Source of the DNA: Octopus vulgaris
Taxonomy: Eukaryota
Reading direction: 5' to 3'
Assembly (NCBI GenBank): GCA_951406725.2
Contig: OX597830.1
Coordinates: 62,992,001 to 63,056,000 of the forward strand
Length of the DNA stretch: 64,000 nucleotides
A program made the translations under genes and the position numbers. This document shows positions 1-64,000 of this stretch, one piece after another (the first letter of the stretch is position 1; each line of letters opens with the position of its first letter). The notes beneath the pieces were generated by a model. It was given only the letters and a program-made list of their open reading frames with translations. It ran no database searches and was not told where the DNA came from.

Positions 1-243
1 ATTAAAATAATCTGATTTTTTATCTTCATCACGACTGCTATCATTGACATTTTGTCTTTGCTGTTATTTCATTTGTTGGACTTGGGTGGAAGGGGAAGTG
101 GCCCATAATTAACCCTGTTTCACTATTCTCACCTCACTAATGATACTCCTTTTTCTTTTTATTTGTCTCTCCCCCCACACCGTTTAAAAATCAGCTGATG
201 AACAGTGTGTGTATGTCTGTGTATTTGTCTATGTATACATCTA

Positions 244-276
<33 letters not shown>

Positions 277-464
277 GTGCTTACATGTGCGTGTGTGTGT
301 GTATAAGATGGTTTAGGAAGGCAGTTTAGGCAAGATGGTTTAGGAGGACCGTATAGGCTAGACATATAGGCAACATGGTTTAGAAAAGGGATATATATAA
401 AGATAGTATAAGCAAGATGGTTTAGGAGGGCAGTGTAAGCAAGACAGCAGTGTAAGCAAGACTG

Positions 465-672
465 TATTCAGATTACTCTGTCAAATGCAGTGCTTATTTA
501 TTCAAATTGCTTTGAATTGACCATGCATTATCTCATAGCTTTGAAGTTAAGATGATGTGTGATTGTTTATTTTTGAATCACATTGCAGGATAGGTGTGAG
601 AGGCTGGGTCTGGCCAGTTTGAACTGAAAAATATCTGGGCTGGCTATGGCTGGTTTGAATGCTAAAGGGTTA
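465..672. mobile_element. TTAA-flanked (piggyBac-like) MITE, family B, left end degraded
   Basis: Ends in gaatgctaaagggTTAA; related copies at about 54162-54378 and 26075-27720 (the latter interrupted by an RTE LINE). Confidence 0.6.
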
Positions 673-1071
673 AAAGGAAACTGGCTCTTCCCTCTTACTT
701 GTACTAATTTTTAATTAACTTTGGAAAAAATGAAAAAACACTAAGCCAGCTCTCTTGCATTTACCCAGAGGGATTTTAACTCAAGCAGGCTTGTAAAAGG
801 ATGGAACTGAATACCACTAGGCATTCTTCCTGGTATTCTACCAATCCATCTGAAAATGCCACTCGGCATTTTCTCTGATGATCTACCGATTCTGCTAATC
901 CAAGTGATATTTCACCAATTCTAACAATTTCAGCTGATAATAATAATTGGTTCCTTTTGCAAGGCGACCATCTCGTTTCATTTAATTAATTTCGCAGACA
1001 AGATATATTTCTTTGTGATATTTATAGATTCTATATTTATTCCAGCCCAATATGGTGGCAGCAATTTTTTT

Positions 1072-1131
<60 letters not shown>

Positions 1132-1802
1132 AGAGAGAGACATTCTAACAAAGTCTGATTTTCACATGAGAGAATTTGATTGATTACAGTATTTATCTAT
1201 CTATACACAATTTTACAAACTCTGAGCTATATATATAAAATTTCATTTTCTTTATATGCCATCTTTTTCATCATTGTGTGTGTGTGGAACCTGAATGTTA
1301 AATGATGATGTTGTTATATCTGTGTATGTGTGTAAAACAATAAAATGAATGACAGCTGACACAATTAAACTTGGAGTTATTTGGGTAAATTTTCTAGGTT
1401 TTGATTTTTTTTTAAGGAGCAACACAAATTATGTTTAGAACGTTGCTTTTTATAGAAATACCTATGGCCATTGAAACTGGTTCAAAGATATTGTAACATC
1501 TTAAGTTATATCAAAATTCTTCAGGTTTAGAAAACCCAGGTATAAAAAGAGTAAGACTGTTGTGTAGGTTTAGGAAATTGTAAAATATAATCCAAACAAG
1601 AAGATAACAAAATTACTTTAACACATCTTCAATAATCAGTTACAAATGTTTCTGTACCAATTCTGCTTTCAGTGCCAGTTCATGCTAAAAATACCAAGTG
1701 AATATTTAGGCTTTAAACATTAGAGTGGCACTTCTTCAGACCTGCATCTTGGCGAAATGATTATTTCAATAGGAAGATAACATCTGAATGATATTTACAC
1801 TA

Positions 1803-2210
1803 GGCTGTGTGGTAAGTAGCTTGCTTACGAACCACATGGTTCCGAGTTCAAGTCCCACTGCGTGGCACCTTGCGCAAGTGCCTTCTACTATAGCCTCAGG
1901 CCGACCAAAGCCTTGTGAGTGGATTTGGTAGACGGAAACTGAAAGAAGCCTGTTGTATATGTGTGCATATATATATGTATGTATGTGTGTGTATATGTTT
2001 GTGTGTCTGTGTTTGTCCCCCCAACATCGCTTGACAACCGATGCTGGTGTGTTAACATCCTCGTAACTTAGCGATTTGGCACAAGAGACTAATAGAATAA
2101 GTACTAGGTTTACAAAGAATAAGTCCTGGGGTCGATTTGCTTGACTAAAAGGTGGTGCTCCAGCATGGCCACAGTCAAATGACTGAAACAAGTAGAAGAC
2201 TAAAGAGTAA
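1803..2210 (+). mobile_element. tRNA-derived SINE, family 1
   Basis: Pol III A-box-like (ggctgtgtggtaag) and B-box-like (gagttcaagtcc) motifs, internal (TA/TG)n, tail cagcatggccacagtcaaatgactgaaacaagta; many near-identical copies in the window. Confidence 0.9.
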
Positions 2211-2295
2211 ATACAACTGTATTGCAGTTGCTACAGCAATTCCACAGTCAAATGAGTGAAGCAATTAAAAGATATGCAGTAAGATAACATACAAG

Positions 2296-2335
<40 letters not shown>

Positions 2336-2364
2336 GTAGTGCTGAAAAGTTCATGGGTTTTGAT

Positions 2365-4150
2365 AATGCATCATACAACCATTCCATTGGTTCCTCCAAC
2401 TTCTTTGGTTTGCTTTCCATGAATGTTTTTCAGTTGGTTCTGGTGTCTCTTTCGTATACCTTTTCTACTTTTTACCCAATACATCATTTTTACCTCTGCA
2501 TTTGGTAGTCATGCCATTTTCCCAACTCTGCTTTCCGTTCTTGTATGCTCTCATATACACCTTTTCACCAGTTTTGAAGAATCTTGTTATGTCTTCCATG
2601 GCATTTTTCTTTTCTTGCCAGGTAGCAATTTATCAAAGACTGATTTAAGTTTTCTGGCAAACATCAGCTTTGCTGGTGAGCTACCTGCTGGTGTATTTGG
2701 ATTTGGTGTCACACGGTACACTCTTAAAAATTGTTGTAGAGCTACCTCATCTGTGACTTCCTTATTTGATTTTCTAAGAGCTCTCTTGAAGGTATCAACA
2801 GAGCATTCTGCCTCTCCATTAGATCTGGGATGGTATGGTGCCGTTGTTTTATGTTCCACCATGAACGTTTCACAAAACTTTTAGAATTTGCTAGACATAA
2901 ATTGTGTTCCAGTGTCCCACCATCTTGTCTGGGATGCCAAATCTTGCAAACAATTCATGCAAAAAATTTATCACAGTTGAGTAGGTTAGTTTTTTTACTT
3001 ACAAATTTCTTGTCATTTCAAGAAACTATCTTCCACCACTAAGTAGTAAGAACCGTTTAACCCTTTCCAAAACCGGCTCTGGCTCTGTAGTACAAATGTC
3101 TTGTTTGCATAAGTTTTGCATCAAAATATACCACCAAACCTTAATTGCAATTTATGTTCCTGACACTAGCTGAATGATAACTAAGTTATTTTACTAAATT
3201 CTTGGTTATATTTAAAATAATTGAAAGAAACACAAAGCATCTCAAAATAAATACAGTAACGAAAGAGTTAAAGGACCAGCAACATCGATGTGTAATCTTG
3301 ACCACGGAGCATCTACATTTGAACAATGTATCATGATCAATTTTTCATTTTGTATGGCTTACAAATAGGTGTTCTCTATTTTACTGTAATTTTTTTGTTT
3401 CAGTCTCTCAACCTCATCTAAACCTTTGACTGGCCCAACTATATTTCCACACAAAACACTTATGGCTGTATCTCACAATTTGAATAGTTCCATCCACTCT
3501 GTGTTGAATAGATTAAGTGAATCTTTTAATACATATAGCTTTGCCTTTTTCGTTTGACCTTCAAATGTTACACTACATACAAACTCACGGAAAAAATTAT
3601 CTTTTTCTCGTAACACCATGTGTTACCCTTAAATTTCCTCACCGTTATTTTACCAATTTCTTCTGATGGCATACTACTTATTCTTTTTCCTTTGTTCTGA
3701 TGTTTCATCATCTTCGTTCTACAGTGCGTCTTTATATATGTCTGATATTACCTCAACAAAAACACTCTACTTTTTTAAATGGGCAACTTTTCCTCAGGCC
3801 TCCACATGCAAAACATGGGTTTATTTCCTGATTTTTGTTGTGTTTTTTAGAGAGCACATTATCTCTATTCTGACTATTTTGCACTTGCTTTACGTGGAAA
3901 CAATCTTTATGTTCAATTTCCTCTGTGTCATGTCTTAATTTGTGTAAAATTTAATAAACAGAGGATGTACAATCATGCAATCATTCTGGGTGACAAGTTT
4001 GTCTGACTATTGTACTGTCGGAGCATGAAACTTCTAATAGTTCACATTTCACTGTGGTTTTTATATAACTTTTACTGGCTGGAATGCTTTTTTTGTTGAT
4101 CCCACAAATAATAAAACAGTACACTGTGTGTGTGTGTGTCATTGCTATTA
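2365..4150 (-). mobile_element. Degenerate Ty3/Gypsy LTR-retrotransposon gag-pol remnant
   Basis: Minus-strand translations give integrase motifs PWSRLHIDVAGPLNGSYYLVV and HKTTAPYHPRSNGEAECSVDTFKRAL, a protease-region segment (VTFEGQTKKAKLYVLK) and a Cys-knuckle-like CFACGG; multiple stops, frameshifts and deletions. Confidence 0.85.
3061..3267. mobile_element. piggyBac-like MITE, family A, inserted in Gypsy integrase
   Basis: TTAA at 3057-3060 and 3268-3271; begins CCCTTT; removing it restores the integrase frame AGPLNG; same family as the 47.3-48.9 kb array, in opposite orientation. Confidence 0.9.
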
Positions 4151-4703
4151 TGTTAAACTGTCGTATGTCCAAATGCATTTTTTTCAATATTTATGTTTGC
4201 TTGCTATAACCAGTTCTTTTGGTCAAACTATCGTATCTCCAGCTGCTTCAGATGCCAAGATATCAAAAAAATTGTCAAAGTGTTGTATAACGGTTTTGCT
4301 ATGGAATGGTAAAACTATTTTATCGTTTTCTGAAAAAGAGCAACGTTTTGGACTTACGACACTTTTGCATAATTTCTATCATAGTTTTCTTTTTTTTTTT
4401 CATTGACGATCTTTCATATTCCTTTGACACCCAGCCCCACCCCCACCCCTGGACATCTCTTCGTCCATTCACAAACACATAAATACAAAAACCACTCATC
4501 TTGATTTTCCTTTTCTCTTTCTCTCTCTCTCATTTTGTTATAGTTTGTGTGAAAAAAACAATGGTGTATATTTTGTCTGTTTTCAGTAAAAAGGAACCAT
4601 GTTTCCATACATATAATTAATTATACTTACATACACACATATATACATATATATATATATATGTATATACATATATATGTGTCTATCTATATATATATAT
4701 ATA

Positions 4704-4741
<38 letters not shown>

Positions 4742-5788
4742 AATATATGTGTGTGTATGTGTCTGTATATATATGTGTGTGTGTGTGTGTGTGTATGTTT
4801 TTGTATCTGTTTTATTTTTGTATTTTTAAAAATAATTTAACAATATTACATGTTATAATAATGTAAGTACTTCCATGTTTTGCAATCTTCCTGCTTATGT
4901 AGTAGGAGTGTTAACTGACTGTTCTTCTTCACAATTGACATCTGTAGTGAAACAACTAAATTTATTCTTTAAATACCTTCTAACAAACTTCAGCAGGCAG
5001 TGATGCCTAAGCTGCATGCCGATTGGTTGAAATCCTTCTAAGGATAAGACTCTGTCAATGTTAAGGGTTGGCATGATCACCAAACTGTGATGTCTTAATA
5101 GTTCATAAGATTCAGCCCCCTGGAGTCTATTGGAAGGTATTTAAATGATAATCCAATCATTTTGTTATTGTTATTAACTGTTGATTAATGCCGCTACTAT
5201 ATAAACCTGAAGATTAGAGATGGCATGAAAGTACTTGTATTTTCATAATATGTAGTATTGTAAAATTGTAAAAAACAAGAATATAACATGAAATTCAGAC
5301 TTTGAATTTCATTCACCAATATATTTACCTGTACACAGTCACACAAACTCTGACATAAAGAAACATATGTATCTATCCTAATCTCTGGTCTTCTTATAAA
5401 CACCCTTTTCAACACACTAACCTATATATTTACTATAAATTTATACACAAAACAAACAAATAAATCAATGACAAAAAATATTTTTAAAAAAAACTAACTC
5501 TTTACTAAAAAATTCCAAAAACAAAAATGCACATATATGTATACACACATACATATATATATATACACATAGATATGTATACATGTGTGTCAATCGTATG
5601 ATATATATTAAAGAAACTTCTGCTCTGTTCTATTTTCTTTCACACAGACATTGTTGTTATGGCTCTGTTTGATTTTTAATGCTTTATTGAGCACTTTCAG
5701 TGACAAATATATATCTCACTTTTAGATGAATTGAGTTGCACTTCTGAAGCTTAACAAATTCAAAAGTGAAACATATGAATGTGTTCGC

Positions 5789-5820
<32 letters not shown>

Positions 5821-6072
5821 ATATATATATGCATGTGTGTGTATATATATGTATATATGTGCACACACATGCACACACATATATATATATATATACACAC
5901 ACATGCATACACACAAACACATATATGTATATATATGTACATATTTATATGAAAAGAAGCAAAAAAAAAATGACTTAAGTAAAAAAAAAATATATTGCAA
6001 ATATGATGGTGAAAGTGCGAAGACATGTTCTCTGCACTGTTGGTTTTAGCGACGTAGTTTTATATTTTCCAG

Positions 6073-6136
6073 TTTTACCGAAAGATTGGTGAAGATCAGG
6101 AACAGACACACCAATGTTGTGGAAACAATGGCCCAG
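6073..6136 (+). CDS. PDK: PDK internal exon (FTERLVKIRNRHTNVVETMAQ)
   Basis: ttttccAG acceptor, GTtagc donor; RNRHxxVVxTMAQ motif of PDKs; 1 nt plus 21 codons. Confidence 0.93.
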
Positions 6137-6391
6137 GTTAGCCTTAGCTGCAGACTATTTTACTAATATTTCTTAAATCTCAGATAGATTTTTGTTTTCT
6201 CTGATGTATATATGTATATATATAAGTATATATGTATATATTAATTTGTCAGTACATCTAAATTATTGTTTCCATCTTCACTTCTTCCTTATTCCCTGTA
6301 TATTACCTGTTTCTCTGTCCCTGCCCTTATTAAATGCTACATCCCTTCTTGCTATTCTCCATCCTACCCCAGCTTCATCCCTATTCCAGAA

Positions 6392-6445
<54 letters not shown>

Positions 6446-6945
6446 TATATATCACAGATTTATTTTGCTAGGGTATGATTCAATATAACCTGATGAAATG
6501 GTGTGGTTACATGATAATATAAAATTATGTAATACATGCATTATTCAATAAATCATCATTCTATGGTAACATGTAACCAAAACTTGAGCAGTCCATTCTT
6601 ATTCCTTTACTATACATGTATATATATAAATTTATACATACATATATATATAATATCTCACAATAAGTACACAACCAATGGTTGATATTTTGAATGTATT
6701 TAATGTACATGTTTCTTGTATCTACCCTTGCATAATACTACCTGAAGAAGATAGTACTATGTAAATGTTATCAGGCATAAATATTGGAAACATGCATATT
6801 AAATGCATGAATTTAAATATCAGTCATTAGTTTTATATTTATTCTGATTTTATGCGATTCTTTCCCCTAATAATTATCTTTTGCCTCTGTATCCAGTTAA
6901 GTTTGTACTCCTACATCCTTCTGTCCACATCCAAGCAAAAACAGG

Positions 6946-6983
<38 letters not shown>

Positions 6984-7018
6984 CCTGTTAATGCAGATGT
7001 GCATGTATGTGTGTGTGA

Positions 7019-7070
<52 letters not shown>

Positions 7071-8484
7071 TTATATAAAATTTAGATTCAGATGAATATG
7101 GTACTTAAGTTGAGGCACCAGAATTTAGTATGGTATTATCCATACAATTTAAAATAAGGTGATTATAATCAAAATAAGCAACAAGGATATCCAGAGGTAA
7201 TGCAGTACACACACACATACACATATTTCGCTTAGGCCATGGTAATATTAATAATCTGGTGTTAGGTTCAATATACATATGCTTCTAATAACAAAAACAG
7301 CTGTAAACTAATGAAATTCATGACATTAGAAACTTTTATTCTTTTGTCATTCTGATATTTACATATGTATATATATTATATTAAATTAGCGACAAAACCA
7401 CTAATAGGCAAATCAAACAGTGAAAATCATAAACCAATACATACAAATAAAATTAAGTAATAAAAAATATATAAAATATAAAATTCATACTTATAAATTT
7501 TTAAATATATATATATTATTATTATTATTATTATTTTATTTATTTTATTTTATTTATTTATTTTTTAAATATAACTATCAAAAAGTATTAAAAGTTTAAT
7601 ATAAGATAAAGAGTAAAACCACTACGATCGTTTCATGCCCATTAACCAATTCGAATAACAATAATTCGAATTATGGTTATAGTCAATCTTTAGGTTAATT
7701 ATAATATTTAAATAAATAATCAGAAATATTTAAACAATATTTTTTAAAGAAATAAATAAAATAATAATTTTTCTTATAAAAAACTCTATTATCAAACTAG
7801 AAACTTAACGATTATGATTATGTCATACAATCGATTATAACGTTAAATATTAATTTTTAATTTTTAAGTATTAATTTTTAAGGTAAGAAACCCACAAATA
7901 ATCTAATATCAGTTATAGTCAATATCTAATTACATAAATATTTTACAAAAAAAATGACTATTCATATTATTAAATATATAATATTTGAATAATATATAAA
8001 TTATCAATGAAAATATATAAATGTATATAAATATTAGAATTAAGATCTTAAATTATCTCTATAAAAATATATATGCACGTATAATAAAGACCTAATAAAT
8101 TAATTATTCATTATTACTAATAAAAATATAAAAAAATTAAAGATGAAATAGCTAATTGCAAAAAAACAAACAAACAATCTTAAACGAACGCTATAGCAAA
8201 TTAACTATATATCTCGTTGGCTAACTAATAACTTTCAAAAATCGTATAGTTAAAATAAAATAATATAAAATACTTAATGAAATAATCAATTCATAGTTAT
8301 ATAGCATCAAATAAATACTGCAAATATATTTATCAATGGGAAGAATATTACTAACAATTATTGATTTAAAAAGACAATATATAAGTTATAATAATAATTA
8401 TAAGAAATTTAAAATAACTATCAACAAATATATTTATTTAATACTAAAATTAATGCTATCAATACATGTATATGTATTCATATA

Positions 8485-10451
8485 CAATCAAAGAGCTGCG
8501 GAGGAACAGTGGGTAATCAAAAACATCAAACAGAACCCAAAAGTGTTCTATTCCTATGCAAATAAGCATAGAACCACTGTCTCACCCATTGGGCCATTGA
8601 TTGATGCTAACGGCATTCCCCAACACGATGCTAAAGAAATGGCAGAAATACTGCAGAAACAATACTGCTCTGTCTTTAGTGTTCCCACTGATATTGACGT
8701 AAGAGAAGCAAACGAAGTTGACTCCCAACACAAAATTGCAGACATAACCTTCACTCCCACTGACATCGTAGCAGCAATAAATGAGGTCAAATACTACTCT
8801 GCTGTAGGCCCTGATAGATTCCCCGCTAGTCTCCTGAAGGAATGTAAACACCAACTTGCAGTCCCTCGGACCAACCTCTGGAGAAATTCGTTAGATGCAG
8901 GTTATATACCAAAACAGTTTCTATCCCAGTCAGTCATCCCGGTTTTCAAACAGGGAAACAGATCCCTTGCACTCAACTATCGCCCAATCTCACTCACCTC
9001 CCACATCATCAAAGTGTTTGAAAGAGTGTTAAGATCAAGGATGGCTGACTTCCTGGAGACCCAGAAACTCCTAAATGCAAATCAGCATGGCTTTCGCTGT
9101 GGCAGGGACTGTCTAACACAGCTCTTGAAGATGTACTCAAAGCCTTGGGAACAGGTTCGAACTCTGATGTCATATATCTTGACTTCAGTAAAGCGTTCGA
9201 CAGGGTAGACCATAATATCCTACTCTCAAAATTGGCAAATGTTGGAATCCGTGGAAAAGTTCTACACTGGATCAAGTATTTCCTGGCGAATAGAACACAA
9301 CATGTTGTAGTTGATGGAGTCCACTCAAGCCCAGCAAAAGTCACCAGCGGTGTCCCCCAGGGGACTGTCTTGGGTCCGCTACTCTTCATAATCTACATAA
9401 ACGACCTTTCCAGTGTCGTACATTACTGCAAAGTGAAAATATTTGCTGATGGCACCAAGCTCCAGCAAATCGTCAATGAAGAAGCAGACCGAACTCAACT
9501 CCAGTCTGATCTATATGCTGTGAGTCAATGGGCAGACAGAAACAAAATGCAACTGAATGAGGGAAAATTTGAGCTGATGCATTTTGGAAGAAACTCCTCA
9601 CTAAAACAGCCATACTCTCTTCCTTCAGGGGAACCGCTCACAGCCTCTAACAATATCAGAGACCTGGGTGTAATTGTTGATGACGATCTCAGTTGGAGTG
9701 CACACATCAACAAGAAGGTCGATATAGCTCGTAGGATGAGTTCCTGGATCTTAAGAACTTTCCGGTCCAGAGAACAAGGTGTAATCATACCACTTTTTTC
9801 CTCCTTTGTACGGCCACACCTTGAATACTGCTGCCCACTGTGGTCTCCTCACACAAGACAAAACATCTCCAGAATTGAGTCACCCCAGAGGGCACTCACT
9901 AAACGAATTGAAGGCATGGCTGCTCTCGATTATTGGGATCGCCTTAAAGCCTTGAAACTTTACTCCCTCCAGCGTCGCCGTGAGCGGTACATCATTTGTA
10001 TGATGTGGAAAATATACCGCCAACTATGCCCAAACGACCTAAACATTAGCTTCAAGGTTCATCCAAGACTTGGACCACGGGCTATACGTCCCCTGCCCAA
10101 TTCAAGATCACAACATACATGTACACTGCAACATAATTTCTTTTCCTCAACAGGCCCTGCCCTATTTAACATTGTCCCAGAGAGATCAAAGAGGAAAAAG
10201 GATCCCATCAACTTTAAACAGAGTCTGGATAGATTCCTTCAAAGAATACCAGATAAGCCACCCATAATTGGATACAACTCACCCAACAAGAACTCACTAC
10301 TTGAACAAAACTGGATACAACTCACCCAACAAGAACTCACTACTTGAACAAAACTTGACTTAAACAGGATTCGAATAATCCTATCAGGTGGTGCTATTAA
10401 GTTAGACATGACCTGGACCAATCTTTGGTCGAAACATATCTAAGTCTAAGT
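8485..10451 (+). mobile_element. 5'-truncated CR1/L2-group LINE, reverse transcriptase region, inactivated
   Basis: ORFs 8336..9208 and 9145..10347 carry NYRPISLTS, QHGFR, YLDFSKAFDRV and SGVPQGTVLGPLLF; catalytic FADD reads FADG; frameshift near 9130; ends with a stem-loop and a (ctaagt) tail. The first ~50 codons of ORF 8336 are AT-rich flank. Confidence 0.95.
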
Positions 10452-11233
10452 TTATATACATGAAACCTAACTTTAAACAACTCATATAATTGTTAACGAA
10501 CAATATATCTCATTGGCTAAGTAAAGTCTTACGAATAAACGTGAAGTCTAATAATTATATAGAAAAAATTGCGATAATTAGATCATTACATAAACATCAA
10601 TATTTACATAAAAAAACAATAATATTATACCATAAGACTTATAAAATATTTAAATTAAAAAATTTTTAAATCTTAAGTATATATATATACTTAGCTTGGC
10701 GAGGTTTTGTGATGTGTATATTTATATATATATAAATATACACATATTTTATTGTGTCTGGGGAGAGTCATCCTCTTTGAGTGCTTTATTACTTAACACA
10801 TTCACCGGTTGACTTTTGCAAGGTGCAATGAAAATTTGAGAAAAAATGAGTAAATAAATGAGTGGAAATCGAACCAGTGAGTGTGTTAAATAATAAAGCA
10901 CTAAGAGAGAATGACTTTCCCTGGACACAATAAAACATGCTTCAACACACAAGTTCGCATAAAGAATCTTGCAAACCAATACTAAAACAATATATATATA
11001 TAATAAGGGTACTAAGAAGCACCAACTTTGCTAAAAATAGGAGTCATAAAAAACTCTGAAGCCGCAGGAGTTTTCTATGACTCCTATTTTTAGCAAACTT
11101 GGTGCTTCTTAGTACCCTAATTATATCTATTTTTTATATATATTTATTAATTTACCTATAAGTTTTTTATGCTTGCAGCCACTGATATTATTATTTCTTA
11201 TGAATAATAATGTTCTTTATTTATTTATATATA

Positions 11234-11487
11234 TTGTGTTGGTGCATCATTTTTGTGGCTTTTTTTCAACAAATTTTATTCAACAAAAACAATAACAATA
11301 TTTAACAAAAACATCTTTAAATGATGGTCTGGCCGTCTGCCAAGCAAATGGGAAGCAGTAATTGAAGTAGATGGTGAACATACTCCAGAATAATCATTTA
11401 AAGATGTCTTTGTTACATATTGTTATTGTTTTTGTTGAATAAAATTTGTTGAAAAAAAAAGCCACAATAATTATGCACCAACCCAAT
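11234..11487. mobile_element. Tc1/mariner-type MITE with ~90-bp terminal inverted repeats
   Basis: ttgtgttggtgcat...atgcaccaacccaa, TA-flanked, long inverted arms. Confidence 0.8.
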
Positions 11488-14049
11488 ATTTATATATATT
11501 TAAATATTTAGCTTAAGAATGTGTTAGAATTCAATATATATATATGTGCTTATTCTAGCCTATAACAGAAACAGCTGTTAGGAAATTAAGTTCATGACGT
11601 AATTACCTGTTCCTCTGTCATTTCTTTAATTATATCTGTAAGCGTCACATAGCAGTAATATATTATAATATTTACTGTTGCCTCTGCCTTGCTTTGTGTT
11701 TGCCACCCTCTGACCTGTTGGCATTCATGTAAATTTTATGCTGACTACAGTAAGTCAACCATTTCATCATTAGTAAAAATCCCAATAAGCCATTGTTATT
11801 CCAGGACAAGGAAGCGTATTATGGGATGTAGTGACAATAATTTTCCCAGCTGTGTATCAATTAGTCAAAGGTTTTTCTGTTTTTGTAGCTTAGTTCTCTT
11901 TGTATTGTCACATGATTATTCAAATATGGTTACAAAATAAACTCAGTTGCTTCCACGTACTTCAGAACTGGGTTATTTTTATATGACACCAACTGATAGA
12001 TCAGGTGACTAAGTAGTCCACTGATCTTGCCAGTGTTTTACCTGTGGTTAATTAATTGTTATTGATAGTAACAGTGGAGGAATTGCCTCCTTTGATTTGA
12101 GGACTTTTCCATATCCTTCTTCTTTTAAACACCACCAGTGGCCAAGTACCCACTTCTTGTGCTAACTCCCCCCCCCGTCTCTTCCTTCCAACAGTCACAG
12201 AAATCCTGAACGATGGTCATAGATGTACTCCCTCTCCTCCTCTAAGTCATTAATATATACAACCCTTGGCTAACCAATGCCTTGTAAGTGGATTTAGTAG
12301 ATGGAAACTGAGTGGAAGCCCATATATATATATACACACATTTACACATATATGTATGTGTGTGTGTGTGTATCTGTGTTTGACACCACCATTGCTTGAT
12401 GACGAGCGTTGGTTTGTTTATGTCCCCATAACTGGTGATGATTTGTTTGACTAAAAATCCTTCCGGGTGGTGCCCCATCATGGCCATAGTCCAATGACAG
12501 AAATTAGTAAAAAAATAAAAATGTATATTTATATATATATTTATATGTATAATGTATGTTTTATTCTTTTATTCCTTTACTTGTTTCAGTCATTAGACTG
12601 CAGCCATGGGAGGGAGGATTGGGTATAGGGGTCACTGCTGGGTTAGGGGTGCTGTTGATGAAAGGAGGAGAGATGAGTGAAGTGAGTGGAAGAGGGGAGG
12701 AATGAGACCAGCCTATTTTGAGGAGCAGATGCCACTGTAGTAGTGGTAGAAAAGGCGGAGAGTGAGAGAGAGAGAGAGAAGGCACAGTACATCTGTTGTG
12801 CCCACAGATCCATTTCTTCAGAGGCTAACCTGAGTAGGAACATGGAAACATACATTAAACAATGAAGCCCTAGATGCTCTATGTTGGGAAAAATACCGCA
12901 GGTTAGTCATGGCTGGAATGTCTTTGACAACAGGTTTGCTAGATCCAAACAGACCTAGGGTTAAACACTTTCTACAGAGTTACAGGGGTAGTCTTTAAAC
13001 AGATGGCAATATACGTCCACTGGGGTATGTTAGGGTATAACACTGAATGAAAGACTGCTGCTTAATCTCTTGTAAAACTAACATCTTTTTTTAATTAATG
13101 GTTAATTAGAACTACACTAATATATGATTCATCATTATATGAACTAATTAGACCACATTAATTAGCTTGGGGTTTATTGCTACTGAACTAATAATGTTCT
13201 GTGAATGTAATTATTATATTATGTTATATAATATAATAATTATAAAATATTGTTTAATGACATAATAATTATATAATGAACTCTAATGTACTTATATAAT
13301 GAAGTTTTCATCATCTCTATCATTATTTAAACTGAAAGAAGTCTGGTGTGTGTGTGTGTATGTGTGTGAAGTTTTTTTTAAACTGAAGCTGAGAGTTTGC
13401 CTTGTGGCTCAAGTTTCATGTGACTGCAATCTTCAGGTGAAATTCCACTTTTCCATATCATCATCATCATCATCATCATCATTTAACATCTACTCTTCTA
13501 CTGCCTCCGTTGAGGCAGGTTTATCTATTGCTGGATGCTCTTCCTGTCTCTAACCCTCCAAGCAAGGTAATAATCACTCCCACCCCACCCCCGCCACCTC
13601 ACTCAGTCTATCAAACAACAAACAGTCCAGTAAACTGGAAGCAAGTGATCGAGCCTTTTGATTACAAAGATTACATAACATGTCAAAAAGACCCCAGACA
13701 TGTTTTTGTTATTCCACTGAATGCAGAGAACATCGCCGTTGCCAACAGCAACACAGTTCACAGTCAGTGAACACACACGAGGATGGGGCGAGGGGGTGGA
13801 GAATGTAGACTCACTCACGCAAGCACCCACCCACACACACATGCATATTTTTAGTTTTTACTGGCTTCAGTCATTGGATGGCAGCCATGCTGGGACACCA
13901 CCCCTGAAGAGTTTTAGTCAAGCAAATCAACTCCAGTACTTATTTTCTTTAAGTCTGGTTCTTATTCAATTTGGTTCAGCACCTGTTGTCGAGTGGTGGT
14001 GTGGGGAGAGGGAACAAGTACAAATAGAAAGACACACACACACTTCATT

Positions 14050-14300
14050 ATCATCATCATCGTTTAGCGTCCGCTTTCCATGCTGGCATGGGTTGGACGG
14101 TTCAACTGGGGTCTGGGAAGCCAGAAGGCTGCACCAGGCCCAGTCTGATCTGGCAATGTTTCTACGGCTGGATGCCCTTCCTAACGCCAACCACTCCATA
14201 AGTGTAGTGGGTGCTTTTTACGTGCCACCGGCACAGGTGCCAGGCGAGGCTGGCAAACGGCCACGATCGGATGGTGCTTTTTATGTGCCACCGACACGGG
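14050..14300 (-). mobile_element. RTE-tail repeat (SINE or LINE 3' UTR) with (ATC)n tail
   Basis: catcatcgtttagcgtccgctttccatgctggcatggg...; matches the 3' end of the RTE element at 27250-27688; further copies near 29590-29895, 30606-30770, 35635-35785, 36040-36345, 48915-49200. Confidence 0.8.
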
Positions 14301-14504
14301 ACGTAATAAATAAAAGGGTTTCTATAGAATTTCCCATGTATCAAATCGCTCACAAGACATTGGTCAGCCTATGGCTAAAATAAAGTAGAAAACACTTGCC
14401 TAAGGTACTTGCACAGTGGGACTGAACCCTAAGCCTTGTGGTTGCAAAGCAAGCTTCTCAGACCACACAGCCATGAGCTATAACAGGCTTCATCACATTT
14501 TCAT

Positions 14505-15015
14505 TTAAATCACTTTATACTGGATAACCAAGTGATGTAAATGAATATTTCATCAAAGTTCCATATTAATTTATGTTCCAAACACCAGGTTAATAAGGAC
14601 AAAGTTATTTCGGTTAATTCTTCATTATTTTCAAAATTAATTGAAAGAAAAGTAGTGTATTTTATTATAAATATGGTAACAAAAGAGCTAAAGTGATCTA
14701 CATTAAAAAACTTCCTTCCAAATTCCATGTTAATTTATGTTTCAAATATCAGCTTAATAACTTTAGAATTATTTCAATAAATTCTTTGTTATTTTTGAAA
14801 TTAGCTGAAAGAAAGTCGGTGTATTTTAATAGAATACAGTAACAAAAGATTTGAGATAGACTTGAGCTGAACTAAAAACCTTCCATCAAAATTCCATGCT
14901 AATTTATGTTCTAAATACCAGCTTAATAATGACAAAAATATTTCAATAAATTTTCAAAATTAATTGAACCAAAAGCAGTGTATTTTCAGCAGAAACATTG
15001 TAACAAACCAGTTAA
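14505..15015. mobile_element. Cluster of degenerate family-A MITE copies
   Basis: Three partial direct copies of aattccatgttaatttatgttccaaacaccagcttaataa...gtaacaaaag; similar cluster at about 62460-62915. Confidence 0.65.
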
Positions 15016-15444
15016 TGATCTTTATAAAACTAAAATGCATTGTTTAGTCAGGTTTTCTGCTTCCAACTTGTGAAATAAATCTCTTCATTCTGATAACGAC
15101 TGTTTATTTTTAGGGAAATAACAGTTGGCTTTCACTGTTTGTTTCCATGATTTATCAAACTAGTTCTATTCATATTGATTTTTTTCTCATGAACCAAATA
15201 CTAAAACTTTGCTGACCTCAAGCCAAAAAAGGGAGCCTCTACGTAGTCATTTGGTATGCTAGAAATAATAACCAAATTTGTTTTGAATCACCTCCTACTG
15301 TCTTTGACAAAAAATAAAGGAGGAAATGAAGACCACGGCACTGCTGGACTTTGAACCAGCTGTGTTGTGAGACATAAATAAAGATTACAAATACATTTCA
15401 TCTAACACAACACCATTTCTATCACCCCCCGGGAACTCCAAAGC

Positions 15445-15683
15445 TAGTGATTCGCAACCATTTTTTGCCTATGGTCTCCTTTTTGATTCCTATTCTACTT
15501 AGGTGGACCATCATAGCTATTTGATGTTTAAAAAATTCCCATTACATTTTTATAATTAAATATTGTTACGAATTGTACAAAAAAATTGTTAAAATATTTT
15601 GTGTATTGTTAGAAGTATAGCCAATTTATTGCACATGAACTGTAACAACAAAATCTTATATGGACCCCTGTTGAGAACCGATG
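15445..15683. mobile_element. hAT-like MITE (cagtggttctcaac-type ends)
   Basis: tagtgattcgcaac...gttgagaaccgatg; related copies at about 21218-21443, 29447-29985 (interrupted) and 35190-35408. Confidence 0.7.
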
Positions 15684-15691
15684 CTCTAAGC

Positions 15692-15870
15692 CAGGGCTGG
15701 CCAAATCTGTGGCCTGTGGCCCACAGACTTTTATCTTGCAGCCCACTTGATGCTTTCTTGAAGTATTGTTAATTTCAAAATAAAATTGTTTGTGTGAAAC
15801 ATTTGTCTCAAAATAAAGAACTTTCTGTGATTAAAGTGGCCCACAATGTAATTTGAGTTGGCCAAGCCTG
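15692..15870. mobile_element. hAT MITE with perfect 8-bp target-site duplication
   Basis: TIRs cagggctggccaa / ttggccaagcctg; CTCTAAGC at 15684-15691 and 15871-15878. Confidence 0.88.
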
Positions 15871-17229
15871 CTCTAAGCAGTCATTTGATCTGCTAGAAAC
15901 AACAACCAAATTTATCTCAAAACACCTCCTATTGTCTTTACCAAAAATAGAAATAGGAAGGACACATGCACTGCTGGATTTTGAACCAGAAATGTGGGAC
16001 ACAAATAAACATTGTAAATGCATTTCATCCGGCACAATACCATTCCTCTCTCCATACATGCACACACACACACGCAGTGGTTATCTCCTCAGCACTTGTG
16101 GTTAGTCCGGTGGAGGAAATGCTAGATTCAAAAGGTGTTTCTAATGAAAAAGTTTTTATTGCATTTCTGCGATTCACATCAGATTATTTATCTATTTTAA
16201 AACAAGGTCTACCTGTTGTTGTTGTTTTGTGTGTGTGTGTGTAGTTTAATCAATACAAGATGGCTATCGACCAAGATCAATATTTCTCTCAAACCTCCCC
16301 CACTAACCCTTACCTACAACCCCCTTTACATGACAGCAGCAACATTTGAAGGTTATCTGAAGCAGCTTTTGGTTTTACTCATGCTAAAATTAAGGTCATT
16401 CCACTTCGTTTCAGTCTATTTTGAGATCTTTCTGCCAAAGTTAGCTGCTGTTGTTCTTGCTTTTGTTGTTGTTGTTGTTGTTGTTGTTTGTTTTTTTTTG
16501 TTTTGTTTTTTGTCTATGATTCATTAAAAGTAATTTTACGTTGCCTCAGTTTCACAAAGCTGTCAGAAATAAGTACCAGCCAAGCTGTTCTCTAGAAACT
16601 TCCTTTCCTAGATAAACATAGACTTACAGTCCCAGTCCAGTTACAAGTTTATCTGCTCAGCCAATCTGTTCATTCATTTATCTTTTTAATCTGAATGATA
16701 AGGTTTTCTTTTGTTTTACGTAAGCTTTTTATTTGAATCTTTGAAGATTTATTGTAATTTACCTCAATTCATTTAGCTGTGAAATGCTGGGAGAAAGTTC
16801 ACTAAAGTAGCCTAGCAACATATCCCATGGCAGATAACTACCACTTGTCTATTTAAAACTATGGAACCCAGAGTTAGTCATTGAACCCGCCTCCACATCT
16901 GCCACCCATATATTCTTCTGGTTTGTGGGAGCATTAACTTGTCTAAGGCATCAAATGTAAAATAGGACCCACTCTCTTTAAATATGTTTTGTGGGTGGGA
17001 TTTCTTAGATTAGAGAGTTGAAGACATGGCCACAATTTGTCTGTGAACAACATTATTGGCCCATCAAAGTATCTTAAAGATGTGTGGTAAAAAGCTTGCT
17101 TCCCAACAACATGGTTCCGGGTTCAGTTCCACTGCATGGCGCCTTGGGCAAATGCCTTCTACCACAGCCTCGGGCTGACCAAAGCCTTGTGAGTAGATTT
17201 GGTAGACTGAAACTGAAAGAAGCCTGTTG

Positions 17230-17957
<728 letters not shown>

Positions 17958-19105
17958 CTTGTAAATTGTTGAAGGATTAACATTTGAAAAGATAAGGTGA
18001 CTCTAAGATGGATTAACTTATCAATGTGGATTTGGTTCTTTTTGTAGATGCTTTGTGGGCAGTTTGATAAACTCGGTGGTAGATAAATCTGATCAGATGA
18101 ACTTTACGGTGGAAAAAACAAAAACCTCCCCATTGTTGCTTTATTTATCTCCATATCATCTTTATTTGGTTTGGTAGTCCTTCTCTCAACTGCTGTTAGA
18201 TACCAATGCAGAGCTATTAGCATTTATTTATTTTACTCCTAGTGATTATATAACGAACAATGAGCTTATACTGACGAGTGACTTTCATTAACGAATAACT
18301 CTGTACACACATCGTTATATAATCACTTGATATTACACAAAGTGTCTCTGTATTAGTAGGTAGGTGGGCAATATAAATGTAATAAAAGATAGACTGGAAT
18401 TGGAATCATTGAGAGAATTTGCTTTGTCTTGACCTGCTAGAAGTAGCAGTCATGTTTCAAATTACATCTAGCATACCATATTTCTAAAGGGTGGGAACAT
18501 TGGATAATGCAGTGTAAGACAAACTGCATGGAAAGATGGATTAGTTATGGCTAGAATATTCTGCGATATTCACCAACACAGCCTAATGATTAAACAAGGC
18601 AATTAGGCTTTGGTTTTATCCAAAGATAATTGGAATACTGTTGCTTGAACAGGAAACTTGAGTTGTTGTCAGGCACCATCTGTGTTTTTGCATATATAAA
18701 GTCAAAATGTGTGTGTGTATAAGAAAAGCAGTGAATTGGTAGACCTTACAAGCACTGGATAGAATGCCTTGTGGCAAGTTCAACTCCCATTTCATTCGTT
18801 CAAGGTCAATAATAAGTAAAAGTACCAATGATGACAGATTGCCTGGATTGTTAGGGTGTTCTGAGATGAAATGTTTTGGAGTATCTATTCTAGTTCTTTG
18901 CATTCTGGGATTGAATTCTTCACCACACTGGTATCTCATCAGTGGTAAAAGTTACTGTGGAACACTTGTATTAAGTCCTCCAGAACAGAGAGAGACTGCC
19001 TTTGGAATTCCAATGAGCACAAAAACTAATATGGCAAAAGTTCTTAAAGAATACTGTATATATATATGTGTGTGTATATATATATATGTGTGTGTGTGTG
19101 TGTAT

Positions 19106-19144
<39 letters not shown>

Positions 19145-20126
19145 CAGTACTGTGCAAATGTCTTCAGCCACTTAAAACTATTGTAAATATCTACTTACTG
19201 CCAATTTACAAGTGCGTGTTTTGCATTTACAGATGAAACATTGGCCCTGTTAGAGTCATTTCCATACCTAATCATTATATTTTGTAGTAGGGGTTCTGAA
19301 TGAGAGGGGAAGATGTGAGACAACCACCAAAAATGGCCGTGCAAAAGTTTTTGGTCACCTCACATAAACCAATCAAAATACAGTGTTTTAAAACAGAAAA
19401 TTGTCTATAATGAAAATTTATTACACAATGTTCATTTCAAGAAGCTATTGTACATTGTTAATATTTCATGTAATTCCCTTAGCTTGAATAATTGCTTCAA
19501 TACACCTGGGAAGAGATGCATACAAATCCTTCACCATCATCACAGGTATGAGATGCCATTCTCTGTGACTGAACTCGCACAACTCTTCACGATTGCATGG
19601 ATTCTTCTGACGGAACTCTTCTCTTTAGTTCTGTTCACATTTGCTCAATGATATTTAAGTCAGGGTTCTGAGCTGGGCAATCTTTCAATACTGTAACACC
19701 GTCATCAGCCAGACTCTGCTGTGTTGCAATGCGATCTGTGGCGTGGAACTCCGTCAGCTGGAAAGTCTCTCCTTCATCCAAGTCTGCTATCAAATTGTCC
19801 TTCAGTAACTGGGTGTATTTGGCACTATTCAAGTTACCATCAATTTTAACCAACTTTCTTGAACCATCACTTTTTATGTATCCCCAAAGCATCAGACTCT
19901 TACCTCCAAACTTCACTGTTTTTGTTGTGTAATGTGGATCATTTCGCTTTCTAATAAGTGAGAATTTGTGAGAAGGCCTCCAGGAAAGCAAAACAACCCA
20001 CATTACATGACAACAAGGCCAATGTTTCATCTGTGAAAAACACAATGCAAAACATCCACTTATAAGTTGGCAATTAGTAGAAATTTACAATAGTTTAAAC
20101 TAGCCGAAGACTTTTGGATGTTACTG
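19145..20126 (-). mobile_element. Internally deleted Tc1-family DNA transposon
   Basis: TA-flanked inverted termini (cagtactgtgcaaatgtcttcagc... / ...gccgaagacttttggatgttactg); minus-strand transposase TVKFGGKSLMLWG...GNLNSAKY...PAQNPDLNIIEQ. Confidence 0.92.
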
Positions 20127-21820
20127 TATATATACATATATATAGTATATATATAGTATCAATGGCACATAAAATATACCCAATACAGTCTGTTAAGTGG
20201 TTGACATTAGGAAGGGCATCCAGCCATAGAAAACTTTCCACAACAGACAACTGGAGTTTGCTGTTATGCAATGAAATATGGTGACTAACACCATATCATA
20301 GTATCAACCAGACCATCAGATGTTGTTATACACTGTTGACCCCATTTCCTCACATTGTTTTAGCTTTTAAGATGACTCCACTCCACTGGCTTGATTGATA
20401 GGCCCTTTTTCATCTCTTTAGTTCAGCTAGCTTCCAACTTAGAGCAAATGGACTATGTGCTTGGTTCAGTGAGGCAGTCCTCCTTTAGGGTCAGTTGTCC
20501 GGTACCTTTGTAGCTCATTTGGACCTGCCAGGGCATACGCTCCTGCTACTGTAGCTACTGACCAACCATTACCCCTGTTGTACCACTATGAAGCACTGAC
20601 GTAAGAATTTGCAGCAGATAGGTGAGTGTGTGTGTGTGTCTGATGTGAGCCTCCATCATTCAATGATGGAGAGTAAGTTAATTAATTAACTGATTTACTT
20701 GCTCCTGAATTAACGTGTCAGTGACTGAGGCATTCCACACCCACATGTACCCTTAATATAAGTCTCAGGTGCACACATGCGTGTGTGTGTGTGTGTGCAT
20801 GCATGTATTGTGAGTGAGAGAGAGGGAGAAAGCAGTATCTGTGAACAATTGTTTGTTGCCAGAATTATTTTACCTGTCTGTACAGGTAGTCAAATTGATT
20901 AGATAACATCACCCTCCTTTCTCTTTACTAATTCTGATTAGATTTGTTCAATATCTATATGTCTGTTCTTGATAGAATTTCATAGATCTATTCCCATGCA
21001 TTTTCCATAATACTGATCCACTCCACTCCACTAATCCCTGGCTTTAGCAGAAATTCGCCTAGTTTCTAACAGTTTGCCTCCCTTTAAGGTACTTGTAAAC
21101 ACTCCATTTGAAATATTCTAAAGTTTGCCTCCTGACAAGGTACTCTAAAATCGCTTACCTTCTAGTGAGGTACTCTAAGAAGTTTACCTCCTGATTGATC
21201 AGGTTTCGGTGATGAATGAATGGTTCTCAACCATTTTTTGCCTTAGGGACCCCTTTCATTCCTATTTTCCTCGACTGGACCTCCATGTTTTAAAAAATTG
21301 TTTTATATTTTTATAATTAAATATTAAAGGAATTGTATTCAAGAAATTGTGAAAATAATTTGTGTATTTTTGAAATAGGACCAATTTATTACATGCAAAC
21401 TTTAACAACAAAACATTATATGGGCCCCAGTTGAGAATCACTGTATTAGGGTTTAGAGTACCTTAACAGGAGGTAAAGGGTGCACCAAAATCTGACCGGT
21501 TGTTTATTTCCTTTACATCCTCCTTCTCCCCTATTTCTTTTCTCCTTTCTCTTTCCTCTCTCTCCCACTTCTTTCTCTCAACCAATTCCTTGGTTATTTA
21601 GGGAGAGGAGTGGGAGTCATTGTTGGGGTTTCTCAATAGTATTTACCTCTGTTCTTAGGATCAATTCCGACATGTTGTACACCCACCCAACCTCTCTCAC
21701 CTCCCCCTCTTTCTTTCTCTAGTTATTTTGTAAACTCTCCTCCCCCCTACTCCCTTCTCCTTCTCCGTATTCTTCCGACTATGGAGTATGAATTCAGGGT
21801 AGCAATTGTTTCCATTTCAG

Positions 21821-21941
21821 GGTGTCATAGAACTGAAGGACTCTCATGGCATTGACAGCAACACTGAGACTCGCATCCAGTACTTCTTGGACCGGTTCTA
21901 CATGAGCAGGATCAGTATAAGAATGCTTATCAACCAACACA
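21821..21941 (+). CDS. PDK: PDK internal exon ([40 protein letters not shown])
   Basis: catttcAG acceptor, GTgagt donor; [15 protein letters not shown] motif; in frame with both neighbours. Confidence 0.97.
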
Positions 21942-21984
21942 GTGAGTAAACCTCAGGCACCACATGGCTGATACATGCATACAC

Positions 21985-22016
<32 letters not shown>

Positions 22017-22495
22017 ACTCTCTCTCACCCACATACATACACTCCTGCATGCATCCATACACACACTCTCTCTCTCCTCTCTTATCACCATTTTCACATC
22101 AACCTTTTCGCGCTTGAATGGGTCACACAAGATTCATTGGAGCAGATTTTCTATGGCTGGATGCCCTTCCTGTCACCAACCCTCAACTGTTTCCAGGTAA
22201 GGTAGTATTTCTCCATGGCCAGACTTGTTTTCATCAGAGACTGGAAACAAAGGACACTGCTTGTATGACAGTGTCCTTTGTTTACAAACATACATACACA
22301 CACGTGCACACATACACACACACATGCACACATACACACACACATGCACACATACACACATACATGCACACAAACAAAAGTGTGGATATGTGTTTGACTA
22401 TGTATATTTATTTATTTATACATGTGTGTGTATGTGTGCGATCATGCAAAAGTGTATGTATATATGTATATGTGTATATGTTATGTGTATGTATA

Positions 22496-22870
22496 GGCAC
22501 AGGAGTGGCTGTGTGGTAAGTAGCTTGCTAACCAACCACATGGTGGCATCTTGGGCAAGTGTCTTCTGCTATAGCCCCGGGCCGACCAATGCCTTGTGAG
22601 TGGATTTGGTAGACGGAAACTGATAGAAGCCCGTCGTATATATGTATATATATATATATGTGTGTGTCTGTGTTTGTCCACCTAGCATTGCTTGACAACC
22701 GATGCTGGTGTGTTTACGTCCCCGTCACTTAGCGGTTCGGCAAAAGATACCGATAGAATAAGTACTGGGCTTACAAAGAATAAGTCCCGGGGTCGATTTG
22801 CTCGACTAAAAGGCGGTGCTCCAGCATGGCCGCAGTCAAATGACTGAAACAAGTAAAAGAGAGTAAAGAG
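22496..22870 (+). mobile_element. tRNA-derived SINE, family 1
   Basis: Near-identical to the copy at 54448-54856, with a short deletion in the B-box region. Confidence 0.9.
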
Positions 22871-23029
22871 TTTATATGTGAGTACATCTGTGTTTGCTCT
22901 TATATGTGTGTGTGTGTGTGTAATTTCCCTCATTTTTCTTTTTTCTTTCTGTAAATTAGTCTTCCTAAACTTTTGTTCCTTAGATGCCGTATCAGACTAA
23001 TGTTTTATATTCGTACATACACATGTATG

Positions 23030-23066
<37 letters not shown>

Positions 23067-23095
23067 GTCCCTTCAAGCATCTGTTTTACTTTCAG

Positions 23096-23182
23096 CTCTC
23101 CTGTTTGGCTCCCAACTTGCCCAGAATAATCGTCACATTGGTTGCATTGACCCCAACTGTGCAGTTTTAGATGTTGTCAAAG
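23096..23182 (+). CDS. PDK: PDK internal exon (TLLFGSQLAQNNRHIGCIDPNCAVLDVVK)
   Basis: ctttcAG acceptor, GTgagt donor; HIGxIDPNC motif. Confidence 0.96.
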
Positions 23183-23249
23183 GTGAGTTAACATGGCTCT
23201 TTCTTCTGGCTCACTTTCAATATCATCATCGTCATCATCGCCATCGTAG

Positions 23250-23620
23250 TTGAAATTGTGCAGAAGTGTCGTAAGTCCACTTTGCCTTTCACCCTTTCGG
23301 GCTCAATGAAATTAGTACCAGTTATGCACTAGGGTCCATGTTATTGATTTACCCCTCCTCTGAAGTTGCTAGCCTTGTACCAGAATGTGAAATTGTTATT
23401 AAGGTGGTGAACTGGCAGAATTGTTGGCAGGCTGGGCAAAATGCTTAGTGGTATTTCGTCTGTCTTTACATTCTGAGTTCAAATCCCACCAAAGATCACT
23501 TTGCCTTTCATCCTTTCGGGGGTTAATAAAATAAGTACCAGTTGAAAACTGGGGTCGATTTAATTGACTCAGCCCCTCTCCCAAACTTACTGGCCTTGTG
23601 CTAAGATTTGAAATCAATAT
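23250..23620 (+). mobile_element. Two tandem SINE family-2 copies (Nin/Deu-like core)
   Basis: gagttcaaatcc B box followed by ctttgcctttcatcctttcgggg..aataaaataagtaccagttg core; same family at 42072-42800, 52945-53175 (-), 63120-63580 (-). Confidence 0.8.
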
Positions 23621-23665
23621 GTGTAACACTGTTTTTATTTTTCCCTCATTTTTTTTCTCTTGTAG

Positions 23666-23749
23666 ATTCCTATGAGAATGCCAAGTTCCTCTGTGACCAG
23701 TATTATCTCAATGCTCCAGAAGTGGAAATCAAGACACATAATGCCACAG
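23666..23749 (+). CDS. PDK: PDK internal exon (DSYENAKFLCDQYYLNAPEVEIKTHNAT)
   Basis: ctcttgtAG acceptor, GTaagt donor; AKxLCDxYY motif. Confidence 0.96.
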
Positions 23750-24791
23750 GTAAGTTTGTGTGTGTGTGTGTGTGTGTTCGGGATGCTCTTCCAGTTGGTA
23801 ACCAGCTTGCACCTGTTTCCACTGAAGATTGGGAATGAACGGCACCATTTTTATGACAGTGGCACTCATTTACAGCTATCACACAATGTTAAAGCAAGGA
23901 TACAGTAACACACACATACATATCTATACATTCATGCATATGTGACAGGCTTCTTTCAGTTTCCATCTACCGGATCCACCCACAAGGCTTTGGGAAACCC
24001 AGGGCTATAGAAAAAAAGGTACTTGTTTAAAGTGTCACACTGTGGAACTGAAACCAAAACCTTATGGTTGGGAAGCAAACTTCTTAACCATATACCCACA
24101 TCTGCAGACATATGTATGTGCGAGTGTGTGTGTATATACATGCATGTGCCTGTCTGTTTACATTTACACCCCACCGCCAATCATCATTGTGCTGCAACTG
24201 GTGTTTTCATTTCTTTTGTCAGCAATTCATCTCCTGGCTTTGCTCCTTTGAAGTCTTGTGGAATAAGAGATCCCATTCTTGAAAAACAAATTTGGGTTAG
24301 TGGCAAGGAGGGCACCCAGCTGTATTACAATGCTTCAGCAATATATCTATCTAACCTATGCTGGCATGGAAAAACATAAGTAAAACAAATTCTGTAGTCT
24401 CTGTCATAACTAGAGACAATCCAGTGAACCTTCAGCTGGTTGGCCAACACTCTCTTGACTCCTCCTGTTGAATACTCCTGGATACTGGGTGCAGCAAAAA
24501 TTAATCCCAGATTCACCTTAGTTGATAAACATTTCAACATCAAACACACAGTATGCACTGCTCCAAATTATGGTCATAATGGGGGAAAAAAATAGTAAGA
24601 TATTAGCTACAGGAAGACACCATTATCATTTGACTATCTTCACTAGCGCCACATCAATCACTGTGCAGAATTTGGGAGGTTTTTCTGCCACACTTTGTAA
24701 AAGAATTTTAAAATGTACCCTTTCTCATCAAACTCTTTTGTGCCAGGTAACATGATAACACACCTGTGTTTATTCCTTCTCTTTTCTCTAG

Positions 24792-24868
24792 TGCCAGACC
24801 AAAAAGAAGACATTCGTATGGTCTATGTTCCATCACATTTATATCATATTTTGTTTGAACTCTTCAAA
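24792..24868 (+). CDS. PDK: PDK internal exon (VPDQKEDIRMVYVPSHLYHILFELFK)
   Basis: tttctctAG acceptor, GTaagt donor; VYVPSHLYHxLFELFK (start of N box). Confidence 0.97.
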
Positions 24869-26252
24869 GTAAGTCATTTCTGCTTTTATTATTATTCATT
24901 TATTTATTTTCAGTAATTATCAACTTAATCAATTATGAAATCATCTCCCACTCTTCTAAAAGTGAGTTTGTCAATGTAGCTCTTCTACAGCAAGAAACCT
25001 ATTCTGCTCTGGCCATTTCTCTCATATCTTACCATTCTCTATTCTTTATCCTCCTAGCATGAAGCTGTCCCCAATTCCCTAAAGGCTGTACTCTTGCTAG
25101 TTGCCTGGCAACTTCACTAGTGCTGGAGGCATGAAAAAAGCAGCCAGTACATGCAGTAAAGTGGTTGGCATTAGGAAGGGCATCCAACCATAGAAACCAT
25201 GTCAAACAAACACTGGAGAACAGTGCTTGGGCCCATTGGATTCCAGCATGGAACATGGATGTTAAATGAGGAGGAAGGCGGCAGTAGCAACAACAACGAC
25301 AATTTTGGTGTAAGACATGAAATCAGTTTGGAAAAGTGTTGGCCTTGAGACAGATGGATCCAACTTATAGCAGCAGCAAAGTAGTAAAACATATTGACAC
25401 AAACAAGAGAGCCACTACATGATAACTCGGTTTGCTAGAAATATTAGCCAAATATCCCCTCAAACTACACACTACCATCTTAAAAGGACAGTAGTTTGTG
25501 GTTTGATGGAGTATTTTGTATCTGTCTATTTCTTTTCTTTGAGTCACAGTATGATCAATTCATTTGTCTGTCTCATGTTTTGAGTCACAATATTATTGAG
25601 CATACAACAGTTTGATCTGTTCATTTCCTATAACAATTCGCTGTTAAATGTATTCTATTGTCCCCAGTTTTTAGTTTGTCTCTCATGATCCACACAAAAA
25701 CGACACCTGCTCCATCAGTTGATGCTAACAGTTGTATTGCTTACATGAGTGTACGATACACTATTGTTACTCTGTCTTCCAGAAATATCCTTCCTAACTC
25801 CCTCAAATCACACCTCGTTGTCCTTAAAACAAAGGCTACTGTGAATAATGTGGATCTCAAGTATGCTGTGCTTGAAAATGGTGGGGGTAATCTAAATAAC
25901 ATAATCTAAGATATGTATGTGTAAAAAGACGGGATGACCTCAGATGAAGCATCATGAATCATAGAATCTGCTGGATCAGGTCTTGCCTGGAAGCTAAACA
26001 ACAGCATCACTCTCCATCAGCACAACTTATCAACAAAACAAGATGTAACCAGTTTAAACTGGATATAACCAATTTAACTCTTTAGTGTTTAAACTGGTTA
26101 TATCTGGCTGAAATATTCTTCCTGCTTTATTTTCAAAGCAGCCAGAGCTGGCCTCTCGCACCTAATCTGCAATTTCAATCTAAAAATAAACATGAACAAT
26201 CATATCATCAAAATCTCAAGGTTATGAGATAATGCAGGATTAATTCAAAACA

Positions 26253-27688
26253 ATGTGCCTTAGAGTCAATGTAGCAAAGACCAAAGTCCCAGTAAGTAGG
26301 AAGGCAAACACACCACACACCCCTTCAGGTAGGTGGCCCTGCTCGATCTGTAGAAAAGGTGTAGGTAGAAACTCCATAAGATGTACTCAGTGTAAGCTAT
26401 GGACACATAAGAGGTGCAGCACCATCAAAGGAAAATTAACCAAGAAGATAGCTTTCGTGTGCAGCAGATGCACAGGGACAATAGACACCATTGATACTCA
26501 GAAAACAGATTCCATTACACTCCTGGGAGAGAAACTAGAAGTAGTTGATAGTTTCCGCTACCTAAGTGACCAAGTAAGTAGTGGGGGTGGATGCTCAAAG
26601 AGTGTTACCACTAGAATAAGAATAGCCTGGGCAAAGTTTAGAAAGCTCCTACCCCTACTGGTGACAAAGGGTCTCTCACTCAGAGTGAAAGGTAGATTGT
26701 ACGACACATGTGTGTGAACTGCTATGCTTCACGGTAGTGAAACATGGGCCATGACTGCAGAGGATATGCGTAGGCTTGAAAGAAATGAAGCTAGCATGAT
26801 CTGCTGGATGTGTAATGTCAGTGTGCATACACGACAGAGTATAAGTGCCCTGAGAGAAATGCTGGACATAAGAAGCATCGGATGTGGTGTGCAAGAGAGA
26901 CGTCTGCGCTGGTATGGTCATGTACTACGGATGGATGAGGAGAGATGTGTGAAGAAGTGCCACTCCCAAACAGTTGAAGGAATCTGGGGTAGATGTAGAC
27001 CCAGAAAGACATGGGATGAGGTCTCACAGAGGCAATGACGAAAGACCGAAACCTCTGGAAATATGCTGTGACTGCGAAGACCCGACAAATAATGTGAGTT
27101 CATGGCTGTTTCCTGCACCAGCTTCACATAGAAGCCCCAGCCCTTCCAAAGTGCCTTGGACCGCAGGATGGCCTGCTGTACTTACTTTGTATCGTAGGGT
27201 GACCTGATGTGTTTGAGGAGACCTATTGAGTCAAGTGCATCAACATCAACATCAAAAATCAAATAGAAATTGTAGTTGTGATACCTGTACCGGTGGCACG
27301 TAAAATGCACCATTCGTACGTGGCCGATGCCAGCACCGTCTTGACTAGCTTCCATGCCGGTGGCATGTAAAAAGCACCAACCAATTGTGGCCGTTGCCAG
27401 CCTCCCCTGGCACATAAAAAGCACCATCCGTACGTAGCCGATGCTAGCGCTGCCCTTGACTGGCTTCCGTACTGGTGGCATGTAAAAAGCACCAACTGAT
27501 TGTGGCCGGTGGCATGTAAAAAGCACCCATTACACTCACGGACTGGTTGGCGTTAGGAAGGGCATCCAGCTGTAGAAATACTGCCAGATCAGACTGGAGC
27601 CTGGTGCAGCCTCCTGGCTTCCCAGACCCTGGTCAAACTGTCCAACCCATGTTAGCATGGACAACGGACGTTAAACGATGATGATGAT
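26253..27688 (+). mobile_element. 5'-truncated RTE-clade LINE (C-terminal ORF plus 3' UTR)
   Basis: LRVNVAKTK...WPCSICRKGVGRNSIRCTQCKLWTHKRC...FRYL...LHGSETW...RRLRWYGHVLRM; in-frame TGA at 26715-26717; repetitive 3' UTR ends in (GAT)n; nested in a family-B MITE. Confidence 0.92.
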
Positions 27689-28396
27689 TTGACAGAGTAA
27701 TCTGAATGCAGAAGGATTAAACTGGATATAACCAGTTTAAACTCGTCACACTTTTTTTTTGTTTTCTGACTTTAACTAGTTTCATTGAATGTTGAGGAAC
27801 AAATCCAGTTACAAATCTCTGCTGTGATCTGGTGCTTTCTTGAAGCTTTGCTGCAACCATCTGGCAGAGGTGACAATCAAGGCAGCCATACCCATACCTA
27901 TCCCCATCCTCCACGTCCACATGGACATGCTTATGTCTCCACTGTTGGTAGCACCCTGTGCACATGGTCGATTTTGTGTCTGCCACTGTCTGGAAACTTG
28001 TGAATCAGCAATGGAGTGATAATCATGCGCTAGGTGACCATCACACCCCAAGGGGCCCCCCAACAACTATGCTGGAAGAGAGCGTGCAAAGGTTGGCCAT
28101 GTTGTGAAGCCTTGCTGTAGGTTCGTAGCAAGCAACCAGCAGAGGTAGCTGCAAGCATGTACTCATGTACCTTCTCTTTCCAGGCCTGAGCACAAGCAAA
28201 CTCAGAGTTTTTAGTGCCTTAATATTTATGCAACTTTGTACCTGAAGTAATTTCTTGGGCATCTTATTTATATACCATCAAATACATTAATTTATATTGA
28301 TATATATGTGTGTATATGTGTGTGTTGTTCTTTGACAATTCTTTCCATTAAACCAAAATATAATGCTAAAGAGAATATTCTTGCTGTCATTTGTAG

Positions 28397-28495
28397 AATG
28401 CCATGAGAGCTGTTGTTGAGTATCACCCCGAAGACATGGAACTGCCAAAGTTAAATGTCGGCATCACCAAAGGAGATGAAGATGTGACTATAAAG
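28397..28495 (+). CDS. PDK: PDK internal exon (NAMRAVVEYHPEDMELPKLNVGITKGDEDVTIK)
   Basis: tttgtAG acceptor, GTtcag donor; NAMRA N box; 33 codons. Confidence 0.96.
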
Positions 28496-29053
28496 GTTCA
28501 GTATAGCTATCTATCTATCTCTCTGTCTATCTATCTATCTATCTACCTACCTATCTACCTATCTATCTACCCACCCATATGCATACACATACACATACAC
28601 ACACACACTATATTTGGGCTTATAACTGAGAGAAAGATTATTCAATACATGAAGCAGAGTTTACATTCTTCATTTGCATTTACTGGATTTTTAATCAGTT
28701 GAGTGGTTATTTGCAACCATCAGGGAGTGTTTTATTCACCTTCTCTTGCGTCAGAGACAACAAATTCTCATTCAAGCAAGTGACTAGTTGCAAGTATGCA
28801 GCATTGAAAAGACCTAAAAAGGCCAAAATGCATCGGGTGCTTTTGCTGGCCACTGCGGGGATTTTTGTCTCTCTTTGATATTTACTATTATTTTAACATA
28901 GTAAACCCATAAGAGATGTTATTTCAAAACAAATACTGTGGTGTCTATCCTATTGAATCTGTATGATCCATCGATGGCTATTCTTACAAGAATTCTTATA
29001 AAACATTCTGTATCTTTGACACTGATGCAAGATATTCCTTCTGTTTCTTGTAG

Positions 29054-29164
29054 ATGAGTGACCAAGGAGGCGGCATTCCTCGGAGTAAGTCCGACTTGTT
29101 GTTCCATTACATGTATTCCACTGCACCACAACCAATGCGATCAGAGAATGGGTCAGCACCACTG
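29054..29164 (+). CDS. PDK: PDK internal exon (MSDQGGGIPRSKSDLLFHYMYSTAPQPMRSENGSAPL)
   Basis: tcttgtAG acceptor, GTaagt donor; DxGGG G1 box and YMYSTAP. Confidence 0.97.
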
Positions 29165-30145
29165 GTAAGTCTTCCCATCCTCCTCCTCTCTCTCTCCCTT
29201 TTCTGTTCTCATGGACATTTATTGTTGTTTCATTTTAAAGCAATGAATTTCTTGTTGTTTAGCCATAGGCTATCCCTGATTAAGTAGAACTGTGATCAGA
29301 GGCATTCCAGCCACGGCCAGCTTATATTTTTAGAAGTATCTAGGACTATGTTATACAATGTATGCTTCTGTTTTCATTAAGACCAATAGAGTGTGATTCG
29401 AGGGAGATTTGGCTGCTATTTCTAACAGATTGAATGACTATGTATAGCAGTGGTCCTCAGCAAGTGTCCATGTCACCCTTGTAGGTCCATATAAGATTTA
29501 TTTTTTTGTTAAAATTTTTGTGCAATAAATTGCTTATACTTCTGCAATGTACCAAACATTTTAACAATTTTTTAATACAATTCTTAGCATCATCATCGTT
29601 TAATGTCCGCTTTCCATGCTGGCATGGGTTGGACAGTTTGACTGAGGACCGGTGAGCCAGGAGGCTGCACCAGGCTTAATCTGATCTGGCAAAGTTTCTA
29701 CAGCTGGATACCCTTCCTAACACCAACCACTCCAAGAGTGTAGTGGGTGCTTTTACGTGCCACCGGCACAAGGGCCAGTCAGGCGGTTCTGGCAACGACC
29801 ACGCTCAAAAGGTGTTTTTTATGTGCTACCTGCATGGGAGCCAGTCTGGTGGCACTGGCAACGACCATGCTTGAATGTTGTTTTTCACGTGCCAGATATT
29901 ATAATGTTAGATTATTTATTCATTTTATTATAAATTTACGGTAAAAATATTTCTTTACCTTCACCCGTTTAATACAATAAATGAATTAATTGCATTGCAA
30001 TTAAAAACATTTATGTATTAGGAATTTTGGTACTTTACCAACAGTATATTGGATAAATGATATCCCATAGTGGGTTACACCCATAACCCCTATCTTACTT
30101 TGTACTATATATATGTTTTTTTCTCTCCTTGTTTTTTCTGTGTCC

Positions 30146-30181
30146 CTTTCTGTAGAAGAGCCTAGGCTCGAAACGTAAAAG
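30146..30181 (+). ncRNA. Minimal type-I hammerhead ribozyme-like motif (variant core)
   Basis: CUUU-CUGUAGA-A-GAGC(cuag)GCUC-GAAAC-GUA-AAAG: stem I CUUU/AAAG, stem II GAGC/GCUC; A6 is U. Confidence 0.6.
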
Positions 30182-30356
30182 ACTTTTTCTATTCCTGAGC
30201 GTTATACTAATACATATTATTGTTTTGTACACCATCTGTCTTCGTCTTTTGTTTTTTCGTAAACTCTCCTTATATATATATATTGTCTGAGTCAGACGCC
30301 ATGATAGATCGTTAGCCACTACACACATTTTTTTTCTCTCCTTGTTTTCTGTGTCC

Positions 30357-30392
30357 CTTTCTGCAGAAGAGTGTAGGCTCGAAACGTAAAAG
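30357..30392 (+). ncRNA. Minimal type-I hammerhead ribozyme-like motif, tandem copy
   Basis: CUUU-CUGCAGA-A-GAGU(guag)GCUC-GAAAC-GUA-AAAG, 211 bp downstream of the first copy. Confidence 0.55.
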
Positions 30393-30478
30393 ACTTTTTC
30401 TATTCCTGAGTGTTATACTAATACATACGTTTGTTTTGTATACCATCTGTCTTTGTCTTTTGTTTTTTCGTAAACTCT

Positions 30479-30524
<46 letters not shown>

Positions 30525-33124
30525 GTATATGTATATATGTATGTGTATGTGTATATATATATGTGTATATGTATATATATATGTGTATATGTATATATAT
30601 ATATATCATCATCATCATCATCATCGTTTAGCGTCCGCTTTCCATGCTAGCATGGGTTGGACGGGTCAACTGGGGTCTGTGAAGCTGGAAGGCTTCGTCA
30701 GGCCCAGTCAGATCTGGCAGTGTTTCTACGGCTGGATGCCCTTCCTAACGCCAACCAACGCCACTGTAGTGGATATATAATAAATCTTTGAGCGAAGTAT
30801 AAGCAGTAGCTGCACGACATTGTGAAGTATATTTGCCAGGAATAGAAAAAGTCTTCTACGTTTTGAGCCTACGCTCTTCTACAGAAAGGGACACAGAAAA
30901 AATAAGGAGAGAAAAATATATATATATATATAGTACAAAGTAAGATAGGGGTTATGGGTGTAACCCACTATGGGATATCATTTATCCAAAACAGTCCAAT
31001 AGGTGTTAAAAAAAAACGTGTAGAAAACGACTATGCAAACAAAAACTAGATCCTGAAAGTTATGAGGGGAAAAAACGGATCGTGTGAACTTTCTGACAGT
31101 CCTCTTCGGAAAACATTTTTCCCCAGAAAATTTGTGTCATTTGAACGGTATTTCTTTAACAATTCATCAATATATATCCATTTTCCTGAAAGTTATGAAG
31201 GAAAATCGAATCTGGTGAATTTTCCGAACTCCCCAACCATCACCACCACCATCCCCGTTCGTTTGCGCAATTTTTTTTTTTAATATTCCTTCTCTACACA
31301 TTTTTTTTTTACACTTAGTACGCTCTTTTTTTTTTAGTCTTTTGTTTTCGTTAATGGGTTCCAAACTGTAAATTGACTATTCTACTAAAGCCTCCGGTTG
31401 CCCAAAGCCTTGTGAGTGAATTTGGTGGACGAAAACTGAAAGCTTTGTGTGCGTGTGTCTTTGTTTCTGTAGTTTTCCTCCACCACCGCTCGACAGCCGG
31501 TGTTGGTGTGTTTTAAGTCCCCGTAACATAGCGGTTCGGCTTAAGAGACCGATAAAATAAGTACCAGGCTTAAAAAGGAAATATGTACTTGAGTCGATTC
31601 GTTCGACTAAAATGCCTCGAGGCGGTGCCCCAGCATGGCCGCAGTTTAATGACTGAAACAAGTAAAAAACTAAACTCAACTCTTGGAAGGGAGATAACTG
31701 CACCCTTTTTCATTGGTTGTCTGACGATTGAGTCTTAATAAAAGTATCTCGTCCAAGGATGGACACAGCCAAGTTCCAGTGTCAAGACACAAACAACCTG
31801 CCCTCAAGAGGTTTTCTAATAGTCTGCCGGATCTCAACTATGTGAATTTTATGATATAGAGCTATACACACACACACGTATCTACGATGGCCTGCTTTCA
31901 GTTTCTGTTTTACCAAATTCACACGCAACCTTTTGGTTAGACAGAAGCTATTATTACAAGACACTTGACGCTGTGGGACTGAAGCTGAAACCATGTGGTT
32001 AGGAAGCGAGATTCGTAACCACACGGCTATACCTGCTCCTCCTCTGATCACCTGACCTGCTGAAAATAGTATCCAAATCTCCCTTAAAACTTCGTCTTAC
32101 TGTCTTAAAAAGAGACACATTGCGTAATTCATTCTTAGGTATTCAACTCCTGTAAAATAAATAAATGCATAGGCTATCAGGGCTTGAATGCCTTTTATCC
32201 TGTCAGCGCTAATCTTGAGCTTAACAACTCGAGTCAGCAACACTAATTAATCATCTCCAGATTTCTTGTTATCGTCATCTTGACGTCTTTATTCAAGGGA
32301 AGGGTAGACAACTCTTTTTTTTCTAATGATTAACATCAACGTTTTAACGTCCAATTTTCCATGTTTGTGTGGGTCAGACGGAATTTGTTGAGGCAGATTT
32401 TCTATGACCGGATGCTCTTCCTGTCACCAACCCCCACCTGTTTCAAAGTGATAGTTCCCCGTGGCCAGACATGTTTGTCATGAAAGAATGGGAACACGCA
32501 TCACTTGTATGATGGTGATGCCCATTTGCAATGTCAAGACTTGGGTACACACACGAGCATATAATGACGGGCTTGTTTCCGTTTCTCTTTACCAAATCCC
32601 TATGTAATGCATTGATCGGTTTCTCAGGCTATAACAGAAGACACTTGCCCAAGGCACCACACAGTGGGACTGAACCCAAGACCACATGTTTGGGAAATAA
32701 GCTTCTTAACCACATAGCCATTCTTGCATCTTATCAAGAGTTCATATTTCATAATCTTTGAATGTTCTCTGTGAGGGCAAATATACAAATGAGAAATTTG
32801 TTTAATTTCATTTCATTTTAAGGTAATAGATATTTTTCTTTTGAAAATTTAAAAATTCAGCTCATAAAAAAAAATTGTCATTCACCATTTTGAAAATAAT
32901 ATTTTTTTATTTTATGGGTTTTTTGAAAATTGATCTTCATTTCATCATTTTGTATATATACTAATAAATTTGATAAAAGTTAAATTATGATTATTTCTCA
33001 ATATTACCCAGGGTGGCAAAAGTATACTTCCAAAGTTACATTTCGTATGATGTGTAACATTCCAATGTGTAATAATACATATCCATGATTAATCTCCGTA
33101 TCTCCATTGTTTTCTTTCCAACAG

Positions 33125-33238
33125 GCTGGTTATGGTTACGGCTTACCATTGTCTCGTCTCTACGCTCGTTACTTCCATGGAGATTTGATCCTTAGTTCTG
33201 TCGAAGGCTTTGGAACTGATGCATTTATCTATCTAAAG
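33125..33238 (+). CDS. PDK: PDK internal exon ([38 protein letters not shown])
   Basis: tttccaacAG acceptor, GTcagt donor; GxGxGLP G2 box and EGFGTD G3 box. Confidence 0.98.
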
Positions 33239-33979
33239 GTCAGTTAAACGTTTTGAATAAAACTCTTCTTTCCATCAATGGACTACCTCCACAGTTCCAC
33301 CAGTTGAATGTTTATGCGCAACAGTTATGGTATAGCTACATTTATAGTAAGACGTTGTGTATTCTTGAGGAGAAGCCAATGGTTTAGTTCTTTAGAACAT
33401 GCTATGATGTTCTGTGGAAGCCTAGTTACCTAGTTAATGCCAACTGAATATGGTATTGTACTTCCAACTAAGATGGTCTGGTAATGAAATACTTAGAAGA
33501 TAGTTCACTTTGAGTTTTAGATGTTATCAGAAGATACTAAATAATGTAGAGAGTGTTCCCTGAGATAGACTGGCTTCCTGTCCAGGGAAAGAGTTATCCG
33601 TCATCTAGTTTCATCATCATCATCATCATTTAATGTCCGAGCACTGGCATCAACTTAGGGATTACTGAGGTTTTTGTATTCTGTTAAGTGGGTATAGTTA
33701 TTGTGTTTTAACATCCCTTTTTCCATACTTGCATGGGTCAGACACAACTTGTTGAGGCAGATTTTCTACAGCCTGATGTCACCACAGTGATTATATACTT
33801 TAGCAACTTTGAGGAAAGTAGTAGTGATAAATGTTTGAACATGTTACCTATGTTTCAAATAACCAACAATCACACATACCAGTTGATTATTTGTAACAGG
33901 TGTGAATAATTACAAAGCAGTGACCTGCACTTAAGTTATGGTTTGGCTTGATAAAAGAAAAATCCAGGTTGTTGAGCTT

Positions 33980-34372
33980 AGGTTGTTGGATGTGTGGTAA
34001 GTAGCTTGCTTACCAACCACATGGTTCCGGGTTCAGTCCCACTGCGTGGCACCTTGGACAAGTGTCTTCTACTATAGCCTTGGGCCAACCAAAGCCTTAT
34101 GAGTGGATTTGGTAGACGGAAACTGAAAGAAGCTCGTTGTATCTGTGTATATATATGCGTGTGTTTGTGTGTCTGTGTTTGTCCCCCCAACATCACTTGA
34201 CAACCGATGCTGGTGTGTTTACGTCCCCGTAACCTAGCAGTTCGGCAAAAGAGACCGATAGAATAAGTACTAGACTTACAAATAATAAGTCCTGGGGTTG
34301 ATTTGCTTGACTAAAGGCGATGCTCCAGCATGGCCACAGTCAAATGACTGAAACAAGTAAAAGAGTAAAGAG
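33980..34372 (+). mobile_element. tRNA-derived SINE, family 1
   Basis: Near full-length copy with the conserved body and tail. Confidence 0.9.
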
Positions 34373-36634
34373 TCATATCTTGGGATGGCAATATGGGTTG
34401 AATTGATGAAAGGAAGAGGCTAAAGTACAAAGTCCTAGGCTTGCTGTGTACAGTCATTCCAGTAAAGGTGAGGCCTTGTGTATTTGTATCTGGATCCATT
34501 ACGACTGGTTTTGATCTTAGGAAAGAAAATAGAACAGTGATTTGTAAATTGGAGAAGGGAGTGGGAAATGCTTTTTGGCAGACGTGTGAGGGAAAGACTA
34601 AAGATGAAGAGAATTTATTTATTATGGCTGGGTTCCAACCTGGGCCGTGAAGAGGGAACCCTCGGTAAATAAACAAAATAATTCTTTGTTGGAGGAGTTA
34701 CAAGTAGCATCCATTTTAGTGTGGTAATTGAATGGATTGTAGAGGGAAAAAAGCATTCTGGAATGTAGGCGCAAAAAGAACTCTGACTGTCCCAAGTAAC
34801 ACCAATGCCGTTTGGTGCTGCTGGAGCTGGGAGAGTTACCTCCCTTGCTCTGCGAGACAGCAGAACAACACTGGCCAAAATAGTTTGATCTTTCAAATCT
34901 TGTCAAGTCCAACATTTTCACCACGAAATCTGAATTATCAATAGTTTTTTGGGGGTTTTTTTTGAGATTAGTGAATTCTTAACCCTTTTGTTATCCTATT
35001 TCTGTTGAAACACACTGCCTTTGTTTAAATTAAGTTTGAAAATAAATTAAGAATTTAGCAAAATAACTTAAGCTAGTGTTTGGAACATAGATTAATATAC
35101 CATTTTGATGGAAGGTTTTAATTTAAGGCTCTTTTGTTTAAAATATATTGCTTTTGGACCATAAATTACCAAAAAATTTTGATGGAATGTTCCTATGGAT
35201 CCCTTTGATTCCTATTTACTCTCCTGGTCCCCCATAAAACATTCAGTGTTTAAAAAATCCTTTTTTTCCTAATTAAATATTATCAGGAACTCTATTTTTA
35301 AAAAATGTTAAAAATATCTTGTGTATTGTAGAAGTCTAACCAATGTATTGCACAAAATCATATATGGGCCCTCAAGGGTCATTCTGGACCCTAGTTGAGA
35401 GCCACTGGTTTGGATCATTTTGAACAGGAAATTGGCATCACAGAACCAGGGCCAGTCTGAGGCTGGTTGGTATCAAAATAGTTAAATTATAAAGATCAGG
35501 AAATTCTTAAACCTCAACTATGTTAATGAGAGCGTTGTAGTTTGCTTGAAGCATTGTAGTATCGGAGAAGGAAAAAGAAAAGGGAAGATAGAAATGCTTC
35601 TAGCAATGTAGAAAATTTTACGAAACTAAAGATCATCATCGTCATCATTTAATGTCCTCCTTCCATGCTGGCATGGGTTGGATGGTTTGACTGGAAACTG
35701 GTAAGCTAGGGGCTGCTCCAGGTTTCAATCTGATTTGGCAAGGTTTCAACGGCTGGATGCCCATCCTAACGCCAGCCACTCCAAGAATTTCAGTTCCCTA
35801 ATAATGACATAATTCTAATACTAGACAAAATAAAACAATTTCTAAATCGACTTATTAATGCTGTTAACATCCCAGCACTCAATGACTAATTATTTTGATA
35901 ATAAAGAAGAAGTCTTGCTCCCTAACTAGAATTTCTTATTTGGTTCCAGAAAGATGACTTCAATCTTACATCTTTCCAACCAGTTGACCTCCTGGTTCTT
36001 CTTTCTCCCTCTGTACAACACTTTTTGTGTGTGTCTTGCAAAACCTTGTCAGTGCAGATGTGACTTAAAAGCATCCAGTCCACACTGAAAAGTGGTTTGT
36101 GTTCGGAAGGGCATCCAGCTGTAAAAACCTTGCCAAAGCTGACCTCGCCTGTGTTTGTGCCCCATAAAAAGCACTAAGCCCACTCTGCTGAGTGGTTGGT
36201 ATTAGGAAGGGCATCCAGCTGTAAAAATCCTGCAAAAACAATCACAGAAGTCTAGTGCAGGCTTCTGCCTGGCTGACTCTTATGAAACCATCCCACCCAT
36301 GCCAGCATGGAAGGAAGACTTTAAATGATGATGTTGATGATGAAACAAGATGATACTAGCCCTAACACATCTTATCCTAGAATCAACCTAACAAATCTAG
36401 GAATAAAAAGCAAAAGAATTATTGAAAAATCTTTATATTTGAAACAAGGGGAAAAAAAGGAGCACCAGAAACATAAAGGTTTTTGTAAAAAATTTTGCAT
36501 TGTTAGAAGTTTTCTTAATTTCACTTTTCTTTTCCTTAACAATATTTTTGTTTTTTTAAACACCTCCCCTCCAAAAAACCGAAGTTTGAAATAAACATTT
36601 AAACTTTGCTGTTTTTTTCTGAATTTCATTTTAG

Positions 36635-36763
36635 TTGTTTCCAAGTGAAGCAAATGAACTTCTGCCTGTTTACAACACGACTGCTTCAAGAATGTACCAT
36701 ACAGATACCCTCATCTCAGACTGGAGTTCTCCGGGGGCTGGTACGAACATGAGTCGCAGTTAG
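36635..36763 (+). CDS. PDK: PDK terminal coding exon (LFPSEANELLPVYNTTASRMYHTDTLISDWSSPGAGTNMSRS*)
   Basis: cattttAG acceptor; ExLPVYN and DW tail motifs; TAG stop at 36761-36763 followed by TAG TGA. Confidence 0.93.
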   Translation: MFPSEANELLPVYNTTASRMYHTDTLISDWSSPGAGTNMSRS

Positions 36764-36952
36764 TAGTGACAAATGCAACCAAACAACAACACGAGTCACG
36801 ACTAGCTGCGATCACTGTTACCTACAAACAACAACAACACGAGTCACAGCTGGTTCGGACGACTGTACGAGCATGAGTCACAGCTAGTAGCGACTATTGT
36901 ACCAAGAGCTGTTTTGGTCAGAGGCTTTGGCTGCTGAAAATGGAAAGTTTTA

Positions 36953-36958
36953 AATAAA
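36953..36958 (+). promoter_or_regulatory. Candidate PDK polyadenylation signal
   Basis: First AATAAA after the stop codon (190 nt downstream); AATAAA is common in this AT-rich DNA, so support is weak. Confidence 0.25.
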
Positions 36959-37317
36959 CAAAAATGTAGAGTTTTTAAAAAATGGATTTGAAGTGGACAT
37001 TTTACAAACTGAAAAATATCTTCATCTTTCTTTACTTTCTTTTTTTTTTTTTTAATGAGAGCAAGCTGGACGAAGGAACTGATTCCAAGATTTCTTGCTC
37101 TCTAACTAGAATTTCTTATTTGGTTCCAGAAAGATGACTTCAATTTGACCTCCTGGTCCTTCTTTCACCCTCTATACAACCCCTTTTTTTTTTTTACTCA
37201 TTTTTCTTTTTATCTTCACCTTAGACCTCTACTACTATTACTACTACTACTTCTTCTTCTTTACCTCCTCCTACCCCCTCCTCCTCCTTCACTCTTGCTG
37301 TTGATAAATGTTTTTTT

Positions 37318-37374
<57 letters not shown>

Positions 37375-37765
37375 ACATTTGAGAACAATAACATTGCTAG
37401 TCAGTAGGTTTCTAATGAGCCAGTCCCTGGTTCAATTCCAACAGCAAGAGTAACTTGAGGTGTCTGCACACTTGGCTTTTGAAAGCCTGTATCTCACCAG
37501 CTAAGAATTTACTCCAATTCTGTTGTTGAGTGCAGAGAAAGTTCCTATCCAAAGTGTGGGTCTTGGCATCAGGTGTCAAGGGGCCATCTACAGGCACAAA
37601 TGTATTGGCCCTTGTAAAATGGTGTCTGTTGTGGCAGCATTATTTTGAATTTTGATGGTTCATGGCTTACGTGCAATTTTGTAAAGGGATGTTGCTGGTT
37701 GTAAGCTGTTAATGGTGAGGTCTTTCACAAAATCAGATCCACCATGTGGGTGTGTGTGTGTCTAA

Positions 37766-37796
<31 letters not shown>

Positions 37797-40715
37797 CACT
37801 CACACACACATACACTCACACACATACACATATGCACACACACATTTTATAAAAAGATTTGCAAAGAATTCTTTATACAGTCACAATATTTGAAGCAAGA
37901 TTTCCTTAAATTAATAATTATTAATTGCATAAAACTCTTTTTAAAAAAATCCAGAATGGCATGAACCTTCCAAAAGGTTCTTATCATTTTGTTATTTTAA
38001 GTTATTTTTTGGTATAATTAATAAATTTTTGATTAAAAAAAATCTTTCTTCATATATATATATATATATAAGAGAGAGAAAGAAGTAGAGAGATGTGTGT
38101 GGATGTGTAAGGGTTTTTAAATGTCTGTCTGCATGGCTGTATATGTCCATATATTGTTAAATAGTATTTTCTGCAGGGTTGGTCCAATTTGACTCATACA
38201 CATGATGATCTTTTGGTATCTGAGTTCAAAATCTGGATTGTATTTTCAAGGTCCTTTAGGATGTTGAGGTAACAACTGTGTCAGAGGTCAGTAAATTTGA
38301 CATCATTATGAATTCAGTGAAAGCGGTGAAAGTCTTCCAACTGCTCCTCCTACAGGTAGCAGCTTCACTTCCCCAAGTCCAAATTTTTTTTTCAAAAGTC
38401 ATTAAAAGGATTCATTATTAATCATCATCATCATCATCATCAACGTTAAACGATGATGATGATGATGATGATTAATAATGAATCCTTTCCATCATTTTTG
38501 CAAGGAATTAAGAAAGAAATGTAAAAAATATGGGCTTCTTGGTAGAATGTTGTGCCTCTGTGGACATGCCTAAATTATAGATTTATTGATTAGTATCAAT
38601 ACTTTAGGATCATTGTATTGAACAATGGAGACGGCTCTTAGCAGGGTTGCAGATCATATCAGCCTGACCGAAGCTTTATCTTCCAATAGTGGAGTCACTC
38701 AGTGGTGAAACTATGCTCACTGTTGACTATGCTGGCTAAGCATGGTCACAGGACTGACCATTTGTAGGAGCACATATCTAAGATCACTGTTTACATGATG
38801 CAAGCAGTTGATCACTAGGTCATATCCCAAATGAGCAGGACTATGCTTGACTAGTAAATACAAACTCACTTGATGGAGGTTCTTGTTAACAGCAAGAAAG
38901 TGGGCCACACTGGTGGGAAACATCGAGGACCTTTTATGATGTTTGGTCCTGATGAGCTAATAGTAACTCAGTTTGCATAAAGAAACAATCTTCTTAAGCT
39001 GCATTCTGGGTCCAGGATGTTCTGGACCCAATTTTTCAGCTGAGGAGCAAGGGAGACGGGGGATGAGCCACCGTGCCTTGTGTAAACCCATTTTGGTCTC
39101 AAGATTCACGGATGCCTCTGTTTCTATCACCAGATCCGACACTCCTCAAACTGAAGGAGAGGAATTTCTCTTGTCATAAAATAAAGTATGGCAGATATAT
39201 AACAGAATCAGTAGAGCATCAATGAAAATGCCTCGTGATATTCAGTTATGTACCTTTACATTCTGAGTTCAAATCCCACCTAGGTCTGCTTTACCCTCCA
39301 TCCTCTCAAGGTCATTATAATAGTCAATGTAATCTCAACTATGCCCTTGAAGGTGGTGTTCCAGCATGACCACAGTCCAGTGATTAAAACTAGTATAAGA
39401 CTATATATATATATATATATATATACATATAGATGGATACACACACACACATGTGTGTACACATGTATGTGTGTGTACCCACTTCCTATTCACTTCCAAT
39501 GGTACAATTAACTCAAAATCGAGAATTCCTTTGGTTAAGATGGACAAAATGATAAGGTTGGTGGAGCATTGCTTTGTTATTGCCATAATAGGGCCTGGGC
39601 TAATGAACACCTCTTCCAAATCCCACTTTACCTTCCACTTATTAGCACCATTCAGAGAATCTGGCTTTTCTTTTGTTACACTTCCACTTGCCTTGTGTGT
39701 AAACAGAGGGTACAGCTCAGTGTCAATTGCCCTGACAGCAATGATGATGATGATGATGATGATGCTCTGGCACATTAGTAAACATCTTCAAGACTTGGTT
39801 ATACCAGAAAGAATATCCTGCAAGACATGAATTGCATTCTGCCAGAAAATGTCTCAGTGGTGTTTAGTCTCTTAGTCTCCATACAGATGGCAGTTAATAA
39901 TATCACTACAACCTCCACTGTTTGAAGATTGGCCAAGGATGGGAGCACATCATACAGTCATCTTAGTAGGAACCACAACCCAGCTGGCTCCATTTTCCTC
40001 AGTATCTCCAAAAATAGATTCCTCTAGTCAGCTCTCTCTCTCTCTCTCCCTCTTCTGTCAGCTTCCAAACCCCAGTGATTTAGTCATATAAGCTTCTCTC
40101 TGGCTACGATACTCTTTCTGCTCCTTTTATTCTGGTGGATACTCATTGGTTTTCTACATATTCCAGTCCCGCCCGTGTCCTCTGCTCTGAACCTATCAAC
40201 ATTTTTCATTTCCAGTTCAGGCCCTGCCACCTCCATAAGCATCTCTCACTTTCCTTTTCCTTTCTACTAGCAATATTGGCTGCTCCAAAATGAATAAGGG
40301 GGCTCCACAGAATCCCTTGAGTCTTTGCTACTTTTGTCTTATTTCCATCAGTGGTGTTAATGGCATCAGACAGTTCCACACCAAGCACAGACATCAATGT
40401 CTGTTCGTCCCTATCTTGGTTTGCCCTCCATCTTCATGCCCTCACTTGCCATTGTTTAAAGATATTGCATAGAATATGGCCAACACTCCTAAAGACCTGC
40501 AACCTGAGAAATGGAATCTACTCTCTTCCATATGAGTGTTTGTTTATGTGTGTGTGTGTGTATGCACAGGCATGTACGTATTCATGTATAGGTATGTATG
40601 TGTATATATGTGTAGATATATATCTATATACACACACACTCATATATATATATGTGTGTGTGTATTTGTATAAATATGTGTGTATGTAAGTATATGCATG
40701 TATGGGCATTTGTGT

Positions 40716-40777
<62 letters not shown>

Positions 40778-40780
40778 CTA

Positions 40781-41010
40781 CATGGTTGGCCAAAAGTCAC
40801 CCAACAGTAAATCAAAATTCCATAAATGCCATCTGTAATTCTTTATTGACTCGAATTGAAAAATGTGTCACTCAAGAAGGACTTCAGTTTGAACAATTTT
40901 CATGTTTCATATTTAGATGCCTTTATTAAATTCATTCAGTTGTTAAACATAAATAAACCTTGGAATTAAATGGTTTTGATTTACTGTCAGCTGACTTTTG
41001 GCCAACCATG
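40781..41010. mobile_element. Tc1/mariner-type MITE
   Basis: TA-catggttggccaaaagtca...tgacttttggccaaccatg-TA perfect terminal inverted repeats. Confidence 0.85.
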
Positions 41011-41188
41011 TATATATATATGTGTGTGTGTGTGTATATATATATATATTACGGTGATGTACTTGCATAGCAAGTGACCTGATCTGAGATCATGTGCTGG
41101 AACGAAAACAATTGCAGTGTGGAAGGTGTTTATAAGCCATTTAAAAACACACAAAAACCATTAGATTCACTTCAACATTTAAATTTAA

Positions 41189-41239
41189 TTTGCCAAAATA
41201 TTTTCATCGATTTGAGATCGCGACCTGTTCACTGACAAA
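41189..41239 (-). ncRNA. Minimal hammerhead-like motif with G3:C8 swapped core, in a hairpin loop
   Basis: Minus strand UUUGUCA-GUGAACA-G-GUCG(...)CGAU-GAAAAUAUUU-UGGCAAA. Confidence 0.55.
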
Positions 41240-41331
41240 ATTCTGGCAAATTAAATTTAAATGTTGAAGTGAATCTAACGGTGTTTGTGTTTCTTAAATG
41301 GCTTATAAATACCTTCCACGCTGCAACTGTT

Positions 41332-41363
<32 letters not shown>

Positions 41364-41992
41364 CGTCAGTGGATCATATATCCAAAAAGAAACCTACTCT
41401 AAAAGTTCAAGAAGTAATGTGAAGAAGCTAAATCCATGTCTAGTCATAGTGTGACCAATGGTTTCACATCCTTAAGGCACATAGCTTTACTGATGACTCA
41501 TCATTGGAGTCTGACCAGCATTTCGTGGGTGTGAAACCATTGGTCACTCTTTTACTGGACACGTATTTAACTCCATATAAATAGATACATATTATTATAT
41601 ACACACACATATATACAATTTCAGGTAATAGTCCCTGTGGTCAAACATACAAACCCACTGCTGCTATGATGCCATTTATCATCTGGATTCCTCGTTGCCA
41701 TAACCAATTATCAGACCCTTCTCTAACAAACCACACACACACAATTAACAAGCAGACAGCCTCCTCCTCCTCCACACCTTCACTTACTAACCCTGTCCCG
41801 CCTCCACCCCCAACACTCTAATCTACCCTTGGTCGAAATAATTAGACATTTATTTCAAAGTTTGTCAAAAATCTAGTTGAACTAGTTGATTGTTTGAAAT
41901 GGTGGTATTTTTGTGCATCACTAGCGCCCCCTTGGTGCACAACCGGTGTTGATGCGTAGTCGAAACAGATGAATTTCTATGGTTTATTATTA

Positions 41993-42023
<31 letters not shown>

Positions 42024-42071
42024 TACAATCATCATCATCATCATCATTGCTATTATTATTATTAATAGTAC

Positions 42072-42542
42072 TTAGGGTGGCAGTTTGGCTGAATTGTTTT
42101 GGCGTTGGATCAAATGCTGGAAGGCATTTCATCCAGCTCTTTACATTCTGAGTTCAAATCCTCACTGAGGTCGACTTTGCCTTTCATCCTTCCGGATGGG
42201 ATCAATAAAATAAAGTACCAGTCAAGTATTGAAGTGGAGTGCAGGGGTGTGATTTTTATCGAGTAAGCCTCTCTCCCCATCAAATCCATGGCCTTGTGCC
42301 TACACTAGAAACATCATTAAGAAGGCAGTGTGCTGGCAGAATCGTTAGCACGCCGGGCAAAATGCTTGGCAGTATTTCATCTCTCACTACGTTTTGAGTT
42401 CAAATTCTGCTGAGGTCAACTTTGCCTTTCATCCTTTCGGGGTCAATGAATTAAGTACTAGTTGCATGCTGGGAAGGGGGCCAGTTGATTAGACTGGCCC
42501 CCTTCCCCAAAAATTTCAGGCCTTGAGCCTATAGTAGAAAGG

Positions 42543-42583
<41 letters not shown>

Positions 42584-42800
42584 GAAGGAGGTGAGCTGGC
42601 AAAATTGCTTGGGAGTTGGGTGTAATGCTTAGTGGCATTTCGAGTTCAAATCCCACTGATGACAACTTTTCCTTTCATCCATCCGGAAGGAGTCAATAAA
42701 ATAAAGTACCAGTCAAGTACTGGGGTTGATTTAATCAACTAGCTCTCCCCCCCACTCCCGCCCTGAATTTGTGGCTCTGTGCCTACACTACAAATAATTA
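42072..42800 (+). mobile_element. Three tandem SINE family-2 copies separated by (ATT)n tails
   Basis: Three repeats of gagttcaaat...ctttgcctttcatcc...aagtac...ggccttgtgcct. Confidence 0.85.
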
Positions 42801-43547
42801 TTACTATTATTATTATTATTATTAATTTATTAATTATTATTTTCATGTCATCAACTGATTTGTCTTCACACAAAATGACTATCAAAATATTAAAAAAAAA
42901 ATGGTTTAAAAAAAAAGAAAACAGAATAAAATCAATATTATATTTTTGTCTGTTTAAATTTATTTTGTTGTTGTTTTGTTATGTTGCCTTTGTTGTTGTT
43001 GTTTAGCCCTGGGTCAGTCCTGATTGGGCTAGACCCATGATCCAAGGCTTTCCAGTTTGACTTTTTTTTTTTATGTTAGGCACAGGCTTGGCCATGTGAT
43101 TAAGAAGCTTGCTTTGCTACCACAGTGTTTTGGGTTCAGTTTCATGTTGCAGCAATCTGTGAATTTGGTAAAGAGAAACAAGGTGGAAACCCATTGTCTA
43201 ATATAATAAATACAAATGTCTGTGTGTCACACTTTTTCAACTTTACTCCTAGAGGCCGTAGCCCAACATATACCATTTTGGAATTAGGCCGACTCCACGA
43301 GTAAGTTAAAAACTTTCTGGACCGAATCCAGACCCGCAATCCTGAAATTTTGAATTCCCAAGTTTTCATTATTGCCATTGTTTTTGGCAATTTTTGTACA
43401 TGATTTTTAACGACAAATTTTTTTGTACAATAACAATTTTTATAACTTGGAAATAAATTTTGGGAATAATCAAAATTAATTGCAAAATCCAGCAATTATT
43501 TTTGGTGGTTTTTTTTTACGTGGTTTTTAGCAACAGGTAGGAACTGT

Positions 43548-43832
43548 GTGGTATGTAACTTAAACACCAGGATCGACTGTAAAAGTAGGAACACATTTTA
43601 CAGCATAAGTTACATGGAAGAGGTTTGTAAGGACAGGAACACTGCATACATTGGGGAGACATCTGTGAGTCTAGTGGAAAGACTAAACAAACACTGGGGA
43701 GAGTATAATGATGGGAAACAGTTGTCCATATGTTCTCTGCATGCCGAAACCAACATGGCAACATGCTGGGGTGAATTAACATCTATATTTTGTCCAAACA
43801 CTCAAGGGGTCTATCACTTAAACAAATATTAG
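43548..43832 (+). mobile_element. Penelope-like element GIY-YIG endonuclease fragment
   Basis: FYSIS...C...AYIGETSVSLVERLNKH fits the GIY-YIG pattern YIGETxRxLxxRxxEH typical of PLE ORFs. Confidence 0.7.
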
Positions 43833-44590
43833 AGTATGACCTCATAAATGAAACATTACCCCTACTGAATAGGAAATACATGTAGGAGGTAGAGATACCT
43901 CAATGCCACAGGTACCACCCATAAGGTGTGCATCTGTGTGGACAGGTAGGTAAGCAGGTACATGGATATATACATAGACAGATGGGTAGGTAGTTAGCTA
44001 GGTGTTTATGTTAGGTAGGTGGGGAGGGTGGTAGATAGATAAATAGGTAGGTAGGTAAATGGGTAGTATGGTCAGATATGTACATACATGCTCAAGACCA
44101 CAACCATACACACACATACATGAACTTACACTCAAACATACATAAGCATGTGCATGCACATATTCAAGCTCAGGCACACATACACACACATATGCAACAC
44201 ATATGCAATATACACACACACAAGGACACAGGAACACAACCATACACATGCACACACACACAGACATGCACAAACTCACACATAAAAAAACATTCATACA
44301 AATGCATATGAACACACACACCTACCATATTCTCCTGTCTATTCCTCTCTTCCCCCACAGGAAAGAACTACACCCTAAACACCCCTGACACCCCACACCA
44401 TAAACCCATACAGCAGGCGTAAGACAAAAACAAAATGATAAATTAGATTTAATTTTATTTTAAGGTGCTTACCAACCACATGGTTCCTGGTTCAGTCCCA
44501 CTGCATGGCACCTTGGGCAAGTGCTTTCTACTGAGCAAAGCCTTGTGAGTAGATTTGGTAGAAGGAAACTGAAAGAAGCCCATATTATAT

Positions 44591-44820
44591 ACGGTGTTCA
44601 AAAAATTTCTCTGCAGTAAGTATTTAATGGTTTTTGAGCAATTCTTGTACACGGATCCTTTACTTTATTCCACAGAAAAAAAAGTCTAGCGGTGTTAAAT
44701 CAGGTGATCTTAGTGGCCAAAGTCCCTTCGAAATAATCTGTTCTCTGAAAAGATCTTGAAGTAGTGCCATTGTAAAGTACAGGATGGAAAAAATTCACTG
44801 CAGAGACTTTTTGAACACCC

Positions 44821-44822
<2 letters not shown>
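44591..44822. mobile_element. Mariner-derived MITE
   Basis: Inverted ends ggtgttcaaaaaatttctctgcagt / actgcagagactttttgaacacc. Confidence 0.7.
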
Positions 44823-44855
<33 letters not shown>

Positions 44856-45018
44856 AGATGAGAAAGTTGGTTTGTGAAAGCACGTGGTTGAATATATAGA
44901 AAATAGTAAAAAGTGAAAAAACTACAGAAGGCTTGTTTTAAAAGGTTAAAAAATATATATTTGAGTCAATATGTCTGAAGAATGTTATAAAGTTTTTTCT
45001 TATAATGACATAGTTTAG

Positions 45019-45058
45019 AAGAAATGACCGGTTTCGCGTTCAGCTTTTCAAATTTCTT
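45019..45058 (-). ncRNA. Minimal hammerhead-like motif with U3:A8 core, in the loop of a ~130-bp hairpin
   Basis: Minus strand AAGAAAU-UUGAAAA-GC(ugaac)GC-GAAAC-CG-GUC-AUUUCUU: 7-bp stem I, GUC cleavage triplet, palindromic ACCGGU stem III. Confidence 0.65.
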
Positions 45059-45213
45059 ATTTCTTCTAAACTATGTCATTGTAAGAAAAAAATTTATAAT
45101 ATTCTTCAGACATATTGACTCAAATATATATTCTTTAAACTTTATAACAAGCCTTCTGTAGCTTTTTCACTTTTTACAATTTTCTATATATATATATATA
45201 TATGCCTTATATA

Positions 45214-45415
45214 TGAGGAGCTGCTGAAAGTTCCTAGCTTTGGGTAAAAGAAGAAACAGGAAGATTTTATTCAATATATTCCCTTCTCAGATTCACACAC
45301 TTATTGCAGCGGTCCTTCAGTTTTTCTAATCCTTGTAAAAGAACTTGGAAGGCTGGGCCTCCAACCAAGCCTTTCGTGACACCCTTAAAGCCAGGAACTT
45401 TTCAGCACTCCCTCT
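45214..45415. mobile_element. Mariner-derived MITE
   Basis: Inverted ends gaggagctgctgaaagttcctagcttt / aaagccaggaacttttcagcactccctc, TA-rich flanks. Confidence 0.65.
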
Positions 45416-45856
45416 TATATATGTTTTTGTGTCGGTGTTTGTCCCCCGCCACTGCTTGACAACTTGTGTTAGTTTGTTTGTGGTTCAGCAATAAGGCCAA
45501 TAGAATCCGTACCAAGCTTAAAAAAAGTAAGTCCTGCAGTCAATTTGTTCAACTGAAATTCTTCAAGGTGGTGCCACAATCAAATGACTGAAGCAAATAG
45601 ATCAAAGATATGTATGTCAGATACCCTGATATTACCCAGGGTGGCAAAAGCATACTTCCAAAGTTACCTATCATATGACAGCAATATATATACATATATA
45701 GAAAAAAGCGAAAGGGGCACAGTGAACTTGCTGTGAGGAGTGGAATATCCAATGTTCGGGATTCAGTCCTTCATCAGGGGGCAGAGAAAAAAAATCAGTT
45801 TCAGCCAGTTTTTCAAGCTGAGAGGATGTAAATTCTGTTTGACTTTACAGTTCTAT

Positions 45857-46096
45857 GGGCATATGGCATAGTGGTTAAGAGCGCGGGCTACTAACCCCAA
45901 GATTCCAAGTTCGATTCCAGGCAGTTACCTGAATAATAATAACAATAATAATAATAACATCGAAAAATACCTTAGGAATGAGAACCCAGGTTCAAAATTT
46001 CCCCAAGACTCCTGAAGAAGGATGGAGGGTATATCAGCCAAAACGTGTTAACAAACAAGATGAGGACAAATATCCATCAAATGTAAATAATGTAAA
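45857..46096 (+). mobile_element. tRNA-headed SINE with a hammerhead-like 3' domain
   Basis: A box tggcatagtgg (45864-45874), B box agttcgattcc (45908-45918), (AAT)n linker, CUGAAGA-stem-AAAAC motif at 46012-46044; flanking duplication tctgtttgacttt at 45834-45846 and 46097-46109. Confidence 0.7.
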
Positions 46097-46239
46097 TCTG
46101 TTTGACTTTTTCCTCTTTTTCCCTGCCCCCTAATGAAGGATTGGATATTCCACTCCTCACAGCAAGTTCACTGTACCCTTTTCACTTTTTCCTATATTTT
46201 TTCAAGTCTTGCTGACACAGAGCTACTAGATTATAAGCA

Positions 46240-46538
46240 TATATATACGGGATGAGATACTGCAACAACTTGGGTTTCAAGGGATCCTTCCAAAATGCCT
46301 GAGAGACCTGCATGGGTGTGGATGTAGGTGTCTTCAGAACAAAGCTGGATCTCCTCCTGTCAAGGGTTCCAGATGAACCCATCTCATGGCAGGAAACCCA
46401 GATGAGGGCAGCAGCATCAAACCCCCTCATTCACCAAATGCCACACATCAGAGGAGGTTTCAAATAATGAAGGTGTAGCACAGCCAAATGTGGTGCCCCA
46501 GCATGGCCGCAGCTTTGGAGCTGAAACAGGTTAAAGAG
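46240..46538 (+). mobile_element. CR1-type LINE 3' fragment
   Basis: ILPKCLRDLHG and VFRTKLDLLLSRVPDEP, then a 3' UTR ending ggtgccccagcatggccgcagctttggagctgaaacagg. Confidence 0.8.
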
Positions 46539-47328
46539 TATGTGTGTGTGTGTGTGTATAAGTGGACAAGCGAAAGAAAGAGGCACTCTGCACGTCTAGT
46601 AGGAGTCACGTATATTATTATCTAAAACAGTCTGATTCACCTCCGTGCAACTTCAAGTTTTATGTGTGTGTGTGTATATTCTACAAAACTTACATAGCAC
46701 ATCAGAAATCAGATGGCAAGATTACATAACCTGTAGAGAGAGTAAGATTGAAATACTTAGTGTAACATCAACTGAAGACTCTATATATATAGGAAGGGTA
46801 TCCAACTGTAAAAATCCTGCCAAAACAGTCACAGAAGTTTGGTACAGGCTTTGGTGGTACCGTCCCACCCATGCGAGCACGGAAGACGGATGCTAAGCGA
46901 TGATGATGATGATTATCATTATTATTACTATATATATAAATTGTGGGACGGTACCACAAGAGCTGGCCAGGCCAAAGCCTGTACCAAACTTCTGTGATTG
47001 TTTTGGCAGGATTTTTACAGTTGGATACTCTTCCTTACACCAACCACTCAGCAGGGTGGACAAAGTGCTTTTTACATGGCACAAGCACAGGTGAGTTGAG
47101 AGTGCTAATAATAATAATAATAATAATAATCCATGGATGGAATTCATAGATATTCTAATGCATTGTTATGCATGTAGCAATGCATTAGATATTATTATTA
47201 TTATTATCCTACATTATATCAGCACAGCTCGGTACAACCCCAAAAACTGTTATTGCCAGTTGGTAACATTAAGTTGTAGCTGACATAACAAATAGGAGCT
47301 TCTATATAGATATTCAAAAATATTTCCT

Positions 47329-48915
47329 TTAACCCTTTTGTTACTGTATTTATTTTGAGATGCTCTGTGATTCTTTCAGTTACTTTAAATATAACAAAGA
47401 ATTTAGTAAATTAACTTAGTTATCATTAAGCTAGTGATAGGAACATAAATTGTGACTAAGGTTTAGTGGAAGATTTTAATTCAAAACTTATGAAAACAAG
47501 ACATTTGTACTGCAGAGCCAGAGCCGGTTTCAGCCAGATTGGTAACAAAAGGGTTAAATTAATCATTTGTTAACCCTTTTGTTACCATATTTCTGTTGAG
47601 ATGCTCTGTGTTTCTTTCAATTACTTTAAATATAACAAAAAATTTAGTAAAATAACTTAGTTATCATTCAGCTAGTGTTAGGAACATAAATTGTGACTAA
47701 GGTTTAGTGGAAGATTTTAATTCAAAACTTATGAAAACAAGACATTTGTACTGCAGAGCCAGAGCCGGTTTCAGCCAGATTGGTAACAAAAGGGTTAAAT
47801 TAATCATTTGTTAACCCTTTTGTTACCATATTTCTGTTGAGATGCTCTGTGTTTCTTTCAATTACTTTAAATATAACAAAAAATTTAGTAAAATAACTTA
47901 GTTATCATTCAGCTAGTGTTAGGAACATAAATTGTGACTAAGGTTTAGTGGAAGATTTTAATTCAAAACTTATGAAAACAAGACATTTGTACTGCAGAGC
48001 CAGAGCCGGTTTCAGCCAGATTGGTAACAAAAGGGTTAAATTAATCATTTGTTAACCCTTTTGTTACCATATTTCTGTTGAGATGCTCTGTGTTTCTTTC
48101 AATTACTTTAAATATAACAAAAAATTTAGTAAAATAACTTAGTTATCATTCAGCTAGTGTTAGGAACATAAATTGTGACTAAGGTTTAGTGGAAGATTTT
48201 AATTCAAAACTTATGAAAACAAGACATTTGTACTGCAGAGCCAGAGCCGGTTTCAGCAGATTGGTAACAAAAGGGTTAAATTAATCATTTGTTAACCCTT
48301 TTGTTACCATATTTCTGTTGAGATGCTCTGTGTTTCTTTCAATTACTTTAAATATAACAAAAAATTTAGTAAAATAACTTAGTTATCATTCAGCTAGTGT
48401 TAGGAACATAAATTGTGACTAAGGTTTAGTGGAAGATTTTAATTCAAAACTTATGAAAACAAGACATTTGTACTGCAGAGCCAGAGCCGGTTTCAGCCAG
48501 ATTGGTAACAAAAGGGTTAAATTAATCATTTGTTAACCCTTTTGTTACCATATTTCTGTTGAGATGCTCTGTGTTTCTTTCAATTACTTTAAATATAACA
48601 AAAAATTTAGTAAAATAACTTAGTTATCATTCAGCTAGTGTTAGGAACATAAATTGTGACTAAGGTTTAGTGGAAGATTTTAATTCAAAACTTATGAAAA
48701 CAAGACATTTGTACTGCAGAGCCAGAGCCGGTTTCAGCCAGATTGGTAACAAAAGGGTTAAATTAATCATTTGTTAACCCTTTTGTTACCATATTTCTGT
48801 TGAGATGCTCTGTGTTTCTTTCAATTACTTTAAATATAACAAAAAATTTAGTAAAATAACTTAGTTATCATTCAGCTAGTGTTAGGAACATAAATTGTGA
48901 CTAAGGTTTTGGTGG
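47329..48915. repeat. Tandem array of a 241-bp unit (piggyBac-like MITE plus 12-bp spacer), about 6.6 copies
   Basis: TTAACCCTTTTGTTAC starts at 47329, 47570, 47811, 48052, 48292, 48533 and 48774; each full unit ends GTAACAAAAGGGTTAA followed by spacer attaatcatttg. Confidence 0.97.
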
Positions 48916-49204
48916 TGCCACGTAAAAAGCATCCAATCTACACTGTAAAGTGGTTGGCATTTGGAAGGGCCTCCAGCTGTAAAAATCTTGCCAAAACTGT
49001 CCTTGCCTGTACAGGTGCCATGTAAAAAGCACCCAGCACACCCTGTAAATTGGTTGATATTAGGAAGGGCATCCTGCCATAAAAACCTTGCCAAAACAAG
49101 CAGAGTAGCATAGGGTAGTTTTTCTACCTGGCCAGTGCCTGTGACCCGTCCTACCCATGCATGCATGGAAGATGGACGTTAAATGATGATGATGATGATT
49201 GTAT

Positions 49205-49621
49205 ATTCTTTTATTCTTTTACTTGTTTCAAGTCATTTGACTGCAGCCAGGCTAGAGCTCTGCCTTTAGTCAAACAAATCGACCCCAGGACTTATTCTTT
49301 GTAAGCCTAATACTTATTCTATCGGTCTGTTTTGCCGAACCGCTAACTTATTAGGACGTAAACACACCAGCATCGGTTGTCAAGTGATGGTGGGGAGACA
49401 AACAGAGACACACAAATACACACATACATATAAATATATAAGGCAGATAAAATCCTAAGTAAATCTACCCCCACCCATACCTAATATTCAATTGCAATAT
49501 TGCCATGCAATAGTAAGCACTTGGCTATAAATACTTAGGTACACATCCAGTAGTATATTGGATATTTAATATCCTTTAAATGGTTGCTTAACCTCTAACT
49601 CATACAGACAGATATATGTAC

Positions 49622-49674
<53 letters not shown>

Positions 49675-49860
49675 CATATATATATACATATATATATATA
49701 CACATGACAGGCTTCTTTCAGTTTCCGTCTACGAAATCCACTCACAAGGCTTAGGTCGTCCTGAGGCTACAGTAGAAAACACTTGCCCAAGGTGACATGC
49801 AGTGGAACTGAACCTGGAACCATGTGGTTGGGAAGCAAGCTTCTTACTACACAGCCTCTC
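49205..49860 (-). mobile_element. tRNA-derived SINE family 1, antisense, interrupted in its microsatellite
   Basis: Reverse complement of the tail (49205-49420) and head (49705-49860) with ~280 bp of other sequence between. Confidence 0.75.
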
Positions 49861-51005
49861 CTGCACACACACACACACACATACATATATATATTTGTTT
49901 ATTTATCTATATTGTGTACTTCCAAGCAAGCTAATATTTTTCTATGACTGGACATATTTTCATGAAAGACTGGAAGCAAACAACACTGCTGGTATGACAG
50001 TGACACTTGTCTACAGCCATCATTTAATGTCAAGACAACAGGACGAACACACACATGCACAAATATGTATGTACATACAATAGGCTTCTTTCAGTTTCCA
50101 TCTACTATAGACCCTGGCTGGCTTGGGGCTAGAGCAGAAGACACTTGCCCAAAGTGTGGTACAGTGAGTTTGAACCTGAACTCATGTAATTGAGAAGCAA
50201 ACTTCTTCACCACACAGCCATTCTTGTACCTGGTTACGATCAACAAGATTATGATCAAATTTAGCTTACTTACTTATGACAGCCCATCAAAGGTGGTGAC
50301 AGTATTCAGCCGAGACATTCGCCCTCCTCCACCGCCAGCACATTCTTTTGTCATGGGGCCACATGTGGTTGGCAAGACTGATACAAGATAGGCAGATCCT
50401 GTGGTACTAAGGGCACTGAAAGTGACTCCAGAACAACATCTGTAGAGGGTTGATGATAATGTCTTCTCGCCTCTTCACACAGTCTCCTGTGTTCAGCTCT
50501 GACATCATACACAGACCTCCATGCTTTCCAATTAACAGCCAGGGGCTCCAAACGATAATATTACAGTGATTAAAAACTGAAGGTGTAACAATATTTTTTA
50601 TAAATGTTATACAGGTATGTATGGTTTAAGGGGAAATACCTCTTAAGGAGATTAAAAAAGATTTATTTATCTATCCACTCACTTGTGCAGATAGAGTTGA
50701 TTCATAGACCTTTCAGCATAGCTAACCATCAATGGCCAATCAGCCTTACTGATTGATAGAGGGTGGGTGGGGTGGAGGGCCCAGAGTATATTGAGCCCAG
50801 TATTTGATTTTGCAAATGGAAAAAGGACACATACAATCAATTTGATGGGATTTCAACTCAGACAATTGAAGGATGTAAATAAATAATGCAAAGAATTCTT
50901 TGATATTGCCATGTTTCTGTCAAACCACTGACTTTATATACATATACATATATATTTGCTATATATATATATATCTTCCCTTCTCGGGATCTTTCCTTCT
51001 CCTAT

Positions 51006-51040
51006 GTTTCCGACGAAGAGCTCCGCTCGAAACATTAAAC
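51006..51040 (+). ncRNA. Minimal hammerhead-like motif
   Basis: GUUU-CCGACGA-A-GAGC(ucc)GCUC-GAAAC-AUU-AAAC; same architecture as the 30146 motif, and both are followed a few nt later by ttcctgagcgt. Confidence 0.6.
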
Positions 51041-51185
51041 CCTCCTTCTTTCCTGAGCGTCCAATAATACTTTATTTGTTCCACGTCCTCGCGTTGCTGT
51101 GTTTTTTTTTTTGTTTTTTGTTTTTTTGTGTTTTCTTGTTTGGATTAACTTTATATATATATACACATACACACACACATATATA

Positions 51186-52452
51186 TTGGGTCAGCCCATA
51201 AATAATGCAGCTTTTTTATACTTCTTTTATTTTTCAAAATTAAGATAAACAAAGTTCTTTTTAATCTAAAATACACTCTCCTTCATTCTCTACAATGCTC
51301 TTCCATCTATCTGGTATACTTGCAAGATCCCTCTTCCAAAATTCTCTCATCCATAATGAAAAATATTCCTCCAGTTCTGTTCTAACCTCATCTACAGAAT
51401 TCATACTTTTTATGTCCAAATGGTTTTGAAGACTGCAGAATACAAGATAATCAGATGGGACAATGTCCAGTGAATATGGTGTTGTTTCTCATTCAAACTG
51501 CTCCAGCGTTTGGAATGTCATCCTCGTTGCATGTAGCTGAGCCTTATCCTGATGGAAGAACGCCTTTTGTCTTGAAATCAAAGATGGTCGTTTTCCTTCT
51601 GGCACTGACTTAAGCCACTCACTCTGCTCACAGTAGATCTCCTTTGTTTTTGTTTGGTTTGGGTTTAAAAGTCCTTTCATATCCCACCAAACAGATAACA
51701 ACACCTTATGTCAGTGCAGACCTTCTTTAGCATGAGGTGCTGGTGTTTCTCGTTTCCCTACCCACTGTCTTCAGCACTTGACATTTTTATAGGGAACCCA
51801 TTTCTCCTCATCAGTCACATTTGATCCAAAAAAGGTTCATTCGTGAGACGTGACAGCAAAAAAGAGCACACATTCACTCTCTGCACAGGATTAGACTCGG
51901 AAAGTTTGTGACAAAACCATTGACCCAATTTTCTGACTTATCCGATGGCACGCAGGTATTGATTTTTTATTGTTGAACGACCAAATTCAAGCTTCTCTGC
52001 TAGTTCCTCAACAGTTACAATAGGAGTTTGCTCCACCAGGGCTTGCAGGACATCCTTCTCAAGCTCTATAGATCTTCCTGGACAAGGCTCATCTTTTAGG
52101 CTGTAGTTTCCAGCTTGGAATTTCTGGAATCACTGTTGACACTGGTTTACGCTTATTGTTTAATCCAGACATACTGCATTAATATTCCTCAAACTTTCCG
52201 TTCTATCGTTGCCTTTATTGAACTCATAAAGCAAAATATGCCAAATATGCTCCTTTGTTACTTCCATTATAGCTTTCAAAAAAAATAACTGTTAAAATCG
52301 AACTGCACTGTTCAAAATTTGCACTAAGAATAAGAACAAGGTAAAATTCCTACCTGCCTTTATAGCAAGATGATGCAGGTTGTTTATCCCATCCCCCTCT
52401 GATTTTTTGGTCATGCAATTGAAAGAATCACATTATTTATGAGATAACCCAA
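51186..52452 (-). mobile_element. Near full-length degenerate mariner transposon
   Basis: TA-flanked TIRs ttgggtcagcccataaataatg / cattatttatgagataacccaa, 1267 bp; minus-strand transposase MEVTKEHIWHILLYEFNKG...LLSVWWDMKG...FFHQDKAQLH with stops and frameshifts. Confidence 0.92.
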
Positions 52453-52481
52453 TATATATATATATATCAATACACACACAC

Positions 52482-52519
<38 letters not shown>

Positions 52520-52652
52520 TAGACTGGAATTTGGTACAGCCCTGATCAAACCATCCAACCCATGTCAATATGGACAATGAATGTTAAATGATGTTGATGA
52601 TGATACATGTGTATACACACACACACAAGCATACATATATGTATTTTTAAAT

Positions 52653-52925
52653 CTTTAACCTGTTTCAGCTCCAAAGCTGCGGCCATGCTGGGGCACCACA
52701 TTTGGCTGTGCTACACCTTCATTATTTGAAACCTCCTCTGATGTGTGGGATTTGGTGAATGAGGGGGTTTGATGCTGCTGCCCTCATCTGGGTTTCCTGC
52801 TACAAGATAGGTTCATCTGGAACCCTTGACAGGAGGAGATCCAGCTTATCTCTTGCTTTGAAAGTTCGGAGGATCCATCCAGTTAGCCATCTGCATTTTT
52901 TTACCAAATTGGTAATATGCACTTG
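52653..52925 (-). mobile_element. CR1-type LINE 3' fragment with internal deletion
   Basis: Near-identical inverted copy of 46345-46538, joined directly to an upstream RT-domain segment (WLTGWILRTFKARD|KLDLLLSRVPDEP). Confidence 0.8.
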
Positions 52926-54447
52926 AAAAGATATATATATATATTTCTTTATTGCCCACAAGGGGCTAAATATAGAGGGGACAAACAAGGACAGACAAAG
53001 GGATTAGGTCGATTACATCGACCCCCAGTGCGAAACTGGTACTTAATTTATCGACCCTGAAAGGATGAAAGGCAAAGCTGACCTTGGCGGAATTTGAACT
53101 CAGAATGTAACAACAGACGAAATACTGCTAAGCATTTCACCTGGCACGCTAACATGTCTGCCAGCTCACCGCCTATATATATATACTCACACACACACAC
53201 ACACATATCCATGCACACAACACAAAAAGAGAGGGAGATACATACACTCACACCACAGAGAAGAAAAGGGATACACAGACACACACCAATTATTTTAGGC
53301 CTTCTGAAGACATATGGAGATTGGCCAGGGGAACTGGGTGTTCCATGAAACCTTGTTTCGATGTCATTAACATTATTTTCCTTATCCTGTTGGGATTATC
53401 CAATCTGTTGCTGACCAGTTGTGATTATTGTTAGAAGTTGAAGCGTTAAGGAGAGGTGGGGAATATACACTAGCTATAGTGATGATGATGATGATGTGTG
53501 TGTGTGTGAATGATGACGATGAGGAGGAAGAGGAGGATAGTGGTGGTGGTTGTGGCGATAGGGACTGTGACAATGATGACGACGATGGCAGTGGTGGTGG
53601 TATTAGTGGTAACTATTCAACCCTAATTTTTAGGTAAATAGTGGTATGGCAATGGTAATGATTGAGGGGAAGGAGGAGGAGTAGGTGGTGGTGGTGGTAG
53701 CAGCAGCTCTGTCCCATCCTCGCTGCATCCCCACCCCACCCCCATCACCCGCCATTTTTATAATCTGAGTAATGACCCAATAAAGAGTAACGACCTAATT
53801 TAAAATTTGAATCAGGTCAACAAACAATCCTACTAATTATCACATTTCAATTAATTAATTAATTACTATTATGTCCTGTTTTTATTTAAAAGTTTATTTG
53901 TATAGTTTGGTTATTATTGCATTTAATATATTAGTAACCATAACAACAAGTGCTGTCATTAATATTGTTGTTATTGCTGTTGTTGTTTAACCCCAGGTCA
54001 GCCTAATCAAGTCGATCTATGAACAAACACATTCTACCCATGGCTTTCCTGCTTTGTTCCAATTTGCAAGGAACCAAAGATCACAGTGCCCAATATGTCC
54101 TGCCCTCCATCGGTCACTTGTCACATTCTCAACATCTTGTTTTTCTGAGAATTGACATGATTGACCCTTTGGCATTCAGATCACTCTGCCAAATTTAATA
54201 TTTATTATTTTGCATTGTTTTGAATTAATCCTGCATTATCTTATGGTTTTAAGATTTCAATGAAGTGATTGAATATTTTTAGAATTACATTGTAGAGTAG
54301 GTGTAAGAGGCTGGATCTGGCCAGTTTGACCAGAAAACAAGTAAAATACTTGGGCTGGTTTGTATGCGAAAGGGTTTAATCAAACTGTCCTTCCCCGCCC
54401 CACTTGCACTTCTTTTTAATTAACTTTAAAAAAACTTAGCCAACCCA

Positions 54448-54856
54448 GGCGCAGGAGTGGCTGTGTGGTAAGTAGCTTGCTAACCAACGACATGGTTCTG
54501 GGTTCAGTCCCACTGCGTGGCATCTTGGGCGAGTGTCTTCTGCTATAGCCCCGGGCCAACCAATGCCTTGTGAGTGGATTTGGTAGACGGAAACTGAAAG
54601 AAGCCCGTCGTATATATGTATATATATATATGTGTGTGTGTTTGTGTGTCTGTGTTTGTTCCCCTAGCATTGCTTGACAACCGATGCTGGTGTGTTTACA
54701 TCCCCGTCACTTAGCGGTTCGGCAAAAAGAGACCGATAGAATAAGTACTGGGCCTACAAAAAGAATAAGTCCTGGGGTCGAGTTGCTCGACTAAAGGCAG
54801 TGCTCCAGCATGGCCGCAGTCAAATGACTGAAACAAGTAAAAGAGTAAAAGAGTAA
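54448..54856 (+). mobile_element. tRNA-derived SINE, family 1, full length
   Basis: ggcgcaggagtggctgtgtggtaag head through (gtaaaaga)n tail. Confidence 0.92.
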
Positions 54857-55662
54857 CCCTTCTGTACTCACCCAGGCTTGTAAAAGGATGGAACTGAATA
54901 CCACTAGGCATTTTCTATGGTATTCTATCAATCCATTTGAGCATATAACAGGAAGAATATTTCAGTTTGCATGCTAAAGGGTTGTTTCAATGTTTAGCTT
55001 CTGACTCAGTCAAAACCCACAAGATTATCCACCCTCTTTCCAACAACTTTGACCCATTTTTGAATTCAGTATCTCTACCACCTGTAGGCATGCTTATAAA
55101 ATAAAAAACAGCAGAGTATCCATGATATTCAGAATAGTGAAAACATGGAATAAAGTATCCACTTTAATTGCTAGCTGGCAGGACACTGGATCCTTCAAAC
55201 ATTCCAGGCTCCCTAAAATTCACCAACACTATTCCTGTAATTAGATATGACCTGGCCACCCTTATAGTTAATCAGGTTGTCCACAAGGGAGCCATACCCG
55301 ACAACTGGTGTAGCAGCATTATTTTGTAAAGAGCCCCTTTGGTCATGAATAACCATGGGATAGCACCTAGAGAGTTCCCCTCTGAGGCACAAGTCCAGGC
55401 AAGGTTGTTTGTGGAAGACCAGCAATGAACCATGCATACCAGTCCTTTTTCTCCACACCACCGATGTTATTGTCCGAGCAAAAGACAAAGGCTGATGTGG
55501 CGTGGCACTACTGATGTCAAAACTCATTTCTGCAGCTGAGTGAACTGGAGCAATGTGAAAATAAAGTGTCTTGCTCAAGAACACAACATGCAGCCTGGTG
55601 CAGGAAGCGAACTCACACACACACACCACACATGTATATATGCGTATGTATATGTATATGTA

Positions 55663-55718
<56 letters not shown>

Positions 55719-55777
55719 TATATGTATGTATATATATATATTTATAAGAGAGCAAAAAACTCCTGCACACAAATATG

Positions 55778-55848
55778 TGTGCAGTAGTATAGTGTAAGTA
55801 TCCCCACCTGTCATGCAGGAGACTGGGGTTTGATTCCCTGACGAGGAG
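55778..55848 (+). pseudogene. tRNA-Asp(GTC)-derived pseudogene / SINE head
   Basis: tagtatagtgtaagtatccccacctGTCatgcaggagactggggtttgattccctgacgaggag is colinear with eukaryotic tRNA-Asp; 5' acceptor strand, D loop and T loop are mutated. Confidence 0.8.
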
Positions 55849-55926
55849 GCACATACTTTCACTGGTGATGCCTCAGCATGGCCACAGCCTTGGGGCTGAA
55901 ACATAAGAGAACAAAAGAATACATAC

Positions 55927-55960
<34 letters not shown>

Positions 55961-56421
55961 GGATATATGCATGCATAGATATCGTTATATGTGTATGTAT
56001 ACATACATACATACATATATATATATATCTTTATATATGTATGCTTGTAGGTATGTGCGGACATATGCATGTATCTGCGTGTTTGTATAGGATAAATAAT
56101 AGAGCAGAGAAGAGAGAGATGGAAGGAGAGGAGGATGGGAGGGAGAGAGAAAGAGAGGTGGGGGGATGAATGAAAGAGGGGAGAGAGAGAGAAAGAGAGA
56201 GAGCAGAGATCATCTGCTGTACCTGGCTATGCCTAAGGCCTGACTAAACAAAGAGCCTATTTTCAGGTGTCAATGAAGACATTATTATGAAGATACATCG
56301 TAGCTGACTCTTAATTGGCTGAAATATTTAATTCATTTCACCTACTTAATGATGACACCTTTCTCAGACAAACTTCAGTATTATATATTTATATCTAACT
56401 CTCTGTCTGTCTGCCTGCAAG

Positions 56422-56469
<48 letters not shown>

Positions 56470-56592
56470 TCTCTCTCACTCTCTCTGTCTAGCTGTCTAT
56501 ATTTAGGTTATATATCTTGGGTGAATAATAAAACCTGGCAAAGGACAGATAAATGCAGGACAGTCAACAACCATGTGCTATCATATATATAT

Positions 56593-56624
<32 letters not shown>

Positions 56625-56627
<3 letters not shown>

Positions 56628-56780
56628 CATCATCATTCATCATTGTTCGACCGTGGTCGAGACAATGGAATTTACTATGCTACGCCAGACTTCACGGTCC
56701 ATCATGGCATTACGGTGGTCCTGTTGCTGGATGCCTGTATCCCTGGAGATTACATCAGGATAGGAGAGTGTGCGCCCTCT

Positions 56781-56782
<2 letters not shown>
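56625..56782 (-). mobile_element. Short 3' fragment of an RTE-like LINE
   Basis: [16 protein letters not shown]...[12 protein letters not shown] followed by a (TGA)n tail. Confidence 0.65.
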
Positions 56783-56833
<51 letters not shown>

Positions 56834-56834
56834 G

Positions 56835-56905
<71 letters not shown>

Positions 56906-59440
56906 TCATCATCGTTTAGCGTCCGTTTTCCATGCTAGCATGGGTTGGACGAGCTAGCATGGGTTGGAATATATATATGCATGTTTATGATACATGCAGA
57001 GACTGGTTTTACAACAGATCCCGTGAAAGTAACTCAAATGTCATCAATGTCCGGTTTTTGGAGGCTGAAATACAATATCCAATACGATCAATGTTACCCT
57101 TTACTTCAGAGCACAGTGAGGATATAGAGATGACCCTTGTCATATCTTTGCATCCTTAATACAGCTCCTGTTCACTTAACTGCCTTACCAGTGGCCGAGA
57201 AGCCAGGAACGACAAAATGTGAGGCTAGTTGTTCAGTGCTGCCCTTATTTGCCATAATCTAAATTCTGCTCAGGCTGGGACTTGAGGAATAGGAATTACA
57301 AGACAAGTCCCAGTTTGCGTTGAATTGCACTGAACAACCAGCCCCATTCTTTCCCCTCTCTGACTTCTCATGTGTCCTCTCTTCTTCATGACAACTCTTC
57401 CTGATCCCCTTTTATCATACCTCAACCTCTCGACTCTTCGCACAAAACCACTTTCCTTGATACTGTACCCCAACTCAATCAAGAGTGGGCAGGGGTCTTG
57501 TCTTGCCGGTTACTTGATGACCTGACTAAAAAAAAACAGTACAGAGTGTATGCCATAAAGGGATTTGGCTTTAGAAAAGGCATCCATCAATAGAAACCTT
57601 GCCAAACCTAACATTGGAGCTCAATACAGTCCTCTGGCTCACTGGATCCTGTGAGACTATCCAACCCATGCCTGCACAGAATATGGTCATTAATTGGTGA
57701 TGATGATAGTGATGATGATGAAGATGATGTCTGTATGTATGTATAAAAATATATGTATAAAATTCAAAACAGATCAAAAAATGAAATGATGGTGAGATGT
57801 CTGTATGTCATTTGAGTCAAGGGACCAAAACTTGGAAAATTACTATTTGTAAATTTCACAATAAGAGATATTCAGCAACAGTACTTTGGAGTACCTTGTT
57901 TGAAAATATTAGGACATAGACCATGTTGTATAGCCAGCTGGAGATGATGTCTCCTGGGGCTAAATTACAGCAACATTCATCCTAAACCAGGACTGCCATG
58001 TTATGTTGGCAAATAATCTTTACTGCAGAACAAAGCTTGTACAAAACTTTTGCTACTTTCTTGGTCTCCATTGTAGAGTCCATTGACAAACATGGTATGA
58101 TGACTGGTAACTATTTCTGGCTGCAAGTTTTCTGTCAGACTGTCTTTCTTATAGAAGAGCTGCTTTCCACAGCTTTGGCAAAAATAACTAAAGCATGCAT
58201 ATATACAAACATATATACATACTTATATACATACATGCATACACACACGCATACACATACATACATACACACATACATACATACATACATACATACATAC
58301 TTACATACATACATACATCTCCTTGAGAACTACATTAAGGGTACATGTGTTTGTGGAATGCTCAGCCCCTTGTACGTTAATTTCACGAGCCAGCTGTTCC
58401 GTTGATCGTATCAGCTGGGACCCTCGTCATCGCAACCGACAGAGTGCTCCTACTATTACTACTGTGAAGGTACAATGGTCCAATGGTTAGGGCAGTGGAC
58501 TTGTGGTCGTAGGATTGCAGTTTCAATTCCCAGACCAGGCGTTGTTAGTATTTATTGAGTGAAAACACTTAAAGCTCCACGAGGCTCTGGCAGCGGGGTA
58601 GTGGTGAAGCCTGCTGTACTCTTTCACCACAACTTTCTCTCGCTCTTTCTTTCAGTTTCTGTTGTACCTGTATTTCAAAGGACCAGCCTTGTCACATGCA
58701 GTGTCACGCTGAATCTCACCAAGAACTACATTAAGGGTACATGTATCTGTGGAGTGTTCAGCCATGGAGTGTGACAAGGCTGACCCTTTGAAATACAGGT
58801 ACTACTCATTTTTGTCAGCTGAGTGGACTGGAGCAACGTGAAATAAAGTGTCTTGCTCAAGGACACAATGTGCCGCTGGGAATTGAACTCACTACCTTAC
58901 GATCATGAGCCGAATGCCCCTAACCACTAAGCCATGCAACTTTACAAGTGATAGCAGTTGTAATAGAAAACACACACCCAATATGCCACACAGAGGAATG
59001 GAACCCAAATCCATAGAGTTATGAAGCAAAGTAGTTAACCACCCAGCCACGCCAGAACTTTACATAACTTCAGCTATTTATAACCAAAACAGATCTTTGT
59101 CGGATTCCTCAGAGTCTGTTGGACTTTAGTCTTTTGCAAAACAATATGGTTTAGCATCAAGTCAGCATCGAGTTTATTTGTTAGCAGAAGGGCAGAGCCT
59201 TCATTGTTAGATATAATGGTGTCACCTTTTGCAGCCGCCAGATTATTGGATTATCAAACCGGCGGCACATATATTATTTCGGTCAGCTGAGTTTTATGTA
59301 AACAGGTTGTTTGGTTTATGGTGTTCAGTGAAATGAAATAGCAGTGGGTGTGTGTGAGGGGTGGAGTTGCTTCTTGCAATCTTCATTGTCGTCATCGCTA
59401 CCACCATCACCACCATTACCATCATCATCATCATCCTTAT

Positions 59441-59473
<33 letters not shown>

Positions 59474-59562
59474 TAGCAGCATTGATGTAATCACTGCAAT
59501 TTATCATTAATGTCAACGCAACCACTTTCACCATCACCTTCCCTATCACTACCACCACTGTC

Positions 59563-59597
<35 letters not shown>

Positions 59598-59629
59598 TAC
59601 AATCGGCACCATAAGATCATTATTCTCAC

Positions 59630-59860
59630 CGCTATCATCATCATCATCATCATCATTACCATCACCACCACCACCAACACTGCCATTGCCCCCACTATCA
59701 TCATCATCATCTTCATCATCATCATTACCATCACCACCACCACCAACACTGCCATTGCCCCCACTATCATCATCATCATCATCATCATCATCATTACCAT
59801 CACCACCACCACCAACACTGCCATTGCCCCCACTATCATCATCATCATCTTCATCATCTT
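59630..59860. repeat. 69-bp minisatellite (3 copies) within an (ATC/ACC)n low-complexity tract
   Basis: attaccatcaccaccaccaccaacactgccattgcccccactatc at 59655, 59724 and 59793. Confidence 0.9.
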
Positions 59861-60286
59861 CATCATCATCACCACCACCACCACCACTAGTTACAGGATA
59901 ATTACTGTCGGCTTCTATATAAATATAGAAAGGAAAATAACAGTAAATCTATGTAAAACAGTTAAAATGCCTGAAACCTTAAATTGACCATGACTACAAT
60001 GCAACCCCTTTGTCCCCTAAATGGGATGTCATTCCATTGTAGATTTAACCCCTAGCTGTTCTTGGTATGCATTTTCTGTTCAATGGACTGGCACAACATA
60101 AAATATAGAACTGTATAAAATGAAGTGTTTTGCTCAAGAAAGCAATGTTGCTTGGTACAGGAATTGAAATCATAACCTTATAATCACAAGTTCAACACCC
60201 TTACCACTAGGCCATGCTGTAGATACAGCTTGCTATTCTGTAATTCCCTTTCTCTGGAGTTTATACACACACACACACACACACAC

Positions 60287-60327
<41 letters not shown>

Positions 60328-60343
60328 ATGTATATAATGTATA

Positions 60344-60510
60344 GGTGCAGGAGTGGCTGTGTGGTAAGTAACTTGCTTCCCAACCACATGGTTCCGGGTT
60401 CAGTCCCACTGCATGGCACCTTGGGCAAGTGTCTTCTACTATAGCCTCAGGCTGAACAAAGCCTTGTGAGTTGATTTGGTAGACGGAAACTGAAAGAAGC
60501 CCGTCGTATG

Positions 60511-60543
<33 letters not shown>

Positions 60544-61230
60544 ACGTGTGTGTGTATGTATGCATGCATGTATGTGTTTGTGTGTCTGTGTTTGCCCCTC
60601 CACTGTCGCTTGACAACCGATGTTGGTGTGTTTATGTCTCCGTAACTTAGTAGTTTGGCAAAAGAGACCAATAGAATAAGTACTAGGCTTACAAAGAAAA
60701 GTCCTGGGGTTGATTTGATCAACTAAAGGCGGTGCTCCAGCATGGCCACAGTCAAATGACTGAAACAATGAAAAGTATATTGCATGTGTGTGTGTGTGTG
60801 TGCATGTGGAGGCATGCCTTTGTATCAGTGTAGGCATGGCTGTGTGGTAAGCTGTTTGCTTCCCAACCACATGGATCCAAGTTCAGTTTCATTGTATGAC
60901 ACCTTGGGTAGTTGTCTACTGTTGTATCCTTGGTCCAACGAAAGCCTTGTGGGTGGATTTGGTAGGCAGAAACTGAAAGAAGCCTATTGTATATAAATAT
61001 GCATGTATGTATGTGAGAGAGAGAGTCTTTGCGTTTGTGTGTGAGAGTCTTTGCGTTTGTGTTTGTCCTCCACTACTACACAATTGGAGTTGGTTTGTTT
61101 ACATCTCAGTAACTTAGCAATTCAGCAAAAGAGAGTGATAAAATAAGTACTGGGTCAATACATTTGAAAACTCCTCAATGTGGTGCACCAGCATAGCCAC
61201 AGTCTAATGACTGTAACAAGTAAAAGAATA
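60344..61230 (+). mobile_element. Two tandem family-1 SINE copies (one young, one diverged)
   Basis: Full copy 60344-60775 and degraded copy about 60832-61230. Confidence 0.85.
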
Positions 61231-61744
61231 TCAGAATCTATTCTATGGAAAAGACCTTAAACTGCCTTTGGTGGGGGAGTCCCCAGTTTGGGAAATCCAG
61301 GAGTTTTGAGGAGTGTGGGGTTTCCCCTTAATCACGACTACCCCAAAGTCAGTGCTGTGGTGTCTATTAACAGCCACAGTTATGGTTCAAACTGCAGAAG
61401 ATAGTCCTGTGGCTAAGGCATACAGAACTTAGAGAAGGGATAGCCTCTTAACATTTGTCATACAGGATCGCCAGGATGTGGACATTAACTGGCATTCTGT
61501 TGCAGAATAACGATGAGCATTCCTATTGATCCAATCAGCAGAACAGTCTGCTCATGAAATTAACATACAAGTGGCTGAGTACTCCACAAGGTAATTCAGC
61601 ATGACACAGAATGTGATAAGGCAGGCCCTTTGGAATATAGGTACTGCTCACTTCTGCCATCTGAGTCGACCAGAGTAACATGAAATAAAGTGTCTTGCTT
61701 AGACATAACATGCTACCAGGAATTGAACTCACGATGCTCATCAA

Positions 61745-61972
61745 TCACAGCCAAAGTATACTGTAGCCCACTGGACCAAATGATGCAGAAACTTACAAAA
61801 AAAAAACCTAGATTAGTCAAAGGATCCACTCCTTTTTTATTGCAAAACAACACCAGATCACACATCACAAAAATGACTTTGGCAAAACTACAGGAGTTGG
61901 AGTTGGAAGTTCTCCATCATCCACTATACTCACCTGATCTTGCTTCCACTGTCTACCACTTCTTCCATGAGC
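61745..61972 (+). mobile_element. Mariner transposase fragment inside a SINE
   Basis: LLQNNTRSH...LQELELEVLHHPLYSPDLASTVYHFF matches the mariner HDNARPH and YSPDLAP motifs. Confidence 0.8.
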
Positions 61973-63081
61973 TGAATACCCTAATCACTAAGCCACGTGC
62001 TTTTATGTATGGACATACTGTGACATTATGAACCAGTTCTCCTGCTAAAGGGTCAACAAGGCCTTGTGCTTCAAGGGTAACCTCATGAGAGCAGGAGACT
62101 AGCAGATTAGATTGTAAATAAACAGGCAGAAAGCAATGGGAAGCTACTGCTGTATTTTACCCTGGAAAAATAATTTTTCAGATTTTGGCATGGAGGGCCA
62201 TGGTTGCTAATGCCTGCAGGCATGGCCCAAGAAAAGTGATGTTAGAATCAGCTTTCTCCTAGACTGTTGATTAAGACCGTTGAGCAAATGTTTCCACTTG
62301 TGTTGTGGCACAGTTGTGTGACACTTATGACCAGCTGGTATAACAGGTATGTGGTGGGTTTCTGATGTGAGATGGATATTTCCAAGATGTTTAGGTAGCT
62401 TGAGTGCAAATGTATTTCTCTGTAGCAAAGAGCAATGAGTTCATCCGTCTTTTTTTAAAACACTTTATAACGATATTTCTGTTAAAATACACTGCCTTTG
62501 TCTCAATTAATATTGAAAATAATTAAGAATTTATTAAAATATTACTGTCTTAATTAAACTGTTGTTTGGAATATGAATTAACATGAAATTTTAATGGATG
62601 GTTTTAATTAGATCACTTCAAAATGGAAAGTTTGTACCATGGAACTGACGGCTGTGTTTTGAGAATTGGTGTCAAAAGGATGAAAAAAATTTAATTCTAT
62701 TAATATCAACTCATCCGAGTTCTTTGGTTCCATGGAATAAAATATCCATTTAAAAATAATCTAAATCAAAGTTTCCCTTTAAAATTTCATGTTAATCTAT
62801 GTTCCAAAAATCTGCTAAAAAAGAACAATGCTATTTTAATAAATCAAGTGTTAATACTTGTTGTTTCCTTCCATAACTGAACATTTTAAAAACCTGATGG
62901 TTTCAAAAAAGGTTAAAAATCCTTGTAGTGGAGGAATACAGTCAGTACGCATTTGTCTGTTATCCATGGTTTGTTACCCACGAGCAATTGGGAACGTGTT
63001 TCAAAATACTGGAAGATTTCAACTATGAGCAGAAAGCAACATAACTAAGTACTCAACTAGTTCTGTCCTTCCACTGTTCCC

Positions 63082-63117
<36 letters not shown>

Positions 63118-63323
63118 CGGCTAAAGGCCCAAGGTCTGAAATCTTAGGAGAGGGCAACCAGTTGATTACATCAACCCCAGTGTTCAACTGCTACTTATTT
63201 TGTCAGCCCCACAAGGATGAAAGGCAAAATTGACCTCAGTGGGATTTGAACTAAGAACATGAAGATGGATGAAATGCTGTTAACAATTCTGCCAGCTCAA
63301 TAATAATAATAATAATAATAATG

Positions 63324-63367
<44 letters not shown>

Positions 63368-63776
63368 CCCTTTTTCAATAGGCACAAGGTCTGAAAATTT
63401 TTTTGTGGGTGGGGAGTAGTTGATTACATCGACCCCAGTAGATAACTGGTACTCTATTATATTGATCCAAAAGGATGAAGGGCAATGTTGACCTAAGCAA
63501 GATTTGAACTCAGAATGTAGAGAGCCAGAAATGCTACAAAGCAGTCTGTTTGGAACCTGAATGATTCTGCCAGTTCACCCCATTTAAACCAGCAGTTTCT
63601 GAGAGGAAGAATGGTCAGTCGATATCGTCGTTGCCAGAACTCATTTTCTGCTATCTTTCATTGATTCTAGGAAGATGAAAGACAAAGTTCAGCTCAGCAG
63701 CTTTTGAATTCAAAAATGAAAAGCATTTCGCTTGACACTTTCAGGATTACGCCAACCCACTGCCTTCTTTGTTGTC

Positions 63777-63913
<137 letters not shown>

Positions 63914-64000
63914 GTTTCAGATTTTGTAAAGTCAACCTTTGTAGAATTTGAACTCAGAATATTGCTTAGGCATGGTGTGCAAACGATTCTGCCTGATCAC

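What the first reader, a model, noticed from the sequence alone, without database searches (positions are those of the whole stretch)
44892..45190. Long fold-back hairpin whose loop is a hammerhead ribozyme with a compensatory U3:A8 core
Seen: ~130-bp inverted arms (44892-45025 and 45059-45190) enclose, on the minus strand, AAGAAAU-UUGAAAA-GC(ugaac)GC-GAAAC-CG-GUC-AUUUCUU. Known: the hammerhead core is CUGANGA...GAAA...NUH, positions 3 and 8 form a Watson-Crick pair in the active fold, and minimal type-I hammerheads with palindromic stem III occur in Penelope-like retroelements. Here C3 and G8 have both changed, to U and A, which keeps the pair. Inference: a small non-coding 'hairpin plus ribozyme' element whose long arms extend stem I, giving a self-opening dsRNA that standard CUGANGA searches would miss.
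Basis: partly seen in the sequence, partly recalled or inferred. Interest (0 to 1): 0.8.

Follow-up and report, generated by a model that had tools for sequence, protein, structure and literature searches.

The report
Penelope retrotransposon stub with U3:A8 hammerhead
The hairpin is the leftover of a jumping gene (a Penelope-like retrotransposon) that landed as two back-to-back partial copies, and its 'compensated' hammerhead motif is that family's normal, already described variant; a modest excess of copies that begin at the predicted cut site hints that the ribozyme may cut some transcripts in the living animal.

Summary
Observation confirmed; interpretation only partly supported. The hairpin (134 aligned columns) and the U3:A8 minimal hammerhead motif are real, but they are not a stand-alone RNA element. 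They are the 3' end of a Penelope-like retrotransposon (reverse transcriptase, cysteine linker, GIY-YIG nuclease; at least 620 ends in this genome): one 5'-truncated copy with a 36-bp tail plus an inverted truncated copy, set in (TA)n. Both the inverted arrangement and the U3-A8 core are in print for this class. The junction is unique in the genome, and the arm is predicted to displace stem I, not extend it. Two by-products: only 114 of 7,212 minimal-hammerhead pattern hits in this genome have the canonical C3:G8 core; and 15 of 44 family junctions near the ribozyme fall at the predicted cut (about 7-8 expected with microhomology, P 0.002-0.011), a possible genomic record of cleavage in vivo. 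That signal is weak in a second family, and 81 of 84 copies read through the cut. The scan has noted Penelope hammerheads on other DNA before (358 notes); none came up for this combination.

The parts
44831..44854 (.). (TA)n microsatellite, left part of the insertion target
   Evidence: sequence; 98 of 100 sampled family ends abut a TA/TC run
44856..44891 (-). 36-bp one-sided 'tail' extension of the element's 3' end
   Evidence: matches the tail of full-length copy L032; present on one arm only in 13 of 14 sampled inverted pairs; tail described in PMC8557442 and PMC11167929
44892..45059 (-). 5'-truncated copy of the pseudo-LTR, from 34 nt upstream of the predicted cut to the first 3' end (left arm plus loop)
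   Evidence: 2 mismatches in 204 bases (tail included) to the 3' pseudo-LTR of L032
45019..45058 (-). minimal type-I hammerhead motif: 7-bp stem I, core with U3 (45051) and A8 (45046), 2-bp stem II, palindromic stem III, predicted cut 45026/45025
   Evidence: sequence; same core in 74 of 76 sampled family copies; activity not tested
45059..45191 (+). inverted 5'-truncated copy without tail, beginning at the predicted cut site (first base shared with the other copy; right arm)
   Evidence: 6 mismatches and 1 internal gap in about 134 bases to L032 from the cut onward; differs from the left arm at 8 sites, 3 of them with an allele common in the family
45185..45203 (.). (TA)n microsatellite, right part of the insertion target
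   Evidence: sequence

Best explanation
The hairpin is a dead-on-arrival insertion of a Penelope-like retrotransposon, made of two 5'-truncated copies of the element's terminal repeat joined back to back inside a TA microsatellite, and the U3:A8 hammerhead motif is the one that the whole family carries in that repeat. Likely mechanism: the element's nuclease nicks both strands of a (TA)n target, each nick primes reverse transcription at one of two TA-rich start points 134 and about 170 nt downstream of the ribozyme cut, and the two short cDNAs are joined at their growing ends. One cDNA stopped at the start of stem I; the other stopped at the predicted cut, as expected if its template had been cleaved. 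In source elements the ribozyme would act as a dimer through its palindromic stem III; in this copy it is predicted to be mis-paired and silent. Shown: family identity, anatomy, tail, target, unique junction, core covariation. Inferred: two-primer mechanism, cleavage, dimer.
For: Family: 85 matches from 1,582 candidates; 620 exact matches to a 23-mer of the arm, control 0. Upstream of the motif, copies carry an ORF with RT motifs, a C-x4-C-x2-C linker and a GIY-YIG-like C-terminus; 30 of 69 longer homologues carry Pfam GIY-YIG PF01541. L032 shows the textbook layout: inverted truncated copy, pseudo-LTR, ~4-kb unit, pseudo-LTR, tail, (TA)n. 42 of 100 sampled ends have an opposite-strand copy within 1.15 kb upstream; tail on one arm only in 13 of 14 pairs. 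PMC8557442 (passages) describes inverted 5'-truncated copies, the 30-40 bp tail and microsatellite targets; PMC11167929 (passages) shows both-strand nicking and two internal RT start sites that bound the tail. Arm pairs differ at family-polymorphic sites in 32 of 553 comparisons (5.8%) against 93 of 5,431 (1.7%) at other sites, and the window's arms differ at 3 common alleles, as expected if some pairs come from two templates.
Against: Pfam on the family's own proteins gave only a weak RT hit (E 1e-4, below cut-off) and no GIY-YIG hit; nuclease identity rests on motifs and homologues. Arm pairs are far more alike than random pairs (5.8% against 21.2%), so most pairs could come from one cDNA folding back, and the polymorphic sites may simply be mutable. 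The window's junction lies on the 7-nt inverted repeat of stem I, where fold-back is also favoured. 81 of 84 unbiased copies read through the cut site. No cleavage was measured; a 2-bp stem II is short next to the 7-8 bp reported for schistosome minimal motifs (PMC4209133).
Confidence: 0.92

Rival explanations
1. Same element, other route: one cDNA ran through the ribozyme, folded back on the 7-nt inverted repeat of stem I, slipped by 7 nt and copied itself. No RNA cleavage is involved.
For: The junction sits on stem I; 12 of 75 at-risk copies end 27-35 nt upstream of the cut, the highest rate of any bin of 9 nt or more; many pairs end at nearly the same place on both arms; most arm pairs share a haplotype.
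Against: The 7-nt strand is duplicated, not merged, at the junction; the window's arms differ at 3 sites with common family alleles; the tail is on one arm only in 13 of 14 pairs, though a fold-back copy could also stop at the inner TA run.
Confidence: 0.3
2. The excess of junctions at the cut site is an artefact: ends are joined where the element is AT-rich and offers microhomology with (TA)n or with the inverted arm, and the ribozyme is nearly inactive or dispensable.
For: Six of the 15 junctions at the cut follow a TA run, five with 2 nt of microhomology; 7 more pile up at the TA at +8 and others at +13. With a stronger microhomology weight (beta 1.5) the expected count is 15.3 and the excess vanishes. 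A large subfamily lacks A1.1 and some copies have U3:G8, yet they spread. PMC11167929: ribozyme mutants insert normally in vitro and no RNA reads began at the cut in that species.
Against: With weights fitted to the observed microhomology, 7.1-8.3 are expected against 15 seen (P 0.002-0.011). In a second family whose cut is followed by C, 4 of 21 junctions lie at 0/+1 (P 0.035; 2 of 21 at 0 alone, P about 0.13 by hand). Covariation at 3:8 and in stems I and II across families argues for selection on the fold.
Confidence: 0.5
3. One reading: an independent small non-coding element in which long arms stabilise stem I and the ribozyme opens the double-stranded RNA.
For: The hairpin is very stable; hairpin-shaped copies are common in the family; a hammerhead register with a 7-nt bulge can be drawn.
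Against: Junction unique: 1 exact match, and the one 1-mismatch hit is unrelated DNA; breakpoints differ from copy to copy; arm register favoured by 5.5-7.4 kcal/mol; stem III cannot close in a monomer and the hairpin holds one motif only.
Confidence: 0.03

Closest known systems
Canonical C-terminal-endonuclease Penelope-like elements with the cysteine linker (Neptune and Nematis clades; PMC8557442)
   Same: RT followed by a C-x2-5-C-x2-C linker and a GIY-YIG domain with CCHH; pseudo-LTRs; frequent 5' truncation; inverted truncated copy at the 5' end; one-sided 30-40 bp tail; microsatellite targets; hammerhead in the pseudo-LTR.
   Different: Nothing in kind. The clade (Neptune or Nematis) was not resolved, for want of named reference sequences; this family was not looked up in a repeat database.
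Minimal hammerheads (min-HHR) of metazoan Penelope-like elements, including the U3-A8 variant of Schistosoma mansoni (~1,300 hits; PMC4209133)
   Same: Type I, palindromic minimal stem III, G10.1-C11.1, U3-A8 covariation, mostly single motifs in truncated copies, pairs on opposite strands 100-700 bp apart.
   Different: Stem II is only 2 bp and there is no extra base between 9 and 10.1; U3:A8 is the dominant core here (85 of the first 100 hits; C3:G8 114 of 7,212), whereas it was the smaller class in the schistosome; one subfamily lacks A1.1.
Natural U3-A8 hammerhead core variants (PMC3088659)
   Same: Same compensatory pair, reported there as natural and as active in vitro.
   Different: Those were not tied to this element; activity of this motif is untested.
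Non-LTR retrozymes of animals (PMC7229834; bioRxiv 10.64898/2026.07.22.740005)
   Same: Small non-coding, hammerhead-bearing derivatives of Penelope terminal repeats.
   Different: Retrozymes are head-to-tail tandem units; this is a single inverted pair. True retrozyme-like ~360-bp tandem arrays exist elsewhere in this genome.

Membership tests
Penelope-like element (EN+, C-terminal) | RT ORF with PLE motifs upstream of the terminal repeat | tested here: met
   801-aa frame in L031 and frames in L032 with DKG and RT motifs A, B, C; RVT_1 E 1e-4, below Pfam's cut-off. The window copy itself holds no ORF.
Penelope-like element (EN+, C-terminal) | C-terminal GIY-YIG endonuclease with CCHH motif | tested here: met
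   Motif visible in translations; no direct Pfam hit; 30 of 69 longer homologues carry PF01541.
Penelope-like element (EN+, C-terminal) | Pseudo-LTRs, inverted 5'-truncated copy and one-sided tail | tested here: met
   L032 layout; 42 of 100 ends with inverted partner, tail on one arm in 13 of 14 pairs.
Neptune/Nematis clades | C-x2-5-C-x2-C linker between RT and EN | tested here: met
   C-x4-C-x2-C seen in L010, L020, L029; definition from PMC8557442.
Neptune clade specifically | RT phylogeny groups with Neptune references | not tested
   No named reference sequences were at hand; no tree was built.
Minimal type-I hammerhead ribozyme | Core with a 3:8 pair, G5, A6, A9, G12-A13-A14, A15.1-U16.1, H17 | tested here: met
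   All present; core unchanged in 74 of 76 sampled copies.
Minimal type-I hammerhead ribozyme | 3:8 covariation among homologues | tested here: met
   L324, L327 (C3:G8) against L325, L326 (U3:A8), 84-90% identical units; first 100 genome hits: 85 U:A, 8 C:G, 5 U:G, 2 C:A (counted by eye). These are other families of the genome; within this family the pair is fixed apart from a U3:G8 sister group.
Minimal type-I hammerhead ribozyme | Stems I, II and III can form around the core | tested here: inconclusive
   Native context: U2.1-A1.1 probability 0.36; dimer fold pairs both stems I and the palindromic stem III (-14.3 kcal/mol). Window hairpin: probability 0.0. Stem II is 2 bp.
Minimal type-I hammerhead ribozyme | Self-cleavage after H17 | not testable with these tools
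   Needs an assay; only the indirect junction count bears on it.
Independent fold-back or MITE-like element | Many copies with the same ends and the same centre | tested here: not met
   One exact junction in the genome; centres vary among hairpin copies.
Non-LTR retrozyme | Head-to-tail tandem units, each with a hammerhead | tested here: not met
   One motif, inverted arrangement.

The most novel reading that the evidence does not exclude
Truncated Penelope copies keep a genomic record of hammerhead cleavage in the germ line: their 5' junctions pile up at the ribozyme cut because reverse transcriptase runs off cleaved RNA, and this hairpin joins one cDNA from a cut template to one from an uncut template. 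Counting junctions across families would then measure, from genomes alone, which minimal hammerheads (here a U3:A8 core with a 2-bp stem II, in a genome where about 98% of such motifs lack the canonical core) really cut in vivo.
Probability: 0.35. Interest if true: 0.6.

Novelty: new member of a known kind. Interest (0 to 1): 0.3.

Why it matters
The locus is ordinary retrotransposon debris. Two side results have some use. First, canonical-core searches would miss about 98% of the minimal-hammerhead pattern hits in this genome, so ribozyme counts for such animals may be far too low. Second, whether Penelope hammerheads cut in vivo is called unclear in PMC8557442, and PMC11167929 found no RNA reads at the cut; the junction count tried here is a cheap, genome-only test of that question and gave a suggestive, unsettled signal.

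Tried and rejected
Rfam scan of 40000-50000: only microsatellite-driven microRNA noise and no hammerhead family; not taken as evidence against so small a motif. Protein search of the own genome for more distant families returned only near-identical copies (150 scored of 18,301 candidates). First breakpoint script mis-called 20-nt repeat indels as breaks; redone with long gaps, where about 6 calls at -60 to -64 remain variant artefacts. One search was meant as a downstream control but was swamped by a third subfamily (first 100 of 283 seen); read by eye only. The one other hit to the junction pattern is unrelated DNA. Expression: no RNA holder listed on record, only guesses; four runs laid were contigs, none listed spanned the junction, and contigs cannot show ends; no conclusion drawn. 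A microRNA or siRNA role for the hairpin was considered and left open: nothing tested. The paper on dimer cleavage of Penelope hammerhead variants (PMC5785218) was seen only as a title in a reference list. Look-ups of earlier scan notes: none for this genome or for the full word set.

Full report
Observation. The window is bases 62,992,001-63,056,000 of contig C17 of a 2.8-Gb genome. It is an AT-rich, microsatellite-rich animal genome; named homologues of the element's protein are from bivalve molluscs, and the surrounding repeats look to me like those of octopus (recalled, not tested). The arms 44892-45025 and 45059-45191 align over 134 columns with 7 mismatches and one gap and fold at z -28.8. 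Rfam reports no hammerhead there. The arm ends in a second copy of the 7-nt 5' strand of stem I, directly before the native one.

What it belongs to. A search of the own genome with the hairpin centre gave 85 matches from 1,582 candidates, 40 scored; a 23-mer of the arm has 620 exact matches, reversed control 0. In most of the 30 loci fetched, the motif is preceded by a shared unrelated sequence, not by an arm, and that sequence is the end of an ORF with RT, a C-x4-C-x2-C linker and a GIY-YIG-like domain. Pfam gave only RVT_1 at E 1e-4 on these proteins; 30 of 69 longer homologues carry GIY-YIG PF01541 (counted by eye). Locus L032 is a full-length copy, its ORF broken into several frames: inverted truncated copy, pseudo-LTR, a unit of about 4 kb, pseudo-LTR, tail, (TA)n. 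The window's left copy matches its 3' pseudo-LTR with 2 mismatches in 204 bases, tail included; the right, inverted copy starts at the predicted cut and has no tail. In an unbiased sample (the first 100 of the 620 matches in genome order), 42 have an opposite-strand copy within 1.15 kb upstream, 98 abut a TA or TC run, and 13 of 14 pairs have the tail on one arm only. All this is the anatomy given for Penelope-like elements in PMC8557442 (passages).

The ribozyme. The U3:A8 core is unchanged in 74 of 76 sampled copies that hold it, so it is the family's state and not decay. A relaxed pattern for minimal hammerheads has 7,212 hits against 27 for the control; 114 have C3:G8. The first 100 hits are 85 U:A, 8 C:G, 5 U:G and 2 C:A (by eye; copies are not independent events). 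Homologous ~360-bp units at 84-90% identity carry either C3:G8 (L324, L327) or U3:A8 (L325, L326), a true double change; stems I and II differ between families while staying paired. U3-A8 is known: PMC3088659 (passages) reports it in nature and as active, and PMC4209133 (parts 1 and 2 of 4) reports about 1,300 U3-A8 motifs from schistosome Penelope elements, dimer dependence and low activity. Against simple function: a large subfamily lacks A1.1 (most of the first 100 of 268 rows) and a sister group has U3:G8.

Is the hairpin a unit? No. The junction has one exact match in the genome; the single one-mismatch hit is unrelated DNA. Other hairpin-shaped copies break elsewhere. In the window RNA the arm register is 5.5-7.4 kcal/mol more stable than the hammerhead register, and U2.1-A1.1 pairs with probability 0.0, against 0.36 in the native context; a two-strand fold of the native motif pairs both stems I and the palindromic stem III. 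The arm is thus predicted to silence the motif.

How it likely arose. PMC11167929 (passages) shows that a Penelope protein nicks both strands of AT-rich DNA and starts reverse transcription at two internal sites that bound the tail. Two cDNAs, one from each site, joined at their growing ends, give an inverted pair with a one-sided tail. In 58 pairs (from 237 copies, partly chosen by junction patterns), arms differ at family-polymorphic sites in 32 of 553 comparisons, at other sites in 93 of 5,431, and random pairs in 21.2%; the window's arms differ at 8 sites, 3 with a common allele, one of them in a T-run that is hard to align. So some pairs likely had two templates, while most are compatible with one source or with fold-back. 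This step is inferred.

Junctions at the cut. Because the inverted arm begins at the predicted cut, I tested whether family junctions gather there. A pattern that rejects the native core listed all 63 matches (the window copy is not among them). I dropped 11 as point changes, small indels or a short duplication, merged one palindrome seen on both strands, and set aside 7 at the edge (+8). Of 44 events from -22 to +7, 15 lie at 0 or +1 (+1 is the cut in the subfamily without A1.1); uniform P 8e-8. Three of the 15 are doubtful (an internal deletion, a partial duplication, a mismatched start). With microhomology weights fitted to the data 7.1-8.3 are expected, P 0.002-0.011; with a stronger weight the excess disappears. 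The TA sites at +8 (7 events) and +13 (by eye) also collect junctions. In a second family (48-56% protein identity; cut followed by C) I saw the first 100 of 252 rows, fetched 30 automatically and 20 chosen by eye, and after hand correction (4 events restored, 2 merged) 4 of 21 lie at 0/+1 (P 0.035), 2 of 21 at 0 alone (P about 0.13, by hand). In the unbiased sample 3 of 84 at-risk copies end at 0/+1, 81 read through, and 12 of 75 end at -35 to -27. Reading: cleavage, if real, affects a small share of templates; the signal is suggestive only.

Literature. Searches for such a junction analysis or for an octopus report turned up none in the held library, which lacks most subscription journals. 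I did not read the supplements of PMC4209133, which list motifs from many invertebrates and may include this group, and I saw PMC5785218 only as a title. PMC7229834 (passages), PMC6765202 (passages) and bioRxiv 10.64898/2026.07.22.740005 (listing and two passages) cover retrozymes and the open question of function. Earlier scan notes: 358 hold 'hammerhead' and 'Penelope' on other genomes, none the full word set or this genome; none changed my reading.

Verdict. A new member of a known kind: a truncated, inverted Penelope-like insertion with the family's U3:A8 minimal hammerhead. Interest 0.3, carried by the dominance of the non-canonical core in this genome and by the testable junction signal.

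Noticed in passing
window 45676-46217: A second, older inverted-arm structure (arms about 45676-45791 and 46108-46217) with a decayed canonical-core hammerhead-like motif at 46012 on the + strand; likely another Penelope-type insertion. No ORF link tested.
   Followed up: partly
window 47294-49038: Tandem array of about seven 241-bp units, several 100% identical; unit ends look like short inverted repeats next to TTAA, which I recall as piggyBac-like.
   Followed up: no
L152-L181: A large subfamily lacks A1.1, leaving a 6-bp stem I with an extra U before U3; insertions at this place impaired cleavage in PMC3088659. A third subfamily has one extra base just after stem I.
   Followed up: partly
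L258-L261, L324, L327: Retrozyme-like tandem arrays of about 360 bp, one hammerhead per unit, in both U3:A8 and C3:G8 versions and distantly related to each other.
   Followed up: partly
L032 and unbiased sample: Many 5' ends, including the upstream pseudo-LTR of the full-length copy, fall 27-35 nt upstream of the cut, at the 5' strand of stem I: a transcription start or a fold-back site.
   Followed up: partly
L193, L200, L225: Three insertions are near-perfect palindromes centred within about 1 nt of the predicted cut.
   Followed up: partly
L328 (G000:C13): A single copy of the second family has both C3 and G8; could be two chance changes among thousands of copies.
   Followed up: no
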